From IMG/VR virus record IMGVR_UViG_3300011338_000526: DNA of 64,000 nucleotides. One strand, given 5' to 3'. The stretch comes from a virus. Its lineage: Duplodnaviria; Heunggongvirae; Uroviricota; Caudoviricetes. Shown in pieces: positions 1-64,000 of this stretch. Made by a program: the position numbers and the translations under genes. Every line of letters begins with the position of its first letter. Within the stretch, counting starts at the first letter, position 1. The notes beneath the pieces were generated by a model that was not told the DNA's origin, did not search any database, and saw only the letters and a list, made by a program, of their open reading frames with translations.

Positions 1-338
1 GACGCTTTGCTGTGTTTGTAACCACCTTTATTGTGAAAATTACCGCTCATGTCTCGTTGATTCAAAAATTTTATATCATCCACCATATACATCTTATGTA
101 TGACTTTTGCTTCCCACAACTGAGTTTGTTCAGCCGTTTGGAAAGTTTTTCTTATTTTTACGACGTCGGGTTCGCCGTAAACTTTCCGGAAATTTTTGAC
201 TATTTTCGAAGATGTGAAATAGGTCGTCCAAAGCTGGGAAGGATGCGCGGTTTTAGTTTTTCCGTAGCTGCATCCGTAATACCATTTGTCGAGTTTGGTC
301 CATCCGATAAGATAGACGTAGGGAGTATAAATAGTCAT
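1..338 (-). CDS. GIY-YIG (Seg-like) homing endonuclease, truncated by window edge
   Basis: Manual translation MTIYTPYVYLIGWTKLDKWYYGCSYG...WTTYFTSSK...GEPDVVKIRKTF is open to position 1; AAGGA RBS; paralog of 34396..35043; not in the ORF track because no stop lies inside the window. Confidence 0.8.
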   Translation of the reverse strand, partial: MTIYTPYVYLIGWTKLDKWYYGCSYGKTKTAHPSQLWTTYFTSSKIVKNFRKVYGEPDVVKIRKTFQTAEQTQLWEAKVIHKMYMVDDIKFLNQRDMSGNFHNKGGYKHSKA

Positions 339-394
339 GCTGGATTTCCTTCTTGAATCTAGAGTAGGTGGGAGTGCAGTCCGCGACCTGCAAT

Positions 395-402
395 TATTTA
401 TA
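395..402 (-). promoter_or_regulatory. T4-type late promoter TATAAATA
   Basis: tatttata on + strand, upstream of the minus-strand endonuclease. Confidence 0.75.
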
Positions 403-417
403 TAAAGGCTACGCTTA

Positions 418-1251
418 ATGTTTTCAAAAACACCATTCTACTTCTCGACGATTCGGAAATACATCATCCTGTTCGGGACTTTGTTCAATAACATCTACAT
501 CTCAAGAGTCAACAGTCAAGGCACTACAACGTCGATTCAGAGGGTCCCGATTACATATGGACCCAAGGATAAGATGCTAATTCGCGTAGCTCAAGATCCG
601 GCTATCGACAGACCAACAGCCACTTATCCTTTGCCCATGATGTCGTTTGAGATGACCGGTTTTGATTATGATGGGTCCAGAAAGCTTCAGACAATCAATC
701 GTGTTGCAACTAACAACCCGGATGATAAGGCAAAGAACAAGTATCAGTACATGCCGGTGCCATACAACATCGGTTTTCAGCTGAACATCCTAGTGAAGAA
801 CGCAGAGGACGGCAACAAGATCGTTGAACAGATCCTTCCTTACTTCACTCCTGATTGGACTACAACCGTTCACCTGATCCCCGAGATGAACGTAACTATG
901 GATATCCCAGTCGTTCTGAACCGAGTCAATCTAGATGATGTGTACGAAGGAGACTTCAAGGAACGCAGATCGATGGTATGGACCCTCGACTTCACACTCA
1001 AGGGATATCTGTATGGACCAGTCAAGAGCTCGAAGATTATCAAGTTCGCCAACACAGAGTTCTTTGTCATTAAAGATCTGGCTTCTGCCAATTCAAGTGA
1101 TCCAGTTGCGTCTTTCGTCCAAATTCAACCTGGGCTAATGGCAAATGGTGCGCCAACATCAAATGCAACACTTTCAATTCCGGTGGCTGACATTGTAGCT
1201 ACTGACGATTTTGGTTACGTTACAACAATAACAGAGAATGATTATGGATGA
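418..1251 (+). CDS. gp15: Tail sheath stabilizer/completion protein
   Basis: FGTLFNNI, VPITYGPK, QIVEQILPYFTP-like and WTLDFT.KGYLYGP motifs; located before terminase. Confidence 0.92.
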   Translation: MFSKTPFYFSTIRKYIILFGTLFNNIYISRVNSQGTTTSIQRVPITYGPKDKMLIRVAQDPAIDRPTATYPLPMMSFEMTGFDYDGSRKLQTINRVATNNPDDKAKNKYQYMPVPYNIGFQLNILVKNAEDGNKIVEQILPYFTPDWTTTVHLIPEMNVTMDIPVVLNRVNLDDVYEGDFKERRSMVWTLDFTLKGYLYGPVKSSKIIKFANTEFFVIKDLASANSSDPVASFVQIQPGLMANGAPTSNATLSIPVADIVATDDFGYVTTITENDYG

Positions 1252-1678
1252 TGATGACGAAAGCCCAATTGACAGAGCGTTGAATTTGGGTCCGGTGGCT
1301 AAACAAGACTTCAGCAAAGCCATCTCTACAATTGTAAACACTGCTAAAGATGATTCGGCTTCAGAAGACTTTGTGTTTGCCAGAGCGAATATTCGCGAGG
1401 TAGTAGAGAATGGCAATGATGCAATAGCAAAACTTTCGGTGATTGCTGATCAGTCTCAGAATCCAAGAGCATTCGAAGTGCTAGCAAAGTTGATGGATTC
1501 AATGGTAGCTGCAAACAAGCAGCTGCTTGAACTTCAAAAAGAAATTAGAACAATTGAGAAGGCTGATGTCCCTCATGATGAGGATGCAAAGAAGAATGTA
1601 ACCAACAACTTGTTTGTTGGGTCTACATCTGAGCTTCAGAAAATGATAGAGAACATGAAGAAAAAAGATGAATTATAA
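1238..1678 (+). CDS. gp16: Terminase small subunit
   Basis: PRAFEVLAKL motif and C-terminal NNLFVGSTSELQKM. Confidence 0.9.
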   Translation: MIMDDDDESPIDRALNLGPVAKQDFSKAISTIVNTAKDDSASEDFVFARANIREVVENGNDAIAKLSVIADQSQNPRAFEVLAKLMDSMVAANKQLLELQKEIRTIEKADVPHDEDAKKNVTNNLFVGSTSELQKMIENMKKKDEL

Positions 1679-1681
1679 ATA
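1674..1681 (+). promoter_or_regulatory. Late promoter TATAAATA
   Basis: Exact motif overlapping the gp16 stop codon. Confidence 0.75.
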
Positions 1682-1741
1682 AAGGAGCTAGTCGCGGATT
1701 GCCGTCCCACTAGCACTAACGCTTTAGAGGAGCATCAGCAT

Positions 1742-2224
1742 ATGACTATTTATCTATACGTAAAGACGCACAACGAAACTGGTCTAAAGTACTTGGGTAA
1801 AACTACAAAGGACCCATTCAAGTACAACGGATCTGGCACCATATGGAAAAATCATATCAAAAAACACGGTAATTACGTTACCACCGAAGTCATTTTCGAA
1901 ACTTCGGATAAGAACGAGTTTAGAGATACAGCAATCAGATATTCTAAAGAATGGAATATTGTTGAAAGTCCGGAGTGGGCGAACTTGACTGTCGAAGAAG
2001 GTCAAGGAGGCGCAACTTATGGACATAAAGGTAAAAAACATACACAACAATATAAGCTTCATCGCTCCAAACAGCAAAAAACGTTGTGGACAGAAGACAG
2101 AAAAAAAGTTCATGGGGAAAAATTATCTGCTTCTTGGACCGAAGAACGCAAAGCTCTACATAAAGAAAAACTGAAACAAAAGTGGGAAAGCGGATCTTAT
2201 GACAACAGACACCTCAAAACTTAG
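1742..2224 (+). CDS. GIY-YIG homing endonuclease
   Basis: IYLYVKTH...LKYLGKT...Y.GSG; A-rich; overlaps the gp17 start. Confidence 0.8.
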   Translation: MTIYLYVKTHNETGLKYLGKTTKDPFKYNGSGTIWKNHIKKHGNYVTTEVIFETSDKNEFRDTAIRYSKEWNIVESPEWANLTVEEGQGGATYGHKGKKHTQQYKLHRSKQQKTLWTEDRKKVHGEKLSASWTEERKALHKEKLKQKWESGSYDNRHLKT

Positions 2225-3845
2225 AGGTTATAATGGTAATTCAAACCTAAAAAAAGTAAATTACCCAATCGATTGGACTCCCGAGTTAGTTCAGGAGTAC
2301 GTTAAATGCTCTGAGGATGTTGTCTACTTTGTTACGACTTACGTTAAGATCATCAACATCAATCATGGTCTTGTCAACTTTATTCCTTATCCGTACCAAG
2401 AGCAGATGCTCAAGACTATGGCTGGAGAAAGATACACGGTCATTGCAACCGCTCGTCAGGCTGGTAAGTCAACCACTACATGCGGATTCATCCTCTGGTA
2501 CATCATATTTCATGCCGACAAGACTGTAGCTCTACTGGCTAACAAGGGCGATACAGCAAGAGAAATCCTTGGGCGCATTCAGCTCGCCTATCAACATCTT
2601 CCTAAGTGGTTGCAGCAAGGTGTAAAAGAATGGAACAAGGGAAGCTTCGAGCTTGAGAACAACTCTCGTGTTATTGCAGCTGCTACTTCTTCTAATAACA
2701 TTCGCGGTTACTCTATCAACCTGCTGTTCATTGACGAGGCTGCGTTCATTGAGAATTGGGATGAGTTCTTCACATCAGTCTATCCTACAATCTCATCCGG
2801 TACAGAATCAAAGATCGTATTGGTTTCAACGCCAAACGGATTGAATCACTTCTATCAAATTTGGCAGAACGCAGCCGAAAAAAGGAACAACTACAAACCG
2901 ATCAAGGTGATGTGGCATGATGTTCCGGGCAGAGATGAAGCCTGGAGAAAAGACACTCTGTCTGCGATGAACTTCGATACAGAGAAGTTTGATCAGGAGT
3001 ATTGTGTAGAATTCCAAGGCAGCTCAGGTACACTGATCGCCGGATGGAAGCTCAAGGAGTTGGTTCATGCAACTCCTCTGGTTATGAAAGATGGTCTGTC
3101 GCAATTCAAGGTTCCCGCGAAGAACAACTCATATGTCTGCATCGTTGACGTGTCAAGAGGAAAAGGTCTGGACTACTCCGCGTTCAGCATTCTTGATGTA
3201 ACTAAGATGCCATATGAACAGGTGTGTTCTTATAGAAACAATTTGATCTCGCCAATCGACTACGCCGACATTATCTTCAGAGTCTGTAAATCATACAACA
3301 GCGCAGCCACTCTGGTCGAGATCAACGATATCGGAGAGCAAGTTGCGACGTCACTTCACTTTGACTTCGAGTATGACAATGTACTGTTCACGGAGTCAGC
3401 CGGTAGAAGCGGTAAGAGAATCACTTCCGGTTTCGGCGGGAACATCGACAAGGGCATCAGAACAACAAAGTCAGTCAAGTCGGTCGGTTGCTCTATCTTA
3501 AAGCTGATGATCGAGCAGAACCAGCTCATCCTAAACGATTTCAATACAATCAACGAACTTTCAACGTTCTCTAGAAAAGGTATATCGTTCGAAGCAGAAC
3601 CAGGTAAACACGATGACATGGTCATGGGCTTGGTGTTGTTCGCTTGGTTGTCAGATCAGATGTATTTCAAAGAGTACACAAACATAAATACGCTTGCGAA
3701 GCTTCGCGAAAAAACAGACGATGAAATTCTCCAGGATCTTACTCCTTTTGGTTTTTTTGATAACGGTATGACTCACGAAGAAATCATAGAAGCTCCTAGA
3801 TCTAGAGGTTGGATGAGTGAAGAGGTAGAAGATGGTTTCCTATAA
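2199..3845 (+). CDS. gp17: Terminase large subunit
   Basis: ARQAGKST Walker A, LLFIDEAAF Walker B, VSTPNG, HDDMVM nuclease motif. Confidence 0.97.
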   Translation: MTTDTSKLRGYNGNSNLKKVNYPIDWTPELVQEYVKCSEDVVYFVTTYVKIININHGLVNFIPYPYQEQMLKTMAGERYTVIATARQAGKSTTTCGFILWYIIFHADKTVALLANKGDTAREILGRIQLAYQHLPKWLQQGVKEWNKGSFELENNSRVIAAATSSNNIRGYSINLLFIDEAAFIENWDEFFTSVYPTISSGTESKIVLVSTPNGLNHFYQIWQNAAEKRNNYKPIKVMWHDVPGRDEAWRKDTLSAMNFDTEKFDQEYCVEFQGSSGTLIAGWKLKELVHATPLVMKDGLSQFKVPAKNNSYVCIVDVSRGKGLDYSAFSILDVTKMPYEQVCSYRNNLISPIDYADIIFRVCKSYNSAATLVEINDIGEQVATSLHFDFEYDNVLFTESAGRSGKRITSGFGGNIDKGIRTTKSVKSVGCSILKLMIEQNQLILNDFNTINELSTFSRKGISFEAEPGKHDDMVMGLVLFAWLSDQMYFKEYTNINTLAKLREKTDDEILQDLTPFGFFDNGMTHEEIIEAPRSRGWMSEEVEDGFL

Positions 3846-3848
3846 ATA
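3841..3848 (+). promoter_or_regulatory. Late promoter TATAAATA
   Basis: Exact motif upstream of gp18. Confidence 0.8.
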
Positions 3849-3888
3849 AACGAAAAGCTCGCCTATACATTCGAAAAAGGAGATAATA

Positions 3889-6201
3889 ATGGCATATCAA
3901 GTAAGTCCTGGCGTTAACGTTACTGAGATTGATCTAACTACGTCCGTTCCCGGCGTGGCTACTGCAACGGGTGCTGTTGCAGGTATTTTCAACTGGGGTC
4001 CGGTTGGAGAAAGAACTTTAATTCGCGACGAAAACGCTCTTGCTAGCACGTTCGGAAAGCCAACGACTAGCAATTACGAGACGTTCTTCACAGCTGCTAA
4101 CTTCCTAAGCTACGGTTCATCGTTGTATGTTGTTCGTGCTGCTAACACGACTACAGCCGATGCAGCGAACAGTGCTCTTAACGCTGTCGCGAACACAGGA
4201 GCCGTGGTGATTCTAAACGAAGTTGTGAGAAATAGAAACGATTACCTCAACAAAGATGGCACGTTTGATACGGACGGTCTATACATTGCAAAGTATCCTG
4301 GCGCTCTAGGTAACTCGCTCAAAATTTCAGTTTGTGATAGCGTCAACGCTTTCAGTTCAAAAATCGCTTTGAACGGCGCGACTACCGCGAACGGTATCGT
4401 GGGCACGTTTCAGATTCCGATCGGTTCTAATACTGGAACATTCACTTTCTACTCGAGCGGCGTTGTTGGCGCAGCTAACACATTCGCGACGACCGTGGCT
4501 GCTAGATTCGCTGTCGGCGATTTATTGCAAGTCGGTAATTCTTCTATCGGGACTCAAAATCTAAAAATTACGAGCGTTGGAGTTCCGGCTGTTAACGGTT
4601 CTGTTTCGTCTGGATTTACGGTCGGTTTTGATTCGAAGTATAGACTAGCAGCTGATTACGTTGCTAACACAACAGTGAACGCAGCGCCCCCAACTGCGAC
4701 TTTCACCGGAGCGATTACTCTTGCCAACCTTACAATTTCTTCGGCGGTGACGGGTTCCTTTACCGTCGGACAAGTTCTAACAGGTGCAGGCGTTCCTGCA
4801 AATACGGTGATTCTCGGTAACACCTCGCCGACAGTATGGCAGCTTTCTACCTCTATCGCGACCCCTTTGACCGCGACAAATATGTTTGTTTCTTCAACAG
4901 AAGCTTCTAGAAGCTGGGAATACTCTGACTTAGTTGACACTGCCCCAGCGACTTCTTATTACGTAGCAAATTTTGGTAATACAGCAGCCGTCGACACTAT
5001 GCACGTTGTTGTTTCTGATCAGGACGGCAAATTTACTGGAGTTCCCGGTTCTGTGTTGGAAGTGTTTTCTAACGTTTCTCGCGCTACGGATGCAAAGACT
5101 CAAGAAGGCGGTTCTCTGTACTACAAGAACGTAATCAACGACGGTTCTGCATACGTTTGGTTCGCAAACGACCGTGCCGGAGCAGTTTCTAACACAGCGG
5201 CTAACATCGCTAGCTCGTCGAACATAGCGGCTCTCTCGCTGAGTTTCGCCGGTGGAACGGATGGGTTCACTGAATCGACAGCTCCTTTGAATACCCTCGC
5301 TGCAGCTTACGATCTCTTTAAGTCGTCGGAAGAAGTTGATATCTCGCTGATCATGCAAGGTAAGCCCAGAGGCGGCTCAACCGTAGTCGGCGGTCAGTCA
5401 GTGTCCAACTTCCAGCTGGCTAATTACATCATCGACAACATTACCGAATCGCGTAAAGACTGCGTGGCGTTTATCTCTCCGGATGACGCTCTGATTAAGG
5501 CAACTCCTGGAACCGAGTCGACTTCGATCGTCAACTGGTTCGGCGCTGTAAACGATTCTACGTATGCTGTATTCGACTCCGGTTACAAGTACATGTATGA
5601 TCGCTACAACGACGTTTACCGCTATGTTCCGCTGAACGGTGATATTGCCGGTCTGACGGCTAGAACAGAGTTCACGAATGATGCTTGGTGGTCCCCAGCC
5701 GGTTTCAATCGCGGTCAGATCAAGAACCTCATCAAGCTTCGTTACAATCCAACCAAGCCCGATAGAGATTTGCTCTACAAGAACGCAATCAACCCAGTTG
5801 TAACGTTCCCGGGTCAGGGCACCGTCCTGTTCGGCGACAAGACTGGAACAAAGAAGCCTTCTGCTTTCGATAGAATCAACGTGCGTCGCCTGTTCATCAC
5901 TCTTGAAAGAGCGATTGCGCAAGCTTCAAGATTCTCTCTGTTCGAGTTCAACGACGAGTTCACGAGATCACAGTTCAAGAATCTGGTTGTCCCTTATCTT
6001 CGTGACGTTCAGGCGCGTCGTGGCGTTCAGGACTTCTTGGTGGTTTGCGATGCAACAAACAACACGGCTGAAAGAATTGATCGTAACGAGTTCTGGGGTG
6101 ATATCTACATCAAGCCAAATCGTTCAATCAACTTCATCCAGTTGAACTTCGTTGCTGTTAGAACTGGCGTTCAGTTCTCGACCGTCATCGGTCAGTTCTA
6201 A
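3889..6201 (+). CDS. gp18: Tail sheath protein
   Basis: SPGVNVTEIDLT start, YPGALGN, WWSPAGFNRG, FDRINVRRLF, INFIQLNFVA. Confidence 0.97.
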   Translation: MAYQVSPGVNVTEIDLTTSVPGVATATGAVAGIFNWGPVGERTLIRDENALASTFGKPTTSNYETFFTAANFLSYGSSLYVVRAANTTTADAANSALNAVANTGAVVILNEVVRNRNDYLNKDGTFDTDGLYIAKYPGALGNSLKISVCDSVNAFSSKIALNGATTANGIVGTFQIPIGSNTGTFTFYSSGVVGAANTFATTVAARFAVGDLLQVGNSSIGTQNLKITSVGVPAVNGSVSSGFTVGFDSKYRLAADYVANTTVNAAPPTATFTGAITLANLTISSAVTGSFTVGQVLTGAGVPANTVILGNTSPTVWQLSTSIATPLTATNMFVSSTEASRSWEYSDLVDTAPATSYYVANFGNTAAVDTMHVVVSDQDGKFTGVPGSVLEVFSNVSRATDAKTQEGGSLYYKNVINDGSAYVWFANDRAGAVSNTAANIASSSNIAALSLSFAGGTDGFTESTAPLNTLAAAYDLFKSSEEVDISLIMQGKPRGGSTVVGGQSVSNFQLANYIIDNITESRKDCVAFISPDDALIKATPGTESTSIVNWFGAVNDSTYAVFDSGYKYMYDRYNDVYRYVPLNGDIAGLTARTEFTNDAWWSPAGFNRGQIKNLIKLRYNPTKPDRDLLYKNAINPVVTFPGQGTVLFGDKTGTKKPSAFDRINVRRLFITLERAIAQASRFSLFEFNDEFTRSQFKNLVVPYLRDVQARRGVQDFLVVCDATNNTAERIDRNEFWGDIYIKPNRSINFIQLNFVAVRTGVQFSTVIGQF

Positions 6202-6229
6202 TAAATAGAGATAGATAGGAGTAACGAAG

Positions 6230-6790
6230 ATGCCTTTTAATATCAATGAATTCAGAAGTAATGGTCTAACGAAGGGCGGCGCTAGACCGTCGCTCTTCCG
6301 CGTTATCATGACAACGCCATTCGGTTCGGAAAGCGGTGCGCTGGAGAAGTTCACATTCACTTGCAGAGCTTCTGAAATTCCAGCTGCAACTATTTCTTCA
6401 ATAGACGTGCCTTATTTCGGAAGAAAGATTAAGTTGGCTGGCGATCGCGAATTCGCTGATTGGTCGGTTACGGTCATGAACGACGAAGATTATCTGGTCA
6501 GAAACATGTTTGAGGACTGGTCAAATCAGATGAATCAGCTTGTCGGTAATAGAAAGCTGCTCGCCGCTAACAGCTACAAGGATACAGACGCCGTAGTTGA
6601 ACAGTATGGTAAGGACGGCGAAACTATTAGAGCTTACAATTTCGTGGGTCTCTTCCCTGTAAACGTTGGCGCTATGGGCGTTGATTGGGACTCGACTAAC
6701 ACCATTCAAACGTTCGACGTAACCTTTGCTTACGATTATTGGCTACCAATTCAATATAATGGAATTTCGGCGATCGACGCTGGCGAGTAA
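6230..6790 (+). CDS. gp19: Tail tube protein
   Basis: GGARPSLF, GRKIKLAGDREFADWSVTVMNDED, FDVTFAYDYW. Confidence 0.96.
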   Translation: MPFNINEFRSNGLTKGGARPSLFRVIMTTPFGSESGALEKFTFTCRASEIPAATISSIDVPYFGRKIKLAGDREFADWSVTVMNDEDYLVRNMFEDWSNQMNQLVGNRKLLAANSYKDTDAVVEQYGKDGETIRAYNFVGLFPVNVGAMGVDWDSTNTIQTFDVTFAYDYWLPIQYNGISAIDAGE

Positions 6791-6824
6791 AGACTATTTT
6801 TCGCCAGCTGATACATAATGACGG

Positions 6825-6845
6825 GGGGAGGAATGTTTCCTCCCC
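6825..6845 (+). terminator. GC-rich hairpin between gp19 and gp20
   Basis: GGGGAGGAA-TGT-TTCCTCCCC; no U-tract. Confidence 0.4.
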
Positions 6846-6870
6846 ATCAAGAATGAGCAAAGTAAAATAA

Positions 6871-8583
6871 ATGAAGCTGTTCGGATTTGAATTCCAACGC
6901 AAAGTGCCAGTAGACACTACTCCGTCGTTTGCCCCAAAAGAGGCAGATGACGGGGCAGTAGTCGTTGCTGCTGGCGGCGCGTATGGAACGTATGTCGATC
7001 TAGATGGGACGGTTCGAACAGAGGCTGAGTTAGTAACAAAGTACAGAGAGATGTCGCTACAGCCGGAGATTGACTCCGCTGTCGATGAAATTATCAACGA
7101 ATCAATCGCAATTGATGAAGAAGACATTGTCAACATCATCCTTGATAACCTCACGGTATCTGACAAGATCAAGAAGGCAATCCGTGAAGAGTTTGTTAAT
7201 GTTCTAAACATCCTCAACTTCCAATCAAGAGCATATGAGATTTACCGTCGTTGGTATATTGATGGTAGACTCTACTATCATGTTATCATCGATGAGAAAG
7301 ATGTGAAGGCTGGTATCAAAGAGATTCGATACGTAGACCCAAGAAAGATCCGCAAGGTTCGCGAAGTAGCCAAGAGAAGAGTTCCTGGCGGCGAAGGCGG
7401 AGAAGCTATTGTTCCGAAGGTTCAGAATGAATACTTCATCTTCAATGACAAAGGTTTCAACTACGGCAACAAGGTAGTCGGGACGACAACTTCCGGTATG
7501 AAGATTGCCAAGGACTCTGTTGTGTATATCACTTCAGGGTTGACTGATACGCAAGGCACAATGGTCCTTTCGTATCTACACAAATCAATTAAGGCTATCA
7601 ACCAGCTGCGCACGCTTGAAGACGCTCTTGTAATCTATCGTCTCGCCCGCGCTCCCGAAAGAAGAATCTGGTACATCGACGTTGGTAACTTGCCTAAGAT
7701 GAAGGCTGAGCAATATGTTCGCGACATCATGGTCAAGCATAAGAATCGACTGATATACAACGGTGATACAGGCGAGGTCAGAGATGACCGCAAGTTCATG
7801 ACGATGCTTGAGGATTACTGGCTGCCGAGACGTGAGGGCGGTCGCGGTACTGAAGTCACCACACTTCCTGGCGGTCAGACACTTGGTCAAATGGATGACG
7901 TTCTATATTTTCAAAAGAAGCTATACCAGACGCTCAATGTCCCAGTCAACAGATTGAATTCGGATGCATTGTTCTCGCTTGGACGTGCTACAGAAGTTAC
8001 AAGAGACGAATTGAAGTTTTCAAAGTTCATTTCGAGACTTCGCGGTCGCTTCAGCGTGTTGTTTACTAATCTACTTGAAAAGCAGCTTGTACTTAAGGGC
8101 ATTATGTCAATCGAAGATTGGCAAAACATTGCTTCCGATATCAAGTATGACTTCGCCAAGGACAACTATTTCACTGAGCTGAAGAACGCCGAAGTGATGC
8201 AGAACCGCGCGCAGCTTATGATGACAGTTGAGCAGGGCGGGTTGCTTGGTAAGTATTACTCGCATGAATGGGCTCGCAAGAATATCCTGCAGCAGTCCGA
8301 TGACATGATCGAAGAACAAGACAAACTGATTGAAGGCGAGCAGGATGATCCTAGATGGAATCCTCCTCCAATGGACGAGAACGGAAATCCTTTACCGCAA
8401 GATGATGATGGCGCTCCTCAAGGAGATGACGCGGGAGCAGCACCCGAGGACGATCAAGATAAGAAAATCAGAGAAGCTGAAGCTACAGTAAAGCTCATGA
8501 AAGAAAAGGGCGCGGAGAATCGCTCTATGCAGGATGAAGCTAAATATAGATCAGCTATCCAAATCCTATCCAGAAACAAATAA
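6871..8583 (+). CDS. gp20: Portal vertex protein
   Basis: WYIDGRLYYH, IYRLARAPERRIWYIDVGN, EDYWLPRREGGRGTEVTTLPGG. Confidence 0.97.
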   Translation: MKLFGFEFQRKVPVDTTPSFAPKEADDGAVVVAAGGAYGTYVDLDGTVRTEAELVTKYREMSLQPEIDSAVDEIINESIAIDEEDIVNIILDNLTVSDKIKKAIREEFVNVLNILNFQSRAYEIYRRWYIDGRLYYHVIIDEKDVKAGIKEIRYVDPRKIRKVREVAKRRVPGGEGGEAIVPKVQNEYFIFNDKGFNYGNKVVGTTTSGMKIAKDSVVYITSGLTDTQGTMVLSYLHKSIKAINQLRTLEDALVIYRLARAPERRIWYIDVGNLPKMKAEQYVRDIMVKHKNRLIYNGDTGEVRDDRKFMTMLEDYWLPRREGGRGTEVTTLPGGQTLGQMDDVLYFQKKLYQTLNVPVNRLNSDALFSLGRATEVTRDELKFSKFISRLRGRFSVLFTNLLEKQLVLKGIMSIEDWQNIASDIKYDFAKDNYFTELKNAEVMQNRAQLMMTVEQGGLLGKYYSHEWARKNILQQSDDMIEEQDKLIEGEQDDPRWNPPPMDENGNPLPQDDDGAPQGDDAGAAPEDDQDKKIREAEATVKLMKEKGAENRSMQDEAKYRSAIQILSRNK

Positions 8584-8596
8584 GGGACTGTAGAAC

Positions 8597-8815
8597 ATGA
8601 CGGAAATCGAAGCGAGAGTAGCTGATCTTATCAACTTTAGCTCTAATCAAAAGCCTATTGATTTCGAGGATGCTTTTAAATCAATCCTTCAAAATAAGGT
8701 TGGCTCTGCTATAGAGAATAAGAAGGTTGAAGTTGCTCAGAGAATGTTCGCCGCATGGGATCCGTCTGATGATGTAGAGTCCGAAGAATACGAAGAGGAA
8801 CAAGACGATGCCTAA
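8597..8815 (+). CDS. Prohead core protein (gp67-like, acidic)
   Basis: Position after gp20, small size, acidic C-terminus. Confidence 0.55.
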   Translation: MTEIEARVADLINFSSNQKPIDFEDAFKSILQNKVGSAIENKKVEVAQRMFAAWDPSDDVESEEYEEEQDDA

Positions 8816-10172
8816 ATCACTCAAAGATATTCTAGCAGGAGTCAAATCATCAAAGATTGTTCCCGGTTCTACGGGTTCAGATCCTGGTGTCGACTACGCG
8901 CCAAAGGCTGGCGATGAACAAGAGTTCGTGAAGAAGCACAAGAGAGAAAAACATGAAGATCGCGTCGGTAACGGCGACGACATCTATCAGGCTACGAATG
9001 TAAAGCATTCACAGGCTAGCGAGCCAGCTCATGGTCACAAGAGCCCAAAGGACAAATCTGTTTATGAAGCTAAAAAGGTTGGGGATGTAGTGGACGTCTC
9101 TTCAAGCAAAAACAATCCGGATTACAAGAGCAAGGCTACTGTAAAATTTGTCGGTAAAGGTTACTCGATAGCCAAAGATAAAGGCGGTAAGCAATACACG
9201 ATCAAGCATGAAGAAACCAAATGCAACATGACCGAGGAAGGTACAGCCTGCCCTGTTCATGAAATGGCTGATTGCTCAAAGTCCAAGAAGACTCTCAAAG
9301 AGATTACTGCGCGACTAGATGAAGTGAATCATCGTGCATATGCTGTTCAAGGCAAGATGCATCCTGACATGGCTAAAGATATGGATGTGGGTATGCATAC
9401 CGACTTCTATCATAATGGTACAGGTGATAAAGCTTATGGCATGGTAACGAAGAATGACGGTAAAACAATTCATATAAGATCGAAGGCTAGAACAGGAACT
9501 CTAGGGAAGACTCATAAGTATTCTGTTTCGGCTAATCTGTCCGAAGAAACTCTTGATGAAGCTAAAAATTCTGAAGCTAAAGTTCGAGAGGCTCTAAAAA
9601 ATCTTTCCAGGGAACATGAACAAAAGCACCCAAACGATTTCTTTAATGCCTACCATTCTGCAGAAAAGATTGGTGAAAAGGCTGGTGTAAGCCCAGCCAT
9701 TGTTCATAAGCATATGAAAGCTTCTCGTGGTCTCATTGGCTTTTATCATAAAAACTTACCAAACGGCAAAGTTGGCTACAGACATATCAAGGAAGAAACT
9801 CTTGATGAATTGAATACAAAAACACTCTTATCATACAAAAGAAAAGCAGAAAATAATGTAAGAAAAAGAGAAAATGATGCCGATGAATCAGCCGAGATGG
9901 CAAAGACACAGCTTCGTGCTCTTGCTAACAAGGCAATCCAGCTCGCAATGCAATTGAATGATGATCAAGTAGTTGAACCATGGGTTCAGTCAAAGATTGC
10001 AGTTGCCAAGGATCATGTTTCAGCCGTGCATGATTACATGGTCTATGGTAATAATAAGGAAGTCAAGAAAGAGGGGGGTGCACCTTATGATGGTGGAATT
10101 GATATGACTGGCGCTCCTAGAAATACACTCCCAGGCTTTTCAGCTGATGTAAATACAGGAAGAAGCGTATGA
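8808..10172 (+). CDS. Putative prohead core/internal head protein, modular
   Basis: Between gp67-like and gp21; Lys/His-rich segments separated by LDE/EE motifs; C-terminal EPWVQSKIAVAKD segment. Confidence 0.5.
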   Translation: MPKSLKDILAGVKSSKIVPGSTGSDPGVDYAPKAGDEQEFVKKHKREKHEDRVGNGDDIYQATNVKHSQASEPAHGHKSPKDKSVYEAKKVGDVVDVSSSKNNPDYKSKATVKFVGKGYSIAKDKGGKQYTIKHEETKCNMTEEGTACPVHEMADCSKSKKTLKEITARLDEVNHRAYAVQGKMHPDMAKDMDVGMHTDFYHNGTGDKAYGMVTKNDGKTIHIRSKARTGTLGKTHKYSVSANLSEETLDEAKNSEAKVREALKNLSREHEQKHPNDFFNAYHSAEKIGEKAGVSPAIVHKHMKASRGLIGFYHKNLPNGKVGYRHIKEETLDELNTKTLLSYKRKAENNVRKRENDADESAEMAKTQLRALANKAIQLAMQLNDDQVVEPWVQSKIAVAKDHVSAVHDYMVYGNNKEVKKEGGAPYDGGIDMTGAPRNTLPGFSADVNTGRSV

Positions 10173-10417
10173 ACATTATCAAGCCAACAGCAAACGTAGT
10201 CACTCTTACGACTTCAAATTCGATTTCAAACGCAGCTGTGGTGTTTATCTCAACAACAACTGCAGCTCAGATCAACCTGTATTCTAACTCGGGTACTCAA
10301 TATTCATCTTTTGTTCTTCCTGCAAACCAATACATCTACGTTCAGAAACAACTTCCTACCGACCTGCTGACCGCTAATGTAGCTGTGAGCGCAACGGTAG
10401 CGGGGTATAGAGGGTAA
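10169..10417 (+). CDS. Small hypothetical protein upstream of gp21
   Basis: Clean ORF coupled to both neighbours. Confidence 0.7.
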   Translation: MNIIKPTANVVTLTTSNSISNAAVVFISTTTAAQINLYSNSGTQYSSFVLPANQYIYVQKQLPTDLLTANVAVSATVAGYRG

Positions 10418-10418
10418 A

Positions 10419-11099
10419 ATGAAACTGATTTCAGAACTTCTCGTAGAGCAAGTCGAATACATCTCCGAAGCAAAGGAAGATGGATCGAAGGATCATTACA
10501 TTCACGGCATCTTCTTACAGGCTGAAACTCCTAACCGTAATGGTCGTATCTACCCGATTGGTATTATGGAGAACGCCGTAAACAAGTACATCGAGAGCAA
10601 TATCAAGCAAAAGAGAGCGTATGGCGAGCTAGGTCATCCAGCTGGTCCGCAGATCAACCTTGATCGTGTATCTCATATGATCACAGAACTCAAGCGTGAT
10701 GGTTCGAATTTTATTGGTAAGGCTAGACTTACAGATACTCCTATGGGCAATATTGCCAAGGGTCTGTTGAAGTCTGGTGCTAATCTGGGCGTTTCTTCTC
10801 GCGGTCTTGGTTCGCTTAAGCCAAACAAGCAAGGTATCATGGAAGTGCAGGATGACTTCCATCTTGCTACAGCAGCTGATATCGTTGCTGATCCTTCCGC
10901 ACCCAACGCTTTTGTTAAGGGTGTCATGGAAGGAGCTGAGTGGGTCTATGATGCAGCAACTGGTGATTGGTATCAAGAAAAGCTTCATGAGACCAAGAAG
11001 CAGATGAGAAGAATGTCTATGGATGAGATCGAAACCAATAAGTTCGGTATCTACGAGAGTTTTATCAAGTCTCTCTCGTCAAAACAAAACCTATTATAA
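10419..11099 (+). CDS. gp21: Prohead core protease
   Basis: NRNGRIYP, GELGHP, LDRVSH, GVSSRGLGS, DIVADPSAP. Confidence 0.97.
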   Translation: MKLISELLVEQVEYISEAKEDGSKDHYIHGIFLQAETPNRNGRIYPIGIMENAVNKYIESNIKQKRAYGELGHPAGPQINLDRVSHMITELKRDGSNFIGKARLTDTPMGNIAKGLLKSGANLGVSSRGLGSLKPNKQGIMEVQDDFHLATAADIVADPSAPNAFVKGVMEGAEWVYDAATGDWYQEKLHETKKQMRRMSMDEIETNKFGIYESFIKSLSSKQNLL

Positions 11100-11102
11100 A
11101 TA
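11095..11102 (+). promoter_or_regulatory. Late promoter TATAAATA
   Basis: Exact motif upstream of gp22. Confidence 0.8.
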
Positions 11103-11130
11103 AAAGAAACAATTGGAAGGGAGACCTTTA

Positions 11131-12693
11131 ATGTCAGAAGAGAATAACGAATTCGACCAGCTTGACGAAGGACGCACTACGAGCCTAAGATCTCAGATGC
11201 GTGGTAGTAAAGCTATGGCGGATTTTAAAGCTGCCCTCGCGGCGAAAGATAAAAAAGAGCCTGAACCCAAGAAGGTTGCAGCTAAAGAAGAAATTGATTA
11301 TGAAGATTATGAATTTCTCACGCAGGAAGAGTTTGAAGCTCTTTCTGAAGAAGAACAGCTAGATTTTGAATACGTTGAACTGGACGAACTCGATAAGAGC
11401 ACGCTAAAATCTTATGTTAATAAGGTTGCGAAAAGAGGCGAACTCGACAAGCGCGAAAAGGGCGTATACAGAGCGCAAAAAAGTATAGCGAAGCAAACTT
11501 CGTCTAAAACTCTAGACGCTAAGGTTAGAAAGTTAGGCAGCGTACGCGGATTGTCAAAAGACCCAGTCAAAAGCGGGGAATACGACACATCTAGATCAGA
11601 ATTGAAAAAAAGAGGCGTGCTTCACTTCGCCGGAAAACGCCACGGATCGGATCTGCGTCATCACGTGCAAGAAGATGAACAGGAAGATTATGTTTCTGAA
11701 GAGTCAATCGCAGCAGCAACGCTGAAGGCTGGTTCGCGTCCAGATGACAATCCTAAGTCAAAGATCGATTTCATGACCAAGACTCTTGGTGCCATGAACA
11801 GCATGAACAAGGGTGATCTTACGAAGTGGTATGATCAAGCCATGGCGCTGATTGGCAAGGAAGCTTCTGGTCTGCCAGCTGGCGCATCAGCTGATTCGAA
11901 TTCATCTTCGATCGACATGAAGGGCGGCAAGGGTCCAAAGACTCGCGATCCTATGCCAAAGATCAATGTCAAGGAAGATGTTGAAGAAATGTTCACCGGC
12001 GAAGAGCTGTCAGAAGAATTCAAGGACAAGGCTTCAACACTATTCGAAGCAGCAGTACATGCACGTGCTATTGTAGAAATTGCGCGTCTTGAAGAAGAAT
12101 ATGAAACTCGCCTCGAGGAAGAAGTAACTTCGATTCTCGAAGGCATTGAGTCAAACCTAGATACGTATCTCGATTATGTTGTGGAAAATTGGATGAAGGA
12201 AAACGAAGTAGCTATTGAATCTTCGCTCCGCAACGAAATTATGGAAGAATTCATTGGTGGTCTGAAGAACCTTTTCGCTGAGCATTACATTGAAATGCCA
12301 GAAGAGAAGATTGACGTTGTTGAAGAACTAGCAGCTAAGGTCGAAAGACTCGAAGCAACTCTGGACGAGACAATCAATGAAAACGCTGAGCTCAAGGAGA
12401 TCGTTCTCGAATCTCACAGACAAGAAGTTGTTGGTGAAATCGCTGAAGGTCTAACGATGTCTCAGTCAGAAAAGTTTCTTTCTCTAGCAGAAGGTGTCGA
12501 CTTTGATGGCGACCTGGATGTCTACAAGAGGAAGCTTTCTGTTGTGAAGGAAAGTTATTTCCCATCATCAAAGCCGCAGACTTCGTACATCGAAGAAGAG
12601 ACATTCGAGGGTGACGTTAGTGATAAGATCGTATCATATGACCCACAGGTCAACAGATACGTACAAGCGATCTCTAGAACAGTTAAGAAGTAA
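11131..12693 (+). CDS. gp22: Prohead core scaffold protein with long N-terminal extension
   Basis: LSEEFKDKASTLFEAAV, YLDYVVENWMKEN.VAIE, SESQKEK-like and KLSVVKESYF motifs; ATG 11131 with GGAG RBS. Confidence 0.93.
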   Translation: MSEENNEFDQLDEGRTTSLRSQMRGSKAMADFKAALAAKDKKEPEPKKVAAKEEIDYEDYEFLTQEEFEALSEEEQLDFEYVELDELDKSTLKSYVNKVAKRGELDKREKGVYRAQKSIAKQTSSKTLDAKVRKLGSVRGLSKDPVKSGEYDTSRSELKKRGVLHFAGKRHGSDLRHHVQEDEQEDYVSEESIAAATLKAGSRPDDNPKSKIDFMTKTLGAMNSMNKGDLTKWYDQAMALIGKEASGLPAGASADSNSSSIDMKGGKGPKTRDPMPKINVKEDVEEMFTGEELSEEFKDKASTLFEAAVHARAIVEIARLEEEYETRLEEEVTSILEGIESNLDTYLDYVVENWMKENEVAIESSLRNEIMEEFIGGLKNLFAEHYIEMPEEKIDVVEELAAKVERLEATLDETINENAELKEIVLESHRQEVVGEIAEGLTMSQSEKFLSLAEGVDFDGDLDVYKRKLSVVKESYFPSSKPQTSYIEEETFEGDVSDKIVSYDPQVNRYVQAISRTVKK

Positions 12694-12698
12694 TCTTT

Positions 12699-12706
12699 TA
12701 TAAATA
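12699..12706 (+). promoter_or_regulatory. Late promoter TATAAATA
   Basis: Exact motif upstream of gp23. Confidence 0.8.
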
Positions 12707-12736
12707 AAATCAAACCTACAGAAAGGGATAATACAA

Positions 12737-14149
12737 ATGTTTCTACAGGAAGAAATTCAAAAGAAGTGGGCTCCTATTCTTGAGCACGCTGATCTTTCTC
12801 CAATCAAGGACGCTCATCGTCGTTCGGTGACTGCTGTTGTTCTTGAGAACACAGAGCGTGCACTTCGCGAGTCTGCAAATCATGGTCAATACCAGACTCT
12901 GACTGAGACTGCATCAACTGGCGCATTCAACGCCATGGGCGGTTCTGGCTCCGGAGCCGGCAATGGTCCAATCGACACGTTCGACCCAGTACTGATTTCG
13001 CTGGTTCGCCGTTCTATGCCAAACCTGATCGCCTATGACATCTGCGGCACGCAGCCAATGACTGGTCCTACGGGTCTGATCTTCGCAATGCGTTCGCGTT
13101 ATGGTAACTCGGGGGCGCTGGGCACGACTGCAATTCAGGGTAACACAAGAGCTGGTAGCGAAACGTTCTACAACGAAGTTGACACAACGTTCTCGTCAGT
13201 TGTATCTGGCGCTAACACCTTTGGTCAGAAGTTCGTTGGCAACGTTCCGGGCATTGAGCTGGGCGGTACGACTGGAACGGGCGCAATCAATACCTACAAC
13301 ACAGGTACTGCTATGTCGACGGCTCAGGCTGAAGTGCTTGGCGCGGACGCTAACGCCGCTTTCAAGGAAATGGGCTTCTCAATCGAGAAGGTCACCGTGA
13401 CTGCTCGTTCGCGCGCTCTGAAGGCTGAGTACACGATGGAGCTGGCTCAGGATCTTAAGGCTATCCATGGTCTGGACGCCGAGACTGAACTTGCTAACAT
13501 TCTGTCGGCTGAAATCCTTGCCGAAATCAACCGCGAAGTTGTTCGTACGATCAATATCACTGCCGTTCCTGGCGCTCAAGACAACACAACAACTCAAGGC
13601 GTGTTCGACCTTGACACAGACTCAAACGGTCGTTGGTCAGTTGAAAAGTTCAAGGGTCTGATGTTCCAGCTGGAGCGCGAAGCCAATGCTATTGCGAGAC
13701 AGACTCGTCGCGGTAAGGGCAACATCGTTCTCTGCTCGTCCGATGTGGCTTCTGCTCTTCAAATGGCTGGTGTGCTTGACTACGCTCCTGCCCTTAACTC
13801 AAACAACCTACAAGTTGACGACACAGGCAACACATTTGCTGGTGTTCTGAACGGTCGTCTGAAGGTTTACATCGATCCGTATGCAATCGGCGGTAACTAT
13901 CTGACGGTTGGTTATAAGGGTTCTTCGGCATTCGATGCTGGTCTGTTCTACTGCCCATATGTTCCGCTGCAAATGGTTCGTGCAGTTGATCAGTCAACAT
14001 TCCAACCAAAGATTGGCTTCAAGACTCGTTATGGCATGGTTGCAAATCCATTCGCTCGTGGCATTGACGACGGCACCAACTACAATGGCGCGCTAGCACG
14101 TAACACGAATATCTACTACCGCCGCGTGATCGTAACGAATCTTATGTGA
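12737..14149 (+). CDS. gp23: Major capsid protein
   Basis: DPVLISLVRRSMPNLIAYDICG.QPMTGPTGLIFAMRS, SRALKAEYTMELAQDLKAIHGLDAE, FQPKIGFKTRYG. Confidence 0.98.
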   Translation: MFLQEEIQKKWAPILEHADLSPIKDAHRRSVTAVVLENTERALRESANHGQYQTLTETASTGAFNAMGGSGSGAGNGPIDTFDPVLISLVRRSMPNLIAYDICGTQPMTGPTGLIFAMRSRYGNSGALGTTAIQGNTRAGSETFYNEVDTTFSSVVSGANTFGQKFVGNVPGIELGGTTGTGAINTYNTGTAMSTAQAEVLGADANAAFKEMGFSIEKVTVTARSRALKAEYTMELAQDLKAIHGLDAETELANILSAEILAEINREVVRTINITAVPGAQDNTTTQGVFDLDTDSNGRWSVEKFKGLMFQLEREANAIARQTRRGKGNIVLCSSDVASALQMAGVLDYAPALNSNNLQVDDTGNTFAGVLNGRLKVYIDPYAIGGNYLTVGYKGSSAFDAGLFYCPYVPLQMVRAVDQSTFQPKIGFKTRYGMVANPFARGIDDGTNYNGALARNTNIYYRRVIVTNLM

Positions 14150-14186
14150 TTCGGTAAAAAGAAGCTGGGTCAACCAGCTCTACTGG

Positions 14187-14215
14187 GGGAGGGAAGAAAT
14201 TCCCTCCCTTTTTTT
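14187..14215 (+). terminator. Rho-independent terminator after gp23
   Basis: GGGAGGGAA-GAAA-TTCCCTCCC followed by T7. Confidence 0.9.
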
Positions 14216-14218
14216 GTC

Positions 14219-14226
14219 TATAAATA
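14219..14226 (+). promoter_or_regulatory. Late promoter TATAAATA
   Basis: Exact motif. Confidence 0.8.
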
Positions 14227-14246
14227 GGGAGAGGAGAAGCTAATCT

Positions 14247-14477
14247 ATGCTGCAATTCAAGAAATTCATAGAAGAATCTAAAAAGAAATTTCCTGAGATT
14301 TCTCGCGACGAATACAAAAGACTCCTAGATTCGGGGCACGTAATAAAACCAGCTGGTCTTTATGAACCGGAACACGCCCCAAAAGGAACCAAATTTGCTC
14401 ATGCAAAACTTTCACCGAACATCACTAGATTCGTAAGAATACATCCACCTGATAAAAAAGCGGAAATAAAAAAATGA
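14247..14477 (+). CDS. Putative internal head protein (capsid-targeting-like N-terminus)
   Basis: MLQFKKFIEE resembles the T4 internal-protein CTS; late promoter and GGAG RBS. Confidence 0.55.
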   Translation: MLQFKKFIEESKKKFPEISRDEYKRLLDSGHVIKPAGLYEPEHAPKGTKFAHAKLSPNITRFVRIHPPDKKAEIKK

Positions 14478-14986
14478 ATACTAATAATTCGATGAACTTT
14501 CTCAGTCCGCTTAACTTCAAATTCATCATGAAGAGAGCGCCGCATGTGAATTTCTTCATTCAGAAGATCACAATTCCTTCTATCTCCGTACCACCAGCCG
14601 TCACATCAAATCCTTTCCTTGCTATACCTTATTCTGGCGATCATCTAGAATTTAGCGATCTTGATATCAGTTTCAGAGTTGACGAAAATCTGCAGAACTA
14701 CTTGGAGATTCAAAACTGGTTGAGAGCGACTGGTAAACAAAGCTTTGAGAAATATGGCGCAATGGCTAGAAATCCAGCCATCTCGGGCGAGTCACTCAAG
14801 TCGGAAATCAGTCTTACGGTGTTGTCCAGCGCAAAGAGACCCAACTATGAGATCATCTTCGAAGATGCTTTCCCTATCAGCATCTCGGGGCTTACGTTCA
14901 ATACATCCGATGAAAACATCGAATATCTTGAAGCCGACGCATCTTTTCGTTACACAAAGTACGAGATAAACAAAATTAACGCTTGA
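14474..14986 (+). CDS. gp3: Tail tube terminator/completion protein
   Basis: NFLSPLNFKF, F.VDENL.NYLEI.NWL, FEDAFP.S.SGL.F; gp23-gp3-uvsY synteny. Confidence 0.88.
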   Translation: MNTNNSMNFLSPLNFKFIMKRAPHVNFFIQKITIPSISVPPAVTSNPFLAIPYSGDHLEFSDLDISFRVDENLQNYLEIQNWLRATGKQSFEKYGAMARNPAISGESLKSEISLTVLSSAKRPNYEIIFEDAFPISISGLTFNTSDENIEYLEADASFRYTKYEINKINA

Positions 14987-15011
14987 CTTTCTCAGCTTTT
15001 GATAGTATGAT
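14983..15011 (+). promoter_or_regulatory. Sigma70-like promoter
   Basis: TTGACT-N17-TATGAT upstream of uvsY. Confidence 0.7.
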
Positions 15012-15035
15012 GTAATATTATCTAGAGGTGAGAAT

Positions 15036-15470
15036 ATGAAATTCGAAGACATTTTTGCGGTTTGGGAAAAAGACAGCACCATCGACCGGACTGAATTGGC
15101 AGACGAGAGTCTCAAGATTCCCAAACTTCACCATAAGTACTATACCATCTTTGTAGCCGAAAAAGCGGCACTCAGAAAGCTTGAAGCTGATATGAAAAAG
15201 CTTAAGCTCGACAAGCATGAGTTCTTTACACTTGGTCCGAATGAAGAGACTAAAGACAAAGGCTGGCGTCTGCCTGCACGTGGGATGATTTTGAAGGCTG
15301 ATCTTCCGCTGTATATGGAAGGCGATCAAGACATCATCGACCTCTCCCTGAAAATTGGTATGCAGCAAGAGAAGGTCGAGTTCCTCGAATCGATTCTCAA
15401 AACGTTTCAGACTAGAGGCTACATCATCAAGAACGCAATTGATTTCGTCAAGTTTTCTATGGGGGTTTGA
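15036..15470 (+). CDS. uvsY: Recombination mediator UvsY
   Basis: DSTIDRTEL..ES.KIPKLHHKY; TRGY.IKNAIDF; adjacent to uvsW. Confidence 0.9.
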   Translation: MKFEDIFAVWEKDSTIDRTELADESLKIPKLHHKYYTIFVAEKAALRKLEADMKKLKLDKHEFFTLGPNEETKDKGWRLPARGMILKADLPLYMEGDQDIIDLSLKIGMQQEKVEFLESILKTFQTRGYIIKNAIDFVKFSMGV

Positions 15471-15480
15471 TAGCGTTTTT

Positions 15481-15488
15481 TATAAATA
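15481..15488 (+). promoter_or_regulatory. Late promoter TATAAATA
   Basis: Exact motif before the endonuclease. Confidence 0.75.
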
Positions 15489-15507
15489 GATCAAAGGAGA
15501 AACACCT

Positions 15508-16134
15508 ATGGTCTATCACATATTCTACAAAACCACGAATAACGTCAACGGCAAATTTTATTACGGCGTGCACTCGACGAACAAACTCGAAGACGGTTAC
15601 ATTGGTTCTGGAAAACTTTTAATGAGAGCCGTGAAGAAATACGGTAAAGAAAACTTCAAACGTGAAGTACTCGCCGTGTTCGACACCAAAGAAGAAGCTT
15701 TTCTAATAGAAAAAACCGTCGTGACTAAAGAGCTCGTGAACGATGGAGATTGCTACAACGTTAAGATTGGAGGTCAATCGGGTCATTCGACTTTCAAAAC
15801 TGCAGTGTCACGTGTCGAGAATAGCGTTAAAGAAAAGTACGTAACGCAAAAAAAGAAGGCGGGCGATAGGTCGGAAGCGCAAAAGTTGTCCGCGGAGCGT
15901 CACTCTATCAGACAAAAAGGCTTGACTCCGCACAACAAAAAAGAAATTATTTTGTTCGGAGTTAGCTATAGTTCCGTGACTCAGGCGATTAAAGAACAAG
16001 GCTTATCTACGAGCCACTACTACTTTATGAAAAAAAGCGACTTACAATTTGACACAGCGGAACAGCTAAAAGAGTACACTTGGAAATTGAGAAATTCCCG
16101 AATAAAAAATACAAGATGGGGCATGGGTGGATAA
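15508..16134 (+). CDS. GIY-YIG homing endonuclease
   Basis: IFYKTTNNVNGKFYYGVHST...GYIGSG...KYGKENF.RE; YNVKIGG. Confidence 0.85.
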   Translation: MVYHIFYKTTNNVNGKFYYGVHSTNKLEDGYIGSGKLLMRAVKKYGKENFKREVLAVFDTKEEAFLIEKTVVTKELVNDGDCYNVKIGGQSGHSTFKTAVSRVENSVKEKYVTQKKKAGDRSEAQKLSAERHSIRQKGLTPHNKKEIILFGVSYSSVTQAIKEQGLSTSHYYFMKKSDLQFDTAEQLKEYTWKLRNSRIKNTRWGMGG

Positions 16135-17579
16135 TGAGCGAAACAATAAGAGTTGTATATCATGACGAAGTGTATAACAAAATCATTTGCGACGCCGGAT
16201 TGGCGATGGAAATATCTGATCACTTTACGTTCGAAGTTCCGGGCGCCAAATTCATGCCCGCTTACAGAAACAAACTTTGGGACGGCAAGGTGAAATTGTT
16301 CAATCCCCTTACCAGTCTGCTATACAGCGGATTGATTCATCACCTTGAACAATTTTGTAAGAGTAGAGAATACGAATTAGAGCTAGACGGTCCATTTGCT
16401 GATACAGAGTTTTCGCTGATCGAAGCAAAGAAGTTCATAGAGAAACTTGGACCAAAGCACGAGCCTAGAGACTATCAAATTGAAGCTTTTGTTCATGCAG
16501 TTCGCAAACGCAGGTCAGTCCTCCTTTCGCCGACGGGTTCTGGTAAGTCATTCATCATTTACATGCTTGCTTGCTGGTATCGTTCTAAGACTCTGGTGAT
16601 TGTTCCAACTACATCGCTCGTCCATCAGATGGCTTCTGACTTTGAGGACTACGGTTTGCCGCCAGGAATGACTCATAAGATCATGTCCGGCGAAGAGAAA
16701 GAATCGAACAAACCATTCGTCATTTCCACTTGGCAATCTATCTACAAGATGCCGAAGAAATGGTTCGATCAGTTCGACGTTGTGATTGGGGACGAGGCGC
16801 ACTTATTCAAGGCTAAATCTTTGAGTACGATCATGGGTAAGCTCACTGATTGCAAATATCGGTTCGGCTTCACGGGAACGTTGGACGGCACTCAAACACA
16901 CAAGCTTGTGCTTGAAGGTTTGTTCGGTTCTGTTCGTAAAATTATTACAACGTCAAAGCTCATAGAGCAAAAACATCTAGCTGACTTCAAGATCAAAGCG
17001 ATCGTTCTTAAGTATCCTGATGATATCAAAAAGCTCATGGCTGGCTCTGACTACCAAACAGAGATTGATTTCATCGTCAGGAATGACGCGAGGAATCGGT
17101 TCATTAAGAACCTCGCCTTGTCATTGAAGGGTAACACTCTACTTCTCTTTCAGTTTGTTGAGAAGCATGGTAAGGTGCTACACGACCTGATATCAAAGGA
17201 AGCTGTAGAGCGCAAGGTCTTTTTTATCTCCGGCGCAGTTGACGGAGAGAAGCGAGAAGAGATTAGAAAGATTATTGAGACTGAAACTGACGCAATCATA
17301 GTTGCTAGTTTCGGAACGAGCAGTACAGGTATCAATATTCGCAACCTACATAATGTTGTGTTCGCTAGTCCGTCGAAGTCGAGAGTGAGGAACCTTCAGT
17401 CGATCGGTAGAGGTCTTCGAACCTCTGATTCTAAATCAGAAGCCACTCTGTATGATATTGCCGACGACCTGACTTGGAAGTCAAAGAAGAATCACACGAT
17501 CCTTCACTTCGTCGAACGAATCAAGATCTACAGCGAGGAGAAGTTTCCTTATCGCACTTACGCCGTAGAATTACAATAG
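16134..17579 (+). CDS. uvsW: RNA-DNA/DNA helicase UvsW
   Basis: SPTGSGKS, GDEAH, GFTGTL, LQSIGRGLR; ATG overlaps the endonuclease stop. Confidence 0.96.
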   Translation: MSETIRVVYHDEVYNKIICDAGLAMEISDHFTFEVPGAKFMPAYRNKLWDGKVKLFNPLTSLLYSGLIHHLEQFCKSREYELELDGPFADTEFSLIEAKKFIEKLGPKHEPRDYQIEAFVHAVRKRRSVLLSPTGSGKSFIIYMLACWYRSKTLVIVPTTSLVHQMASDFEDYGLPPGMTHKIMSGEEKESNKPFVISTWQSIYKMPKKWFDQFDVVIGDEAHLFKAKSLSTIMGKLTDCKYRFGFTGTLDGTQTHKLVLEGLFGSVRKIITTSKLIEQKHLADFKIKAIVLKYPDDIKKLMAGSDYQTEIDFIVRNDARNRFIKNLALSLKGNTLLLFQFVEKHGKVLHDLISKEAVERKVFFISGAVDGEKREEIRKIIETETDAIIVASFGTSSTGINIRNLHNVVFASPSKSRVRNLQSIGRGLRTSDSKSEATLYDIADDLTWKSKKNHTILHFVERIKIYSEEKFPYRTYAVELQ

Positions 17580-17635
17580 TTCATATCATCATCACACTAG
17601 TGATTATACCTACTTTTATGGAGAAGTCAAGCGAA

Positions 17636-18208
17636 ATGACAAAGAAAGCCAAACGCCACTACGTCAATAACAAAGATTTCTACGACGCGCTGGTCGATTA
17701 TAAAAACAAGATGTCGGAAACCCCCAACGCGAAAGTTCCTAATTACATTGGGCAGTGCATTATGGCGATCTGCACCAAGTTGTCGACTAAACCAAACTTC
17801 AGCGGTTACTCATACAGAGAAGAGATGATCGCTGATGGAATTGAAAATTGTATTGCTTCTGTAAACGGTTTTGATCCTAACAAATCTTCTAATCCGTTCG
17901 CTTACTTCACACAGATTGCCTGGAACGCTTTTATCAGAAGAATTACAAAAGAGAAAAAGCAGCAGTACATAAAGCATAAGAACATGGTCAACAGCGCGTT
18001 GGCAACCGAACTCGAACAATCATCTTTTGTTTCGTCTGGCGGGACTGCTTCTCAATACAACGAGATGACGAACGAAATCATCGATAACTTCGAAAAAAGG
18101 TTGACTAAAACGAAAAAGGCTAGTATAGTAGGTCTTGAGAAATTCGTTGAATACGAAAAGGAATTGGTAAATGAATCAGAAACATTTAGTGCCGCAAGCA
18201 GTCATTGA
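17636..18208 (+). CDS. gp55: Late-transcription sigma factor
   Basis: HYVNNK.F, YSYREEMI.DGIENC, NPFAYFTQI.WNAF.RRI.KEKKQ. Confidence 0.95.
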   Translation: MTKKAKRHYVNNKDFYDALVDYKNKMSETPNAKVPNYIGQCIMAICTKLSTKPNFSGYSYREEMIADGIENCIASVNGFDPNKSSNPFAYFTQIAWNAFIRRITKEKKQQYIKHKNMVNSALATELEQSSFVSSGGTASQYNEMTNEIIDNFEKRLTKTKKASIVGLEKFVEYEKELVNESETFSAASSH

Positions 18209-18338
18209 CTGCGCCGAGAAGATGCTTGATGAACACACGAATCAACACGTGAAGGATAACTTTCGTCAAAGGCTTGAAGCGATCAAACAATTCTGCGAGC
18301 TCGCTTTAGAACAAAAAAATTCGAAGAAGCGTCGCTGA
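18171..18338 (+). CDS. Small hypothetical protein between gp55 and gp47
   Basis: Manual ORF MNQKHLVPQAVIDCAE...FRQRLEAIKQFC, 55 aa; AAGGA RBS; TGATG overlap with gp47. Confidence 0.65.
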   Translation: MNQKHLVPQAVIDCAEKMLDEHTNQHVKDNFRQRLEAIKQFCELALEQKNSKKRR

Positions 18339-19396
18339 TGCAAATTGCAATCATTAGTGACACGCATTGGGGAGTTCGTAACGACAGCGTCAGCTTTCTG
18401 GACGTGACGAAGCGATTCCTCGATGATGTGTTCTTTCCCGAGATAGAAAAGCGAGGGATCACAGACATCGTTCACCTGGGCGACCTAGTAGATCGCCGCA
18501 AGCACATCAACTTTCAAACAGCTGCTCGACTGCGCCAAGACTTCCTAGATCCGATCAAACAGAAGCACCTGCAGCTGCACATGATTCTCGGCAATCATGA
18601 TGTATATTATAAGAACACAAACTCAGTCAATGCAATCAAAGAGTTGTGCGACGATTCCGTTATGTGTTATGAAGACGCAGAAGAGGTGTTGTTACACAAC
18701 ACCCCAGTTCTTTTCGTACCTTGGATCTGTAATGAAAACAAACTTCATACCATGCAAACGATTGACCGTTCTCGTTCTTCTATTTGCATGGGTCATCTAG
18801 AGATTCAAGGTTTTGAAATGTTTAGAGGGAGTGTTTGTTCTCATGGCGAAGATCGTAAGTTATTTGACAGATTTGATCTTGTCTTATCTGGACATTTTCA
18901 TCATCGTTCTACTGATGGCAGCGTTGTGTACGTTGGCTCTCATGGTCAGTTTACTTGGTCTGATTATGGCGACGATCGTGGGTTTCATATACTGGATCTT
19001 GTCACTAAAGACTTGACTTTTGTGCAAAACCCATATATAATGTTCACTAAAGCTTGGTATGATGATTTCGATAAGACCATGGAACAAGTCATGGATTATG
19101 ATTTCTCGCAACACAAGGGTTCCTACGTGAAGCTTGTTGTGACGAATAAAACCAATCCTTTTTGGTTTGACCGGTTCTGCGAACAACTTGAGAAGGTCGG
19201 CGTGTTGAATTTGCAAGTCGTTGATGATCATCTAAATCTGAATCTAGAAAAAGACGGCGACATTGTCAATGAAGCGGAAAGCACTCTAGACATTTTCAAG
19301 AAGCACATCAGCCTAGTCAACACGCCAAATTTGAATAAGGAGAAGTTACAACTCGTGATTACAGATTTGTATAATCAAGCGTTGGCTGTCGAATAA
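18338..19396 (+). CDS. gp47: Recombination endonuclease subunit (Mre11-like)
   Basis: ISDTHWG, HLGD.VD.R, GNHD, GHLE, SGHFH. Confidence 0.96.
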   Translation: MQIAIISDTHWGVRNDSVSFLDVTKRFLDDVFFPEIEKRGITDIVHLGDLVDRRKHINFQTAARLRQDFLDPIKQKHLQLHMILGNHDVYYKNTNSVNAIKELCDDSVMCYEDAEEVLLHNTPVLFVPWICNENKLHTMQTIDRSRSSICMGHLEIQGFEMFRGSVCSHGEDRKLFDRFDLVLSGHFHHRSTDGSVVYVGSHGQFTWSDYGDDRGFHILDLVTKDLTFVQNPYIMFTKAWYDDFDKTMEQVMDYDFSQHKGSYVKLVVTNKTNPFWFDRFCEQLEKVGVLNLQVVDDHLNLNLEKDGDIVNEAESTLDIFKKHISLVNTPNLNKEKLQLVITDLYNQALAVE

Positions 19397-19398
19397 GC

Positions 19399-21105
19399 AT
19401 GATAAAATTTGATCGTATACGTTGGAAGAATTTTTTAAGTACGGGAAATCTCTTTACCGAAATTGATATCAACACACCGGGAACTACGTTGATCATAGGC
19501 GAGAATGGGGCGGGCAAGTCTAGTTTGCTGGACGCGCTGACTTTTTCTCTATTCGGTAAGCCTTTCCGGAACATTAACAAGCCTCAGCTCGTCAATACGA
19601 TCACTCGCAAGGATCTTGTTGTCGAGTTGGAATTCGCCGTGCAATCTAACAAATACAAGATCGTGCGTGGCATTAAGCCAAACATCTTTGAAGTTTATTG
19701 CAACGGATCCTTGGTCAATCAGTCTGCAGAGATGAAGGACTACCAGGAAGTTCTTGAGAAGTCAATTCTTAAAATCAACTACAAATCTTTCTGTCAGGTT
19801 GTAATTCTTGGTAGTGCCTCGTTCGTTCCTTTCATGGAGCTACCTGCAGCTCAGAGACGTTCGATCATCGAAGATCTTCTTGACCTTCAGGTATTCACTA
19901 CCATGAATACATTGCTCAAGCAAAGAGTGCAAGACAACGGATTGTCAGTCAATGAGAACGAGAACGAGCGCAAGATTATCGATACCAAGATCAAGATGGT
20001 CAAGGAACACCTCAAGGACGTTCGTAGCAAAAACGAACAGTTCATCAAGGAAAAGAAGGTGGCTCTTGATGATCTTGAAAATAAAATTAAAGAGGCGTAT
20101 TCTAGCAAGAAGCAGCACAACGACGATCTTGAACTCAAGTCAGCCGATATCGGTAATCGCGGTAACATTCAATCGAAGATTGATAAGCTGAAGACCTTCA
20201 GAGCTCAAATGGAGGCTAAGAATTCTATCCTCACGAAGGAAATCGAATTCTTTACTAACCATGACAACTGCCCAACTTGTAAACAAGAAATCAGCTCCGA
20301 GTTTAGCTGCACGATCGTCGATCAACGTCAGGTTGAAATTAAAGCAGTCGAGGACGGTCTAGCGCAGCTTGTTAAAAAGTATGAAGAGACCAATGCCGAG
20401 CTCAACAAGATTCTCGACCTAGACAAAGAGTGCGATCAAATTAAATCTAAAATGTCGCACGAATTGTTGAGGATCAGACTTCTTGAAGAACAAAAGCAGT
20501 CAATCGTCAACGAACTCAACGAAGCTAAAAAGACAGCCAAAGACAATTCAGACTTGAGAGTGGTTGATCTCGAAAAGAATCTGGAAACTCTCTCCGAGCA
20601 ATACAATCAATTACAAGAAGATAAGTATGTTTTGTCAGCAGCTGCTATGATGCTGAAAGATGGCGGGATCAAGACTCGAATCGTCAATCAGTACATTCCT
20701 ATCATCAACAAGCTGATCAACAAGTACCTGTCCGAGTTTGATTTGTATGTCGAGTTCAACCTTGACGAACAGTTCAACGAGGTGATCAAGTCTCGTCATA
20801 GGGATGAATTCAGTTACGCGTCGTTTAGCGAGGGCGAGAAGCAGAAGATCAATCTTGCAATTTTGTTTACTTGGCGAGCTGTTGCTAAGATGCGAAATTC
20901 TTTGAGCACTAATCTGCTCATCCTAGATGAAGTCTTTGACAGCTCATTGGATGGTCAGTCGGCTGATGATCTTCTCAAGATCCTTCAGAATATCAGCAAG
21001 GACTCTAACGTGTTTGTGATCTCTCACAGAGACGCTCTACACGACAAGTTCGAAAACACAATCAAGTTTGTGAAGACGAAATCTTTTTCTAGGATAGCAG
21101 AATGA
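19399..21105 (+). CDS. gp46: Recombination ATPase subunit (Rad50-like)
   Basis: GENGAGKS, CPTC zinc hook, FSEGEK, LILDEVFD. Confidence 0.96.
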   Translation: MIKFDRIRWKNFLSTGNLFTEIDINTPGTTLIIGENGAGKSSLLDALTFSLFGKPFRNINKPQLVNTITRKDLVVELEFAVQSNKYKIVRGIKPNIFEVYCNGSLVNQSAEMKDYQEVLEKSILKINYKSFCQVVILGSASFVPFMELPAAQRRSIIEDLLDLQVFTTMNTLLKQRVQDNGLSVNENENERKIIDTKIKMVKEHLKDVRSKNEQFIKEKKVALDDLENKIKEAYSSKKQHNDDLELKSADIGNRGNIQSKIDKLKTFRAQMEAKNSILTKEIEFFTNHDNCPTCKQEISSEFSCTIVDQRQVEIKAVEDGLAQLVKKYEETNAELNKILDLDKECDQIKSKMSHELLRIRLLEEQKQSIVNELNEAKKTAKDNSDLRVVDLEKNLETLSEQYNQLQEDKYVLSAAAMMLKDGGIKTRIVNQYIPIINKLINKYLSEFDLYVEFNLDEQFNEVIKSRHRDEFSYASFSEGEKQKINLAILFTWRAVAKMRNSLSTNLLILDEVFDSSLDGQSADDLLKILQNISKDSNVFVISHRDALHDKFENTIKFVKTKSFSRIAE

Positions 21106-21644
21106 ATCTTTTAAATTACAACGACCCGATGTTGAAGGTTAAGAGCGAACTTTTCGATTTCGAGAACCCGCCGTTCGAACCTATCGAGTTCTCTCGCAAA
21201 CTCGTAGAGTTCATGTATAGTAAGAACGCTGTTTGTTTGGCGGCAGTTCAGGTCGGGATCCCTTATCGAATCTTTGCCATGAGGGGATCTCCCGAAAACT
21301 TCGTTTGTTTCAACCCTAGGATTGTTATGCCGAGTCAAGAAACAATTAGACTCGAAGAAATCTCCTTGACTTTTCCGAATTTAACGGTTAAAATAAAGCG
21401 TCCGCAGCATTGCAAGGTTCGTTTCGCTACGCCAAATGGCGATATTAGAACTGAAACATACACTGGTTTGACAGCTAGAGTGTTTCAGCACACTATGGAT
21501 TTTCTTGATGGCGAGGTTTTCTATCACAAGGCGAATCCCATCCATCGTGAACAAGCTTTGAAGAAATGGAGGCAGAAATCAACATCTTCTACATCGATCC
21601 GTGCCCGATCCAATCCGCCCAATGGATGGTTGATCGCCACGTAG
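21102..21644 (+). CDS. Peptide deformylase-like protein with degenerate active site
   Basis: LAAVQVG, FNP.I, EEISLTFP (usual EGCLS), ARVFQHTMDFLDG (usual QHE.DHL.G). Confidence 0.75.
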   Translation: MNLLNYNDPMLKVKSELFDFENPPFEPIEFSRKLVEFMYSKNAVCLAAVQVGIPYRIFAMRGSPENFVCFNPRIVMPSQETIRLEEISLTFPNLTVKIKRPQHCKVRFATPNGDIRTETYTGLTARVFQHTMDFLDGEVFYHKANPIHREQALKKWRQKSTSSTSIRARSNPPNGWLIAT

Positions 21645-22123
21645 TTAAAATGATTCTAGAATCGGCGCAGCTACTTTCGACTGCGCATAGATTCCTAGAT
21701 GGTAGAGAAATCGTAGGCAAGTCAAAGACGGGACGCAACGCAAAACGTTGGGTTCTCGACGATGGGCGTGACGCTGTGCTTTATCAAGCAACGCACATCA
21801 ACCATCCGTCTGCGGTTTGGGCTCGGCAGTCTGTAGAGAATTATAACTGGCTCGTTGATCACTTCTTCGCGCTTGGCGACGAGTATACATATCGTTACGG
21901 TAAGAAGCACAAATGTTTCGGCGAACTCAGCTACATGCTACAGTCTCCGCCCAAAAACCTGACCGAGTACGACATGACTAAGATGCTTTGCGCGATGGCT
22001 GAAGAGTACATCATAAGCGAAGACCCTGTCGTCAACTATCGAAATTATTACAAACTCGGGAAGGCATCGATGCATTCCTGGAAGAACCGTCAACCCCCTG
22101 AATGGATTATGAACAATGAATGA
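21566..22123 (+). CDS. Pyrimidine dimer DNA glycosylase (DenV-like) family protein
   Basis: NIFY.D..P..SAQ.MVDRHVVKMILESAQLLSTAH; H.NHPS..W; YR.YY. Confidence 0.7.
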   Translation: MEAEINIFYIDPCPIQSAQWMVDRHVVKMILESAQLLSTAHRFLDGREIVGKSKTGRNAKRWVLDDGRDAVLYQATHINHPSAVWARQSVENYNWLVDHFFALGDEYTYRYGKKHKCFGELSYMLQSPPKNLTEYDMTKMLCAMAEEYIISEDPVVNYRNYYKLGKASMHSWKNRQPPEWIMNNE

Positions 22124-22334
22124 ATTTTTGCGTAATAATGGAATGGAAGTGATCTTCTTTACGTTGGGAACGATCGCGATCGTCGCCCTAATCGTCTGCA
22201 TCACGATCGGCACCATGAACGGCAATCAACACTACTACGAAGCTGTGAAGCATTGTGTTGATTCTCTTGGCACATGGGTTCCCAGTAACAACGTGGGTCT
22301 GTGCTTGATGAACAACGTGCAGATCTCACATTAA
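22116..22334 (+). CDS. Small membrane-anchored hypothetical protein
   Basis: Single hydrophobic segment. Confidence 0.6.
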   Translation: MNEFLRNNGMEVIFFTLGTIAIVALIVCITIGTMNGNQHYYEAVKHCVDSLGTWVPSNNVGLCLMNNVQISH

Positions 22335-22346
22335 GGATTATACATA

Positions 22347-22712
22347 ATGCAATATGAAATTACAGCATTTGACGTCGCGGCTCTTCGAGCTGTTCAAGAC
22401 AAGCTTCATGGACAATCGGTCGCGATGGGTTGGCATACGAAGCCTCGAGAAATCGGGACTTTGATTGCCCTTTGTCACTCGGAATTGTCTGAGGCTCTTG
22501 AAGGTGCCCGTAAGAATCTTATGGATGATCATCTTCCGCATCGTAAGATGATTGAAGTTGAGCTCGCCGATACAATCATTCGTATTTTCGATCTTGCCGG
22601 TCGAGAAGGTCTAGATGTAGCGGGCGCCATAGCCGAAAAGCATAATTACAACGCGAATCGCGCAGACCACCAGCTACAAAATCGCATGGCTGAGGGCGGT
22701 AAAGCGTTCTGA
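22347..22712 (+). CDS. MazG-like NTP pyrophosphohydrolase
   Basis: IALCHSELSEALEG.RK...EVELAD..IRIFDLA; KH.YN..R. Confidence 0.8.
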   Translation: MQYEITAFDVAALRAVQDKLHGQSVAMGWHTKPREIGTLIALCHSELSEALEGARKNLMDDHLPHRKMIEVELADTIIRIFDLAGREGLDVAGAIAEKHNYNANRADHQLQNRMAEGGKAF

Positions 22713-22718
22713 TTTCGC

Positions 22719-22747
22719 TTGACTTCCGCGAACATTCGCGCTATACT
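22719..22747 (+). promoter_or_regulatory. Sigma70-like promoter heading the DNA-modification cluster
   Basis: TTGACT-N17-TATACT. Confidence 0.7.
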
Positions 22748-22773
22748 GTTCTAGTAAAGTTTGGAGAATACAA

Positions 22774-24087
22774 ATGGTCAAGACACTCGTAATCAAGCCT
22801 GTCGACGCGGAAGATACGCTCGGAACCTTCATCACATCTGATCGCTACGATCTTCTTATTGAAGAGGATACGGATCTTTACGCCGAAGCTGTGACCGGCG
22901 AGACTAACGAGTCCAACATCATCTTTAAGTTCCGCAAGAACGTCTTCACTAAGGAAGAGTGCGACGCTGCCTATGCGGGCTTGAGGGATGCAGCGGTTGA
23001 ATCCCAAAACCGTGGTATGGCAGCTGGTCCTCGCGGCGAAATGTTATCCGCGTCTGGTCGCGGCGGTCGCGATTGGGTTACTGATTATCACCAAGATGTT
23101 CTCGACTTCTTTCTTCGCCCGGATGTAACGCTCGGCGAAGAAGAAACCGTCGAGTCTATCCGAGCGAAACACGCTGCGAGAGCGAAGAAAGACGAGACTC
23201 GCGGTCGCGTTTGGGTTCGCTCGGAAGTCACGAAAGTCTATCCGGAATATCACGGTTGGTTTGACAAGTGGGTTGATGGGCTTCACAATCTGCCGCGTTC
23301 AGAACAACGTGAGGCTACTAAACTGGTTGTTGACAAATACATCTCCGAGACCAACTACGCTCAGTCTGCGATGTCTGGTATCGCAGGTTACTTTGATCGT
23401 TATCCCCGCATCCCGTATGGTCGTGCGACTTCGTATACAGAAAAGAACCTTGAGAAGTTCAAGCTCTGCTATCCTTACTTGAGGAAGCTGAACCAACAGT
23501 TCAAGGAACTGATTCCGGGTAGGTGGAAGGCTCAACGCAATGAAGCGAACAAACTCGATCCCCGATTCCTTATTGATGACACTGTCTTTACTACTCTTAC
23601 CGTCAATCATAATTGGCGCACTGCCTGTCACCGCGATGCTGGCGACCTCACTGTTGGTTTTAGTAATATTTGCGGCGTCACTGGTCCAGAAGGTAAGGGA
23701 TGGAGAGGTGGTCAGTTCATTCTTCCTCAGTATCGGATTGCTATCAATCTTCAACCTGGTGATATGTTGCTGGTCAATAATCACGAAGGTATTCATGGCA
23801 ACGACGCGCTGATCGGTGAAGAAGACGACAATGACCGTATGACTATTGTTGCTTACTTCCGAGAGAAGATGACCGAACTTAAGTCCTGGGATTACGAGCA
23901 GCTTCGTAAGCAATACGTTGACGAACGTCATTCTAACAAGGATCATAAGTTCTGGCGTCCTCTTTGGAACGGCGTCTCCCCTGGTATGTGGGAAGATCAG
24001 GAGTGGTATGATTACATGAAGAAGCACAACATGAAGGATCCTTACGGCGACGAAGATCAATCGAGTCTCTCGGGGTTCTTCGATTGA
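22774..24087 (+). CDS. TET/JBP-family 2OG-Fe(II) dioxygenase
   Basis: FTTLTVNHNWRTACHRDAGD (HxD), GIHGN (distal His), RMTIVAYFREKM (2OG-binding Arg). Confidence 0.8.
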   Translation: MVKTLVIKPVDAEDTLGTFITSDRYDLLIEEDTDLYAEAVTGETNESNIIFKFRKNVFTKEECDAAYAGLRDAAVESQNRGMAAGPRGEMLSASGRGGRDWVTDYHQDVLDFFLRPDVTLGEEETVESIRAKHAARAKKDETRGRVWVRSEVTKVYPEYHGWFDKWVDGLHNLPRSEQREATKLVVDKYISETNYAQSAMSGIAGYFDRYPRIPYGRATSYTEKNLEKFKLCYPYLRKLNQQFKELIPGRWKAQRNEANKLDPRFLIDDTVFTTLTVNHNWRTACHRDAGDLTVGFSNICGVTGPEGKGWRGGQFILPQYRIAINLQPGDMLLVNNHEGIHGNDALIGEEDDNDRMTIVAYFREKMTELKSWDYEQLRKQYVDERHSNKDHKFWRPLWNGVSPGMWEDQEWYDYMKKHNMKDPYGDEDQSSLSGFFD

Positions 24088-24863
24088 TCGCGAACCTTTG
24101 CGGCGATATTGAGCTGCCAATCAATATCGCCTTGACTGACGAAAATGACCTGGGGCTGCACTCCAGGTCATACATTCATTACGCCGCAACGCATAAGGAC
24201 TTGGTATCAGCCAAGTGTTGGGCAACTAGGTGGCTCCTGCAGAACGTGAATCTGCAGAAGAGTTTGAGTTACAGCGTTGTCGAATACTTCTCTGGCATCG
24301 GCATTATGACAGCTATCATCAGAGATGTTTTTGGCGTGTCGAACCATTTTGCGCTTGAGATGGATGAACGCTGCTGTGAACAGATTCGTCTCTCTTTCCC
24401 TCAAGTGACCGTGGGTCTTGCCGACTTCAAAAAGATCGCTCAGATGGACTCTAACTATGATCTGAAGTTCCTCGACTTCCCTAGCTCTAGCATCGCTCAG
24501 CTACACACTAAATGGAAGATCGAAAACTTCCTGAAACAATTTGAATCCGGTCCTCAGTTGGTCGTCTGGACAGACACTTCAATTTGTTATCCAATGACTC
24601 TTCATGGTAAGAGCTACCAGAAGTACTTCGGAACGACGAATCAAATTTTTTCTATCGCGGACTATCTGACCGAATTTTCAACTTGGCTTTTCGAGAAAAC
24701 AGGTTATAGTATAACTACTGTAGCTCAACGCGCCAACAACGCATTATACATCGCTGCAGTTCCGGGCGAATCGCCTTCGATCAATTTCAAAAAGTTTGAC
24801 CTGGCAACTTACGGCGTGGGAGGATTTGTAATTAATGACTCAACAATCAGGACGGTGGTCTGA
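24084..24863 (+). CDS. SAM-dependent methyltransferase-fold protein
   Basis: VVEYFSGIGIM (motif I-like), ALEMD, GLADF, LKFLDFP; no C5-MTase PC motif; TTG start overlapping the TET stop. Confidence 0.5.
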   Translation: MIANLCGDIELPINIALTDENDLGLHSRSYIHYAATHKDLVSAKCWATRWLLQNVNLQKSLSYSVVEYFSGIGIMTAIIRDVFGVSNHFALEMDERCCEQIRLSFPQVTVGLADFKKIAQMDSNYDLKFLDFPSSSIAQLHTKWKIENFLKQFESGPQLVVWTDTSICYPMTLHGKSYQKYFGTTNQIFSIADYLTEFSTWLFEKTGYSITTVAQRANNALYIAAVPGESPSINFKKFDLATYGVGGFVINDSTIRTVV

Positions 24864-25995
24864 GCTTAACGGCGCAGCTGAAGTCAAGGATTTAGTGAAG
24901 GGTATGGATTTCAGGGAACCTCGCTATCGTCGCGAGGTTTTCTTGCGTTTCTACGAATTTCATTTGAAGCACCGTTCGCATCCGGGCGGAGTCTACTTCG
25001 CCATGCCTTGGATCGCGGACAAATTCAAGTTCAACGCTGAACAGAAGCTATGGTTTGCTTTCATCAACGGCTGTTCGCAGAATGTTGTAACGACCTGGAA
25101 TATCTTCCAACGGTTCCCCGATGTTCATTCCCTTAAAGTTGACGATTTGAATGACTGGTGGAATGTCTACTACTCAAAGTTCAAGGTTGGTAGTGGTTGG
25201 GACTCTGATCGCAAACATCATAAGATCGGAAAGACTGGTTTGCCCGTTGCGACCTACTCATACAAGAAGCAACTTGATAAGTATGGCAGTCAACAAGAGA
25301 TGTTCGAGGCTCAGTTCAAGGGCGACTCCCATAAGAACTTCGAATCAGTTTGGGACTTTGTCAGAACCAATTTCGTTTCGTTCGGTCGTCTCTCTACATT
25401 CTCATATCTTGAGTACCTTCGCATCCAGAACCTTCCTATCGAATGTAATAATTTGTTCCTTGAAGACATCGGCGGTTCTAAGTCGCACCGCAACGGTCTT
25501 TGTAAGGTTCTCGGGCGCGACGATCTTGATTGGTGGGATCATAAGCAAACTCACAATCCTAACTTTCCAGGCTATCAAAAAGAAACTATCGAGTGGCTGA
25601 AGCGTGAAGCTGATCTTCTTTTGGAAGATGCGAAGACAGCTATCAATCACCCGGATGTCAACTTCTTCACGCTCGAGAGTGCTCTTTGCACTTATAAGTC
25701 ATGGTATCGTCCCAACCGTCGCTACCCCAACGTATACATGGACATGATGCGAGATCGTATCCTTTACGCGGAAAAGGAATGGGGTAATGAGTTTGATCTG
25801 TTTTGGGAAATGAGGCGGGAATGTTTGCCCGACCATCTTCTTCTTGAAAAGACCCCAGCCGATCCGGGTCTTTGTCCCGAGAAACAAAATCATTATCGCT
25901 CGACGGGTCAGGTCATCATGATGGACAAGGATTGGGATTGTTTCTCCAACGACTTCAATGACAAGGTTGATTATTTGAATGGTGCATATTCCTAA
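24835..25995 (+). CDS. Amino acid:DNA transferase (aGPT-PPlase)-like base-hypermodification protein
   Basis: HhH-like FGRLSTFSYLE, SHRNGL, TLESALCTYKS motifs; located between TET and P-loop kinase. Confidence 0.6.
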   Translation: MTQQSGRWSELNGAAEVKDLVKGMDFREPRYRREVFLRFYEFHLKHRSHPGGVYFAMPWIADKFKFNAEQKLWFAFINGCSQNVVTTWNIFQRFPDVHSLKVDDLNDWWNVYYSKFKVGSGWDSDRKHHKIGKTGLPVATYSYKKQLDKYGSQQEMFEAQFKGDSHKNFESVWDFVRTNFVSFGRLSTFSYLEYLRIQNLPIECNNLFLEDIGGSKSHRNGLCKVLGRDDLDWWDHKQTHNPNFPGYQKETIEWLKREADLLLEDAKTAINHPDVNFFTLESALCTYKSWYRPNRRYPNVYMDMMRDRILYAEKEWGNEFDLFWEMRRECLPDHLLLEKTPADPGLCPEKQNHYRSTGQVIMMDKDWDCFSNDFNDKVDYLNGAYS

Positions 25996-27019
25996 CGATT
26001 TGGGCGGCGATTGGAGAATCGACAAGTTTGTCGAGTACCAACATAAGGTTCCTCCAATCTACCAAGCTATGTTCTCTCAGTACGCTAAAAACAAAAAGAT
26101 AACAGAACGAGAGGCTGTCATCGCCTCTTGGTTCATGGCTATCACTTACAGCGAAATCACAACAATCTGGCTTATGGAAACGTTTCCGCTAGATGATCCT
26201 GACCGCTACGAGAGTTGGTTTGAAGAGAACGAGCCGAAGATGATTTTCGGTTCAGCTAAAAAGTATAATCGTTACTGCGGTCGATTCGTTGCGCTTATGA
26301 AGGACTTTCGTAAGCATTACATAGAAGGAACGACGCCCGAAGCTAAGTTCTACAGCTTGATGGGCGAAGGAACCGAGAAGCAGAAGTACGATAACGTACA
26401 CAAGTATAACGGCAAGATCAGAGAGTTCGCTAGATTCTCCGCTGACTTATTCAATGAGTGCGCTATGGTCTTTCAGGATCATGATTATTTGAAGGGGAAG
26501 ATGTCGTCGCCCAATTCATTGAACTGGTACAAGGGTGCCAACGAAACTTCCGGCATGTTCAACCTCCTGTATGAAGATGACCTCGCCGAAGAGTATGACA
26601 AGACCGGCGTCGCTACAAAGGAAATGCAAGAGTGGTTTCCTCTGTTTGATCAGAAGCTTCTGTACATTCGAGACAAGATCTGGGATCGTTACCCGGAACG
26701 TAAGGTTGATATCCCTCTCTTCACTCCTAAAATCTGTTCTTTCCGCAATCTGTTCAAGGCTGCGCGCTATGGCGGTTACCATCATGATCGTCAACTTGAG
26801 CACATCAGACAGTATGAAAGTTTGCATCCAAAGCTTGACTATTTGTGGCAAAGCATATATACTATCAGGAAGCAAGTGTTTGATCCCGTGCTGCTCGGGG
26901 AAATCAACGGCTGGACGGGTATTCGCCCGGAAAGGAAAAAGCTTTGGTTGACCTATGGTATGACCGGAGTCGAAGCAGAATCAATAACGAAAACTAGAAG
27001 TCTAGATGATTTCTTTTGA
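25979..27019 (+). CDS. Second aGPT-PPlase/amino acid:DNA transferase-like paralog
   Basis: FARFSADLFNE aligns with FGRLSTFSYLE; ICSFRNLFK...RY.GY aligns with LCTYKSWY...RY of the upstream gene. Confidence 0.5.
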   Translation: MVHIPNDLGGDWRIDKFVEYQHKVPPIYQAMFSQYAKNKKITEREAVIASWFMAITYSEITTIWLMETFPLDDPDRYESWFEENEPKMIFGSAKKYNRYCGRFVALMKDFRKHYIEGTTPEAKFYSLMGEGTEKQKYDNVHKYNGKIREFARFSADLFNECAMVFQDHDYLKGKMSSPNSLNWYKGANETSGMFNLLYEDDLAEEYDKTGVATKEMQEWFPLFDQKLLYIRDKIWDRYPERKVDIPLFTPKICSFRNLFKAARYGGYHHDRQLEHIRQYESLHPKLDYLWQSIYTIRKQVFDPVLLGEINGWTGIRPERKKLWLTYGMTGVEAESITKTRSLDDFF

Positions 27020-27564
27020 AAGGTTACATTATGCAAGTGATTGCTATTGGCGGAGAGCCTGGTTCCGGTAAGACAACCTTGATGAAGCGATTGGTTGAGC
27101 ACTTTAAAGTTCAACCCAAGTACGACAAAGTCAAGTTAGTTCCGTACCTACAGAGCGGTAACATTTACATCCTCGGTAAGTATGAAGATGATCAGGTGTT
27201 TGCCGGCACTGATCGTATGAGTATGGCTGTGCAACCCGAAGCGATTAAGTTTCTAAAAACTCTTCCGGAAGATTCCGTTGTTCTGTATGAAGGCGATAGG
27301 TTGTTCACAGCTTCATTCCTCGAACACTGTGCCAACAACCATATTCTTTCTATCATCTACCTTTCGACTGATAGAGACACGCGTCGCGCTCGATACGAAG
27401 AGCGCGGTAGTAATCAGGATGCGACTTGGCTTCAGGGTCGCGAGAGCAAGATCGCGAACATCCTAGGCAATCTTGTGTTGATGTGGCACACCGAAAAGTT
27501 TGATAACAACGACCTAGAGGAGCAAGAAACAGTATTCAACCACATAGTGAAGATGGCGGAGTGA
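27016..27564 (+). CDS. P-loop nucleotide/DNA kinase
   Basis: IGGEPGSGKTT Walker A, AGTDRMS, LYEGDRL, R...RGS.Q lid. Confidence 0.7.
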   Translation: MKGYIMQVIAIGGEPGSGKTTLMKRLVEHFKVQPKYDKVKLVPYLQSGNIYILGKYEDDQVFAGTDRMSMAVQPEAIKFLKTLPEDSVVLYEGDRLFTASFLEHCANNHILSIIYLSTDRDTRRARYEERGSNQDATWLQGRESKIANILGNLVLMWHTEKFDNNDLEEQETVFNHIVKMAE

Positions 27565-27848
27565 TGGATCAAGAGATCGAATACAAGTACGCCGAGGATC
27601 AGATCCTACAAGATCTAGAAGCGTACATAAATAAGACATATGGCGAGCATTACAAAACTTCGGACAACATCGAATGTTTTGATGCTTGGTTCGCTCTAGG
27701 CGACGCAACCACCACATTCCGGGACACGGCGATCAAGTATCTTTGGCGCTACGGAAAGAAAAACGGCAATAACAAAGGCGACTTAATGAAAGCATTACAT
27801 TATGTGATGCTAACGCTATACAGTGACCATTACAAAAAGAAGGATTAA
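27561..27848 (+). CDS. DUF3310-like protein
   Basis: HY...IECFDA, AIKYLWRYGKK.G...DL.KALHY. Confidence 0.7.
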   Translation: MMDQEIEYKYAEDQILQDLEAYINKTYGEHYKTSDNIECFDAWFALGDATTTFRDTAIKYLWRYGKKNGNNKGDLMKALHYVMLTLYSDHYKKKD

Positions 27849-27850
27849 TC

Positions 27851-28705
27851 ATGGAAATTTCAATTTCAATCGAAGAACTTCGTAAGCGCAAGCTGTTTCT
27901 CGCGGCTCCGATGTATGGGGGGCAATGTGCTGGTATGTTTGCGAAGTCAGTTGCCGATCTAACGTCGCTCTGCACATCTAACGGTATTGAACTGCGCTCT
28001 TACTTCCTGTTCAATGAAAGTTTGATCACTCGCGCGCGGAACTACTGCGTTGATGAATTCATGCGCTCCGACTGCACCCATATGATGTTCATTGATTCGG
28101 ACATCGGCTTTGATCCTCGTGACGTTCTTGCGATGCTTGCGCTTCAGAGCGATGACAGCGAGTATGATGTTCTTGCTGGACCCTATCCCAAGAAGTGCAT
28201 CAGCTGGGAGAAGATTAAGCTTGCTGTTGATAAGGGTATGGCTGATGAAGATCCCAACGTTCTTGAAAAGTATGTCGGTGACTTCGTGTTCAATCCAAAG
28301 GGCGGTGGCGGAAACATCCGTATCGACCAGCCAGTGGAAGTTATGGAAGTCGGCACAGGCTTCATGATGACTCGGCGTTCCGCCTTCGAGAAGTTTGAGG
28401 CAGCATTCCCTCAGTATAGCTACAAGCCTGATCACGTTCGTACTGAAGCCTTCGACGGTTCGCGCGAAATCATGCAGTACTTCCAGGCTGAGATTGATCC
28501 GGTCTCTAAACGATACCTGTCTGAAGACTACTGGTTCTGCCAGAAGATGATCTCTATCGGCGGTAAGGTCTGGTATTGCCCTTGGATGAAGCTGCAGCAC
28601 GTTGGCTCTTACATCTTCGGCGGTTCTCTTGTCGACCTAGCCTCTATCGGCGCTTCTGCTACAGCCGATCCCAGTCAATTGGGAAAGAACAAGAAAAAGG
28701 CTTGA
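27851..28705 (+). CDS. GT-A fold glycosyltransferase
   Basis: ESLITRARN, HMMFIDSDIGF (DxD), GTGFMM, YLSEDY.FC, L.HVG. Confidence 0.75.
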   Translation: MEISISIEELRKRKLFLAAPMYGGQCAGMFAKSVADLTSLCTSNGIELRSYFLFNESLITRARNYCVDEFMRSDCTHMMFIDSDIGFDPRDVLAMLALQSDDSEYDVLAGPYPKKCISWEKIKLAVDKGMADEDPNVLEKYVGDFVFNPKGGGGNIRIDQPVEVMEVGTGFMMTRRSAFEKFEAAFPQYSYKPDHVRTEAFDGSREIMQYFQAEIDPVSKRYLSEDYWFCQKMISIGGKVWYCPWMKLQHVGSYIFGGSLVDLASIGASATADPSQLGKNKKKA

Positions 28706-28730
28706 CTTTTCCTAGAATCTAGTTTATAAT
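28702..28730 (+). promoter_or_regulatory. Sigma70-like promoter
   Basis: TTGACT-N17-TATAAT upstream of gp45. Confidence 0.75.
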
Positions 28731-28758
28731 GACTTTATTGTGACAATGGAGATACATA

Positions 28759-29412
28759 ATGCAACTTAGTGCCAAGACCATCAACGTCCTCAAGAACTTC
28801 TCGACGATCAACCCATCGATCGTCCTGAAGCCTGGGAGCGTCATTTCGACTATCTCACCCAACAAGACCATCATGGCGCGAGCAACCGTTCCTGATCAGT
28901 TTGAGGGAGTGTATGGGTTTTATGCTCTCAATCGTTTCATCAGCGCGTTTTCGCTTTTCGAAAATCCCGAGTTTGAATTCGGGCGCGAATCGGTTGTCAT
29001 CCGTTCCGATAATCGTAAGGGTGTGTATCACTACAGCGATCCTTCGGTTATCATTGTTGCTCCCGAAAAGGAAATCAACCTTCCTACGGTTGACGTTGAG
29101 TTCACTCTCACCAACAAGAACATTCAGGCAGTCATGAAGGCACTCGGCGTTCTTAACCTCCCGGAAATCGCTGTCGTTGGCGACGGCACCACTGTTTCGT
29201 TGCAAGCAGTTGATTCGAAGGTTCCTGCGGCTGACAACTACAGCGTCAACGTTGGAGAGACCGATCTTGTTTTCCGCGCTATCTTCCGAGCAGAGAACAT
29301 GAAGATGATGGATGGCGACTATGAAGTCAAGATCTCATCTAAGGGTATCTCTAAGTTTATCGGCTTGGAGGCAACATACTGGATCGCCGTCGAGGCTTCT
29401 AGCACTTTTTAA
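28759..29412 (+). CDS. gp45: Sliding clamp
   Basis: MQLS.KT..VLKNFSTIN.SI; G.Y.V.IS..GIS.F; YWIA.E. Confidence 0.93.
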   Translation: MQLSAKTINVLKNFSTINPSIVLKPGSVISTISPNKTIMARATVPDQFEGVYGFYALNRFISAFSLFENPEFEFGRESVVIRSDNRKGVYHYSDPSVIIVAPEKEINLPTVDVEFTLTNKNIQAVMKALGVLNLPEIAVVGDGTTVSLQAVDSKVPAADNYSVNVGETDLVFRAIFRAENMKMMDGDYEVKISSKGISKFIGLEATYWIAVEASSTF

Positions 29413-29435
29413 TTGATCACGTAAGGAGACAGAAT

Positions 29436-29699
29436 ATGGATTTTGGTCAGGCTCTCGCCGCTGTTAAGGCAGGAAAGCGAATTGCTCGTGAAGGATGGAA
29501 TGGGAAGGACATGTTCCTCTTCCTGGTTCCGGGTTCTACATTCACTGTTAATCGTGCGCCCCTCTTGGGTATCTACCCTGAGGGAACGCAGATCAACTAT
29601 CACGCTCACATTGATATGAAGACGGTACAAGGATACGTTGTACCTTGGCTGGCTTCTCAATCAGATCTTTTGAGCGACGACTGGGTCATTGTTGATTAA
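29436..29699 (+). CDS. DUF2829-like protein
   Basis: MDFGQAL..VK.GKRIAR.GWNGK.MF; VPWLASQ.D.L..DW. Confidence 0.8.
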   Translation: MDFGQALAAVKAGKRIAREGWNGKDMFLFLVPGSTFTVNRAPLLGIYPEGTQINYHAHIDMKTVQGYVVPWLASQSDLLSDDWVIVD

Positions 29700-29769
29700 T
29701 ACCACTTGACTTTTCGTAGAGAGGCGGTATAATGTGTTACCGCCTCTTTTTTCATTATGGAGATTTGTG

Positions 29770-30120
29770 ATGCCTAAGAACACCGTGACTGAATTTGTTG
29801 CTGAATCCTTTACTAACTCGATTGGTCAGACAATTCAACCTGGCGATCGCGTTGCATATGTGACTAATGGTCGTCACCGTGTTAGTCAAGGTACCGGCTG
29901 GTTTGATGGGGTGATGAAGGATCGGCGTAGCGGAAATGTTGAGTTCACGCGAATTCGTGGAATTCGCAGCACAAAGACTGTTGCGACTGGTAAGATGCTA
30001 ACCCACAGTTACACTTGGCGTAACGAGGTCAAGACATACGAATACCCCGAGTTCGTTGAGGTGCAAGTTGAGCCTCATGGTACAACGCGCCTTCTGTGCC
30101 ACCGCATCTTCAAGATCTGA
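29770..30120 (+). CDS. Hypothetical protein
   Basis: GGAG RBS; own TTGACT/TATAAT promoter at 29706-29733. Confidence 0.65.
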   Translation: MPKNTVTEFVAESFTNSIGQTIQPGDRVAYVTNGRHRVSQGTGWFDGVMKDRRSGNVEFTRIRGIRSTKTVATGKMLTHSYTWRNEVKTYEYPEFVEVQVEPHGTTRLLCHRIFKI

Positions 30121-30127
30121 GGTAAAA

Positions 30128-31066
30128 ATGCTCGAGCAATTCTTGTGGGTCGAAAAGTATCGCCCGAAGACTATCAGTGACACTATCTTGCCTGTGGATC
30201 TGAAGCAGACGTTCCAGCAGTTTGTCGATCAGAAGAACATTCCTAACCTGATTCTTTCTGGCTCCGCTGGCGTGGGTAAGACTACGGTTGCTCGGGCTAT
30301 GCTCGAGGAACTCGGATGCGATTATATCATCATTAACGGTTCGATGAATGGTAACATCGACACTTTGCGGAATGACATCCTCAACTTTGCCTCAGCTGTT
30401 TCGCTAAATGGTGGTCGCAAGTACGTGATCCTTGATGAGGCAGATTACCTCAACCAGAATTCTACGCAGCCTGCGCTGCGTAACTTCATGGAAGAGTTCT
30501 CTAAGAACTGCGGGTTCATCCTGACCTGTAACTTCAAGAATCGTATCATCAAGCCTCTTCATTCTCGTTGCTCCGTGATTGATTTCAAGATCAACAAGAA
30601 GGATATGGCGAAGCTTGCCGTACAGTTTCTGAAGCGCGTAGAGATCATCCTTAAGACCGAGAACATCGAGTATGATAAGGGTGTGGTCGTTTCAGTGATT
30701 GAATCGTTCTTCCCTGATTGGCGTCGGGTTCTCAACGAACTTCAGCGCTACTCTGCTATGGGTAAGATCGACAGCGGAATCCTGTCTAGCTTTCGGAACG
30801 TCTCCATGACTGAGCTGTTTGCTGCATGCAAGGCGAAGAAGTTTGATGAAGTCCGCAAGTGGGTCCACGAACATTCCGATCAGGATCAGAACACAATCTT
30901 CCGTTCTGTTTATGAAGCGGCAGACGCCAGCATTTCCAAGAAGACTATCCCGCTTCTGGTCTTGAAGATCGCTGACTACCAGTATAAGGCTGCCTTCGTG
31001 GTCGATCAGGAGATCAATCTGCTCGCCTTCTTTGTCGAGTGCATGATGGAGCTAGAGTTTGTCTAA
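30128..31066 (+). CDS. gp44: Clamp loader large subunit
   Basis: LWVEKYRP, GSAGVGKTT, ILDEAD, LHSRC, PDWRR.LNELQRY. Confidence 0.96.
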   Translation: MLEQFLWVEKYRPKTISDTILPVDLKQTFQQFVDQKNIPNLILSGSAGVGKTTVARAMLEELGCDYIIINGSMNGNIDTLRNDILNFASAVSLNGGRKYVILDEADYLNQNSTQPALRNFMEEFSKNCGFILTCNFKNRIIKPLHSRCSVIDFKINKKDMAKLAVQFLKRVEIILKTENIEYDKGVVVSVIESFFPDWRRVLNELQRYSAMGKIDSGILSSFRNVSMTELFAACKAKKFDEVRKWVHEHSDQDQNTIFRSVYEAADASISKKTIPLLVLKIADYQYKAAFVVDQEINLLAFFVECMMELEFV

Positions 31067-31590
31067 TGGTTATCCGAGCAAAGAAAAAGAAGGAAGAGAC
31101 CGAAAAGGAATTCGCTTCAACTCTTTTCGGTAAGGTCGAGATCAAGCCAGTAGAGATTGAAGATCAATGGGATTCCGGAACGAACATCTGGACGTTCGTC
31201 AACTCTATCTCCGAGGACAAGAACTATCTGTTTGACGAGCATACAGCCAAGGAATACACCCCGTTCACTATCAATCGGGCATTCTCGATTCATATCGATA
31301 CGCTTCATCATGCGTCGGTCATGAACCAGTGCTACAACCTCGATAAGAAGATGCAGCACGACTATCTGTTCTACTCTCTACCCAAGAAGGTTCGTAGAAA
31401 GAAGTGGCTGAAGAAGTCTGATGATGAAAAGCGCGAGGCTAAGATCCTTGAAGACGTCGCCAACACTATCGGTTTCAATCTGATTAAGGCAAAGTCCTTT
31501 TGGAAGGTCTTGAACGAGAACCAACGCAACGAATTCTTGTCTAAGTATGTTTATCCTGACTCCAAGAACCAAAAAGCGAAACAAAAATAA
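31066..31590 (+). CDS. gp62: Clamp loader small subunit
   Basis: Y.PF.INR.FS...DT...A..MN; Q.DY..YS..K..R..KW.K; lies between gp44 and regA. Confidence 0.85.
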   Translation: MVIRAKKKKEETEKEFASTLFGKVEIKPVEIEDQWDSGTNIWTFVNSISEDKNYLFDEHTAKEYTPFTINRAFSIHIDTLHHASVMNQCYNLDKKMQHDYLFYSLPKKVRRKKWLKKSDDEKREAKILEDVANTIGFNLIKAKSFWKVLNENQRNEFLSKYVYPDSKNQKAKQK

Positions 31591-31629
31591 CCCTAAATAA
31601 AGCAAAAACTGCTTTCATGGGGCACTCGT

Positions 31630-32049
31630 ATGACTTTATTGGATACTCTGCTTGAGGTTAGGATAGCCGAAGACGAAGACTTTCTGAAAATCAAAGAGAC
31701 TTTGACGCGCATCGGTGTTGCCTCGAAAAAAGAAAAGAAGCTTTATCAATCCTGCCACATACTCCATAAGCGTGGGCGTTACTACGTCGTCCACTTTAAA
31801 GAGTTGTTTTTGTTAGATGGTAAACAATCTGACTTCAGCGACGAAGATAGAGGCAGGAGAAACTCAATCGCGAATCTTCTCGAGCAATGGAATCTTGTCG
31901 AGATTGTAGATAAGCAAAAGCACTCAGAGCCTCTTGCAGCGCTGAGCAACATTAAAATCATATCATATAAAGAGAAATCTGATTGGACGTTGCAGTCCAA
32001 ATACACTGTGGGAAAGCGAAAGACTGATGTTAAAATGGTTGCGCCGTAA
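31630..32049 (+). CDS. regA: Translational repressor RegA
   Basis: FLKIKETLTRIGVAS.KEKKLYQSCHILHK.GRYY.VHFKELF.LDGK. Confidence 0.97.
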   Translation: MTLLDTLLEVRIAEDEDFLKIKETLTRIGVASKKEKKLYQSCHILHKRGRYYVVHFKELFLLDGKQSDFSDEDRGRRNSIANLLEQWNLVEIVDKQKHSEPLAALSNIKIISYKEKSDWTLQSKYTVGKRKTDVKMVAP

Positions 32050-32362
32050 GGAAGTTGTAGTGCGCTCTGAGGAGCTTCAGCGAGTGACTGAGCTCCTCTT
32101 TCCGCCGTTAAAGACTGTTGAGAATGAAGGTGGGGTCTATCAAATTGATTACTCCGTTGATAGCAATCTAGAGTCTGCCCTGACTGATCTGAGAGAGGGA
32201 GTGAATGACTCGACAGTTCAGAACACAATCACAAGAGCCATTGAAGCTCTGATTGAGGTTCGAAAGTTACTGCATGCCTATCCCTATCTAGACGAGAGGG
32301 CAAAGTATGTGATCATTGACACACCTGATCAAAACAAAAAAGAGGTAGAAGCAGCCGACTAG
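32027..32362 (+). CDS. Hypothetical protein
   Basis: Clean ORF overlapping the regA end. Confidence 0.6.
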   Translation: MLKWLRRKEVVVRSEELQRVTELLFPPLKTVENEGGVYQIDYSVDSNLESALTDLREGVNDSTVQNTITRAIEALIEVRKLLHAYPYLDERAKYVIIDTPDQNKKEVEAAD

Positions 32363-32381
32363 GCGCTTCTACCTCTCTTCA
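32340..32381. terminator. Bidirectional terminator between convergent operons
   Basis: AGAGGTAGAAGC...GCTTCTACCTCT, with A-run upstream and T-rich run downstream. Confidence 0.75.
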
Positions 32382-32397
32382 TTTACGCGCTGATTGC

Positions 32398-32538
32398 TTA
32401 GCCTTCGTCTTCTGCCTCCTCTGCGTCTATATCCCGATCACCGCATGGACAGAAACGACCAACCTTATCCGGATCACCTTCCCAGCCGCAAACGATGCAA
32501 GACCAGAAATGATTGTCTTCTTCTAGATCATCTTCCAT
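32398..32538 (-). CDS. Small acidic Zn-ribbon protein
   Basis: Manual ORF MEDDLEEDNHFWSCIVCGW...FCPCG; AAGGA RBS. Confidence 0.55.
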   Translation of the reverse strand: MEDDLEEDNHFWSCIVCGWEGDPDKVGRFCPCGDRDIDAEEAEDEG

Positions 32539-32542
32539 AAAT

Positions 32543-32743
32543 TTATCCTTGCTGCTTAAAGCGCCAATCAGTCAGAGGTGCCCGACCCTCAGCGACGACA
32601 TCGAGCATTATTTGCTTGATCTTCTGCTTGTCTTCGGGCGGCATACTTTTAAAGAACCCGAACCAGCTACTGGTCGGCAGTTCTCCGTACACAGTCTGAT
32701 ATAGATCAGAAATCTCGTTCGGTTCAAATTGTTGCTCAGTCAT
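32543..32743 (-). CDS. Hypothetical early protein
   Basis: MTEQQFEPNEISDLYQTVYG...; GGAGG RBS. Confidence 0.6.
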   Translation of the reverse strand: MTEQQFEPNEISDLYQTVYGELPTSSWFGFFKSMPPEDKQKIKQIMLDVVAEGRAPLTDWRFKQQG

Positions 32744-32885
32744 TAAGAACGTCCTCCAAAGTATGGAGGGCAAGCGCGGTAGCCATAAACCCAGACACCC
32801 ACCAACTGGCTGGTACTTGCAAGACCAAATGTACGACTGCCGCCAAACCAAAAACTATGACAAGCAATAGATTCAAAACTTTCAT
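32736..32885 (-). CDS. Small two-TM membrane protein
   Basis: Manual ORF MKVLNLLLVIVFGLAAVVHLV..., 49 aa; GGGAG RBS. Confidence 0.5.
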   Translation of the reverse strand: MKVLNLLLVIVFGLAAVVHLVLQVPASWWVSGFMATALALHTLEDVLND

Positions 32886-32886
32886 T

Positions 32887-33105
32887 TCACTCCCCCTTGT
32901 TACGAAGATAGATTTCGAAACGGTCTTCCGGAAGCCTTGCGATCAAGAGCACAACGCCATAATCCTTAGCCATGCTTTCGATGGTTTCGAAAAAGATCGA
33001 GTGACGAGCGCTGTTCCAATCCGGCTGGAACAAATACGAGCGCCCGAGCTCCTCGAGGTCGTCCCAGATCAATTCAACACAGAACATCATATTCTGATCA
33101 GTCAT
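32887..33105 (-). CDS. Hypothetical early protein
   Basis: ORF with AAGGAG RBS, in operon. Confidence 0.6.
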   Translation of the reverse strand: MTDQNMMFCVELIWDDLEELGRSYLFQPDWNSARHSIFFETIESMAKDYGVVLLIARLPEDRFEIYLRNKGE

Positions 33106-33117
33106 AATTCTTTCTCC

Positions 33118-33354
33118 TTAAGAACGAAAACGACGAAGGGTGATTCGATATGAACCATCCACTCGATCATAGAAGCGAAGACTCACGCCTGCATCCTTAG
33201 CCATCAGCTTGAGCTGCTTGGCCAGCGCGTAGTGCCACTCATGCATCTCTTCGATTTCGACCACAGCAGCTCCGCCGAACTCGAGGTTCATCCAAACCTC
33301 GTTCGTGACCTGCTCGAGAAGCAGTTCTTGCCAGCCGTCCAAAACCAATTCCAT
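33118..33354 (-). CDS. Hypothetical early protein
   Basis: AAGGAG RBS; promoter TTGACT-N17-TATGAT just upstream on the minus strand. Confidence 0.65.
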   Translation of the reverse strand: MELVLDGWQELLLEQVTNEVWMNLEFGGAAVVEIEEMHEWHYALAKQLKLMAKDAGVSLRFYDRVDGSYRITLRRFRS

Positions 33355-33428
33355 AACAATCTCCTTTTCTATGATTGAATCATACTTTAAAATCAGACTG
33401 AAGTCAACACCTATTTTGTTAAGAGGTG

Positions 33429-33890
33429 TTAATCTACTGCAGCGTCGAGGCGAGCGCAGATCTCCACGTAGAACTGGTGATACCGAGCCATACGGGCGAT
33501 GTCCTTCTCGGTCACACCTTTGAGGCGACGAATATCTGTGTTGTGCCGCAGGTCAGACTTCTTAACCATCATGGCGTCACGACTAGCGAAGACACGGACC
33601 TTATACTCATCCAGAGTCTCGCCGGGCACCTTGGTCAGTGCCTTAATGCCAGCAATCACACGTTCACTGATCCCGTTGTCCCGAAGATCCTTGTAGGTCA
33701 CATCGGTGTCTTCAATGACATCGTGACCGAGGGCAATGCACTGCAGTTCCTCGTCGTTAGACTTGAGGTAATGCATGACCTTCATGGGATGAAGGATGTA
33801 GGGCTGACCGCCCCTATCATATTGACCTGCATGAGCGTTGGTAACCAAGACCAACATCCTGCCGAGCATTTCACCCTTTTTCATAATCAA
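33429..33890 (-). CDS. HD-domain small alarmone hydrolase (RelA/SpoT HD, Mesh1-like)
   Basis: H.GQ.D..G.PYI.HP..V, ALGHDVIEDT, VKKSDLRHN. Confidence 0.75.
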   Translation of the reverse strand: MIMKKGEMLGRMLVLVTNAHAGQYDRGGQPYILHPMKVMHYLKSNDEELQCIALGHDVIEDTDVTYKDLRDNGISERVIAGIKALTKVPGETLDEYKVRVFASRDAMMVKKSDLRHNTDIRRLKGVTEKDIARMARYHQFYVEICARLDAAVD

Positions 33891-34138
33891 AGTCCTTCAA
33901 TAAGAGAATAAGCCAGAGCCTGTGGAGAAATATGTGCATCTTCTACGTGAATAATACCGTGGCATGTCGCATAGACTTCGCGACCCTGACCAAACGGTTG
34001 ATACATTTCTCTCTGCACATTGGTTGAATTCCAATCTGGATGGGCGTTCTCGACCCACGCGCGTGCAAGAACTGGCGCGGAATAGACCTTGTTAGCGCGA
34101 AGATAATAGATCGTGTCCGACAATTCAAACTTAAACAT
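33887..34138 (-). CDS. Hypothetical protein
   Basis: Coupled ORF in operon. Confidence 0.6.
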   Translation of the reverse strand: MFKFELSDTIYYLRANKVYSAPVLARAWVENAHPDWNSTNVQREMYQPFGQGREVYATCHGIIHVEDAHISPQALAYSLIEGL

Positions 34139-34308
34139 CAGATTTCATCCTTCTTCGGGGCGTAGATCACGTCAATCTCAGCTTCCGCATCGGGCGTATT
34201 GAGCGCATACCAGGCGGAAGCGTCTCGGTTAGTGTTGAAAGGTCCGACGATCAGCGTGGACAAGCCATCGCGCACGATCATCTTCTTATAGACAAGAACA
34301 TACAGCAT
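34138..34308 (-). CDS. Small hypothetical protein
   Basis: Manual ORF MLYVLVYKKMIVRDG...GPF; AAGGA RBS. Confidence 0.55.
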   Translation of the reverse strand: MLYVLVYKKMIVRDGLSTLIVGPFNTNRDASAWYALNTPDAEAEIDVIYAPKKDEI

Positions 34309-34395
34309 GATTTATATCCTTCTTACTTGCAGCAGGTGACGCGAGCGAACTTCGCGAAAAACTAAATAGGGTTGATATCAAAGGATTTCTCTTTT

Positions 34396-35043
34396 ATGAA
34401 TACACCCTACACGTACTTAATCGGTTGGTCCGATCTTAACGCCTGGTATTACGGCGTGAGATTTTCAAAAAAATGTAGCCCAGAAGAGCTTTGGAAAACT
34501 TATTTTACGTCGTCAAAACACGTAAAAAGGTTCCGCGAAGAACATGGAGAACCTGACGTTGTTGAAATAAGAAAGACCTTCCAAAGCGAACAACTGGCTC
34601 GATTGTGGGAGCACAAGGTTTTAAAAAGATTGAACGCTCCAAAAAACGATAAGTGGTTGAATAAAACGGACAACAAATCGATTTACAACGACAAAGAAAC
34701 CTGCGCGAAAATCGCCTTGGCCAACACAGGAAAAAAGAGGTCGAACCCGCACCCAAGCAAAGGCAATCCACGCCCTGCTAGCAGAGGAAAAATCCCCTGG
34801 AATAAAGGCAAAAAGAACGTGCAATTAATAACGGAAGAAATGAAAAAAGAGAGAAGCGAGTTGACCAAAAAACGTTGGGAATCGGGCGTGTATTCTCACC
34901 GTCCCAAACCTACTGAGGAATCCAATCTTAAAAGAAAAGAAACTCTACAGGGCAGGACGTTCAACGAACAACATAGAGCACGTCTCAGTGAGAACAAAAA
35001 GAAATACTACGCCGAGCTTAGGCTTAGGAACGAGCACAAGTAA
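34396..35043 (+). CDS. GIY-YIG (Seg-like) homing endonuclease, antisense to its neighbours
   Basis: TPYTYLIGW...WYYGVR...WKTYFTSSK; basic repeated C-terminus; CTAAATA late-like promoter at 34362. Confidence 0.8.
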   Translation: MNTPYTYLIGWSDLNAWYYGVRFSKKCSPEELWKTYFTSSKHVKRFREEHGEPDVVEIRKTFQSEQLARLWEHKVLKRLNAPKNDKWLNKTDNKSIYNDKETCAKIALANTGKKRSNPHPSKGNPRPASRGKIPWNKGKKNVQLITEEMKKERSELTKKRWESGVYSHRPKPTEESNLKRKETLQGRTFNEQHRARLSENKKKYYAELRLRNEHK

Positions 35044-35902
35044 CTTGCGCAAACTTCCTCCAGTTCGGCGAGTTGCGGCGGCGGATGGCACCAATCTTAA
35101 GAGCCATCCGCAGGGACAGTTCGCGGAGGCGATCCTGGTTGTCCTCGATGAAATCGATCACATCCAGCTGAGCAGCCTCATCGAGACCGATGTTCTTCAG
35201 GAGACCCATGCGGATGACCTGACGAATGCGGATCATATAGTCACGCTTGGTCTTCATCGCGAGATCGATATAGTGAGCGCGAGAAACCAGAGCCTGCAGG
35301 TGAGGAGCAAGCTTGGAACCGCGATCAATCATCGCATCGAAGTCGTAGTTCGTGATGAAGATAATCGTACCTTCGAACACGAACGACTTCGGCAGACGCT
35401 CGGCAGACTCTTCGTCAATAAGAGTGCCTTCCGTGATATAAGAGATCACGCGACGATCGGAAGAGTCGCAAGCTGCCTTCAGCAGATTGATGGCGGTGTC
35501 ATCGAGGAACACCTCATCGGCGTCATCGAACACCAGCACCTGACCCGCAGCGCGGTGCGAGTAGAGCAGCTTGTAGAGACCGGGAGCCTTGATATAGCCC
35601 TTCACGATCCGGTGATTGACCGTCGAAGGATCCCAGGCTTCAAGAGCCTTCTCGACCGTGTAGGACTTGCCGAGACCAGCCGGACCGGAAGCGATCAGCG
35701 CGCGAACGTCGCCGGAGATCGCCGCCTCGACCATCCCGTCAAGGATCTCGAAGCGATCGGCGAGCTTGGCTTCGATCTCATCGTCGGTCTCGAGGGTCGC
35801 CGGAGCAACCATCGGAGCCACGTTCAGGATCTTAGCGATCTTAGCCGACTTGGCAGAACCGCGACCGGCACGGAAACCATTCTTAGGAACACCACGAGGC
35901 AT
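35024..35902 (-). CDS. AAA+ family ATPase of unknown function
   Basis: SGPAGLGKS Walker A, LVFDDAD Walker B, IIFITN sensor 1, ALVSR arginine finger. Confidence 0.7.
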   Translation of the reverse strand: MPRGVPKNGFRAGRGSAKSAKIAKILNVAPMVAPATLETDDEIEAKLADRFEILDGMVEAAISGDVRALIASGPAGLGKSYTVEKALEAWDPSTVNHRIVKGYIKAPGLYKLLYSHRAAGQVLVFDDADEVFLDDTAINLLKAACDSSDRRVISYITEGTLIDEESAERLPKSFVFEGTIIFITNYDFDAMIDRGSKLAPHLQALVSRAHYIDLAMKTKRDYMIRIRQVIRMGLLKNIGLDEAAQLDVIDFIEDNQDRLRELSLRMALKIGAIRRRNSPNWRKFAQVTCARS

Positions 35903-35931
35903 CAGTTATTTCCCTTCATCATCATATTATC

Positions 35932-35960
35932 ATGATACCCTAAGATCGTAAAAAAGGCAA
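35932..35960 (-). promoter_or_regulatory. Leftward early promoter
   Basis: TTGCCT-N17-TATCAT on the minus strand. Confidence 0.6.
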
Positions 35961-35977
35961 GGGATATAAAATTGAAC

Positions 35978-36395
35978 GAAATCAGTCACTTAGGTCTTAA
36001 CCCATTGAAATCGTTCGATTTTAAAAAACGAAGAAAATTGAGAAAAATCAATCCCCAACGATTCCAACCACTTAGCGAAATCGGCTCTCTCGTTGATCTA
36101 AGGACCGCCGAGCCGGTATTCTTACGGTCTAGAACCGCTAGAGCGGCTAAAACCCGTAAGTCACTGATTTCACAAGACTTTTTCGTTTTAGCCAGTTAGA
36201 AAAAACCTTGTGATTACTGCGACTTAGCGGAGGGGTGTCCGAGAGAGGCTAAGAATCGCGCTCGCTGCTCTAGAACGGTAAGCCATTGAAATCGTTCAAT
36301 TTCAAGATTTTTCGAAAAATCCCCCGATACCCCAAAAAACATTACCCAACGATTTCAGCCACTTAGGTTCTCGGTCGAGCTAAGTCGTTGATTTC
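35978..36395. repeat. Non-coding array of eight TAAG/C-N3-(T/C)TGA-type motifs in inverted pairs
   Basis: Copies at 35978-93, 35998-36015, 36057-75, 36157-71, 36212-27, 36279-96, 36348-66, 36380-95. Confidence 0.75.
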
Positions 36396-36412
36396 TTTCA
36401 AAAAGATAATCC

Positions 36413-36441
36413 TTGCTTTTTAATCCAGGTTAGGGTAATAT
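36413..36441 (+). promoter_or_regulatory. Rightward early promoter
   Basis: TTGCTT-N17-TAATAT. Confidence 0.5.
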
Positions 36442-36447
36442 GATAAT

Positions 36448-36681
36448 ATGACGAACGACGAAAAGCTGATCGCCGAATTCTTCGCCCGTGGGGGTTCCGT
36501 GACGCGGTGCCGCCCTGGCACCCCCAAAGATCTCTACGGGCTGAAGTTCCGTGGGCTTTTCGGCGGCAAGCGTTCTTACGCCGCTGGCGTTCTTTATCGT
36601 TCTAAGTGCGCTAACGTTGACGGTGAAGCGTTCGGCACGGGTTGTATGATCGCTCGCCCGTCAACCGTCAAAAACGCTTAA
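36448..36681 (+). CDS. Hypothetical early protein
   Basis: LIAEFFARGGSVT.C motif. Confidence 0.6.
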   Translation: MTNDEKLIAEFFARGGSVTRCRPGTPKDLYGLKFRGLFGGKRSYAAGVLYRSKCANVDGEAFGTGCMIARPSTVKNA

Positions 36682-36701
36682 AAATCAAGGAGATAGAGAA
36701 A

Positions 36702-36830
36702 ATGGTGTTCTACGGATACGCGATCGATGCCGACGAGCTGCGAATGTACCTCAACGGCGACTACGACATTTTCGAGATCGTCGAGCAGCACGACGGCACC
36801 TGGTTGGTGGGCTATATCGACCACGGTTAA
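36702..36830 (+). CDS. Small acidic hypothetical protein
   Basis: AAGGAG RBS; MVFYGYAIDADE... Confidence 0.55.
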   Translation: MVFYGYAIDADELRMYLNGDYDIFEIVEQHDGTWLVGYIDHG

Positions 36831-36852
36831 TCTTTTTTTAACAAAATACCCC

Positions 36853-36881
36853 TTGACTTTTTTTCAAAAATGGGGTATGAT
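36853..36881 (+). promoter_or_regulatory. Early promoter cassette (representative; further copies have -35 at 37116, 37339, 37833, 38881, 40102, 42335, 42750, 43217, 45154, 45691, 50568, 50774, 51130, 51979, 52962, 54222, 55456, 58309)
   Basis: CTTGAC(T/G)-N17-TAT(A/G)AT-type, often with shared flanks AACAAAATAGTCC and GGYTTWATMAGA-GAGG. Confidence 0.85.
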
Positions 36882-36905
36882 GGTTTTATCAAGAGGAGAG
36901 AGAAA

Positions 36906-37106
36906 ATGATGAAGTTGATTGCTACGAACGGTGATGAAACCATTGAGCTGGGTTCGGGCTTTACGTTTGAATCGGCTTATGAGCTCATTATTAAGAATGA
37001 TTCTGATCCTGATGCCACTTGGCTGCCAGGCTATGATCTTGAGCTGATTGACGGTGATGAACGCTGGGTGTTTGAATCTGATTGCTGGTGCCCGCTTTTC
37101 GGCTGA
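36906..37106 (+). CDS. Hypothetical early protein
   Basis: GAGGAG RBS after the promoter. Confidence 0.6.
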   Translation: MMKLIATNGDETIELGSGFTFESAYELIIKNDSDPDATWLPGYDLELIDGDERWVFESDCWCPLFG

Positions 37107-37174
37107 AATTAGTCCTTGACTTATTTTTGAATCGAGGGTATAATGTTTTTATAAGATCGAAAGGAATCGAGAAA

Positions 37175-37324
37175 ATGTTTCAGGTTATCGTTCGCCAGTA
37201 TCGCGGCAAGGTCGTCCAAAAGCACTCGTTCGCCAACGAGCAGGAGGCTTGGGACTTCTTCGATCGCTTCAGCGAGGACTACTCCTGCGAGTTCCGCGAC
37301 CTTCGCACCTTGAAGGCGATCTGA
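37175..37324 (+). CDS. Hypothetical early protein
   Basis: AAGGA RBS after the promoter. Confidence 0.55.
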   Translation: MFQVIVRQYRGKVVQKHSFANEQEAWDFFDRFSEDYSCEFRDLRTLKAI

Positions 37325-37386
37325 GCTCAAGATAGTCCTTGACTTTTTATCCCAAACCCAGTATAATCAGTTATGTGAGGGAGTGA

Positions 37387-37836
37387 ATGATGCAGATTAA
37401 GTTCTACAACGTTCCTGCTAAGATCAAGCTGGATCAGCTTAAGCTGGCTGCAAAGTTCTACGCCGAGCAGCTGATGCACAAGAACCTCATCAAGAACCTT
37501 GAGATTCGTGTGTGTTTCTCTAAGAACGATGGTAACACCACGATGTGGGAAGACTGCAACCTTCGCCCACGCGAGTTTACCATCACTCTCGAGCACGGGA
37601 TGGGCTATCGCTATACCTTCCTGACTCTGGCTCACGAGATGGTGCACGTCAAGCAGTACGCCAAGGGTGAGCTGCGAGACTACATTTCGGGTGGTCCGAG
37701 CATGTCTCGTTGGCGCGATGAGAAGCGCGACTGGAGCGATACCGGCTACTGGGACCTGCCCTGGGAGATCGAGGCTTACGGTCGCGAGCGAGGGCTTTAT
37801 GCCAAGTTTCGTTCTTTTTTGAAGAATGGGGCTTGA
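37387..37836 (+). CDS. Putative zinc metalloprotease (HExxH)
   Basis: TLAHEMVHVKQY; PWE.EAY. Confidence 0.7.
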   Translation: MMQIKFYNVPAKIKLDQLKLAAKFYAEQLMHKNLIKNLEIRVCFSKNDGNTTMWEDCNLRPREFTITLEHGMGYRYTFLTLAHEMVHVKQYAKGELRDYISGGPSMSRWRDEKRDWSDTGYWDLPWEIEAYGRERGLYAKFRSFLKNGA

Positions 37837-37885
37837 CTTATTTCTCGAACTAGGCTATGATGGTTTTATCAAGAGGAGATAGAGC

Positions 37886-38182
37886 ATGGCTCGTAAGACT
37901 GTGAATGTGGACCAGCTTCGCGTTAAGATCAACGAGATGCTGGCTGGTAGCACGTGCAGCCCCGACATTCGTCGAGGGATGATAAACACGCTTGAGTTTG
38001 TTCTCCATGAGACCGGGAACTATCAGGGATTCAGATATCTGAATCAGGATCAGGTTCCGAAAGGTCAGCTGCCCGGTGCTCGTTACGAAGGTCATGAGAT
38101 CCTTCCCTATCCGGAATGCTTCGATGACACCGATAACACTCGAGTGGCTTTTTTGTTGTCTTTTGTGGAAAACAAGGTATAA
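37886..38182 (+). CDS. Hypothetical early protein
   Basis: GAGGAG RBS; LE.VLHETGNY.GF.YL. Confidence 0.65.
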   Translation: MARKTVNVDQLRVKINEMLAGSTCSPDIRRGMINTLEFVLHETGNYQGFRYLNQDQVPKGQLPGARYEGHEILPYPECFDDTDNTRVAFLLSFVENKV

Positions 38183-38212
38183 TCCTTTTATAAGATCGAA
38201 GGGGATTGCTGA

Positions 38213-38368
38213 ATGACTGTTATCACTCTGACGCAACGAGAGTATGTCGCCCTGGTTGCTGGGCAAGAGGTTTCCGAAGATGAGATCCTCGAGTTCATTC
38301 GGGACTACGAGGACTGGCAGAAAACGAAAGGAGAGTATTGTGACCAATCGCAAGATTCGCAAGCGTAA
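38213..38368 (+). CDS. Small hypothetical protein
   Basis: Manual ORF MTVITLTQREYV...; RBS present. Confidence 0.5.
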   Translation: MTVITLTQREYVALVAGQEVSEDEILEFIRDYEDWQKTKGEYCDQSQDSQA

Positions 38369-38471
38369 TCCTGTCGCTAAGGCACTGCGCACTCCGATGT
38401 TTCGGAAGCGCACTGTCGAGAGCCGAGTTGTCTATAACCGTAAGAAGATCAAGGAGAATAACGATGCGTAA
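38340..38471 (+). CDS. Small basic protein
   Basis: RNPVAK.LRTP.FRKR.V...Y.RK; GTG start with GGAG RBS. Confidence 0.55.
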   Translation: MTNRKIRKRNPVAKALRTPMFRKRTVESRVVYNRKKIKENNDA

Positions 38472-38697
38472 TTATCCGAATATGTCTTACTGCGCTTTCG
38501 AAAACACCGAGTCGGCTATCAATCAGCTGATCGGAATGCTTTCGTCTGCTGTGGATGATGATAATCCTCTCGACATGTCGACATACGAGCGTCGTGCCTA
38601 TAATCTGCTTCGTGATGCTATGGAAGTTCTTGCTGATCTTATGGAGGCGTATGACGAGATGGAAGTTTCAGAAGAGCTTCTAGTCGATGAGGATTAA
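38464..38697 (+). CDS. Hypothetical protein
   Basis: NMSYC.FENT motif; AAGGAG RBS. Confidence 0.65.
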   Translation: MRNYPNMSYCAFENTESAINQLIGMLSSAVDDDNPLDMSTYERRAYNLLRDAMEVLADLMEAYDEMEVSEELLVDED

Positions 38698-38869
38698 TAA
38701 AATCCGGAATCAAGTCCGGGGTCAAGTCCCGAGTCAAGTCTGGGGTCAAGTCTCGAGTCAAGTCTGGGATCAAGTCTCGAGTCAAGTCTCGGATCAAGTC
38801 AGGGATCAAGTCTCAGGTCAAGTCAGGCTTCGAGTCTATGACCAAGTCTTCGAAGATTTGACGACTTAA
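38687..38869 (+). CDS. QVxx-repeat mini-protein 1 (12-bp CAAGTC-periodic array)
   Basis: About 12 units of CAAGTC+6 nt; ends QVFEDLTT. Confidence 0.65.
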   Translation: MRINKIRNQVRGQVPSQVWGQVSSQVWDQVSSQVSDQVRDQVSGQVRLRVYDQVFEDLTT

Positions 38870-38939
38870 CAAAATAATTGTTGACTATGTTCTCATTATA
38901 AGTTATAATCCATTTATCGACACAGAAAGGATTTAAATT

Positions 38940-39806
38940 ATGATCTCCGCTCTCACTCAAGCCCAGACCGATATGATCCCTGTTTACCGGGACAGGTGGC
39001 TTAAGATTGGTCTGCGCACCGAGGCTCTTGACTTCAAGCGTGCCAGCGAGGCTCTGAAGCTTTGCTACACCAGCCGTGGTCTGGATGCCCCGGAGAAGAT
39101 TTTGTACGCCACTGGTCCTAAGGACGCGTATAAGATTTACAAGTCTATCAATCCTTCGGGTAGCGTTACGGATTTCATGAATTCCATGATTTACGGTGCG
39201 CATGATAGCTCTTGGTTGAGCTTCTACTCTTATTTCAATGACGTGTGCAATCTGGATCTGTCTGCTACAAGTCCTCTTATCGCCTTCGCGAAGGAAGCGT
39301 GCTGGACGTATGTGGATGCAGAATTCGCGATCATCCAGGAATTTCCGCTGAGCATCAAGTTCGATGATCAGAACCGTCTGCATTGCGAAGATGGTCCTGC
39401 CATTGAGTATCAGGATGGTACCATGGTGTTTGCTTGGCATGGGGTGCGCCTTGATCGTAGCCGCTGGAATTGGATTCTCGATAAGAAGAGCATCCAAGCC
39501 AAGGCTGCTCTTAAGGAAGACAACCTTGAGCTTCGCCGTGTTGCATGCGAAATCCTCGGCTGGGTTCATATCCTCAAGGAGCTGAAGTCTAAGGTGATCG
39601 ATGAGGATGCTGATCCTATGATTGGCACTCTTTTGGAGGTCAACATTCCGGATGTGGGTAAGGAGAAGTTTCTGCGAGTGCTTTGCGGTACTGGTCGTGA
39701 ATTCGCTATCCCGGTTCCGCCGACCGTTAAGACTGCACTTGAAGCCAATGCTTGGACGTATGGTGTTGAGCCCGAGCAGCTGAGGGATTTGGAATTCCGC
39801 ACCTAA
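38940..39806 (+). CDS. DUF6745-like domain protein
   Basis: YGAHD..WL.FY.YF; RLHCEDGPAI.Y.DG...AWHGV; N.E.RR...E..GW; LRV.C.TGREFAI.VPP. Confidence 0.7.
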   Translation: MISALTQAQTDMIPVYRDRWLKIGLRTEALDFKRASEALKLCYTSRGLDAPEKILYATGPKDAYKIYKSINPSGSVTDFMNSMIYGAHDSSWLSFYSYFNDVCNLDLSATSPLIAFAKEACWTYVDAEFAIIQEFPLSIKFDDQNRLHCEDGPAIEYQDGTMVFAWHGVRLDRSRWNWILDKKSIQAKAALKEDNLELRRVACEILGWVHILKELKSKVIDEDADPMIGTLLEVNIPDVGKEKFLRVLCGTGREFAIPVPPTVKTALEANAWTYGVEPEQLRDLEFRT

Positions 39807-39822
39807 TAGGGGATTCTCAAAG

Positions 39823-39930
39823 GTGTTGCGAAACGTGTTGCGACAAATCTATCAAGTCTCGGATCAAGTATGGATTCCAGTCAAGCATCAAGTCTATGAT
39901 CAAGTCGGGGAGGATCTAGATGATAATTAA
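39823..39930 (+). CDS. QVxx-repeat mini-protein 2
   Basis: Manual ORF (GTG) ...QVSDQVWIPVKHQVYDQVGEDLDDN, 35 aa. Confidence 0.45.
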   Translation: MLRNVLRQIYQVSDQVWIPVKHQVYDQVGEDLDDN

Positions 39931-40090
39931 TCAAGTCAGGGATCAAGTCGGGCTTCGAATCCGGGATCAAATCTCGGAACAAGTCTATAACCAAGTCTCG
40001 GGTCAAGTCAAGATTCAAGTCTGGAATCAAGTATGGATTCTAGTCAAGATTCAAGTCTGGAATCAAGTCTTCGAAGATTTAATGACTTAA
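39920..40090 (+). CDS. QVxx-repeat mini-protein 3
   Basis: Manual ORF MIINQVRDQVGLRIRDQISEQVYNQV...QVFEDLMT, 56 aa; GGAGG RBS. Confidence 0.65.
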   Translation: MIINQVRDQVGLRIRDQISEQVYNQVSGQVKIQVWNQVWILVKIQVWNQVFEDLMT

Positions 40091-40161
40091 CAAAATAACT
40101 GTTGACGACAATCGCTTTATAAGCTAGTATACATACATTACCGCAGAAAGGATAATTTACA

Positions 40162-40524
40162 ATGAAGATCGTTCGTAACATGGCTGCTCAGGGTGACTTT
40201 CTTATTCTGCGCATCAAGAATATTCCGGATGGCGTGGTGTCTGTTGCGCCCGAAGATGGAAAGATCATTGTCGCTCATAGCGAAACTGGTCACAATCACG
40301 TGATGGAAGCTACGAGAGTGGAAGCTTTCGAGATTCCTACCGAAAAGTCTAACACTCAGAATGTTGATCTGTATAAGCTGTTCCTCCTGGTTAAGGAAGA
40401 CACTCAGATCGATCACCTGCGTTCTTTTGACGCCCATGAAACTATCATGGTTCCGCCTGGCACGTATGAGATTCGTCGCCAGCGCGAGTACACTGCTGAA
40501 GGCTTTCGTCGAGCCTCTGACTGA
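40162..40524 (+). CDS. QGD/ETGHxH beta-rich protein, typical neighbour of DUF6745 genes
   Basis: AAQGD...VAHSETGHNH...H...H..I.VPPG.YEIRRQREY. Confidence 0.65.
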   Translation: MKIVRNMAAQGDFLILRIKNIPDGVVSVAPEDGKIIVAHSETGHNHVMEATRVEAFEIPTEKSNTQNVDLYKLFLLVKEDTQIDHLRSFDAHETIMVPPGTYEIRRQREYTAEGFRRASD

Positions 40525-40580
40525 GATTTGGTCTTGTTTGTTTAGGCGTAGTGAATTCAATCTTAGCGGTGGAGGTAATT

Positions 40581-40757
40581 GTGTCTAAACGACATGTCCG
40601 AGAACTAGTCCCGAGTCAAGTCTGGGGTCAAGTCTCGAGTCAAGTCCAGAATCAAGTCTCGAGTCAAGTCGGGCGTCAAGTCTGGGATCCAGTCTTGGAT
40701 CAAGTCTATGAGGATCTTGTGTATGATTGGTCGAAACAAATGAAGGAGGCTGAATAG
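40581..40757 (+). CDS. QVxx-repeat mini-protein 4
   Basis: GTG start with GGAGG RBS; ...QVWGQVSSQVQNQVSSQVGRQVWDPVLDQVYEDL... Confidence 0.65.
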   Translation: MSKRHVRELVPSQVWGQVSSQVQNQVSSQVGRQVWDPVLDQVYEDLVYDWSKQMKEAE

Positions 40758-40973
40758 ATGAATGAACAAGTTTACGATCAGGAAGTTGCTGTAGAGGATC
40801 GTAAGATTCGCCGCAGTTTCACTTTCGAAATGTATGCGCCCACTAGCTACTCTCCATCCGGTGTTCCGATGATGGATCGAATCAGTGTGCAAATGCAGGG
40901 CGAGAATCTTAATCGTGATGACGTCATCGCTAAGTTTGAAGACTTCCTTATTGCTTGTGGATATGGTCGATGA
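40758..40973 (+). CDS. Hypothetical protein
   Basis: AAGGAGG RBS. Confidence 0.6.
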   Translation: MNEQVYDQEVAVEDRKIRRSFTFEMYAPTSYSPSGVPMMDRISVQMQGENLNRDDVIAKFEDFLIACGYGR

Positions 40974-41293
40974 AGCTCCTGTTTTGCTCAAACTGCGGTG
41001 ATGTGTTCAGTCTGCGCACCCAACACACTCGACAGTGCGAGTGCGGTGCAGTCTTGGGTCGATATATAGATGATCTGAACGTTGAAGTTATGGGAGACCC
41101 TATCGTCTTGGGATTTGCCAACCAGAGCTTCTTAAATGCAATTCGTATGCAACTAGCTCGTGGCGATTCTCTAGAGACGATGGACTATCCTGGAGGTAAA
41201 GTTGCGAAGGGCAGAACCTTTGAAGCTTTCATCATACCTGAGAGTGCTAAGTCTGTGAAATATATTGATAAGGTTAATGGTAATGGATCGTAG
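40970..41293 (+). CDS. Zn-ribbon hypothetical protein
   Basis: MKLLFCSNCGD...QCECG. Confidence 0.65.
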   Translation: MKLLFCSNCGDVFSLRTQHTRQCECGAVLGRYIDDLNVEVMGDPIVLGFANQSFLNAIRMQLARGDSLETMDYPGGKVAKGRTFEAFIIPESAKSVKYIDKVNGNGS

Positions 41294-42146
41294 AGTTTTT
41301 CTTCTTGCTGCTCCGGCAGTTTTTGCAACTAGCAAGGCTCAGTCTCAGGCTGTTGCTATCACTGGTGCTGGCGCTACATTTCCGGCACCTCTGTATTACT
41401 CTTGGGCTGCTCGTGCTGCTAGAGTTGCAGAACTTCGACTGCGCGTCAATTATCAATCGATCGGTTCTGGTGGCGGTATCAATCAAATCAGAGCCAGGAC
41501 TGTTGACTTTGGTGCCACTGATGCGCCTCTAGCTGATCCGGGAGACATGTATCAATTTCCGACAGTAGAGGGTCGAGTGGTTCCTATTTACAATCTACCC
41601 GGCATCTCTAATCTTAATCTGAATATGTCTTTGATTGTTCAGATGTATCAAGGTCGGATCAATTTTTGGAACGACCCGCAGATTGCGGCACTTAATCCTA
41701 ACGTCAATCTTCCGCGTGTAGCGATTGTGCCTATATACAGGGCTGACGGTTCCGGTACTACTTTCATTTGGACTGGTGGTATGCGCGATTCTAATTCTGG
41801 TTGGACAGATGCTGCAACTTCAATCAGCTGGCCAGTCGGCACTGGTGCCCGAGGCAACGAGGGTGTGTCAAATACAGTCCAGCGAGTTCGAGGTGCTATC
41901 GGCTACGTTGAATATATATATTCTAGAGTCAACAACATTCCGACGGTTGAAGGGTTTGATGCTCCGAGAGGCAAGACTTACATCCTGCTTCCTAAGGAAC
42001 CTAAGAATCGGTCCAATCATGATGCTTGCGTGAGGTTCTTCGAATGGAGTCTTACACATGGTCTCGAAGTGGCTAGGACTATGCATTACCACACTCTTCC
42101 AGAAGAGACTTATGCTGGAATCATTCGAGAACTTAAGAGTATGTGA
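41283..42146 (+). CDS. pstS: Phosphate ABC transporter substrate-binding protein
   Basis: GAGATFP.PLY, NYQSIGSG.GI, DFGATD, YRADGSGTT, G..GNEGV, IGYVEY. Confidence 0.92.
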   Translation: MDRRVFLLAAPAVFATSKAQSQAVAITGAGATFPAPLYYSWAARAARVAELRLRVNYQSIGSGGGINQIRARTVDFGATDAPLADPGDMYQFPTVEGRVVPIYNLPGISNLNLNMSLIVQMYQGRINFWNDPQIAALNPNVNLPRVAIVPIYRADGSGTTFIWTGGMRDSNSGWTDAATSISWPVGTGARGNEGVSNTVQRVRGAIGYVEYIYSRVNNIPTVEGFDAPRGKTYILLPKEPKNRSNHDACVRFFEWSLTHGLEVARTMHYHTLPEETYAGIIRELKSM

Positions 42147-42150
42147 ATAA

Positions 42151-42226
42151 GCCCACTTAGCCCAGCGGAAGAGGCACAGGTCTTAAAAACCTTCAAGGGC
42201 GGGTTCGAATCCCGCAGTGGGTACCA
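42151..42226 (+). tRNA. trnL: tRNA-Leu(TAA), short variable arm
   Basis: Cloverleaf; loop CTTAAAA; CCA. Confidence 0.8.
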
Positions 42227-42232
42227 ACTTGG

Positions 42233-42306
42233 GTCGGTGAAGTGTTACGGTAGCACGGCAGTCTCCAAAACTGCAGGCGTAGGTTCGACTCCTACCACCC
42301 TCGCCA
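42233..42306 (+). tRNA. trnW: tRNA-Trp(CCA), two acceptor-stem mismatches
   Basis: GCAGT-CTCCAAA-ACTGC; TTCGACT; CCA. Confidence 0.75.
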
Positions 42307-42388
42307 ACATTAACAAGTTTTAATAAATTACTGCTTGACTTTTTTATCGAACCGGGCTATAATGGCTTATAAGATGAGGAACGAACGA

Positions 42389-42637
42389 ATGCGATATATG
42401 CTTTTTGCCGGCGATAACTACTACCCCTGCGGCGGTATGGATGACTTTCGTGGGCGTTTCGATACGTTGACTGAGCTGATGAAGAACATCGGTCGGGCTG
42501 ACTGGTTCAATGTGTATGACACTGTTCGGGACGAGACTGTGGTTTGCCCCGATATCCGTATGATGAACGCTCAGCAGATTCGCGATTGGGCTGACGAAGA
42601 AGAACGCCTCGCTTCTGTTGACGATATGTGTCGGTAA
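42389..42637 (+). CDS. Hypothetical early protein
   Basis: MRYMLFAGDNYYPCGGMDDF; promoter and RBS. Confidence 0.65.
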   Translation: MRYMLFAGDNYYPCGGMDDFRGRFDTLTELMKNIGRADWFNVYDTVRDETVVCPDIRMMNAQQIRDWADEEERLASVDDMCR

Positions 42638-42644
42638 TTGTTAC

Positions 42645-42720
42645 GGATCCTTAGTTCAGTTGGCAGAACACTGCACTTTTAATGCATATGTCCTGGGTTC
42701 GAGTCCCAGAGGATCCTCCA
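42645..42720 (+). tRNA. trnK: tRNA-Lys(TTT)
   Basis: Loop CTTTTAA; CCA. Confidence 0.9.
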
Positions 42721-42810
42721 AAAATTAACATTTCTTAACAAAATAGTCCTTGACTTATTTCTCAAACTAGGTTATAATGGCTTATAAGATGAGAACGAAA
42801 GGAATTCGAA

Positions 42811-42987
42811 ATGTCTGAGTATCATGTTCAGTGGCAGGATAGCGCGGGTTGGCGTACCTGTATTACGCTGAGTGCCTCTAACGGTCCTGAGCGTCTGCTT
42901 CAGGAAATGAAGAGTGCCCAGTCTTGCTACCCTGGTTATCGAATCCGAGTCGTGGACGACAACGGTCGTCTTATCGATTCTCTCTGA
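42811..42987 (+). CDS. Small hypothetical early protein
   Basis: Manual ORF MSEYHVQWQDSAGWRTC...; promoter and AAGGA RBS. Confidence 0.6.
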   Translation: MSEYHVQWQDSAGWRTCITLSASNGPERLLQEMKSAQSCYPGYRIRVVDDNGRLIDSL

Positions 42988-42993
42988 AGGAGT

Positions 42994-43203
42994 GTGAAGA
43001 TGACTGGTCATGATGCCGATCGTCAAGTCAATAATATGGTTGGCGTAGCTTCCCTAGCTATCGCACTTACTGTGGTGGCTGCTTGGGTGACTCACGTCTT
43101 GATTTCGATTAAGGCATCCGCCTGGATCCTTCTTGTCGTAGGCATCTTCGTGCCTCCTATTGGCTGGGTTCACGGAATTGGGGTTTGGTTCGGTCTAGTC
43201 TGA
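42994..43203 (+). CDS. Small membrane protein
   Basis: Two hydrophobic segments; G...PPIGWVHG.G.W. Confidence 0.6.
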   Translation: MKMTGHDADRQVNNMVGVASLAIALTVVAAWVTHVLISIKASAWILLVVGIFVPPIGWVHGIGVWFGLV

Positions 43204-43284
43204 CTCAAAAAAGTCCTTGACTTATTTCCCGGACTAGGCTATACTGACTGAGTTGAATGAGTTTACAGTTTGATAAATAACTCG

Positions 43285-43326
43285 GAATGAGTGTCGAAGC
43301 CCATTCTTTCTTTCGCTCTTTGACAA
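43285..43326 (+). promoter_or_regulatory. boxB-like hairpin plus rrn-type boxA (GCTCTTTGACAA)
   Basis: Hairpin 43285-43306 and boxA 43315-43326 lie between promoter 43217-43245 and the first tRNA of the main array. Confidence 0.55.
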
Positions 43327-43338
43327 TTTAATAATTAT

Positions 43339-43413
43339 GGACGAGTAGCTCAGAGGCAGAGCGGCTGGCTCTTAACCAGCGGGTCGGGATTTCGAAATTC
43401 CCCTCGTTCACCA
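43339..43413 (+). tRNA. trnK: tRNA-Lys(CTT)
   Basis: GCTGG-CTCTTAA-CCAGC; CCA. Confidence 0.9.
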
Positions 43414-43415
43414 TT

Positions 43416-43490
43416 GGATCCTTGGTCGATTGGCTTAGGCACAGGTCTGCAAAATCTGTTAGAGTGGTTCGATTCCACTAGGATCCTCCA
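43416..43490 (+). tRNA. trnC: tRNA-Cys(GCA)
   Basis: Loop CTGCAAA; CCA. Confidence 0.9.
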
Positions 43491-43495
43491 AGTTT

Positions 43496-43587
43496 GGGCA
43501 AGTTGATGCTATGGTGTGTGCATCCCCTGACTGTAAATCAGGTCCCATCGGGTAAACATTGTTGGTTCGACTCCGACCTTGCCCATA
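43496..43587 (+). tRNA. trnY: tRNA-Tyr(GTA)
   Basis: CCTGA-CTGTAAA-TCAGG; long variable arm; no encoded CCA. Confidence 0.8.
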
Positions 43588-43600
43588 TCCTTTCTAGTTG

Positions 43601-43608
43601 TATAAATA
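43601..43608 (+). promoter_or_regulatory. Late promoter inside the tRNA array
   Basis: TATAAATA. Confidence 0.6.
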
Positions 43609-43624
43609 CGTTACGCAAGAATTT

Positions 43625-43700
43625 TGGTTAGTAGCTCAGTTGGTAGAGCAGGTGACTGTTAATCACCGGGTCACAGGTTCGAGTCCTGTCTAGCCAGCCA
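43625..43700 (+). tRNA. trnN: tRNA-Asn(GTT)
   Basis: GGTGA-CTGTTAA-TCACC; CCA. Confidence 0.92.
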
Positions 43701-43705
43701 GAATT

Positions 43706-43780
43706 GCCCGCAAAGCATACGTGGCGATGCAGGGGTTTTGTAAACCTCAGAACTTGGTTCGATTCCGAGTGCGGGCACCA
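43706..43780 (+). tRNA. trnT: tRNA-Thr(TGT)
   Basis: Loop TTTGTAA; CCA. Confidence 0.88.
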
Positions 43781-43783
43781 GTC

Positions 43784-43877
43784 TCCTACGCTGTAGGATA
43801 GCAGTCGGTGGCTTAAGATGGTGTCTTAAGATATTGTGGGCTAACCACCTACAGCCGAGTATCGCTACAGCGTAGGA
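43784..43877 (+). ncRNA. Unclassified structured RNA
   Basis: Perfect 13-bp terminal stem with internal hairpins. Confidence 0.45.
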
Positions 43878-43887
43878 CCAGAGTTTC

Positions 43888-43963
43888 GCTTCTGTAGCTC
43901 AGTTGGGAGAGCAGAGTGTTGATAACACTCAGGTCGTTGGGTCGGGACCAACCAGAAGCACCA
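43888..43963 (+). tRNA. trnI: tRNA-Ile(GAT), atypical T-loop GTCGGGA
   Basis: GAGTG-TTGATAA-CACTC; CCA. Confidence 0.85.
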
Positions 43964-44013
43964 GACTAACTTGTATAGCTGCTAGGAGCCGCATTGAGCT
44001 ATATAAGAGCAAG

Positions 44014-44085
44014 ACGGGGCATCCAGTTTCCTGTGCGGAGCAGGAGATTATGGTTGCAGCTGATAAGCTTCTATCGCCCGTACCA
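44014..44085 (+). ncRNA. CCA-ending tRNA-like element
   Basis: ACGGG pairs with CCCGT followed by ACCA; internal hairpins; no canonical T-loop. Confidence 0.35.
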
Positions 44086-44089
44086 TTTT

Positions 44090-44179
44090 GGACGTGACAT
44101 CGGGCGATGACAAGGGCTTTATATTCCCTTTGCAGCTGATTACTGCTTGGATAGGGTTCGATTCCCTACACGTCTACCA
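44090..44179 (+). ncRNA. Non-canonical type II tRNA-like RNA with 9-nt anticodon loop CTTTATATT
   Basis: Acceptor GGACGTG/CACGTCT-ACCA; T-arm TAGGG-TTCGATT-CCCTA; variable arm GCAG/CTGC; tetraloop D-arm. Confidence 0.6.
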
Positions 44180-44182
44180 GTT

Positions 44183-44645
44183 TGTGGTAAGGAAAGTCTA
44201 TTCGGAAGGTAGCGCTGCCAGGGCTGAATAGAATCGGACTGATCATCCGTAAAAGGAGAATGGGCACTTTATCGGAAGGTTATGCAGGGCATAACAAATT
44301 AGGTAAAGAGATACCTCACCTGCCACAATTGATTGCTCGGTTTCGAGCGCACACCTCAAAGACTACCAGGATCAAATGGGCTCTCCTGGTTCAAGATGAC
44401 TGCTGGTTGACCGATAAATCCACCCATGGATTGCAGGGCTCTGGTCTTTGATACTTGTTTGATCTGGATACGGAGTGCATAGCGCCCGTCGTTTATTGAG
44501 AATTCCGGACGACATACGAGCCGAACAACGTGAGGCTCAGCCGATTTCAGTTCCCGTGCCTAGTAGGCTCTAACAGACCGGAAAATGTTAGTGCGAAGAG
44601 CATTGAGGGGAGAGCCTGCTGGCGGGCTAAGTAAAATTCACCAGC
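44183..44645 (+). ncRNA. Large (~470 nt) multi-stem RNA, GOLLD/ROOL-class candidate
   Basis: Many nested stems; bounded by tRNA-like elements; no credible ORF. Confidence 0.55.
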
Positions 44646-44652
44646 ACCTTTT

Positions 44653-44724
44653 GCGGGATTCGTATAAAGGCTATTACCTCAGTCTTCCAAACTGATGATA
44701 GGAGTTCGATTCTCCTATTCCGCT
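44653..44724 (+). tRNA. trnG: tRNA-Gly(TCC)
   Basis: TCAGT-CTTCCAA-ACTGA; no encoded CCA. Confidence 0.85.
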
Positions 44725-44733
44725 TTCCTAATT

Positions 44734-44805
44734 GGCTCTCGAGCAGGTGCTCAGATCGATTTCATAAGTCGATCGTGGTTGGATCGTTACCAACGAGAGC
44801 CTCCA
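44734..44805 (+). tRNA. Compact non-canonical tRNA with CAT anticodon (Met or Ile2)
   Basis: GGCTCTC/GAGAGCC-TCCA; D-arm GAGC-AGGT-GCTC; 7-bp anticodon stem; loop TTCATAA. Confidence 0.6.
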
Positions 44806-44851
44806 CTACAGTTTGCAATAGGAATAAATAACTAAAAGAAGGAACGACAGT

Positions 44852-45157
44852 TTGGCTTACATACGTTTCTCGGAGATTCCATTTGCAAGCGATGATGACA
44901 GAATTGTCTGTGAAGCACTTTACAAATCCATTTGCGAAGCAGAAGATGACCTGATCGATGCTGAGGATCTCTTAGATCGTCTTAACGCTATGGTAGGTAA
45001 GAAAGAAATGACTACGCTGGGCTTACCAAACGTTATCATGCTTGGTAAGATCCTGATGGGTCTGAAGGTTGCTTTCTGGTACTACTCTGGAGTCTCTCCA
45101 GCCGACATACTAGATGATCTTACAGATATTGAGGTCATCGACATTTTTAATCCTTGA
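44852..45157 (+). CDS. Hypothetical protein
   Basis: TTG start with AAGGA RBS. Confidence 0.55.
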   Translation: MAYIRFSEIPFASDDDRIVCEALYKSICEAEDDLIDAEDLLDRLNAMVGKKEMTTLGLPNVIMLGKILMGLKVAFWYYSGVSPADILDDLTDIEVIDIFNP

Positions 45158-45188
45158 CTTATGAGTGAAACCATAGTATAAATACAGT

Positions 45189-45432
45189 GTTGCCGTTGAT
45201 AGCGATCAAATAGGTTGTCCAAGACTCGGGTGCGACTCCCGAAATCTCCACCATATGGGGATTAAGCAGATTTCGATTGGCGTCGTTAAGGGTCGAAGTA
45301 GGTAATGGGTAAGACACGACCCTCAATCAGTTCAAAACAGTAAATGCAAACGATAACGTTGCATTCGAGACAGCACTAGCGGCTTGATCTTGACGGGTTT
45401 ACGGTTGTACCTTGGAACAGAAACAACCGACC
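45189..45432 (+). ncRNA. ssrA: Two-piece (circularly permuted) tmRNA, tag ANDNVAFETALAA
   Basis: Acceptor piece ending AATCTCC-ACCA (45253); 3-nt spacer; coding piece starting GGGGATT (45257) giving G3-U70; tag frame 45346-45387. Outer ends approximate. Confidence 0.9.
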
Positions 45433-45437
45433 AGATT

Positions 45438-45529
45438 GGAAGAATGGCTGAGTCTGGCTTAAAGCACCGCACTTGAAATGCGGCGTACTGTGAAAGGTAC
45501 CGTGGGTTCAAATCCTACTTCTTCCGCCA
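45438..45529 (+). tRNA. trnS: tRNA-Ser(TGA)
   Basis: CCGCA-CTTGAAA-TGCGG; long variable arm; CCA. Confidence 0.92.
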
Positions 45530-45539
45530 ATCCTTTGTT

Positions 45540-45713
45540 ATGGGAATGAACATGAGCTATTCGATCGACGTTCTTAAGAAGTCCGCCTTTCAACACGAGC
45601 TTATGAGCATCTTAGCCTTAGAAGCCGAAGAGAATAGAGACGAGACTTGGGTGATTGTTCAAGATTATTTCAAGGCTCGCATAAAAGAGCTTGACGTAGC
45701 GACGAAACGATAG
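45540..45713 (+). CDS. Small hypothetical protein
   Basis: Manual ORF, 57 aa; its 3' end contains the next promoter. Confidence 0.45.
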   Translation: MGMNMSYSIDVLKKSAFQHELMSILALEAEENRDETWVIVQDYFKARIKELDVATKR

Positions 45714-45729
45714 TATAATACGTTATTAC

Positions 45730-45806
<77 letters not shown>

Positions 45807-45810
45807 TTTT

Positions 45811-45885
45811 GGGAGATTAGCTCAGAGGTAGAGCTCCTGCTTTACACGCAGATTGTCGGCGGTTCGATCCCGTCATCTCCCACCA
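45811..45885 (+). tRNA. trnV: tRNA-Val(TAC)
   Basis: Loop TTTACAC; CCA. Confidence 0.9.
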
Positions 45886-45891
45886 AGTTTT

Positions 45892-46008
45892 GGACGTGAT
45901 GTTGTAGAGTTCGAATCTCTAATGACTAGCAATAGTCGTCCCTGGCGGGCTAGACTAAGGTGACGGGATTGCGCATCCCATTCGGTTCGATTCCGGGCAC
46001 GTCCACCA
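45892..46008 (+). ncRNA. 117-nt tRNA-like RNA with extra arms
   Basis: GGACGTG/CACGTCC-ACCA; T-arm; second T-loop-like hairpin TAGAG-TTCGAAT-CTCTA; no clear anticodon arm. Confidence 0.6.
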
Positions 46009-46013
46009 ATTTT

Positions 46014-46089
46014 GCCACCTTGGTATAGCTGGTGCGTACATACGCCTGAAGAGCGTGGGGACTCTGTTCGATTCAGAGAGGTGGCACCA
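46014..46089 (+). tRNA. trnF: tRNA-Phe(GAA)
   Basis: TACGC-CTGAAGA-GCGTG; CCA. Confidence 0.9.
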
Positions 46090-46095
46090 CATTTT

Positions 46096-46296
46096 ATGGA
46101 GACTAGAGTGGAAACGAAAGAGATTGTTCTTTGTCCGACTTGTAACGGATCGGGTCAGACCTCATATGAGGAATGTGTTGATTACCATAAGAGGGACTAT
46201 GAGACGATCTATGAAACCTGCAAGCGTTGCGATGGCACAGGTCGTCTGAAGAAGATTACGGTTGTTACGCTCGAAAAGCTTACACCGAGGAGTTAA
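46096..46296 (+). CDS. DnaJ-type zinc-finger small protein
   Basis: CPTCNGSG...CKRCDGTG; start could be GTG 46108. Confidence 0.7.
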   Translation: METRVETKEIVLCPTCNGSGQTSYEECVDYHKRDYETIYETCKRCDGTGRLKKITVVTLEKLTPRS

Positions 46297-46297
46297 T

Positions 46298-46368
46298 TGC
46301 CTGATAGTTTAACGGTAGAACTCTGGTTTTTGGTACCAGGTATCCTCGTTCGAATCGAGGTCGGGCAT
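46298..46368 (+). tRNA. trnQ: tRNA-Gln(TTG)
   Basis: CTGGT-TTTTGGT-ACCAG; no encoded CCA. Confidence 0.8.
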
Positions 46369-46386
46369 TCATCTAAGGAGGATCCA

Positions 46387-46587
46387 TTGAGAGAAAGTGG
46401 TCGTTCTATCCGTCGTCATAATCGCGAGCGGATGAAGAGGAAGGCAGAGGTTGTTACAGCCAAGTGGGGTTGTAACCTATCAGTCAGCAAGCTAGCTGAC
46501 AACCTAGCCTTCTGTTCCTGTTCAATGTGTGGTAATCCTAGACGATGGTTTAAGAAAAAGACCATACAAGAGTTAAAGTCAGAATAG
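46387..46587 (+). CDS. Small basic Cys-containing phage protein
   Basis: CSCSMCGNPRR; TTG start with GGAGG RBS. Confidence 0.6.
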   Translation: MRESGRSIRRHNRERMKRKAEVVTAKWGCNLSVSKLADNLAFCSCSMCGNPRRWFKKKTIQELKSE

Positions 46588-46588
46588 C

Positions 46589-46664
46589 TGCCCACTAGAT
46601 CAACTGGAAGATCGCCTGTCTCTGAAACAGGAGGTTCCTCGTTCGAACCGAGGGTGGGCATCCA
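46589..46664 (+). tRNA. trnQ: tRNA-Gln(CTG)
   Basis: CCTGT-CTCTGAA-ACAGG; CCA. Confidence 0.9.
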
Positions 46665-46672
46665 AAGTTTAC

Positions 46673-46755
46673 GCTCTCGTATCCACCCTGACTACGAATC
46701 AGGAGTAAGGTAACTGGATAGGAAGATGCAGGTTCGAATCCTGTCGGGAGCTCCA
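46673..46755 (+). tRNA. Non-canonical tRNA-Arg(ACG) lacking a conventional D-arm
   Basis: GCTCTCG/CGGGAGC-TCCA; CCTGA-CTACGAA-TCAGG; TATCCA pairs with downstream TGGATA. Confidence 0.65.
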
Positions 46756-46759
46756 TATT

Positions 46760-46836
46760 GCGCATGTGATGAAATTGGTAAACATACTGGTCTTAGAAAC
46801 CAGGTCTTGGGGGTTCAAGTCCCTCCATGCGCACCA
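46760..46836 (+). tRNA. trnL: tRNA-Leu(TAG), short variable arm
   Basis: CTGGT-CTTAGAA-ACCAG; CCA. Confidence 0.85.
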
Positions 46837-46875
46837 ACCTTTTATTATGACAACAACAAGTGATGGAGATATATT

Positions 46876-47883
46876 ATGCGTCGTGTTCTTCTTGCCTGCA
46901 CTATTTTGATGTCTGTAACTCTTTCGGCTCATGCTCAGGATCGAGTCAGCCCGAAGGCTATTAACACTGGCGGTCCAGCTGGCGCTTACCACAGCACTTT
47001 CTGCCCGCCAATCCCGAATGTTCTTTCGAACGCTTACTTCCAGGGTTATGCGTGCACTCCCTCGGCTGGTACGGTTCAGAATATCCAGCGAGTCCTTCAG
47101 CAGCCTACGAATATCGGGTTTGCTCAGCTTGATGTGTTTGCTCGTGAAGCGAGCCAGCGCCCTGCAGAGTTTGAGCGTCTCTCGCTGATTCGTACGGACA
47201 TTGCCTGCGAGGGTCTCTGGATGGTGACTAAGAACCCCGATATCGACTTTGGTCGCGTTCTTGGTCTTGCTCGTCGAATTCAGTGGGTTCTTCCTCCTCA
47301 GGGAAGTGGTTCTACTGCCAGCTTCAACTACCTGCGCTCTATCGATCCGGATGGTCTCGGTCGAGTTCCTGATACCAACATCACCTATATGAATGATGCG
47401 ACTTCGGTCCTCAATCGTATTGCTGACTCTACGAATGGTGAAGTTGGCTTCTTTGTTCAGTTTGCCGATCCTCGTAACGCTAACATTCGCTTGATTGCTG
47501 AGCGCGGTCTTCGGGTGATTCCGGTGATTAGCCGAGAGATCCTTCGTGCTAATGTTGGTGGAACTCAGGTCTATCAGGCTCAGACCTTCCAGCTGACTCA
47601 GGGCGGAATGTTCGGTATCGGTGGACGTGCCCAGACTGCTACGACTGCTTGCACTCCGGTTGCTGTCTTTACCGGTTCATCTGCAGCCTTCTCGGAACGT
47701 AACGGTCAGGATGATGCTCGTGAGTTGATTGCCCGAGTACAGGCTGTGCCTCGTAATTCGCTGATGCCTCAGGACAATGCCATCCAGGCTATCCTCAATG
47801 GCGCCACTCGCCTGAGTCAGAGTGCTATTGACAATGCGATTGCTGGTGTAGAGGCGGCACGTCGTTCGGTGGAGAATCGGTAA
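46876..47883 (+). CDS. TAXI-family TRAP solute-binding-like protein
   Basis: Signal peptide ending AHA; INTGGPAGAYH; S.G...N...V; GFAQLD; GSGS motif. Confidence 0.6.
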   Translation: MRRVLLACTILMSVTLSAHAQDRVSPKAINTGGPAGAYHSTFCPPIPNVLSNAYFQGYACTPSAGTVQNIQRVLQQPTNIGFAQLDVFAREASQRPAEFERLSLIRTDIACEGLWMVTKNPDIDFGRVLGLARRIQWVLPPQGSGSTASFNYLRSIDPDGLGRVPDTNITYMNDATSVLNRIADSTNGEVGFFVQFADPRNANIRLIAERGLRVIPVISREILRANVGGTQVYQAQTFQLTQGGMFGIGGRAQTATTACTPVAVFTGSSAAFSERNGQDDARELIARVQAVPRNSLMPQDNAIQAILNGATRLSQSAIDNAIAGVEAARRSVENR

Positions 47884-48308
47884 TGATCAGTCGTATCTCC
47901 ATCTGGTGGTGGTTTGCGATTATTCTAACTCTGGTCTACAGTTTCTACAATCCAGTCGGTTTCAGCCTATATCATATGTGGGCTGGAACGGAGAATCTTG
48001 ATAACGTTTCGTTCAAGACTCTGCTGACGGTGGCTCTACTAACGGTCCTTGGATTGATCGCGTATGGCACATATCAGGCGATCACGGTCTATGGTTTAGC
48101 CGTGATTGTCGGGATTGTAGGAATCGTCCTTTGGTGCGTTAACGAGTTTGTTACGCTCTCGGTATTCAGCCCAACGTTCTTTGCCTGGGCTACTCAACCG
48201 ATCGTCGCTGTCATCCTTACTATCGGATGGCAGTGGCCAAAGATCTGGCGCTCGGCTACTGGTACGGTTACGACCGACGATATTGATAACCATCATCACC
48301 ATGCCTAA
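47883..48308 (+). CDS. Four-TM membrane protein
   Basis: Hydrophobic segments; coupled to the TAXI-like gene; His-rich C-terminus. Confidence 0.65.
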   Translation: MISRISIWWWFAIILTLVYSFYNPVGFSLYHMWAGTENLDNVSFKTLLTVALLTVLGLIAYGTYQAITVYGLAVIVGIVGIVLWCVNEFVTLSVFSPTFFAWATQPIVAVILTIGWQWPKIWRSATGTVTTDDIDNHHHHA

Positions 48309-48573
48309 AGATTCTCCTTTCAAGAAGAAGCTTCAGAGAATCCAAGGCAAGATGCAGAAACTTCACGATGAGCTAAAAAGTTTGCGTGAAGAGTGCCCGC
48401 ACCAGAATTTGACGTATAAGTATGGTGGTGATAGTGGCAACTACGATCGATCGCAAGATTGTTATTGGATCGATTGGGGCTGTAGCGACTGTGATAAGCG
48501 TTGGACGACAAGTCAGGATAATTCGTATCATCTCACGAGTGTCGTCTATCCGCACGCAATAAGAATTAGATAA
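48301..48573 (+). CDS. Hypothetical protein (CPH, CxxC)
   Basis: MPKDSPFKKK...ECPH...GNYD...YW...CSDC. Confidence 0.6.
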   Translation: MPKDSPFKKKLQRIQGKMQKLHDELKSLREECPHQNLTYKYGGDSGNYDRSQDCYWIDWGCSDCDKRWTTSQDNSYHLTSVVYPHAIRIR

Positions 48574-48580
48574 CGTTTAT

Positions 48581-48655
48581 GGCGGTGTTAGCTCAAAGGA
48601 AGAGCACTGGTTTGTGACGCCAGGGATACGGTTTCGAGATCCGTACATCGCCCCA
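48581..48655 (+). tRNA. trnH: tRNA-His(GTG) with G-1
   Basis: Loop TTGTGAC; C73; CCA. Confidence 0.9.
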
Positions 48656-48658
48656 TTA

Positions 48659-48805
48659 GTTGATACCAGCGCGCGAAAGCGGACTAACCATCTACCCCAC
48701 TCACTAGGGGACGTCACGATCCTGACTCTATCATTGTGGTAGTGATCGAGAGCAGGAGGGCAGGGCTAAGGACCAGCTCTTAAACGTGAAGTGAGTGGTA
48801 TCGAC
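48659..48805 (+). ncRNA. Unclassified multi-stem RNA (~147 nt)
   Basis: 10-bp terminal stem, GAAA tetraloop, several nested helices. Confidence 0.5.
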
Positions 48806-48817
48806 ATGTATTTTTAA

Positions 48818-48893
48818 GGGGGCATAACTCAGTTGGTAGAGTGTTAGCTTTGCAAGCTAAATGTCGTCGGTTCGATCCCGACTGCTTCCACCA
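48818..48893 (+). tRNA. trnA: tRNA-Ala(TGC)
   Basis: TTAGC-TTTGCAA-GCTAA; G3-U70; CCA. Confidence 0.92.
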
Positions 48894-48900
48894 CTTTTAA

Positions 48901-48978
48901 TGCGGAGTAGAGCAGTCTGGTAGCTCGTCAGCCTCATAAGCTGAAGGTCGTTGGTTCAAATCCAGCCTCTCGCATCCA
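48901..48978 (+). tRNA. trnM: tRNA-Met(CAT), fMet-like body with bulged acceptor stem
   Basis: TCAGC-CTCATAA-GCTGA; CCA; lacks the three anticodon-stem G-C pairs of initiator tRNA. Confidence 0.85.
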
Positions 48979-48982
48979 ATTT

Positions 48983-49056
48983 GCTCTATTCGTTTAATGG
49001 TAGGACGTTCCCCTGTCCAGGGAATAGCAGCGGTTCGATTCCGCTATAGAGCGCCA
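48983..49056 (+). tRNA. trnD: tRNA-Asp(GTC)
   Basis: TTCCC-CTGTCCA-GGGAA; CCA. Confidence 0.85.
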
Positions 49057-49058
49057 GT

Positions 49059-49144
49059 ATTGTGTGTCTAGCTGACGAGCGAAAGCCCATTGAAGTTGAG
49101 TAGAGAAGTCGCGCTCTCGAGGGGATGGAGGGTTGATACACAAT
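49059..49144 (+). ncRNA. Unclassified structured RNA (~86 nt)
   Basis: 10-bp terminal stem; GC-GAAA-GC; CCATT/GATGG. Confidence 0.4.
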
Positions 49145-49152
49145 CGCGTTTT

Positions 49153-49242
49153 GGAAGGATGGCTGAGAGGTCTAAAGCACTCGGTTGCTAACTGAGCGAT
49201 CCTTAATCGGGTCCGTGGGTTCGAATCCCACTTCTTCCGCCA
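49153..49242 (+). tRNA. trnS: tRNA-Ser(GCT)
   Basis: CTCGG-TTGCTAA-CTGAG; long variable arm; CCA. Confidence 0.92.
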
Positions 49243-49243
49243 A

Positions 49244-50011
49244 TCAATATGTCGCCTTGATTTTCATTTCACCATCGGCGCCAAGCATCAAAAGTTGAAA
49301 TTCACCATCCGTTGTTTCAACGATAGCTGAGCAAGTTTCGACCCAATCTCCGTCGTTGATATACACAGTCCCGTTGATGATCTTAATTGCCGGAGTGTGT
49401 ATGTGACCGCATATCACGCCATGGCAATTTTGTTTCTTAGCATGGTCGGCTAGATTTTCTTCAAATTTGCAAATGAAGTCTATCGCTTGCTTTGTTTTAG
49501 ATTTAACGTGCTGGCTGAGACTCCAGTACCCCAGCCCCAAACACTTCCTTACTCTGTTGACTAATCCATTGCAATTCAACAACACACTGTATGCAATGTC
49601 TCCGGCAAGGCTGACGATCTTCCAGTTTCTGACTACCTGATCAAACTGATCACCGTGCGTCACAAACCACTTCCTACCTTTAACATCGACGTAATCAAAA
49701 TGGTTGTTTACGGCTATGTTGCCTAGCTTCATATCAACGTTGAGCCAAGATCTCAAAAACTCATCGTGGTTGCCGATGATGTAAAAGATGTTGGTTCCTC
49801 GTTTAGCCTTGGTAAGAAGTCTTCTTATCACATTGCTATGCTCTTGTGGCCAATTCCAGCCTCTTTGAAGCTTCCAGCCGTCTATGAAATCGCCCACGAT
49901 AAAAAGATTCTCGCAATCGACGCTCTTGAGGAAAGCACAAAGCTGCTCAGCTTTACAAGAGTTCGTGCCAAGATGAACATCGGAAATCCATATAGACTTA
50001 TACTTTTTCAT
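49244..50011 (-). CDS. LpxH-like UDP-2,3-diacylglucosamine hydrolase family metallophosphoesterase
   Basis: ISDVHLG, GDFIDGW, GNHDEF, HGDQFD, CGHIH, NDGDWVE. Confidence 0.8.
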   Translation of the reverse strand: MKKYKSIWISDVHLGTNSCKAEQLCAFLKSVDCENLFIVGDFIDGWKLQRGWNWPQEHSNVIRRLLTKAKRGTNIFYIIGNHDEFLRSWLNVDMKLGNIAVNNHFDYVDVKGRKWFVTHGDQFDQVVRNWKIVSLAGDIAYSVLLNCNGLVNRVRKCLGLGYWSLSQHVKSKTKQAIDFICKFEENLADHAKKQNCHGVICGHIHTPAIKIINGTVYINDGDWVETCSAIVETTDGEFQLLMLGADGEMKIKATY

Positions 50012-50032
50012 TAGCGACTCCCTTTTCGGAAC

Positions 50033-50050
50033 TATTTATTTTGATAAATA
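50033..50050. promoter_or_regulatory. Back-to-back late-like promoters (AATAAATA on minus, GATAAATA on plus)
   Basis: tatttatt 50033-40 and gataaata 50043-50 lie between the divergent genes. Confidence 0.55.
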
Positions 50051-50087
50051 CTCCCACCTTCAACAATTTAGATAGGATTCTCATGGG

Positions 50088-50447
50088 ATGTTCAACGTAT
50101 CACCGCTCGGGCGGCACATGATTCTTGAGGTCTGGGGCGAACCCGGATCTCTTTATTTTTGGAACATGGACGAAGCAGCTGCGGCTCTAGTCCAGGCAGC
50201 TAAAGATGCTGGCGCTACTGTTCTTTCTGAACGATGGCACCATTTCGGTAGTGGGTACGGTTATACCGGAGTTGTGATTCTGTCCGAGAGTCATATATCC
50301 GTTCATACTTGGCCAGAGAAAGGCTATGCAGCGATCGACGTATTTATGTGCGGTGATTGCGATCCCCAGGACACTTTGATACCGATTCTTACCTTCTATA
50401 AGGCGGAGAGGCACTCGGTTCAGATCATAAGAAGGGGTATCGAGTAA
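50088..50447 (+). CDS. speD: S-adenosylmethionine decarboxylase proenzyme (class 1B)
   Basis: G.HMILE, H.F...G.TGV..LSESHISVHTWPE.GYAA.DVFMCG. Confidence 0.9.
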   Translation: MFNVSPLGRHMILEVWGEPGSLYFWNMDEAAAALVQAAKDAGATVLSERWHHFGSGYGYTGVVILSESHISVHTWPEKGYAAIDVFMCGDCDPQDTLIPILTFYKAERHSVQIIRRGIE

Positions 50448-50511
50448 GCTATTGAAAACATTGGATTAAATTTTTCTCGAAAAAGCTCAAAATAATTTAT
50501 CCAATCAAATC

Positions 50512-50551
50512 AAGGGGTTAGCGGATTCGTTCTGCTAACCCCTTCTTTTTG
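50512..50551 (+). terminator. Terminator-like hairpin overlapping the third TAAG-TTGA repeat unit
   Basis: AAGGGGTTAGCGGA...TCTGCTAACCCCTT followed by CTTTTT. Confidence 0.65.
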
Positions 50552-50621
50552 TTCATTTTTATTTTCCTTGACTTTTTTTCAAAAATGGGGTATAATGGCT
50601 TTATCAAGAGGAGATAAGCTT

Positions 50622-50747
50622 ATGCGTGAACCGAATGTGCTCGATATTATTGGCGCGTTTTGCAATTTTTGTTTCTACGTCGTCGCCCCGCTCGGCTGCA
50701 TCGTCGGCATCGCGTTGGTTTTGCTTGATCTCGTGGGCTTGATTTAA
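50622..50747 (+). CDS. Small single-TM early protein
   Basis: Manual ORF, 41 aa; promoter and GAGGAG RBS. Confidence 0.55.
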   Translation: MREPNVLDIIGAFCNFCFYVVAPLGCIVGIALVLLDLVGLI

Positions 50748-50828
50748 ATTAACAAATTTTAACAAAATAGTCCTTGACTTTTTTTCAAAACCAAGCTATA
50801 ATGGCTTTATAGGAAAAGGAACAGATAA

Positions 50829-51101
50829 ATGACCGCTAACGAAATCTCTAAGGCTATCCTCGCTCTTTCGTCCTTCGACGATATTCGGGCAGTTTCCGCT
50901 GCCCTGAAGATCCGGCACCGGGAGCTGCAGCAGCGCGCTGCCTGGACCCTCGGCGTGGGTTCGAAGGTTCAGTTTCAGGATAAGCTGGGTCGAACGATCA
51001 TCGGCGCTGTCACGAAGATCAACTCTAAGACCGTTCAGGTTCGGGCTGACGGCAACTTCGCTACCTGGCGGGTGACGCCGAGCCTTCTTCGGGCTGCGTA
51101 A
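50829..51101 (+). CDS. Hypothetical early protein (SH3/KOW-like C-terminus)
   Basis: L.VG.KV.F...G.VTKIN.KTV.V...WRV.PSLL. Confidence 0.65.
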   Translation: MTANEISKAILALSSFDDIRAVSAALKIRHRELQQRAAWTLGVGSKVQFQDKLGRTIIGAVTKINSKTVQVRADGNFATWRVTPSLLRAA

Positions 51102-51184
51102 AATTAACAAAAAAATAACAAAATAGTCCTTGACTTATTTCTGAAACCAGGTTATAATGGTTTTATAAGATGAGAGGAATTGAG

Positions 51185-51568
51185 ATGACCTACACGTTCG
51201 ACGATTCGATCCTTTCCGACCTGCATAAGGAAGCCTTCGGCTTTCGCCCCTCGAGCTCGTACTACACTCACTGGCGCTCGCTGACGGACGACGAGAAGCA
51301 GATTGAGTGGGAGAATCTTTGCGCAGCGTCCGAGCAGAGCGAGCAGGATGAGCGCGACGCCGAGGCGCGCAACTACACCAGGTGGCAGACGCGAATCGAA
51401 GATCTCATTCAGATGGGTGCTGGGGATAAGGTTACGGCTATCCGCTGGGACATGCAGGCGCAGAAGGCTGAGCCTGGTGAGGTCAGCTTCTACTGCTACG
51501 CCTGCGGGCTGAGCTGGCGAGTGGAGGATGAGATCCATGCCATCCTCAAGGAAGACGGAGAAGACTGA
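51185..51568 (+). CDS. Hypothetical early protein
   Basis: YTFDD..LSDLHKEAFGFRP; GA.D..TAIRW. Confidence 0.7.
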   Translation: MTYTFDDSILSDLHKEAFGFRPSSSYYTHWRSLTDDEKQIEWENLCAASEQSEQDERDAEARNYTRWQTRIEDLIQMGAGDKVTAIRWDMQAQKAEPGEVSFYCYACGLSWRVEDEIHAILKEDGED

Positions 51569-51720
51569 TGGAAGATATCTCGCAAAAGTATTGCGATTAT
51601 ATGATTGAGATGTTCTCGGGCGACCCAGGTGATTACCGATGGACAGATGATCATCATCGCATGGCTCGCCTTGTGAAGGCTCTTCGTGACAAGCTGAATG
51701 AATATGAAGGGAAGACTTAA
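51568..51720 (+). CDS. Small hypothetical protein
   Basis: Manual ORF, 50 aa; TGATG coupling. Confidence 0.5.
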   Translation: MEDISQKYCDYMIEMFSGDPGDYRWTDDHHRMARLVKALRDKLNEYEGKT

Positions 51721-51972
51721 ATGAACAAGCTTTGGATTCTTCGTCCCCGCGTTGCCGTCGGTTTCACTAGGTCCCCCTGGGAACCGTGGTACGACAAAAC
51801 CTTCGGCATGATTGTTCGTGCTGTGAGCGAGAGGTCCGCGCGGAGTATCGCTGCTCAGGGTTGCGCCTATGAGGGCGAAGAGGCTTGGCTCAATAGCGAC
51901 TACTCAACCTGCATCGAGCTCGTCCCTGAAGGCAACGCTGGCGTGATTATGGTGGATCATGCCAGGGCATAA
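51721..51972 (+). CDS. Hypothetical protein
   Basis: PWYDK.FG..VRA.SE..AR. Confidence 0.6.
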   Translation: MNKLWILRPRVAVGFTRSPWEPWYDKTFGMIVRAVSERSARSIAAQGCAYEGEEAWLNSDYSTCIELVPEGNAGVIMVDHARA

Positions 51973-52031
51973 TAGGGCTTGACTTATTATCAAGTTCAGC
52001 GTATGATAGCTTATAAAGAGGAGACGGGGAT

Positions 52032-52343
52032 ATGATCACGGAAGAAATCTTGCTTGCTGCTGGCTATCGGCGCTACGAAGATTCTTTTTCTAACGCTGAT
52101 TGGCTTTACCGGAAGCGAATTTGGGACGAGAATGGCAACACGGATTATTTTATCAACCTGTATTATTATAAGTTTGAAAATCAAGTCGTGTGGGAACTGG
52201 ACATGTCATTCGAACGCAATGATCCTTTGTTTGACTACGTTTATGTCAAAACTCGCGTGAAGGAAGATTGCAACGTCGAAGACGTAGAAGCTATCGCGGC
52301 TAAGATTTTTGTTTCAATGGATGGGGTGGCATATGACGATTGA
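52032..52343 (+). CDS. Hypothetical early protein
   Basis: Promoter at 51979 and RBS. Confidence 0.6.
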   Translation: MITEEILLAAGYRRYEDSFSNADWLYRKRIWDENGNTDYFINLYYYKFENQVVWELDMSFERNDPLFDYVYVKTRVKEDCNVEDVEAIAAKIFVSMDGVAYDD

Positions 52344-52354
52344 GGAGTTATGGT

Positions 52355-52627
52355 GTGAATAAACAGTCTGTCGATCTTCTTATCCCGATCTTCGATCAGA
52401 TCTTCCGGCAGACGCTTGTCGACGAAGACGGAAACAAGCTAGACACCGAAAAATCATTATGGCGGCTGCTAAAATATTGCTGCTTTCTAGAAGAGCTGAT
52501 CTACGAGCTCGTACCGGATGAGCTAGCCGGATACATTCTTAAACGCATTGTGGCGGCAGGAACCAAAGATGCAACTGATGAAGCCGATATTCACGACGAC
52601 GAAGACGAGCCAGGGTCCTTCTACTAA
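52355..52627 (+). CDS. Hypothetical protein
   Basis: GTG start with GAGGAG RBS. Confidence 0.5.
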   Translation: MNKQSVDLLIPIFDQIFRQTLVDEDGNKLDTEKSLWRLLKYCCFLEELIYELVPDELAGYILKRIVAAGTKDATDEADIHDDEDEPGSFY

Positions 52628-52952
52628 GTCTAAGAAGCAGATCCAGGCTAAGGCTGAGCACGAGGCTTGGCTCCGTAAGAACGGTGTGCACCCTGAGCAG
52701 CTGACCAAAGCCAAGCTTCATAAGAACACTCTGCCCTCTTATAAGGTTGAGAAGGTTCAGCTTGGTAATACGATCGTCGATGGCGGTCGAGTGAGGGGCA
52801 TTATGGCTAACATTCATAACGAACCTAAGCACGTTCAGGCAGAGATCAAGGCTAAGGCTGCCTCAGTCACGCCTCTCTATAACAAGGGTGGCTACGCTGT
52901 GGCTGTGAAATCTGATGGTAACTGCCTGGGTAGCAGCAGCCGAAGAATGTAA
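52569..52952 (+). CDS. Basic hypothetical protein
   Basis: H..WL.K.G..PEQ; PLYNKGGY motif. Confidence 0.6.
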   Translation: MQLMKPIFTTTKTSQGPSTKSKKQIQAKAEHEAWLRKNGVHPEQLTKAKLHKNTLPSYKVEKVQLGNTIVDGGRVRGIMANIHNEPKHVQAEIKAKAASVTPLYNKGGYAVAVKSDGNCLGSSSRRM

Positions 52953-53019
52953 AAAAAGTGCTTGACTTTTTCTAGAAAATAGGTTATAATGCCTATATAA
53001 GATCAGAAGGAGAAACATC

Positions 53020-53205
53020 ATGTTCGAATACAAGTGCACTTATTCTGAGGTTGAAGGCAAGCTGGGTTCCAAGAACTATGGCTTCCTCGTCGATCGCGTG
53101 AAGAAGTTCCCGACGTTTGCCGAGGCTGTTAGCTTCTCGCGTATGATCGCTAACACCAGCACCAATATGGTTGGGCGTCCTATCGTCGAAGAGGTTGAGA
53201 AGTGA
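53020..53205 (+). CDS. Hypothetical early protein
   Basis: Promoter at 52962 and AAGGAG RBS. Confidence 0.6.
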   Translation: MFEYKCTYSEVEGKLGSKNYGFLVDRVKKFPTFAEAVSFSRMIANTSTNMVGRPIVEEVEK

Positions 53206-53330
53206 CGCCATACCAGCAAAGGCTCTTTGACACGCTGAACGATATCAAGCGAGCGATCGCAGACGACGATAAGCAGCATCTTGCAATTTTGTTTGATCGT
53301 ATCGAAAAAGAGATTATCAACAGGCGCTAA
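53202..53330 (+). CDS. Small hypothetical protein
   Basis: Manual ORF, 42 aa; GTGA coupling. Confidence 0.45.
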   Translation: MTPYQQRLFDTLNDIKRAIADDDKQHLAILFDRIEKEIINRR

Positions 53331-53605
53331 TTGCTAGGCTGCTGGGTTGTGCGCTGAGCATTTTCTAAGAACGTTCTCAGCGCAGTCATGCTGTTCTTAC
53401 AGACTGCATTGTTCTGATATAGCTGCACAATCAACCTAGCAACCTGAACGTCAGTGAGCGTTGCTGACTGGGGTAGCGTATCAACGGTTGGGCAATTGAA
53501 CAACGCCTCTTCGGGCATGACCACAACCGTGTTCGTTCTAATCAAGGCTGGTTTGCTACCGCATGCAGCCAAGACCAGTAGCGTGGCTAGTAGAAGCATT
53601 CTCAT
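53327..53605 (-). CDS. o-spanin (Rz1-like lipoprotein)
   Basis: Lipobox LAAC; Pro/Cys-containing periplasmic part. Confidence 0.75.
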   Translation of the reverse strand: MRMLLLATLLVLAACGSKPALIRTNTVVVMPEEALFNCPTVDTLPQSATLTDVQVARLIVQLYQNNAVCKNSMTALRTFLENAQRTTQQPSN

Positions 53606-53970
53606 TGCTGGTTTTCCGTTCTAAGACGATCAAGCGTCTGCTTGATAATGTCGGATGCGGGTCTGTCCTGGGCTTGCGAAGAAGATAGGAATCTATCAAT
53701 GCTTCCCATCCTTCTGCCCAGTGCTTCATTTTGTTGGGTAAGAGCACGCGAAGCTGCAGCTTGTTGAGCCGCAATTTCTTGTTGCTGTCTTATAAACTCG
53801 GCTTGATCCTTAGCAGCCTGTTCCAGCTGCTGCATATTAAACTCAACCAAAGCTTGTTGGCGGATGTTGTGTTTCCAGACGTAGTAAGTGGTTGTTATCG
53901 CGCCAATCGAAAAGATTGCGATAAATAGGTATACGGTTATCTTGCTTAGACCGAACATATCAACCACCAT
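53602..53970 (-). CDS. i-spanin (Rz-like)
   Basis: N-terminal TM followed by a Q/A-rich coiled coil; overlaps the o-spanin start. Confidence 0.7.
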   Translation of the reverse strand: MVVDMFGLSKITVYLFIAIFSIGAITTTYYVWKHNIRQQALVEFNMQQLEQAAKDQAEFIRQQQEIAAQQAAASRALTQQNEALGRRMGSIDRFLSSSQAQDRPASDIIKQTLDRLRTENQQ

Positions 53971-54219
53971 TTGCTGAGTTTTTGCATGAATAATCCTCCA
54001 AGGCTAGTCGCTAAAAAGCTACAACTTGTTCCAGAGAAAACCATCAGACAAGCTTCTAAAGACCCGTTGTTAGACGGGGAACCTAACTCGTTTATTTATG
54101 CTCTGGAGAGTGGCAAGGTGTTCAAAGACAACGACCTCACTCCCGTTTACCTTCTAGAGCATAACACGATGACGATCTACGTCACATCTAAACAACACCT
54201 CAAAAAAATGTTTCACTAG
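53971..54219 (-). CDS. Hypothetical protein
   Basis: ORF upstream of the spanins; start uncertain. Confidence 0.45.
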
Positions 54220-54221
54220 GG

Positions 54222-54252
54222 TTGACTTTCCAAGAAAAGTAGCGTATAAATA
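54222..54252 (+). promoter_or_regulatory. Composite early/late promoter
   Basis: TTGACT-N17-TATAAATA. Confidence 0.7.
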
Positions 54253-54308
54253 ACTCGCGTCGCCTTTCAGGGACGCTAAACAACAATCTCGCTTAACAGG
54301 AGAATGAG

Positions 54309-54809
54309 ATGACTTTTTGGAAGACTTATAACGTCGATTCGACTAACTTCGACAAGTTCTTTGTAGGATCGGATAAGATCGCAAAGGCACTGGCTGATAA
54401 CGCTGCTTGGCTGGCTAACAACGCAACTGCGTCCTATCCCCCATTCAATCTCAAGAAGGTTGAAGATAACAAGTATGTTATCGAAATGGCTGTCGCCGGA
54501 TTCTCGAAGCATGACATTGAGCTCACGCTTGAGGATAACAAGCTGCTGATCAAGGGTAGCACATCCGTTGATACAAAGAGCGAAGGTAACGAAGCCTATC
54601 TGCATAAGGGAATTGCGGATCGCGGATTCACTCGCCAGTTCACGCTGGCTGACAATGTTGAAATCCACAACGCTAATCTGATGAATGGCATGCTCAAGAT
54701 TTGGCTGGAGCACGTGATCCCAGAATCAAAGAAGCCAAAGAAGATTGATATCACTGATTCCGATAAGGGTTCGGACAAATCTTCTAGCAAGCAATTCTTT
54801 TCGGAGTAA
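54309..54809 (+). CDS. Small heat shock protein (Hsp20/IbpA family)
   Basis: YPPFN, IEMAVAGF, YLHKGIA.R.F.RQF.LAD, A.L.NG.L.I.L. Confidence 0.95.
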   Translation: MTFWKTYNVDSTNFDKFFVGSDKIAKALADNAAWLANNATASYPPFNLKKVEDNKYVIEMAVAGFSKHDIELTLEDNKLLIKGSTSVDTKSEGNEAYLHKGIADRGFTRQFTLADNVEIHNANLMNGMLKIWLEHVIPESKKPKKIDITDSDKGSDKSSSKQFFSE

Positions 54810-54814
54810 GAATA

Positions 54815-55003
54815 ATGTCTTTTAATTGTGTAACTCGCGCAGCAGCTAAGTCTGTTGAGTGGGTTCGAAACACTATGGCGTTCAATCGCGAGTTGAATGA
54901 TCTCAACAAAATGACTGACAGGGAACTGCGGGACATGGGGCTTTCGAGGTGCGATGTCAAGGCACTCGCCAAGAACCTCAGGAACCATCCGGTGGGTCTA
55001 TAA
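54815..55003 (+). CDS. DUF1127 (YjiS-like) small protein
   Basis: RELNDL..MTDRELRDMGLSR.DV. Confidence 0.8.
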   Translation: MSFNCVTRAAAKSVEWVRNTMAFNRELNDLNKMTDRELRDMGLSRCDVKALAKNLRNHPVGL

Positions 55004-55009
55004 CAACTG

Positions 55010-55033
55010 GGGAGCTTCGGCTCCCCTTTTTCA
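55010..55033 (+). terminator. Rho-independent terminator
   Basis: GGGGAGC-TTCG-GCTCCCC followed by T5. Confidence 0.9.
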
Positions 55034-55047
55034 TTAGGAGTTGAAAC

Positions 55048-55443
55048 ATGAAATTGTCCGATAGAGATAAGCAAAGATTGCAGGGTGTCCATCCTGACCT
55101 CGTTGCTGTTATTACAAAAGCAAGAGCCAGCTCGCAATTCGTGGTGCTAGAAGGATTGAGAACCAAAGAGCGCCAAGCTCAGTTACTGGCAAAGGGTGCG
55201 TCTACAACAATGAACAGCAGACATATCACAGGTCATGCTGTTGATATCGCTCCCTGGATGGATGACGGCGATGGTGTGGTTGAGAACGGAGAAATCCGCT
55301 GGGACTGGCCATTGTATCATCCTATGGCTGCGGCTGTGAAGAAGGCTGCTGCTGATCTGAATGTTAAAATTGTTTGGGGCGGCGACTGGAAGAGCTTCAA
55401 GGACGGACCTCACTTCGAGCTTGATAGAAAGTTCTACCCATGA
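55048..55443 (+). CDS. Endolysin, M15 family L-Ala-D-Glu peptidase
   Basis: EG.RT.ERQ, SRH.TGHAVD, WGGDW.SF.DGPHFEL. Confidence 0.92.
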   Translation: MKLSDRDKQRLQGVHPDLVAVITKARASSQFVVLEGLRTKERQAQLLAKGASTTMNSRHITGHAVDIAPWMDDGDGVVENGEIRWDWPLYHPMAAAVKKAAADLNVKIVWGGDWKSFKDGPHFELDRKFYP

Positions 55444-55509
55444 CGTAGGTTTGGCTTGACTTATGGTCACCAATAGGGTATAATGTATGATGAGCGAAAG
55501 AGGTGACGT

Positions 55510-58008
55510 ATGTTTTTCTACACTAATGTTTTTGTCAGGGGCGATAAAGTCTATCTACGCGGGTACAAAGATGGGCGTAGGTTTTCTGACGTAATCAACT
55601 ACAAGCCTTACCTCTTCGTACCGTCGGAGGGTAAGACCAGCACAAACTACAAGACACTCACTGGTCGCCCGGTCGTTAAGATGGACTTCGACTCTATTTC
55701 GAGCGCGCGCGATTTCATCAAGCGTTACGAGGAAGTTTCAAACTACGAAATCTTTGGGTTGACTAACTTTCAATACCTCTTCATTCACGATAAGTTCTTT
55801 GGTGAGATGCAATACGACGCATCTCAAATCAACATCATCGGCATCGACATCGAAACTGATTCGTCCGATGGCTTTCCCGACATTGAGAAAGCTGACAAGG
55901 AAGTGACCGCTATCACCCTCAGCCGCAAGGGCGAGAAGGTGCTGCTTGGAATGAAGGACTACAAACCTGCCGATAACGTCGAGTATATTAAGTGCAAGGA
56001 CGAGTGGCATCTTCTCAACAACTTCCTCAAGATCTGGCAGTCCGGTCGTTACCAGCCTGATATCGTGACCGGCTGGAACATCGAGTTCTTCGACATCCCG
56101 TATCTGGTGAACCGTATCACTAACGTCTTGGGCTCGCATGAGGCAAAGAAGCTTTCGCCTTGGGGCGTGCTTGAGGAACGCACGATCGAGATTCGTGGGC
56201 GCGACAACCAGACGTATACTCCTGCTGGTATCAACGTTCTCGATTACCTCAATCTCTATAAGAAGTTCAAGTTTGAGATGCAGGAGAGCTATAAGCTTGA
56301 CTCTATCGCGGAGAAGGAACTCGGCGTAAAGAAGCTTGACTATTCTGAGTACGGTTCGCTTGATGGTCTTTATGTCAACAACCCTCAGAAGTTCTATGAC
56401 TATAACGTTCATGACGTCACGCTGATCGACATGCTCGAGGAGAAGCTCGGGTTCATTGAGCTTGTCATTGCCTTTGCCTATGACGCCAAGGTTAACTATG
56501 GCGACACTATGACGACCGTTCGACCCTGGGACGTGATCATTCACAACTATCTGCTTGATCGTAACATTGTCATCCACCAGTTCAAGAAGTCTCCGAACTA
56601 CGAGAATTTGATCGGCGGATACGTCAAGGAACCGAAGATCGGTATGAACAGGTGGGTTGTTTCATTCGACTTGAACAGCCTCTATCCTCACCTGATCATG
56701 CAGTATAACATCAGCCCCGAGATGATGGTCGGTCGCGAGCAGTACTTTCCTACAGTCGAATCGATCATTGACGGCTACGCAGTCATTGAAGGTCCGGACG
56801 CAGTAGCTGCCAACGGAGTGAAGTTCCGCAAGGACAGTCAGGGGTTCCTGGCTGCGCTGATGGAGAAGATGTATGATGATCGCGCTGCCTATAAGAAAAA
56901 GATGCTAGAGGCGAAACAGAAGCTGGAGACTATTCCGAAGGATCGAACCGAAGAACGCAGATTGATCGGTAACGATATCGCCAGGTATCACAACCTTCAG
57001 CTTGCCAAGAAGATTCAGCTAAACTCAGCCTACGGCGCTCTCGGTAACGAATGGTTCCGTTGGTTCAGCTTTGATATGGCTGAGGCGATCACTATGTCCG
57101 GTCAGCTGTCTATTCGTTGGATCGAACGCAAGATGAATGAGTATCTCAATCGCATTCTAAAGACGACCAAGGTCGACTACGTGATCGCGTCGGATACTGA
57201 CTCTATCTACGTCAACATGGAGCCTATGGTCAAGACGCTTGAGACCGACGACCCGTTGAAGATTGTGGCTGCGATCGACTCGTTCTGCGAGGGTCCGATT
57301 CAGAAGATGATCAACAAGTCGTATGAGGAACTAGCCTCGTACATGAATGCCTATAAGCAGAAGATGATCATGAAGCGAGAGACCATCGCTGACAAGGGCA
57401 TCTGGCGCGGCAAGAAGATGTATATTCTTAACGCCTGGAACGTCGAGGGCGTTCAATATAGCGAACCTCAGCTGAAGATTCAGGGGATTGAGGCTGTTCG
57501 GTCTTCAACGCCAAAGTCTTGCAGGTCTAGCATCAAGGAAGCGATCAAGCTCATCATGAACAGCGATGAGGCAGCAGTCCAGAATTATATTGCTAATTTC
57601 AAGACCAAGTTCATGAGCCTTCCGTTCGAGGAGGTTGCCTTTCCTCGCGGAATGAAGGGTCTTGATAAGTATAAGGATCGGTCCAACATCTACATCAAGG
57701 GAACTCCGATTCATGTCAAGGGCGCTTTGCTCTATAATGATCTGATCACGCGCAAAGGATTGACGCGAAAGTATCAGTTGATCGGCGACGGCGATAAGGT
57801 GAAGTTCGCTTATCTCAAGCTGCCCAACATCTTGAACGACACTGTTATCTCAGTTCTCGAAGATCTTCCGGAAGAGCTCGGCTTACAAAAGTATATCGAC
57901 TATGATATGCAGTTTCAGAAGTGCTTCCTAGATCCGATCAAGTCGATCCTTGAGATCATCGGTTGGGATACAGAACAGCGCAGCAATCTGGAAAGCTTTT
58001 TCGGCTGA
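55510..58008 (+). CDS. gp43: DNA polymerase (family B)
   Basis: DIET exonuclease motif, SFDLNSLYP, KIQLNS.YG, DTDS, KKMY, RSSTP. Confidence 0.98.
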   Translation: MFFYTNVFVRGDKVYLRGYKDGRRFSDVINYKPYLFVPSEGKTSTNYKTLTGRPVVKMDFDSISSARDFIKRYEEVSNYEIFGLTNFQYLFIHDKFFGEMQYDASQINIIGIDIETDSSDGFPDIEKADKEVTAITLSRKGEKVLLGMKDYKPADNVEYIKCKDEWHLLNNFLKIWQSGRYQPDIVTGWNIEFFDIPYLVNRITNVLGSHEAKKLSPWGVLEERTIEIRGRDNQTYTPAGINVLDYLNLYKKFKFEMQESYKLDSIAEKELGVKKLDYSEYGSLDGLYVNNPQKFYDYNVHDVTLIDMLEEKLGFIELVIAFAYDAKVNYGDTMTTVRPWDVIIHNYLLDRNIVIHQFKKSPNYENLIGGYVKEPKIGMNRWVVSFDLNSLYPHLIMQYNISPEMMVGREQYFPTVESIIDGYAVIEGPDAVAANGVKFRKDSQGFLAALMEKMYDDRAAYKKKMLEAKQKLETIPKDRTEERRLIGNDIARYHNLQLAKKIQLNSAYGALGNEWFRWFSFDMAEAITMSGQLSIRWIERKMNEYLNRILKTTKVDYVIASDTDSIYVNMEPMVKTLETDDPLKIVAAIDSFCEGPIQKMINKSYEELASYMNAYKQKMIMKRETIADKGIWRGKKMYILNAWNVEGVQYSEPQLKIQGIEAVRSSTPKSCRSSIKEAIKLIMNSDEAAVQNYIANFKTKFMSLPFEEVAFPRGMKGLDKYKDRSNIYIKGTPIHVKGALLYNDLITRKGLTRKYQLIGDGDKVKFAYLKLPNILNDTVISVLEDLPEELGLQKYIDYDMQFQKCFLDPIKSILEIIGWDTEQRSNLESFFG

Positions 58009-58094
58009 TGTCTTGGGATAATGTAGGACCGAACCATTGCAGTATGGACGGCACACCAATCAAACGAACGAAAGAAAAAGAGAGACCTGTAAAG

Positions 58095-58319
58095 ATGGAT
58101 GAAGATTATGACTTCGGATTTTCCTTCACGACGGAGGAGGAGCTTACTGTTGTTAGGGAGAACACCGAGAAGGTTTTGAAGCTACGTGATATGATTATGC
58201 CTCTGCTCGTGAACCTTAAGAAGGATCCCGACAAGGACGTCATCAAGTGGGACGGCGCTGCTCGTATCAAGAGTATCGACTCGTTCATCAAGAAGATGAA
58301 CAAACTGATTGACGAATGA
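58095..58319 (+). CDS. Small hypothetical protein between gp43 and uvsX
   Basis: DFGF.F...EE; PLL.NL.K.PDKD.I.W. Confidence 0.65.
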   Translation: MDEDYDFGFSFTTEEELTVVRENTEKVLKLRDMIMPLLVNLKKDPDKDVIKWDGAARIKSIDSFIKKMNKLIDE

Positions 58320-58363
58320 GCGATTTCAGCGTATAATGAAATATTACCATTGGAGGACTTACA

Positions 58364-59416
58364 ATGTCACTACGCGAACGACTGATTAAAAACAGCACTA
58401 TCGATTTCACAGCAACGCTTGCTGATTCAAAAATCTTTGGTAAGAAGGATATGATCCCCACTCGGGTTCCTATGATCAACGTCGCGCTGTCGGGCAGCAT
58501 CGACGGCGGATTGACGCCTGGGCTTACCGTGCTTGCCGCGCCATCAAAGCACTTCAAGACTGCTTTCAGCCTTTTGCTGGCTTCTGCTTTCTTGAAGGCA
58601 AATCCTGACGGCATTATTTTGTTCTATGACTCCGAGTTCGGAACACCAGAGTCATACTTCACTTCTTTCGGCGTGCCACTGGATTCCGTGGTCCATACAC
58701 CTATCACGGACATTGAGCAGCTTAAGTTTGATGTCATGCATCAGTTGAGTGAGATCAAGCGTAACGATAAGATCATGATCGTCATCGACTCGGTCGGCAA
58801 CTTGGCTTCAAAGAAGGAAGTTGAAGACGCGATGAAGCAAAGCTCGGCTGCTGACATGACTCGCGCGAAGCAGCTGAAGTCTCTGTTCCGCATGGTCACA
58901 CCACACCTGACCCTCAAGGACATTCCTATGGTCGTGGTCAATCACGTCTACATGACTCAGGAAATGTATTCTAAGGCTGTCGTTAGTGGTGGCACAGGTA
59001 TCTACTACTCAGCCGACAACATCTGGATTATTGGTCGCCAGCAGGATAAGGACGACAAGGAACTGCTTGGCTATCACTTTGTGATTAACATTGAGAAGTC
59101 TCGTTACCTAAAGGAAAAGTCCAAGATCCCGATCACAGTCAGCTTTGACTCTGGTATCAATAAGTGGTCTGGTTTGCTTGACTTGGCGCTTGAAGGAAAG
59201 TTCATCACGAAGCCTAAGCAGGGTTGGTATGCTCGTGTCGATCAGGAGACCGGCGAGATTGTTGGCAAGAATTATCGTGCTGGCGATATCGTTGACAACG
59301 GCGACTTCTGGAAGTCAATCTTCGAAGAGACTAACTTCGCCGCATGGATCAAGAATCATTATTCTTTGGGTTCGGGTGCCATTATGAGCGAGGATAGAGT
59401 TGATGACGAAGAGTAA
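58364..59416 (+). CDS. uvsX: RecA-like recombinase UvsX
   Basis: AAPSKHFKT, FYDSEFG, IDSVGNLASKKE, DMTRAK, VSGGTG..YS. Confidence 0.96.
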   Translation: MSLRERLIKNSTIDFTATLADSKIFGKKDMIPTRVPMINVALSGSIDGGLTPGLTVLAAPSKHFKTAFSLLLASAFLKANPDGIILFYDSEFGTPESYFTSFGVPLDSVVHTPITDIEQLKFDVMHQLSEIKRNDKIMIVIDSVGNLASKKEVEDAMKQSSAADMTRAKQLKSLFRMVTPHLTLKDIPMVVVNHVYMTQEMYSKAVVSGGTGIYYSADNIWIIGRQQDKDDKELLGYHFVINIEKSRYLKEKSKIPITVSFDSGINKWSGLLDLALEGKFITKPKQGWYARVDQETGEIVGKNYRAGDIVDNGDFWKSIFEETNFAAWIKNHYSLGSGAIMSEDRVDDEE

Positions 59417-59624
59417 AGTCGTATCCACTTTCTACAGTGATGACCTAGAGCTAGAGTCAAGAGTCGTGGTTCTCGGCTCTAGGATGTTTGTCGACTTTTA
59501 CAAGGGCGAAACTCTGGTTGAGTCGAAGGAAGTTGTGGGGCATAGTATCAGTTACGCGGAGGACATGGCTGAAAACTATGTCCTCGGCATCCTAAAGATT
59601 GATACTGAAAAGATGGAGATTTGA
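59400..59624 (+). CDS. Small hypothetical protein between uvsX and gp41
   Basis: AEDMAENYVLG motif; coupled ORF. Confidence 0.6.
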   Translation: MMTKSKVVSTFYSDDLELESRVVVLGSRMFVDFYKGETLVESKEVVGHSISYAEDMAENYVLGILKIDTEKMEI

Positions 59625-61027
59625 TGATCGAGCAAGTAATATTCGGTAATCTAGTTTTTCGCGAGGACTATGGCAGGAAGGTCATTCCCTTCCTGAAGAA
59701 GGAGTACTTTCAAGACATCAACGATAGGACTCTGTTTGAGATTATTGAAACGTACGTTATGAAGTATAATCGCTTCCCGACCAAGGAAGCGATGGCGATT
59801 GATCTTGCTTCCGCTACGGGAATCAATGACGAACAGGTTAAGACTATTGCCGAGACTATCGAGAACTTAGACTACGACCCAAAGACTGAGTTGGATTGGA
59901 TCGTTGACAAAACTGAGAAGTTCGTTCAAGAGCGTTCTGTCTATAACGCGATCATGCAGTCGATTCAGATCCTGGACAACAAGGATAACAAGAACGGAAA
60001 GGGTAGTATCCCCCAGATCCTTTCTGATGCCCTTGCTATCAGCTTTGACACGAATATCGGTCACAACTTCCTTGAAGATTCGGATTCTCGTTATGAGTTC
60101 TATCATCGCAAGGAAGAAAAGATCGCGTTCAACCTTGACTATATGAACAGGATCACCAAGGGCGGATTGAACAAAAAGACTCTCAATGTCTTGATGGCTT
60201 CGACTGGCGGCGGCAAGAGTTTGTTCATGTGTCATTGCGCAGCTGGTAATATGCTTGACGGCAAGAACGTTCTGTATATCACTATGGAGATGGCTGAGGA
60301 GCGTATTGCCGAGCGTATCGACGCCAACTTGATGAACGTAACTATGGACGAGCTCTCCGAGATGGACAAGGAGACCTATGATCGTAAGCTCGCGCGAGTC
60401 AAGAACAAGACAACCGGTAAACTGATCATCAAGGAGTATCCTACAGCTTCGGCTGGTTCAGCCAACTTCCGTCACCTGATCAATGAGTTGAAGCTGAAGA
60501 AGAACTTCTCGCCCGAGATCATCTATATCGACTATCTCAACATCTGCGCTTCTTCTCGTATGAAGTATGGCAGCAACGTCAACACCTACATGTACGTGAA
60601 GGCGATTGCCGAAGAGCTTCGCGGTCTGGCTGTCGAGTTCAACGTTCCTATCGTTTCGGCGACTCAGACCAATCGCGAAGGCTTCAACAACTCCGACATT
60701 GATATGACCAACACGTCAGAGTCTATCGGTCTTCCGGCAACTTGCGACCTCATGCTTGGTCTAATCACATCCGAGGAACTTGAGGGTATGGGTCAGCTTA
60801 TGGTAAAGCAGCTGAAGAATCGTTACAATGATCCTGCAATGTATCGTAGGTTCGTTGTTGGTATTGACAGGGCAAAGATGAAGCTGTATGATGTCGAACA
60901 AGACGCCCAGGAAGATCTAGTAGATGATCGCCCTGTCATGGACAAGAGCGAGTTCGGCGATCGAGACAGTGACTTCTATAAGAAGAAATCTAAATTTGGA
61001 AAGAAAGACTTTGAAGGGTTTGCCTAA
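59621..61027 (+). CDS. gp41: Replicative DNA helicase
   Basis: ASTGGGKS, YITMEMAEE, IYIDYLNI, SATQTNR, KQLKNRY. Confidence 0.97.
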   Translation: MMIEQVIFGNLVFREDYGRKVIPFLKKEYFQDINDRTLFEIIETYVMKYNRFPTKEAMAIDLASATGINDEQVKTIAETIENLDYDPKTELDWIVDKTEKFVQERSVYNAIMQSIQILDNKDNKNGKGSIPQILSDALAISFDTNIGHNFLEDSDSRYEFYHRKEEKIAFNLDYMNRITKGGLNKKTLNVLMASTGGGKSLFMCHCAAGNMLDGKNVLYITMEMAEERIAERIDANLMNVTMDELSEMDKETYDRKLARVKNKTTGKLIIKEYPTASAGSANFRHLINELKLKKNFSPEIIYIDYLNICASSRMKYGSNVNTYMYVKAIAEELRGLAVEFNVPIVSATQTNREGFNNSDIDMTNTSESIGLPATCDLMLGLITSEELEGMGQLMVKQLKNRYNDPAMYRRFVVGIDRAKMKLYDVEQDAQEDLVDDRPVMDKSEFGDRDSDFYKKKSKFGKKDFEGFA

Positions 61028-61197
61028 TGAATTACGAGATCAAGAAGAACGGGAAAGTATGGAACATACATGAGACTAGGACGGAGCAGGTTGTAAAGAC
61101 CTGCTCGACAGTAACCGAAGCTCAAATAGCGAAGACTCATCTGAACTGCGGTGGCGGGTTTGACTCATGGACGCCATCGTTCATACTACAAAAATAA
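61027..61197 (+). CDS. Small hypothetical protein after gp41
   Basis: Manual ORF MNYEIKKNG...LNCGGGFDSWTPSF, 56 aa. Confidence 0.6.
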   Translation: MNYEIKKNGKVWNIHETRTEQVVKTCSTVTEAQIAKTHLNCGGGFDSWTPSFILQK

Positions 61198-61239
61198 TTT
61201 TGATATGGCTCTAGAAAGTTGCTTGTTTCAACTAAATAG

Positions 61240-61378
61240 TCTTACCAAGCAGCATTATGTGAATCTAGACACAATGTGGCAAGAGTATTACGGAAAGGAA
61301 TAGTCGGGGTAAAAGGTGGGGTTCCTCCCGACATTGCTGCTGATAAGGGGTTGGATCGAAAGGTCCAACCCCTTTTTT
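61240..61378 (+). ncRNA. Candidate late small RNA
   Basis: CTAAATA at 61232; AGCAGCA/TGCTGCT and GTCGGG/CCCGAC stems; ends at a terminator. Confidence 0.4.
61345..61378 (+). terminator. Rho-independent terminator
   Basis: GGGGTTGGATC-GAAA-GGTCCAACCCC followed by T6. Confidence 0.9.
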
Positions 61379-61380
61379 GT

Positions 61381-61388
61381 TATAAATA
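61381..61388 (+). promoter_or_regulatory. Late promoter TATAAATA
   Basis: Exact motif. Confidence 0.8.
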
Positions 61389-61412
61389 GACTAAAACTAG
61401 ACGGAGCGTCAA

Positions 61413-62036
61413 ATGAAATCCTTTATAGAGTTCTTGGAAGAAGGTTTGAGTAAGAAGCTTTTCGCCTTTGACATGGACGAGACGCTGCTTGCTCATGATC
61501 CTAAACATCTCAAAGTTCATATTAGAAATTCTGAAGGCAAGCTATTAAAGAGCTTGACCAATCAGGAGTTCAACAAGTATAAGTTGAAGCCAGGAGAGCA
61601 TTACGACTTCAAAGATTTTAGATCAGCGAAGGTGCTCGGTCGGTCAGCTCATCCTATTCGGCCAATGATCAACAAGATGAATCAACTGAAGAGACGTGGC
61701 TTCAAGACCGAGATTGTTACAGCTCGCGCGGACCTAGACGACAAACATATGGTGAAGAAGCACCTGAATAAGTTCGGTATTGATATCAAGACAACCCATA
61801 TGAGAAGAGCCGGTAATGTCGAAGGTACGTCAACAGGCGATAGGAAGCGTAGAGTGATCTCCGATCAGATCAAGAAGCACAAGTATAACGAAGTGCATCT
61901 GTATGACGACGATCTAGGCAATCACAAGCACTTTGCAAAGCTTAAACAGGATCATCCGGGTGTCAAGTTAGTCTCCCACATCGTCAGACACAATGAGCGC
62001 ACGGGCAGAACCAACACGGTTACAGTGAGGCACTGA
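61413..62036 (+). CDS. HAD-superfamily phosphatase with capsid-targeting-like N-terminus
   Basis: MKSFIEFLEE; FDMDETL (DxDxT), VTAR, K, YDDD. Confidence 0.7.
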   Translation: MKSFIEFLEEGLSKKLFAFDMDETLLAHDPKHLKVHIRNSEGKLLKSLTNQEFNKYKLKPGEHYDFKDFRSAKVLGRSAHPIRPMINKMNQLKRRGFKTEIVTARADLDDKHMVKKHLNKFGIDIKTTHMRRAGNVEGTSTGDRKRRVISDQIKKHKYNEVHLYDDDLGNHKHFAKLKQDHPGVKLVSHIVRHNERTGRTNTVTVRH

Positions 62037-62037
62037 T

Positions 62038-63303
62038 ATGGCTCAATTAAGGACCACGTCCAAAGGGCAATTGGTTAAATATTCCGCAGGCGTGGTGGCG
62101 GTCGTTACTAATTCTATGAAAGACAAAATTACATTAAAAGTCGGCGCCAAAAGTTTCGTCGTGGCGAACACAAAAGAAAATTCGAAAACGTTGGAACGAT
62201 ACGTTTCTTTAGCCGGTAATCCTTCGAGCGAAAAAGAGGCTATTTCTTTAGTATTGAAATCCGTTACAGGTGAAATTTTCCCTATAGGCAATTTAGAAAA
62301 ACCAAAAGATGCCGGTAACAAAGGCGACATAGCCGAAGGGATCATCGGCGCTGCTATAACGGCGCGTTTTATTAACAAAAATAGAGACATAACTAAAGAA
62401 GATGTGAAAAAAGTTATCAAATCTCTCGGGAGTACAGTTTCGAAAATCAAACAAGTGGTTTCGCCATCGCCGAATAAAAATCCTAAAATCATCGATGACG
62501 TCAAATTTTACCTATCGTTGGCGGATTCAAATATGAAGATGCTTTTGGATAGTAACAAATGGAGTAGTTTCGAATCTCTTTTCGATTCATCTGTTAAGTA
62601 CGCCAATGGTAAAACAGTGATAGCTTGGTCTAAACTTCTTTACGAGAACAATCAAAAAAATTCCATAGAGATTATTTCGGACGGATTGGGTAATCAATCG
62701 GGGACTAAGGTTGACGTTGCGGTTAAAGTGGACGGAAAATCAACCAACATCAATCTCTCTTTAAAGGCGGGAGACGTCAAACAGTTCGGTCAGGTAGGAG
62801 GTTCGGGTTTCGACAAACAAGTTTTATTATGGAAACAGACCTTCAACATTGACGTTTCAAGCCTAGAAAAGCAATACAACAAATTGTTAGAACAAAAACA
62901 AACTGAAAAGGCAATTCAACTAACGTACTCATACGCTTCGAACGAAATAAACAAATTGCTTTCTTCGCCGAAAACAAAGAAAAAGTTCTTGCAAAATTTA
63001 GCAAACGGAATAAATTTTCACGCCACACGCGGGGAAGAAAATGTCACGTTGGTTCAGCTCACCGCAAGCCAAGCTAAAATTTATCAATTTGACAATGTTT
63101 CTGAAGTGTTATCTAATTTGAATTTGAAATCGACGATAAAAGATTCCGCCGGTAAGCCGAAAATGGTTATAACGAATGAATCTAATAAGCCTCTATTGGA
63201 AATTAGAGTGAAAGCCGAATCCAAACCTGACGGTTCGATTTACATACGAAATTACATAGAAAAAGGCGAATTATTAGGAAATCTAATATCCACTTACGCG
63301 TGA
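62038..63303 (+). CDS. Hypothetical protein, possible PD-(D/E)xK nuclease
   Basis: GDIAEG helix; KVDV...SLK; A-rich codon use. Confidence 0.45.
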   Translation: MAQLRTTSKGQLVKYSAGVVAVVTNSMKDKITLKVGAKSFVVANTKENSKTLERYVSLAGNPSSEKEAISLVLKSVTGEIFPIGNLEKPKDAGNKGDIAEGIIGAAITARFINKNRDITKEDVKKVIKSLGSTVSKIKQVVSPSPNKNPKIIDDVKFYLSLADSNMKMLLDSNKWSSFESLFDSSVKYANGKTVIAWSKLLYENNQKNSIEIISDGLGNQSGTKVDVAVKVDGKSTNINLSLKAGDVKQFGQVGGSGFDKQVLLWKQTFNIDVSSLEKQYNKLLEQKQTEKAIQLTYSYASNEINKLLSSPKTKKKFLQNLANGINFHATRGEENVTLVQLTASQAKIYQFDNVSEVLSNLNLKSTIKDSAGKPKMVITNESNKPLLEIRVKAESKPDGSIYIRNYIEKGELLGNLISTYA

Positions 63304-63317
63304 TAGAAAGTAGAAAA

Positions 63318-64000
63318 ATGCAAACATTCTCGACATTCCTTGTTGAATCTCTCGACGTTGACAAGCTCAAGCACCTAGAGCATGCTGAGGATCACATCAT
63401 TCATGGGGGTGATGAGGGCGTTGCTCATGCGGCAAACAACCTTGATGATCTGCACAATCTACTAACCGGCAGCAAGTCTAAGTCGAAGGTGACAACCAAG
63501 TATGATGGTTCTCCCAGCGTTGTGTTCGGAGTCAATCCAGAGAACGGTAAGTTCTTCGTCGCCTCCAAGTCAGCATTCAATGTCAATCCCAAGCTCAACT
63601 ACACAGACAAAGACATTGAGCAGAATCATGGACACGCTCCCGGTCTTGTTGCTAAGCTAAAGTCCGCGCTAGCGCACCTACCAAAGACAATGCCAAAAGA
63701 AGGCGGCGTATATCAAGGAGACTTCCTATACGACAAACCTGATGTCGAAGAAGAAGGAGGCAAGCTGAAGTTTGCTCCCAACACTATCACATACTCTGCT
63801 GATAAGGATTCTGCGCAAGGCAGGAAGATTGCTGCTTCTCAGATGGGGTTTGTTGTCCACACGAAGTACAAGGGTAAGAAGCTAGCCGACATGAAGGCTG
63901 GGTTTGATGTTGATCACTCAAAGTTCAAACAGGACCCAGACGTCAACCTGGTCAACCCAGAAGTCAACGATACATCTAAGTCGCGCTATACGCCGAAGAT
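63318..64000 (+). CDS. Ligase-like nucleotidyltransferase-fold protein with capsid-targeting-like N-terminus (3'-truncated)
   Basis: MQTFSTFLVE; KHLEH.ED; TKYDGSP (KxDG), FFVASKS.FN..PK, VYQGDF. Confidence 0.55.
   Translation, partial: MQTFSTFLVESLDVDKLKHLEHAEDHIIHGGDEGVAHAANNLDDLHNLLTGSKSKSKVTTKYDGSPSVVFGVNPENGKFFVASKSAFNVNPKLNYTDKDIEQNHGHAPGLVAKLKSALAHLPKTMPKEGGVYQGDFLYDKPDVEEEGGKLKFAPNTITYSADKDSAQGRKIAASQMGFVVHTKYKGKKLADMKAGFDVDHSKFKQDPDVNLVNPEVNDTSKSRYTPK

Follow-up and report, generated by a model that had tools for sequence, protein, structure and literature searches.

We identified four short open reading frames in a phage genome that sequence evidence marks as genuine genes, each for a small (QVxx)n protein. 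We consider it probable that these mini-proteins are a detached tetrapeptide-repeat module that docks on the insert-less DUF6745 protein encoded among them, as a set of paralogous, reshuffled and exchangeable adaptors. We infer that these adaptors may serve an early host-directed activity; calling them specificity modules is a guess. The analysis covers a stretch of 64,000 nt (the window), which was also the unit for shuffles, densities and codon comparisons. The features of the locus are as follows.

38687-38869, + strand: mini-gene 1, 60 aa, 11 QV units, tail QVFEDLTT; sequence chosen for the complex model
38881-38909, + strand: sigma-70-type promoter TTGACT-N17-TATAAT, 11 of 12 consensus positions, 5' of the DUF6745 gene
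38940-39806, + strand: DUF6745 gene, 288 aa, insert-less type; Pfam PF20530
39823-39930, + strand: mini-gene 2, 35 aa, GTG start, 4-5 units, tail QVGEDLDDN
39920-40090, + strand: mini-gene 3, 56 aa, GGGGAGGA 5' of the ATG, tail QVFEDLMT
40102-40130, + strand: promoter-like site TTGACG-N17-TAGTAT, 9 of 12 consensus positions, 5' of the partner gene
40162-40524, + strand: partner gene, 120 aa; phrog_27831, E value 1.4e-9
40581-40757, + strand: mini-gene 4, 58 aa from a GTG after GGAGG, tail QVYEDLVYDW...
38711-38848, 39853-39906, 39932-40069 and 40617-40706, + strand: the arrays proper

All four mini-genes, which an earlier note on this DNA had proposed, are present on the + strand. Their arrays are built from 12-bp units, each consisting of CAAGTC and six variable bases, and flank the DUF6745 gene and the gene for its 120-aa partner. 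The pattern CAAGTC-N6-CAAGTC, with at most one mismatch, has 30 matches in the window, all of them on the + strand and within the four arrays, compared to a mean of 0.23 and a maximum of 2 matches in window shuffles. The periods that Tandem Repeats Finder gives for the arrays are 12, 24 and 36. In the encoded QVxx units, the first variable position (x1) is usually occupied by Trp, Arg, Ser or Tyr and the second (x2) usually by Asp or Asn, and all four proteins share the QVxEDL ending that the note had described. The ATG of mini-gene 1 overlaps the stop of the gene 5' of it (38464-38697), the start of mini-gene 3 overlaps the end of mini-gene 2, and the stop of mini-gene 4 abuts the ATG of the next gene. 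Shine-Dalgarno sequences had been claimed for three of the four and are indeed found, with a strong GGAGG at mini-genes 3 and 4 and a weaker AGGGGA at mini-gene 2; a good site is absent 5' of mini-gene 1. A second, longer reading of mini-gene 4 is possible from a GTG at 40551. Mini-gene 2 is the least certain of the four.

We defined a stand-alone (QVxx)n mini-protein family, which is not a database family. Its members are encoded by ORFs of ~45-80 aa that have their own start and stop in the QV frame, and they combine a Q-V/I core of period 4 with a C-terminal motif that is conserved and acidic-hydrophobic. The four window ORFs belong to this family, with ORF 2 being short (35 aa). Pentapeptide-repeat proteins (PF00805) were ruled out, since the period is 4 residues (12 bp) rather than 5 and there is no Pfam match. 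Searches of Pfam, NCBIfam and PADLOC returned only sub-threshold noise for both the mini-proteins and the partner. Mini-protein 1 has three weak matches, all unnamed, in a large sequence database, and a blastn comparison of the locus with 50,697 phage records gave zero matches.

A frame test covering 254 distinct arrays that stand alone on related phage contigs identifies the Gln-Val frame, at the level of sequence, as the coding frame of the arrays. An ATG, an open frame and a close stop (no internal stop, ATG at most 60 nt 5' and stop at most 45 nt 3') were found in the QV frame of 162 arrays, as opposed to 13, 3, 13, 0 and 1 arrays in the five other frames. The encoded proteins have a modal length of 60-63 aa (155 of 256 lie between 56 and 71 aa), and their termini are kept within each lineage. 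At one related locus, L131, ~11 consecutive mini-genes each start with MKLKSV and end with QVKTLHQ or QVRTIHR, and the frame mostly differs from that of the preceding mini-gene. Some members in a complete 149-kb relative have degenerate repeats or none, yet they keep the MTVK... start and the ...EDLxx end. Judged by these features, the mini-proteins form a protein family.

The window DUF6745 protein matches its Pfam profile (PF20530) over positions 7-200 of 206, with an E value of 3.1e-26 and 92.4 bits against a cut-off of 27, and contains all of the DUF6745 motifs (YGxHD-type, WHG and CGTGR). Among 36 homologs, G86, H148, W166, H167, G168, C249, G250, T251, G252 and R253 are invariant or nearly so. 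The partner covers 116 of the 124 profile positions of phrog_27831, including the invariant columns, and carries QGD and HSETGHNH in the window. It is an all-beta protein with invariant QGD, HSETxHxH, HxR...H(E) and QxE motifs in a 40-sequence alignment. The earlier note called it the usual partner of DUF6745, and it adjoins DUF6745 in almost every related locus whose sequence is not cut short.

AF2 models of the two proteins have pLDDT values of 92.9 (DUF6745) and 77.6 (partner). Neither protein has a meaningful match in the PDB by sequence. Foldseek searches of the PDB gave E values of 0.39 and 0.24 at best for DUF6745 and the partner, respectively, and VIA-align against 48,161 chains gave best Z scores of 4.0 and 3.3, with neither fold assignable. 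For the partner we considered the cupin / double-stranded beta-helix metalloenzymes, which have a cupin barrel and a His/Glu metal site; its structural matches of this kind are weak, namely cupin 2 (Z 2.2), quercetinase (Z 2.1) and ALKBH3 (Z 2.4). The lack of a fold match for either large protein does not in itself prove that the fold is new. In the ESM Atlas, the partner matches only unnamed viral clusters and the DUF6745 protein matches DUF6745 clusters. All members of one cyanobacterial cluster contain DUF6745 and 89% also contain LRR_4 repeats, indicating that the DUF6745 family also joins a classical binding repeat.

The relation between the mini-proteins and DUF6745 emerges from a comparison with its homologs. 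The earlier note proposed internal repeats in many DUF6745 proteins and described the window copy as repeat-free, and both statements were borne out. Many homologs carry 4-residue units (QVxx, QLxx, SVxx, AATx or AVxx) directly before YGxHD, whereas the 288-aa window protein has no insert, with a period-4 self-identity of 0.12 versus 0.58-0.96 in fused forms. It therefore falls outside the fused DUF6745 proteins with an internal tetrapeptide repeat, its repeat being encoded separately, and three degenerate 4-residue units (SVTD FMNS MIYG) are left before AHD. We surveyed fused against split DUF6745 loci, a comparison suggested in the earlier note, and found stand-alone mini-genes at 27 of the 39 loci whose DUF6745 is insert-less but at only 2 of the 15 whose repeats are internal (Fisher p = 5e-4). 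Stand-alone and internal repeats are thus largely mutually exclusive, and the split and fused forms are complementary across the surveyed loci. The three-part module, comprising DUF6745, the His-rich partner and tetrapeptide repeats that are either built-in or encoded as tandem mini-genes, occurs on ~100 phage contigs and ~two dozen bacterial contigs, at least some of which are prophage-like.

Two fused proteins, both annotated as hypothetical, illustrate the correspondence. Like the window locus, prophiGD102-1 gp38 (QSM05137.1, from a Mycobacterium phage) and UOF77368.1 of MW202476 combine a DUF6745 domain with an adjacent 120-aa partner. Their repeat (polar, Val/Leu, variable (W/R/G/E), small or acidic) lies directly before a YGxHD-type motif inside one polypeptide and spans 24 to >170 aa, whereas the window has four separate genes, whose products of ~35-60 aa each have their own start, stop and conserved EDL tail. 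We dropped the idea that the SSLx repeat of MW202476 (DNA: AGCAGCCTC) is the same DNA in another frame because the peptide pattern (polar, Leu, variable, Ser) keeps its register when aligned. A literature search on DUF6745, phage tetrapeptide repeats and repeat strings returned nothing relevant and no paper naming DUF6745. For the mini-gene module and its two partner proteins we found no described family, solved fold or paper, and the DUF6745 and phrog_27831 profiles carry no function.

Multimer modelling with both large proteins, also suggested in the earlier note, places mini-protein 1 on DUF6745 where the fused forms hold their repeat and shows no confident contact between partner and mini-protein. 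The complex score, determined for mini-protein 1 only, is 0.82, compared to 0.09 for the best of three controls. In the calibration of this score, 58 of 80 solved complexes and 2 of 110 mismatched pairs attained the mark, although the complex job used three chains and custom alignments and the calibration differed in both. Contacts agree between runs by at least 94%, the pLDDT of the partner is at least 80, and every confident contact involves DUF6745. The error is least for pairs that link V42, V46, V50, V54 and L58 of the mini-protein to L21, G24, L25, Y64, V76, H88 (of YGAHD), W122, I139, I155 and 161-163 of DUF6745, and the predicted interface holds the nearly invariant DUF6745 columns W20, G24, Y43, P60, G86, P136 and G168. 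Mini-protein 1 is thus predicted by the model to dock onto DUF6745; what the model knows of fused DUF6745 sequences, and not binding in trans, may also lie behind the score.

In the mechanism we propose, the detached module would equal the repeat that a fused DUF6745 holds between its N-terminal helical part and YGxHD, and this T4-like phage, with its insert-less DUF6745, would supply the repeat in trans. The last repeats, by way of their invariant Val/Leu ladder, and the conserved EDL tail would dock into a conserved hydrophobic groove of DUF6745, while the variable x1 and x2 positions would stay exposed. Several paralogous mini-proteins would then give DUF6745 and its His-rich partner alternative variable surfaces, and unequal recombination between 12-bp units would reshuffle the mini-genes. 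If the docking is real, it represents a natural case of a protein domain swapped for an interchangeable set of micro-proteins, phages diversify a binding surface through recombination and without a reverse transcriptase, and the 12-bp 'simple repeats' of phage genomes are, in hundreds of cases, genes.

Similar to leucine-rich repeats and TALE repeat-variable diresidues, the mini-proteins have a constant structural position and one or two hypervariable exposed positions per unit. They differ from these systems in that the unit has only 4 residues, the target is not known, there is no solved or comparable fold and the module can be a separate mini-protein. A further-reaching version of the proposal, in which (QVxx)n helices constitute a programmable recognition code and a recombination-reshuffled library of mini-adaptors steers a novel-fold two-protein machine to changing host proteins or single-stranded nucleic acid, seems unlikely to us; in this code each 4-residue unit would offer one constant docking face and two variable residues (rich in Trp, Arg, Tyr, Ser / Asp, Asn), comparable to TALE or PUF repeats.

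Related contigs provide a view of how the mini-genes vary. Five contigs share DUF6745 and partner genes with 100% DNA identity; between them lie one, two or three mini-genes, all in frame, and one of these mini-genes is a chimera. The variation lies in unit number and in-frame chimeras, not in the adenine-specific substitution expected of variable proteins of diversity-generating retroelements. Copy number varies between the assembled contigs, which are short-read assemblies in which the copy-number variants could be collapse artefacts.

The earlier note also assumed early expression. Sigma-70-type promoters 5' of both large genes fit this assumption but do not in themselves demonstrate the timing of expression. 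The promoter at 38881 belongs to a duplicated cassette composed of a mini-gene tail, promoter and RBS, the site at 40102 is its paralogue, and promoters of the same kind recur across the small-gene region of the window. Mobile early-promoter cassettes (PeSL), reportedly described by Arbiol et al. in 2010, are said to shuffle small genes in the hyperplastic regions of T4-type phages. The window locus resembles them in its duplicated early-promoter segment 5' of neighbouring small genes and in its gene order, which differs from that of the closest relatives. It departs from them in two respects: its repeated segment takes in the 3' end of a coding mini-gene, and recombination involves chiefly the coding 12-bp array itself.

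Several other roles for the mini-proteins were weighed against the adaptor proposal. Multi-precursor RiPP loci, such as those of prochlorosins and split borosins, contain short genes in tandem whose ends are conserved and whose cores vary, in fused and split arrangements, and the mini locus resembles them in its short tandem genes beside conserved larger proteins. The mini-proteins might be RiPP-like substrates whose leader and tail are conserved and whose repeat core varies; DUF6745 would bind them and the His-rich partner, a possible metalloenzyme, would modify them. The many tandem paralogs with this architecture beside two conserved proteins, the predicted binding of the peptide to DUF6745 and the invariant His, Glu and Asp clusters of the partner are in line with such a role. 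We nevertheless regard it as distinctly unlikely. The fused repeat sits in the middle of DUF6745, internal rather than terminal, which is no known precursor layout; no recognised RiPP enzyme family (Pfam, NCBIfam, PADLOC), protease or exporter family is found beside the pair, although a novel enzyme may be present, and no modification is known. Moreover, the model contains no confident contact between mini-protein and partner, and the partner has no enzyme-fold match.

It is quite improbable that the mini-proteins are antitoxin-like regulators or inhibitors, filling the groove that an internal repeat fills in cis and thereby restraining or timing a harmful activity of DUF6745. The predicted docking does cover conserved residues, including His88 of YGAHD, and the DUF6745-partner pair is also found in early or immunity regions of prophages, next to genes for a CI-like repressor, ERF, RdgC and an integrase, where toxin-like and exclusion genes are common. 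However, toxicity of DUF6745 is a supposition only, a simple inhibitor needs neither 4-20 hypervariable paralogs nor a variable exposed face, and the pair lacks nearby mini-genes in some relatives.

In the closest relatives (77-78% identity), arrays are absent within 4 kb of the DUF6745-partner pair; one of these has arrays ~10 kb from the pair, and in a complete relative a second cluster lies 38 kb off. Adjacency to the pair is therefore not obligatory, and mini-proteins may also act without DUF6745. They would have only ancestry in common with the internal repeat if they acted independently throughout, for instance as decoys for host defence or surface proteins. Both the clusters 10 and 38 kb from the sole DUF6745 gene and a variable position rich in Trp, Arg and Tyr, as is typical for binding surfaces, are compatible with such independence. 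We give it a slim chance, as the distribution of mini-genes is complementary to that of internal repeats and the model docks the constant face of the mini-protein on conserved DUF6745 residues.

Finally, we considered signals in the DNA of the arrays. Their codons (CAA 34 : CAG 1; GTC 35 of 41) are opposite to the preference of six large window genes (CAA 30 : CAG 62; GTC 49 of 209), which shows that the arrays are homogenised at the DNA level and would allow for a constraint on DNA or RNA. On the minus strand, TTGAC occurs at 33 per kb in the arrays versus 1.7 per kb elsewhere. GANTC is enriched 7-fold and GATC 3-fold in the arrays; a function for this enrichment was set aside, as codon pairs explain it. 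The earlier note offered minus-strand runs resembling -35 boxes as an alternative. Such TTGAC runs are present here, but the likeness is lost in relatives, and the alternative is unlikely because these spell the same peptide repeat with CAGGTC, CAGCTC and other codons; a good -10 partner for the -35-like boxes was not found on the minus strand of the arrays. It is very improbable that the arrays work as DNA or RNA with incidental ORFs, be it as protein-binding or methylation clusters, -35 sinks or recombination hot spots that shuffle early-gene cassettes: the almost invariant CAAGTC despite the window's codon preference, the TTGAC density and GANTC/GATC enrichment, and recombining arrays with a duplicated cassette of mini-gene tail and promoter speak for it, but the ORF hallmarks are confined to one of six frames, the size and termini of the peptides are conserved, the CAGGTC, CAGCTC, AGTGTT or GCCACC units of relatives lack the TTGAC and GANTC features, the -10 partner is missing, and any tandem repeat recombines readily, which is compatible with coding. 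Across relatives, in GC-rich prophages as well as phages, the unit types (QVxx, QLxx, SVxx, AATx, NATx and AVxx) are written with differing codons, indicating that the repeat is conserved as a peptide and not as DNA.

The window is a section of the genome of an uncultured T4-like myovirus, whose DNA polymerase is ~50% identical to cyanomyovirus polymerases and whose long ORFs lie nearly all on the + strand. Between 38.6 and 40.8 kb, the + strand carries four arrays of 12-bp units, each composed of CAAGTC and six variable bases. The pattern CAAGTC-N6-CAAGTC (at most one mismatch) has 30 matches in the window, all within these arrays, against a mean of 0.23 in shuffles. Each array is contained in a mini-ORF with its own start and stop, read in the Gln-Val-x-x frame. 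All four mini-ORFs end in the C-terminal tail QV(F/G/Y)EDL, confirming the earlier note, which had placed four QVxx ORFs with such tails around a DUF6745 gene and its partner at these coordinates.

Features of the window
3889-6201, tail sheath gene
38687-38869, + strand, mini-gene 1
38711-38848, + strand, array of mini-gene 1
38881-38909, sigma-70-type promoter TTGACT-N17-TATAAT, ahead of the DUF6745 gene
38940-39806, DUF6745 protein, a clear family member
39823-39930, + strand, mini-gene 2
39853-39906, + strand, array of mini-gene 2
39920-40090, + strand, mini-gene 3
39932-40069, + strand, array of mini-gene 3
40102-40130, weaker sigma-70-type site, ahead of the partner gene
40162-40524, partner, His-rich protein of 120 aa (phrog_27831)
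40581-40757, + strand, mini-gene 4
40617-40706, + strand, array of mini-gene 4
41265-42146, pstS
55510-58008, DNA polymerase

Because several frames are commonly open in a 12-bp repeat, the openness of the mini-ORFs alone carries little weight, and we therefore collected related loci: 120 IMG/VR stretches with the DNA repeat pattern, 38 loci encoding DUF6745 relatives, 71 encoding partner relatives, and 27 from bacterial genomes. In 254 distinct stand-alone arrays, all six frames were scored for the lack of an internal stop, an ATG at most 60 nt upstream without an intervening stop, and downstream termination within 45 nt. All three features coincide in the Gln-Val frame of 162 of the 254 arrays, compared with 13, 3, 13, 0, and 1 in the other five frames. 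The mini-proteins (n = 256 distinct) have a single size mode at 60-63 aa, with 155/256 at 56-71 aa, and their termini are conserved inside each phage lineage (MKSVK.., MTVKK.., or MKQVS.. at the N-terminus and ..DDIQ, ..NDLRK, ..ENLK, or ..EDLDD at the C-terminus, for example). An acidic-acidic-Leu/Ile motif falls within the last eight residues of 34 mini-proteins, versus 1 after shuffling. At the related locus L131 (4938-6490; IMGVR_UViG_3300047403_000169), a 1.5-kb 'simple repeat' consists of about eleven successive mini-genes that start with MKLKSV, end in QVKTLHQ or QVRTIHR, and are mostly shifted in frame from the preceding gene; gene callers would probably output one low-complexity repeat or wrong-frame ORFs. 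A complete 149-kb relative, with a DUF6745 protein 70% identical, has two mini-gene clusters. The second (L269 1947-3978, minus strand; G005:C1:107446-109477) lies 38 kb from its only DUF6745 gene and is broken up by two unrelated genes, and its members with decayed or absent repeats retain the MTVK start, the ~60-aa length, and the EDL end. Judged by sequence, the frame bias, size, and termini of the mini-ORFs are properties of a protein family.

Tetrapeptide repeats also occur inside DUF6745 proteins, just before the YGxHD motif, as the earlier note had correctly proposed; examples are viral, mycobacteriophage, and prophage-like. Several viral-contig proteins carry (QVxx)n immediately ahead of YGxHD, one of them with ...DQVYRAIYGSHD running into the motif, while gp38 of Mycobacterium phage prophiGD102-1 has (QLxx)n and the spring-water siphovirus MW202476 has (SSLx)n, written AGCAGCCTC. 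In prophage-like regions of diverse bacteria the units are QV, QL, SV, AAT, NAT, or AV, and other copies have long degenerate inserts, reaching at most ~650 aa. The shared unit is a polar residue, then Val/Leu/Ala, a hypervariable residue (Trp, Arg, Gly, Tyr, Ser, Glu, Asp), and a small or acidic one; since this pattern holds over 39-69% GC with differing codons, the repeat is conserved as a peptide. Nearly all untruncated loci have the partner gene adjoining DUF6745, the mycobacterial prophage and MW202476 among them. In the ESM Atlas, a Cyanobacteriota cluster (432 aa) has DUF6745 in all members and LRR_4 leucine-rich repeats in 89%, which hints that the family pairs with binding repeats generally.

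A survey of fused and split loci, as the earlier note had envisaged, bore out its distinction. When each distinct DUF6745 gene was classed by insert type, stand-alone period-4 mini-ORFs were found at 27/39 loci with an insert-less protein like that of the window, at 2/15 with an internal tandem repeat, and at 5/23 with a non-repetitive insert. By Fisher's test, the insert-less class differs from the internal-repeat class at p = 5e-4 and from the two insert classes pooled at p = 9e-6, values that overstate independence because the loci are mutually related; the complementarity is clear despite this relatedness. Our literature search found no paper mentioning DUF6745, and family and fold searches found none for the partner or the mini-proteins. 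Nor did we find an account of the split/fused tetrapeptide-repeat architecture, of the tandem mini-gene arrays, or of the docking site presented below.

AlphaFold2 modelled the DUF6745 protein confidently (pLDDT 92.9) and the partner fairly well, as an all-beta protein (pLDDT 77.6); neither matched a solved fold. We then predicted a three-chain complex of DUF6745, the partner, and mini-protein 1, the one of the four chosen, and scored the mini-protein chain. Three controls reached 0.09 at best, whereas the mini-protein chain scored 0.82, a mark attained by 58/80 solved complexes and 2/110 mismatched pairs; this calibration is only rough for custom alignments and three chains. Three runs share at least 94% of contacts, with mini-protein 1 at pLDDT of at least 80. 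Every confident predicted contact of mini-protein 1 is to DUF6745, and none is to the partner. The lowest-error pairs join V42, V46, V50, V54, and L58, which fill the constant position in consecutive units and in the tail, together with R47, R49, and Q53, to L21, G24, L25, Y64, V76, H88 (the YGAHD His), W122, I139, I155, and T161-V163 of DUF6745, an interface that takes in nearly invariant family columns. The predicted docking site is the position of the repeat in fused relatives. The model may have placed the peptide by likeness to these family members; a like complex has never been solved.

Val fills the second position in 91% of 2,247 units Q-V-x1-x2; x1 is mostly Trp (24%), Arg (21%), Ser (9%), or Tyr (9%), and x2 mostly Asp (36%) or Asn (19%). 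The DUF6745 and partner genes are 100% identical in DNA across five contigs drawn from different samples, and the stretch between the two holds a single mini-gene (66 aa), a pair (45 + 58 aa), or a trio (61 + 33 + 58 aa); the single gene is a chimera that joins, in frame, the first and last members of the pair. Recombination between 12-bp units keeps the frame and therefore yields new intact genes; the differences in number may also reflect assembly collapse in short-read data. CAA outnumbers CAG 34:1 in the window mini-genes and GTC makes up 35/41 Val codons, versus 30:62 and 49/209 in six large window genes, a bias characteristic of units that evolve in concert. Because such sites arise where x2 codons meet CAA, the arrays are also dense in GANTC (33 per kb vs 4.7 elsewhere in the window) and GATC (21 vs 7.2 per kb); the former may be relevant in a host that methylates GANTC.

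In the most likely scheme, DUF6745 and the partner make up a conserved module whose genes lie among small genes with early-type promoters, and the constant face of the repeat would bind DUF6745 and leave the variable face on show; in this phage, four exchangeable mini-proteins would provide the repeat. Invariant His, Glu, and Asp clusters suggest a metal site in the partner. Less probably, the mini-proteins could be peptide substrates of the module or inhibitors of DUF6745, with the same predicted contacts. They could also be independent small proteins, a reading to be set beside the distant L269 cluster on one side and the split/fused complementarity on the other. A DNA-level function of the arrays is the weakest alternative, given the conservation of the repeat as a peptide. 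In bacteria the pair lies in prophage early or immunity regions, which fits a role of the module in host-directed or phage-phage conflict: ERF, exonuclease, RdgC, and integrase accompany it in a Pseudothauera genome, and a CI-like repressor is directly upstream in Hwanghaeella. At the latter locus (L242 2612-4980; Hwanghaeella grinnelliae Gri0909 contig 1), the repressor (HTH_3 + peptidase S24), a DUF6745 gene bearing a degenerate insert, and the partner gene form a small island among host genes (LysR regulator, GMC oxidoreductase), perhaps a prophage remnant or else a minimal module complete in itself.

Sigma-70-type promoters like that ahead of the DUF6745 gene recur over 36.8-43.2 kb. Two near-identical copies of a cassette lie one ahead of the DUF6745 gene (38844-38935) and one ahead of the partner gene (40065-40157); each holds the final repeat unit with its FEDLxT tail and stop, then AACAAAATAA, a TTGAC promoter, and the ribosome site CAGAAAGGAT. 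This cassette may have mediated the change in gene order from the closest relatives (77-78% identity), in which the partner precedes DUF6745. These relatives have no array within 4 kb of the pair; one has arrays ~10 kb away, and the others are fragments, estimated 12-37% complete. Upstream, the gene of a 77-aa acidic protein (38464-38697; phrog_26791 / phrog_8760) ends within the ATG region of mini-gene 1, an overlap that suggests translational coupling. The N-terminus of mini-gene 2 (LRNVLRQ; 39819-39843) consists of two copies of a distinct 12-bp unit, AAACGTGTTGCG, which may represent a leader that has diverged or a unit that has decayed.

Follow-up and report, generated by a model that had tools for sequence, protein, structure and literature searches.

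Ever since T4, a handful of stable RNAs that are not tRNAs have been known from the tRNA clusters of phages, and after fifty years their purpose is still unknown. The locus studied here raises the question of what occupies an interval of ~470 nt (positions 44179–44652) in the tRNA island of an uncultured phage. An earlier note had taken this interval for one ornate non-coding RNA, either a short relative of the giant phage RNA GOLLD or a new giant class, possibly extending 5′ to position 43964. Comparison with related phages leads us to a different answer: in our reading the interval is a tandem array of four independent genes for small structured RNAs of ~95–156 nt each, R-A to R-D, and we put the probability of this reading at about 0.78.

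The interval lies in the tRNA island of a T4-like phage and is non-coding

The DNA that was analysed (a stretch of 64,000 nt, hereafter the window) is part of the genome of an uncultured T4-like phage, with genes for gp20 (portal), gp23 (capsid), terminase, UvsW, and gp43 (DNA polymerase). Its tail sheath protein shares 54% identity with the one of Stenotrophomonas phage DLP_6, and 47–49% with those of Caulobacter phage Cr30 and Sinorhizobium phage phiM12. JGI contig Ga0153702_1002 (L008) comes from the same phage, and is 100% identical. The window covers part of a genome of ~156 kb. ARAGORN located 22 tRNAs within 42151–49242, and a two-piece tmRNA was found with Rfam at 45150–45432. On the 5′ side, the interval adjoins an unusual tRNA-like gene (44090–44178), which has a weak match to the tRNA-Sec model; on the 3′ side it is bordered by tRNA-Gly (44653–44724). 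A promoter-like site is present at 43217–43245, while the next terminator-like site on the + strand is encountered only at 45113, an arrangement which suggests that the interval may be co-transcribed with the tRNAs. None of the runs on record that match the stretch is of RNA type.

The interval is helix-rich, and contains no conserved open reading frame. The sole sizeable frame, at 44260–44451 (63 aa), stops after 3–8 codons in relatives L009, L016, L022, and L026, its ATG is replaced by ATT in L024, and its product has no match in PHROGs. A search of the whole window with Rfam 15 at gathering scores produced no match to the interval, and a search of positions 43780–44830 at E ≤ 10 returned only tRNAs and noise. 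The models of GOLLD (RF01998) and of the YrlA-type Y RNA (RF02553) were without a match in both searches, as was the ROOL model (RF03087) at E ≤ 10 on 43780–44830. Within 44181–44652, no tRNA was detected by the RF00005 model at E ≤ 10 or by ARAGORN. Models of RNase P RNA, group I introns, and self-cleaving ribozymes matched neither the window form nor a minimal form of R-A (described below) at E ≤ 10, and the minimal form found in Cobetia phage Carin-5 matched no Rfam family at the same threshold. A blastn search of cultured phages with 43964–44652 gave no match at E 1e-5, and short-core matches only when E was relaxed. No description of these RNA motifs was found in the literature.

Relative to dinucleotide shuffles, the minimum free energy (MFE) of the 472-nt stretch was unexceptional (z = −0.70 for the + strand, −1.69 for the − strand), and the folding energy of a 260-nt stretch was also no better than that of shuffles. 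Since the helices of a single sequence did not go beyond chance, the question was settled with related sequences.

Related phages resolve the interval into four separable units

Relatives were sought via two flanking proteins, a 101-aa protein encoded just downstream and a 335-aa neighbour. The 101-aa protein had no relatives in IMG/VR; homologs were present in a few metagenomic contigs. In relatives of the 335-aa neighbour (L001–L006), the region is missing. In addition, contigs of four other DNA runs were aligned to the stretch, giving run relatives X13, X15, and X16, which show presence or rearrangement only. The comparison divides the interval into the following parts.

44179–44334, + strand: R-A, a 156-nt four-way-junction RNA in its extended form
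44335–44348, + strand: short hairpin GCTCG-GTTT-CGAGC between R-A and R-B
44354–44459, + strand: R-B, ~105 nt; hairpin CCAGGA/TCCTGG, then a CTGC/GCAG-closed junction holding GGT/ACC and ATCCA/TGGAT
44452–44549, + strand: R-C, ~95 nt; helix TCTGG/CCGGA and hairpin GAGCC/GGCTC
44544–44652, + strand: R-D, ~110 nt; blocks AGTTCCCGT and TGAGGGGAGAGCCTG; terminal hairpin GCTGG/CCAGC with loop GGGCTAAGTAAA; abuts tRNA-Gly

In the best relative, L009/L010, the 101-aa neighbour protein is 82% identical. The L009 DNA aligns with 44090–44391 at 81% and with 44393–44806 (414 bp) at 97% identity, and carries between them, at ~44392, an insertion of ~600 bp with a minus-strand gene matching homing-endonuclease families. 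Within the second segment, 44393–44652 are 99% identical against ~81% in flanking DNA, which may reflect recent exchange rather than constraint. L022 has the units in the same order as the window, plus an insertion of ~440 bp at ~44453 with a 108-aa ORF.

Other relatives lack, replace, or reorder individual units. X13 has 348 other letters in place of 44454–44548 (R-C). X15 has ~123 extra nt at ~44455, and 76 letters in place of 44543–44652 (R-D), while in X16 the GAGCC hairpin runs straight into tRNA-Gly and R-D is absent. L029 carries, in this order, a tRNA-Ile(UAU)-like gene, R-C, tRNA-Gly(GCC), R-B, ~4.3 kb of other DNA, R-A, and tRNA-Leu. An exact-pattern scan of IMG/VR and metagenome contigs located R-A alone between tRNAs, as in L015–L019, L021, L024, L026, and L028–L030. 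No covarying helix links the units to each other. The four units therefore come and go independently, which largely rules out a single 470-nt RNA.

The proposal of the earlier note is thereby split. Its view that a structured non-coding RNA resides in the tRNA island of a T4-like phage was borne out by the covarying helices, the phage marker genes, and the lack of a conserved ORF. The idea of one giant molecule was not: its domain 1 stands alone between tRNAs in many phages, and its 3′ part consists of three more units. The suggested 5′ extension fails as well, since 43964–44089 are missing in L009 and L022, and 44090–44178 constitute the separate tRNA-like gene. The check that it had put forward, a cmsearch-type search with the Rfam GOLLD and ROOL models, found no match to either, even at E ≤ 10; covarying relatives do exist, but they are relatives of separate small units.

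R-A is a structured RNA with a near-invariant core and covarying helices

The window copy of R-A scores 128.7 bits with model R1, and 39.7 bits (local) with model R2, with all helices present on the + strand.

44182–44188 (TTGTGGT) with 44322–44328 (GCCACAA), + strand: P1, closing helix
44197–44233, + strand: P2, variable hairpin; stem 44197–44203 with 44227–44233
44236–44250, + strand: P3, hairpin CGGA-CTGATCA-TCCG with palindromic loop
44255–44260 (AGGAGA) with 44316–44321 (TCACCT), + strand: P4, with an A.A mismatch inside the helix
44261–44315, + strand: internal loop and P5; conserved ATGGGCA / AGATACC around variable P5, stem 44268–44272 with 44304–44308

A minimal R-A of ~80 nt comprises P1, a purine-rich joiner (UAAGGAAAGUAAA), P4, the conserved internal loop, and a variable P5. 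The consensus joiner reads U-AAGGAAAG-U followed by AAA, and extended forms insert P2 and P3 in it. The consensus of P4 is AGGAGA/UCACCU, and that of the internal loop AUGGGCA / AGAUACC. The window sequence contains the entire family core, that is P1, the UAAGGAAAGU joiner, AAA(A/C)GGAG(N)AUGGG, a hairpin, (G)AUACC(N)CACC, and the other strand of P1. Altogether, ~45 near-invariant nucleotides are framed by freely varying hairpins.

RNAalifold applied to a plain MAFFT alignment misaligned the variable hairpins, and helices were instead defined by hand and then counted in three sets of sequences: A5 (seven distinct close variants from the exact-pattern scan), A6 (extended forms), and A7 (33 minimal forms). 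The A5 variants have three blocks without any change; two hairpins, by contrast, are exchanged wholesale and yet remain paired. On the hand-defined structure, 96.8% of A5 cells were paired, versus 35–52% with the partners slid by 1–3 columns, and double changes occurred in 11 pairs, versus 0–3 in the slid controls. In A6, 21 of 28 pairs had double changes. In A7, the covariation score of P1 and P5 was 0.363, compared to 0.02–0.12 for slid partners, and none of 500 shuffles reached 0.363.

All five helices covary. Changes on both sides were observed in five of the eight P1 pairs across the 33 minimal-form members (for example AAATGG/CCATTT and TAAGAGG/CCTCTTA), in six of seven P2 pairs in A5 and all seven in A6, in all four pairs of the P3 stem across extended forms, and in every pair of P5. 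The loop-proximal pair of P4 is A-U, G-C (L026 and Ralstonia phage RSP15), or C-G (L022); at the outer position, A-U gives way to C-G in Vibrio phage 1.121.O and RSP15. The center of P4 (C-A-C over G-A-G, with the A.A pair) resembles the decoding-site loop of 16S rRNA.

The helices of the former domain 1 fared unequally in this comparison. The closing helix TGTGGT/GCCACA, the TCTATTC/GAATAGA helix, and the CGGA-CTGATCA-TCCG hairpin all show compensatory changes in relatives. The ACCT of the proposed AGGT/ACCT helix belongs instead to the covarying GGAG/CACC helix. The GGTAGC/GCTGCC and TTATGC/GCATAA pairings are window-specific and situated in variable hairpin tips.

The search for R-A in IMG/VR used an exact pattern, so the invariance of the core over the stretches found there is partly by construction, and core conservation was tested only by six off-pattern members (L022, L024, L026, Carin-5, Vibrio phage 1.121.O, and RSP15). 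The internal-loop letters are kept in members not chosen by the pattern, and GGAG, AUGGG, AUACC, and CACC are unchanged in the off-pattern elements of Vibrio phage 1.121.O, RSP15, L026, and L022.

Palindromes of at least 6 nt (TGATCA, i.e., UGAUCA; TAATTA, i.e., UAAUUA; and GTCGCGAC, in RNA GUCGCGAC) occur in 10 of the 16 distinct P3 loops, where 1.7 would be expected from shuffled loops; none of 2000 shuffles reached 10. The loop sequences are related, and the palindromes may represent perhaps three independent events. The presence of different palindromes at the same site argues for self-complementary loop–loop pairing, and extended R-A probably dimerises through kissing of P3 loops.

Three other interpretations of R-A motifs were considered and rejected. 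Likeness of GGAAAGTC to CR-I of RNase P RNA is not accompanied by a model match; the stretch runs into covarying hairpin P2, and varies across the family (GTAAAGTC, GAAAAGT). A hammerhead-like set of motifs (CTGATCA, GAAA, GTC) has the wrong topology, and likewise no model match. A CsrA sponge would depend on a first GGA that is not conserved.

R-A is widespread in phages and often fills a tRNA slot

A gapped-pattern search detected the exact R-A core in 88 IMG/VR stretches; together with the other loci, 64 distinct elements were collected, ~38 of them of the minimal type (~80 nt) and 24 of the extended type (~135–155 nt). Three cultured phages of gamma- and betaproteobacteria carry R-A: Cobetia phage Carin-5, Vibrio phage 1.121.O, and Ralstonia phage RSP15. 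The Carin-5 element was found by relaxed BLAST at an unannotated spot; it lacks P2 and P3, and scores 59.9 bits with R1. The elements of the other two phages score 66.8 bits each with R2. No match to R2 was obtained in the T4 genome, and 18 matches to a P3+GGAG pattern in cellular genomes were all at chance level under R1. In another genome, putative tandem RNAs that start AGTTTTGT directly 3′ of tRNA-Asp may be relatives of R-A.

A tRNA gene is situated within 2.5 kb of 59 of the 64 elements. More than half of the elements (38/64) begin 0–2 nt past the 3′ end of a tRNA on their own strand, most commonly tRNA-Asp, and for 29/64 the next tRNA follows within 30 nt, usually at 4–8 nt. By starting immediately after one tRNA and ending shortly before the next, R-A fills a “tRNA slot”. 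The tRNA arrays with R-A hold 10–26 tRNAs, yet there is one R-A copy per genome, as seen in all four complete genomes searched that carry it, those of Carin-5, Vibrio phage 1.121.O, RSP15, and a 352-kb phage. In Carin-5, R-A is ~2 kb from the nearest tRNA, and is equipped with its own TATAAT box and a hairpin/U-tract terminator.

R-A thus represents an RNA family common among phages, which is without a match in Rfam and apparently undescribed. Its core conservation is about that of universal RNAs, although over the 88 IMG/VR stretches the invariance is partly by construction. Conservation across different hosts points to a conserved target, and with Carin-5, Vibrio phage 1.121.O, and RSP15 available in culture the question of R-A function is directly testable.

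R-B, R-C, and R-D are also conserved as structured RNAs

The evidence for the 3′ units comes from three to six distinct sequences each. Scans of IMG/VR with exact patterns for these units (three patterns) gave 0 matches. The short hairpin at 44335–44348 is conserved in L009, differs in L022 by its loop (GCAA) as the sole change, and is absent where R-A occurs alone.

Homologs of R-B were detected by nhmmer in L022, L029 (directly after tRNA-Gly(GCC)), L121, L105, and L130. R-B has conserved blocks, and compensatory replacements are seen in its first hairpin (CCAGGA/UCCUGG versus GCCAGA/UCUGGC) and in the two helices held within the junction (AUCCA/UGGAU versus AACCA/UGGUU; GGU/ACC versus GGC/GCC). 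In L009, R-B is split after the first hairpin, at ~44392, by the endonuclease-gene insertion; either this copy is dead, or the first hairpin and the junction domain are separate modules.

R-C homologs are found in L009, L022, and L029, where the unit is located between the tRNA-Ile(UAU)-like gene and tRNA-Gly. Its helix is UCUGG/CCGGA in the window, UCUAG/CUAGA in L022, and UCUGG/CCAGA in L029; in the GAGCC/GGCUC hairpin, the stem is kept and the loop varies. R-D, with conserved blocks AGUUCCCGU and UGAGGGGAGAGCCUG in RNA letters, is present in L009, L022, L111, and L087, directly before tRNA-Ser in the latter two, where its terminal stem CUGG/CCAG is replaced by UCGG/CCGA.

Several of the helices that the earlier note had drawn in this part hold up, CCAGGA/TCCTGG, ATCCA/TGGAT, and GCTGG/CCAGC through compensatory changes, while GCTCG/CGAGC and GAGCC/GGCTC are consistent with the relatives, in which only the loops vary. 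Two others have to be abandoned. GTCGT/ACGAC is not conserved, and TCTGG/CCGGA is a better helix that covaries; AGGCTCT/AGAGCCT has one wobble and one mismatch in L022, and the L111/L087 alignment is without an evident equivalent of its 5′ arm.

All four RNA families are apparently undescribed. They suggest that non-tRNA RNAs in phage tRNA clusters are a much broader phenomenon, with at least four unrelated small RNA families that behave as interchangeable genes and travel among the tRNA arrays of large phages, aquatic T4-like ones and others. Annotators should be warned that “gaps” in phage tRNA islands can be RNA genes.

Alternative explanations

That the interval encodes one ornate RNA of ~470 nt, GOLLD- or ROOL-like or of a new giant class, in which insertions are accommodated by tolerant peripheral loops, is very unlikely. 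Throughout its length the interval lacks coding sequence and is rich in helices; it is unbroken in the window and, bar one insertion, in L022, and the MFE fold pairs a CTGCTGG run from near 44401 with CCAGCA at 44641–44646. This fold, however, is no better in energy than those of shuffles, and there is no GOLLD or ROOL match at E ≤ 10. R-A alone is found in dozens of phages, the L029 units are reordered and separated by tRNAs and 4.3 kb, and close relatives keep the rest of the interval while R-C or R-D is missing or replaced, with no inter-unit covarying helix. We likewise give little credence to the view that the conservation stems from features of the DNA or from drift, the units being homing-endonuclease targets with co-conversion tracts, cassettes for recombination, or remnants of tRNA genes that have no function as RNA. 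The homing-endonuclease-like gene inside the L009 interval, the adjoining 414 bp with 97% identity versus ~81% elsewhere, the nature of the island as an insertion hot spot, and palindromes such as TGATCA, which could be protein-binding DNA sites, would all agree with such a view. On the other hand, all R-A helices, and stems of R-B, R-C, and R-D, have compensatory double changes, which show that selection acts on RNA pairing and not on the DNA sequence; moreover, 44181–44652 contain no match to the tRNA model even at E ≤ 10, and the R-A family extends to phage lineages that show no nearby endonuclease gene.

An action of the units in cis on the tRNA precursor instead of in trans as stable RNAs, be it as guides for RNase P, RNase E, or RNase III, folding spacers, or RNA-polymerase antitermination elements for the long structured operon, deserves more attention but still appears unlikely. 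It would account for the tight fit between tRNAs (0–2 nt after one and ~6 nt before the next), for the lack of a terminator-like site on the + strand between 43245 and 45113, and for the similar GTTT(T)G with which several non-tRNA units start just after CCA. It does not account for the stand-alone R-A of Carin-5, which has a −10 box and a terminator to itself and no tRNA closer than ~2 kb, or for the 5/64 elements without a tRNA within 2.5 kb. Furthermore, ~45 near-invariant nucleotides shared by phages of alpha-, beta-, and gammaproteobacteria exceed what a spacer or a cleavage site needs, and only one R-A is present per genome in arrays of 10–26 tRNAs. The chance that a small protein is made, with AGGAG-A-ATG in R-A starting a peptide or the 63-aa ORF at 44260–44451 being real, is close to nil. 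A Shine–Dalgarno-like AAGGAG does stand immediately 5′ of a nearly invariant ATGGG, but the GGAG-to-ATG spacing is 1 nt, the frame varies from 3 to 63 codons with nothing conserved past Met-Gly, L024 has ATT for ATG, the downstream hairpin covaries as RNA, and PHROGs gives no match.

A proposed model for production and function of the units

The four RNA genes occupy places in the phage tRNA operon where tRNA genes are normally found; the RNAs are probably co-transcribed with the tRNAs and then released from the tRNA precursor by tRNA-processing nucleases. The 3′ end of each unit would be set by the RNase P cut at the next tRNA, and its 5′ end by RNase P or RNase E/Z just past the CCA of the preceding tRNA; RNase P is a candidate for the 5′ cut in view of its hairpin substrates, which include 4.5S RNA and T4 species 1 RNA.

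A conserved partner is most likely bound by R-A through a surface composed of the near-invariant joiner, P4, and the internal loop. Given the conservation of the R-A core, the partner would itself be conserved across alpha-, beta-, and gammaproteobacterial hosts or their phages. Since P4 pairs the Shine–Dalgarno-like GGAG with a sequence resembling the 3′ tail of 16S rRNA, our guess for this partner is a component of the translation apparatus, and from these motifs we would give a link of R-A to translation initiation a chance of about one in four. A bolder proposal, which we regard as improbable, is that R-A constitutes a new functional class, either a Shine–Dalgarno/anti-Shine–Dalgarno mimic that would dock to the 30S subunit or a translation factor and reprogram initiation in the infected cell, or a small ribozyme that would cleave itself at its 5′ edge. 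In the ribozyme version, the self-cut would mature the 3′ end of the preceding tRNA. The ~45 near-invariant nucleotides between freely varying hairpins and the start of R-A 0–2 nt after CCA fit either version.

Comparison with known RNAs

GOLLD and ROOL are single units of roughly 600–800 nt. Like the units of the window, they are phage-associated non-coding RNAs often located near tRNA genes. They are much larger, however, whereas the window contains four separable units of 95–156 nt, and in place of the contiguity of GOLLD these are separate, reordered, and individually replaced in relatives. Molecules of GOLLD (RF01998) and of ROOL (RF03087) assemble with their own kind into homo-oligomers (PMC12286853). 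Self-association is suggested for R-A, too, by its palindromic P3 loop.

YrlA-type Y RNAs (RF02553), which act with Ro60/Rsr, are small structured phage RNAs with their 5′ and 3′ ends in a closing helix. R-A is also small, structured, and phage-borne, with its ends closed by a helix, but it is without a T-loop or D-loop mimic. The ten largest ORFs that are unassigned in the window, itself part of the ~156-kb genome, showed no Ro60-like or TROVE domain. The precursor of E. coli 4.5S (SRP) RNA and the C4 RNA of phages P1 and P7 are irregular hairpins whose 5′ ends are generated by RNase P. Minimal R-A, also a long irregular hairpin that starts right after tRNA CCA, may be compared to them by analogy; it resembles them in neither sequence nor motifs, and Rfam gave no SRP match.

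The best analogy for how the units might be made is offered by the species 1 and 2 RNAs of T4 (rnaC and rnaD; NC_000866, 70908–71171), non-tRNA RNAs of 119–139 nt that adjoin tRNA genes in the T4 tRNA cluster. Their function is unknown, and RNase P-dependent processing frees them along with the tRNAs. The window units, flanked by the tRNA-like gene that ends at 44178 and by tRNA-Gly, which starts at 44653, are placed in the same way as rnaC and rnaD. Homology of R-A to rnaC or rnaD was not detectable: in a search of the T4 tRNA region using R1 with filters off, the best match had an E of 0.48 and was at another site of the locus. Furthermore, rnaD ends in CCA, while R-A has a 3′ tail such as UUGAUU and no CCA. 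By eye, rnaD and R-A share GGUAAG, CGGACUGAU, and GUAAGGA, a likeness without statistical support. The T4 tRNA cluster holds the homing endonuclease gene segB, and L009 likewise carries a homing-endonuclease-like gene within the interval.

RNA elements near the array

Besides the small structured RNA units R-A to R-D, the island includes the following tRNA-like and tmRNA elements.

44090-44178, tRNA-like gene (9-nt anticodon loop, CTTTATATT; long variable arm; CCA encoded)
44734-44805, tRNA-shaped element (CAT anticodon; anticodon stem of ~7 bp; D stem of 3 bp; non-canonical T loop)
45150-45432, tmRNA encoded by the phage, of the circularly permuted (two-piece) alpha-proteobacterial type (Rfam tmRNA_permuted, 102 bits; alpha_tmRNA, 69 bits)

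The tRNA-like gene was not called by ARAGORN and matched the tRNA-Sec model weakly (26.8 bits). It is kept at 93-96% in the related phage contigs L009 and L022, and is partially conserved in L056-type contigs. In L015-type phages, R-A is flanked by 94-nt tRNA-Ile(UAU) genes to which the tRNA-like gene looks related. The 126 nt that separate it from tRNA-Ile(GAU) (43964-44089) are missing in L009 and L022, and no match was found among the related loci compared. The tRNA-shaped element was likewise left uncalled by ARAGORN, yet its L009 homolog (7897-7968) was called as tRNA-Met; further homologs are present in L011, L016, and others. The permuted tmRNA also has a homolog in L009, with the tag AANDNAAFETALAA.

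At L069, L053, L101, and similar loci, several minimal R-A elements are followed directly 3' by another unit starting with AGTTTTGT. The arrangement suggests that these units are more tRNA-slot RNAs in tandem, and points to a shared 5' leader, which might be a processing signal.

Insertions and repeats

In relatives, the array is interrupted at R-B and at the R-B/R-C boundary.

L009 6921-7454, minus strand, homing-endonuclease-like gene, 177 aa (phrog_314, E 1.3e-11; faint NUMOD3)
L022 921-1247, ORF, 108 aa, exactly at the R-B/R-C boundary of this close relative

The L009 gene lies within R-B, antisense to it, at a point corresponding to window position ~44392. To the right of the gene, 414 bp match the window at 97% identity, compared with ~81% in neighbouring DNA, and may represent a co-conversion tract; the insertion is reminiscent of segB in the T4 tRNA cluster. 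The L022 ORF had no PHROG match. In other relatives (sequencing runs X13 and X15), 123-348 nt of differing sequence occupy the same boundary.

The window also carries a repeated element of 40-90 nt, whose copies are 76-90% identical.

42306-42397, repeat copy
42721-42812, repeat copy
43206-43249, repeat copy
50746-50824, repeat copy
51100-51174, repeat copy

One copy overlaps the promoter-like site at 43217-43245, and many further copies are found in L009. The repeat is reminiscent of the gene-shuffling promoter/stem-loop cassettes of T4-type phages.
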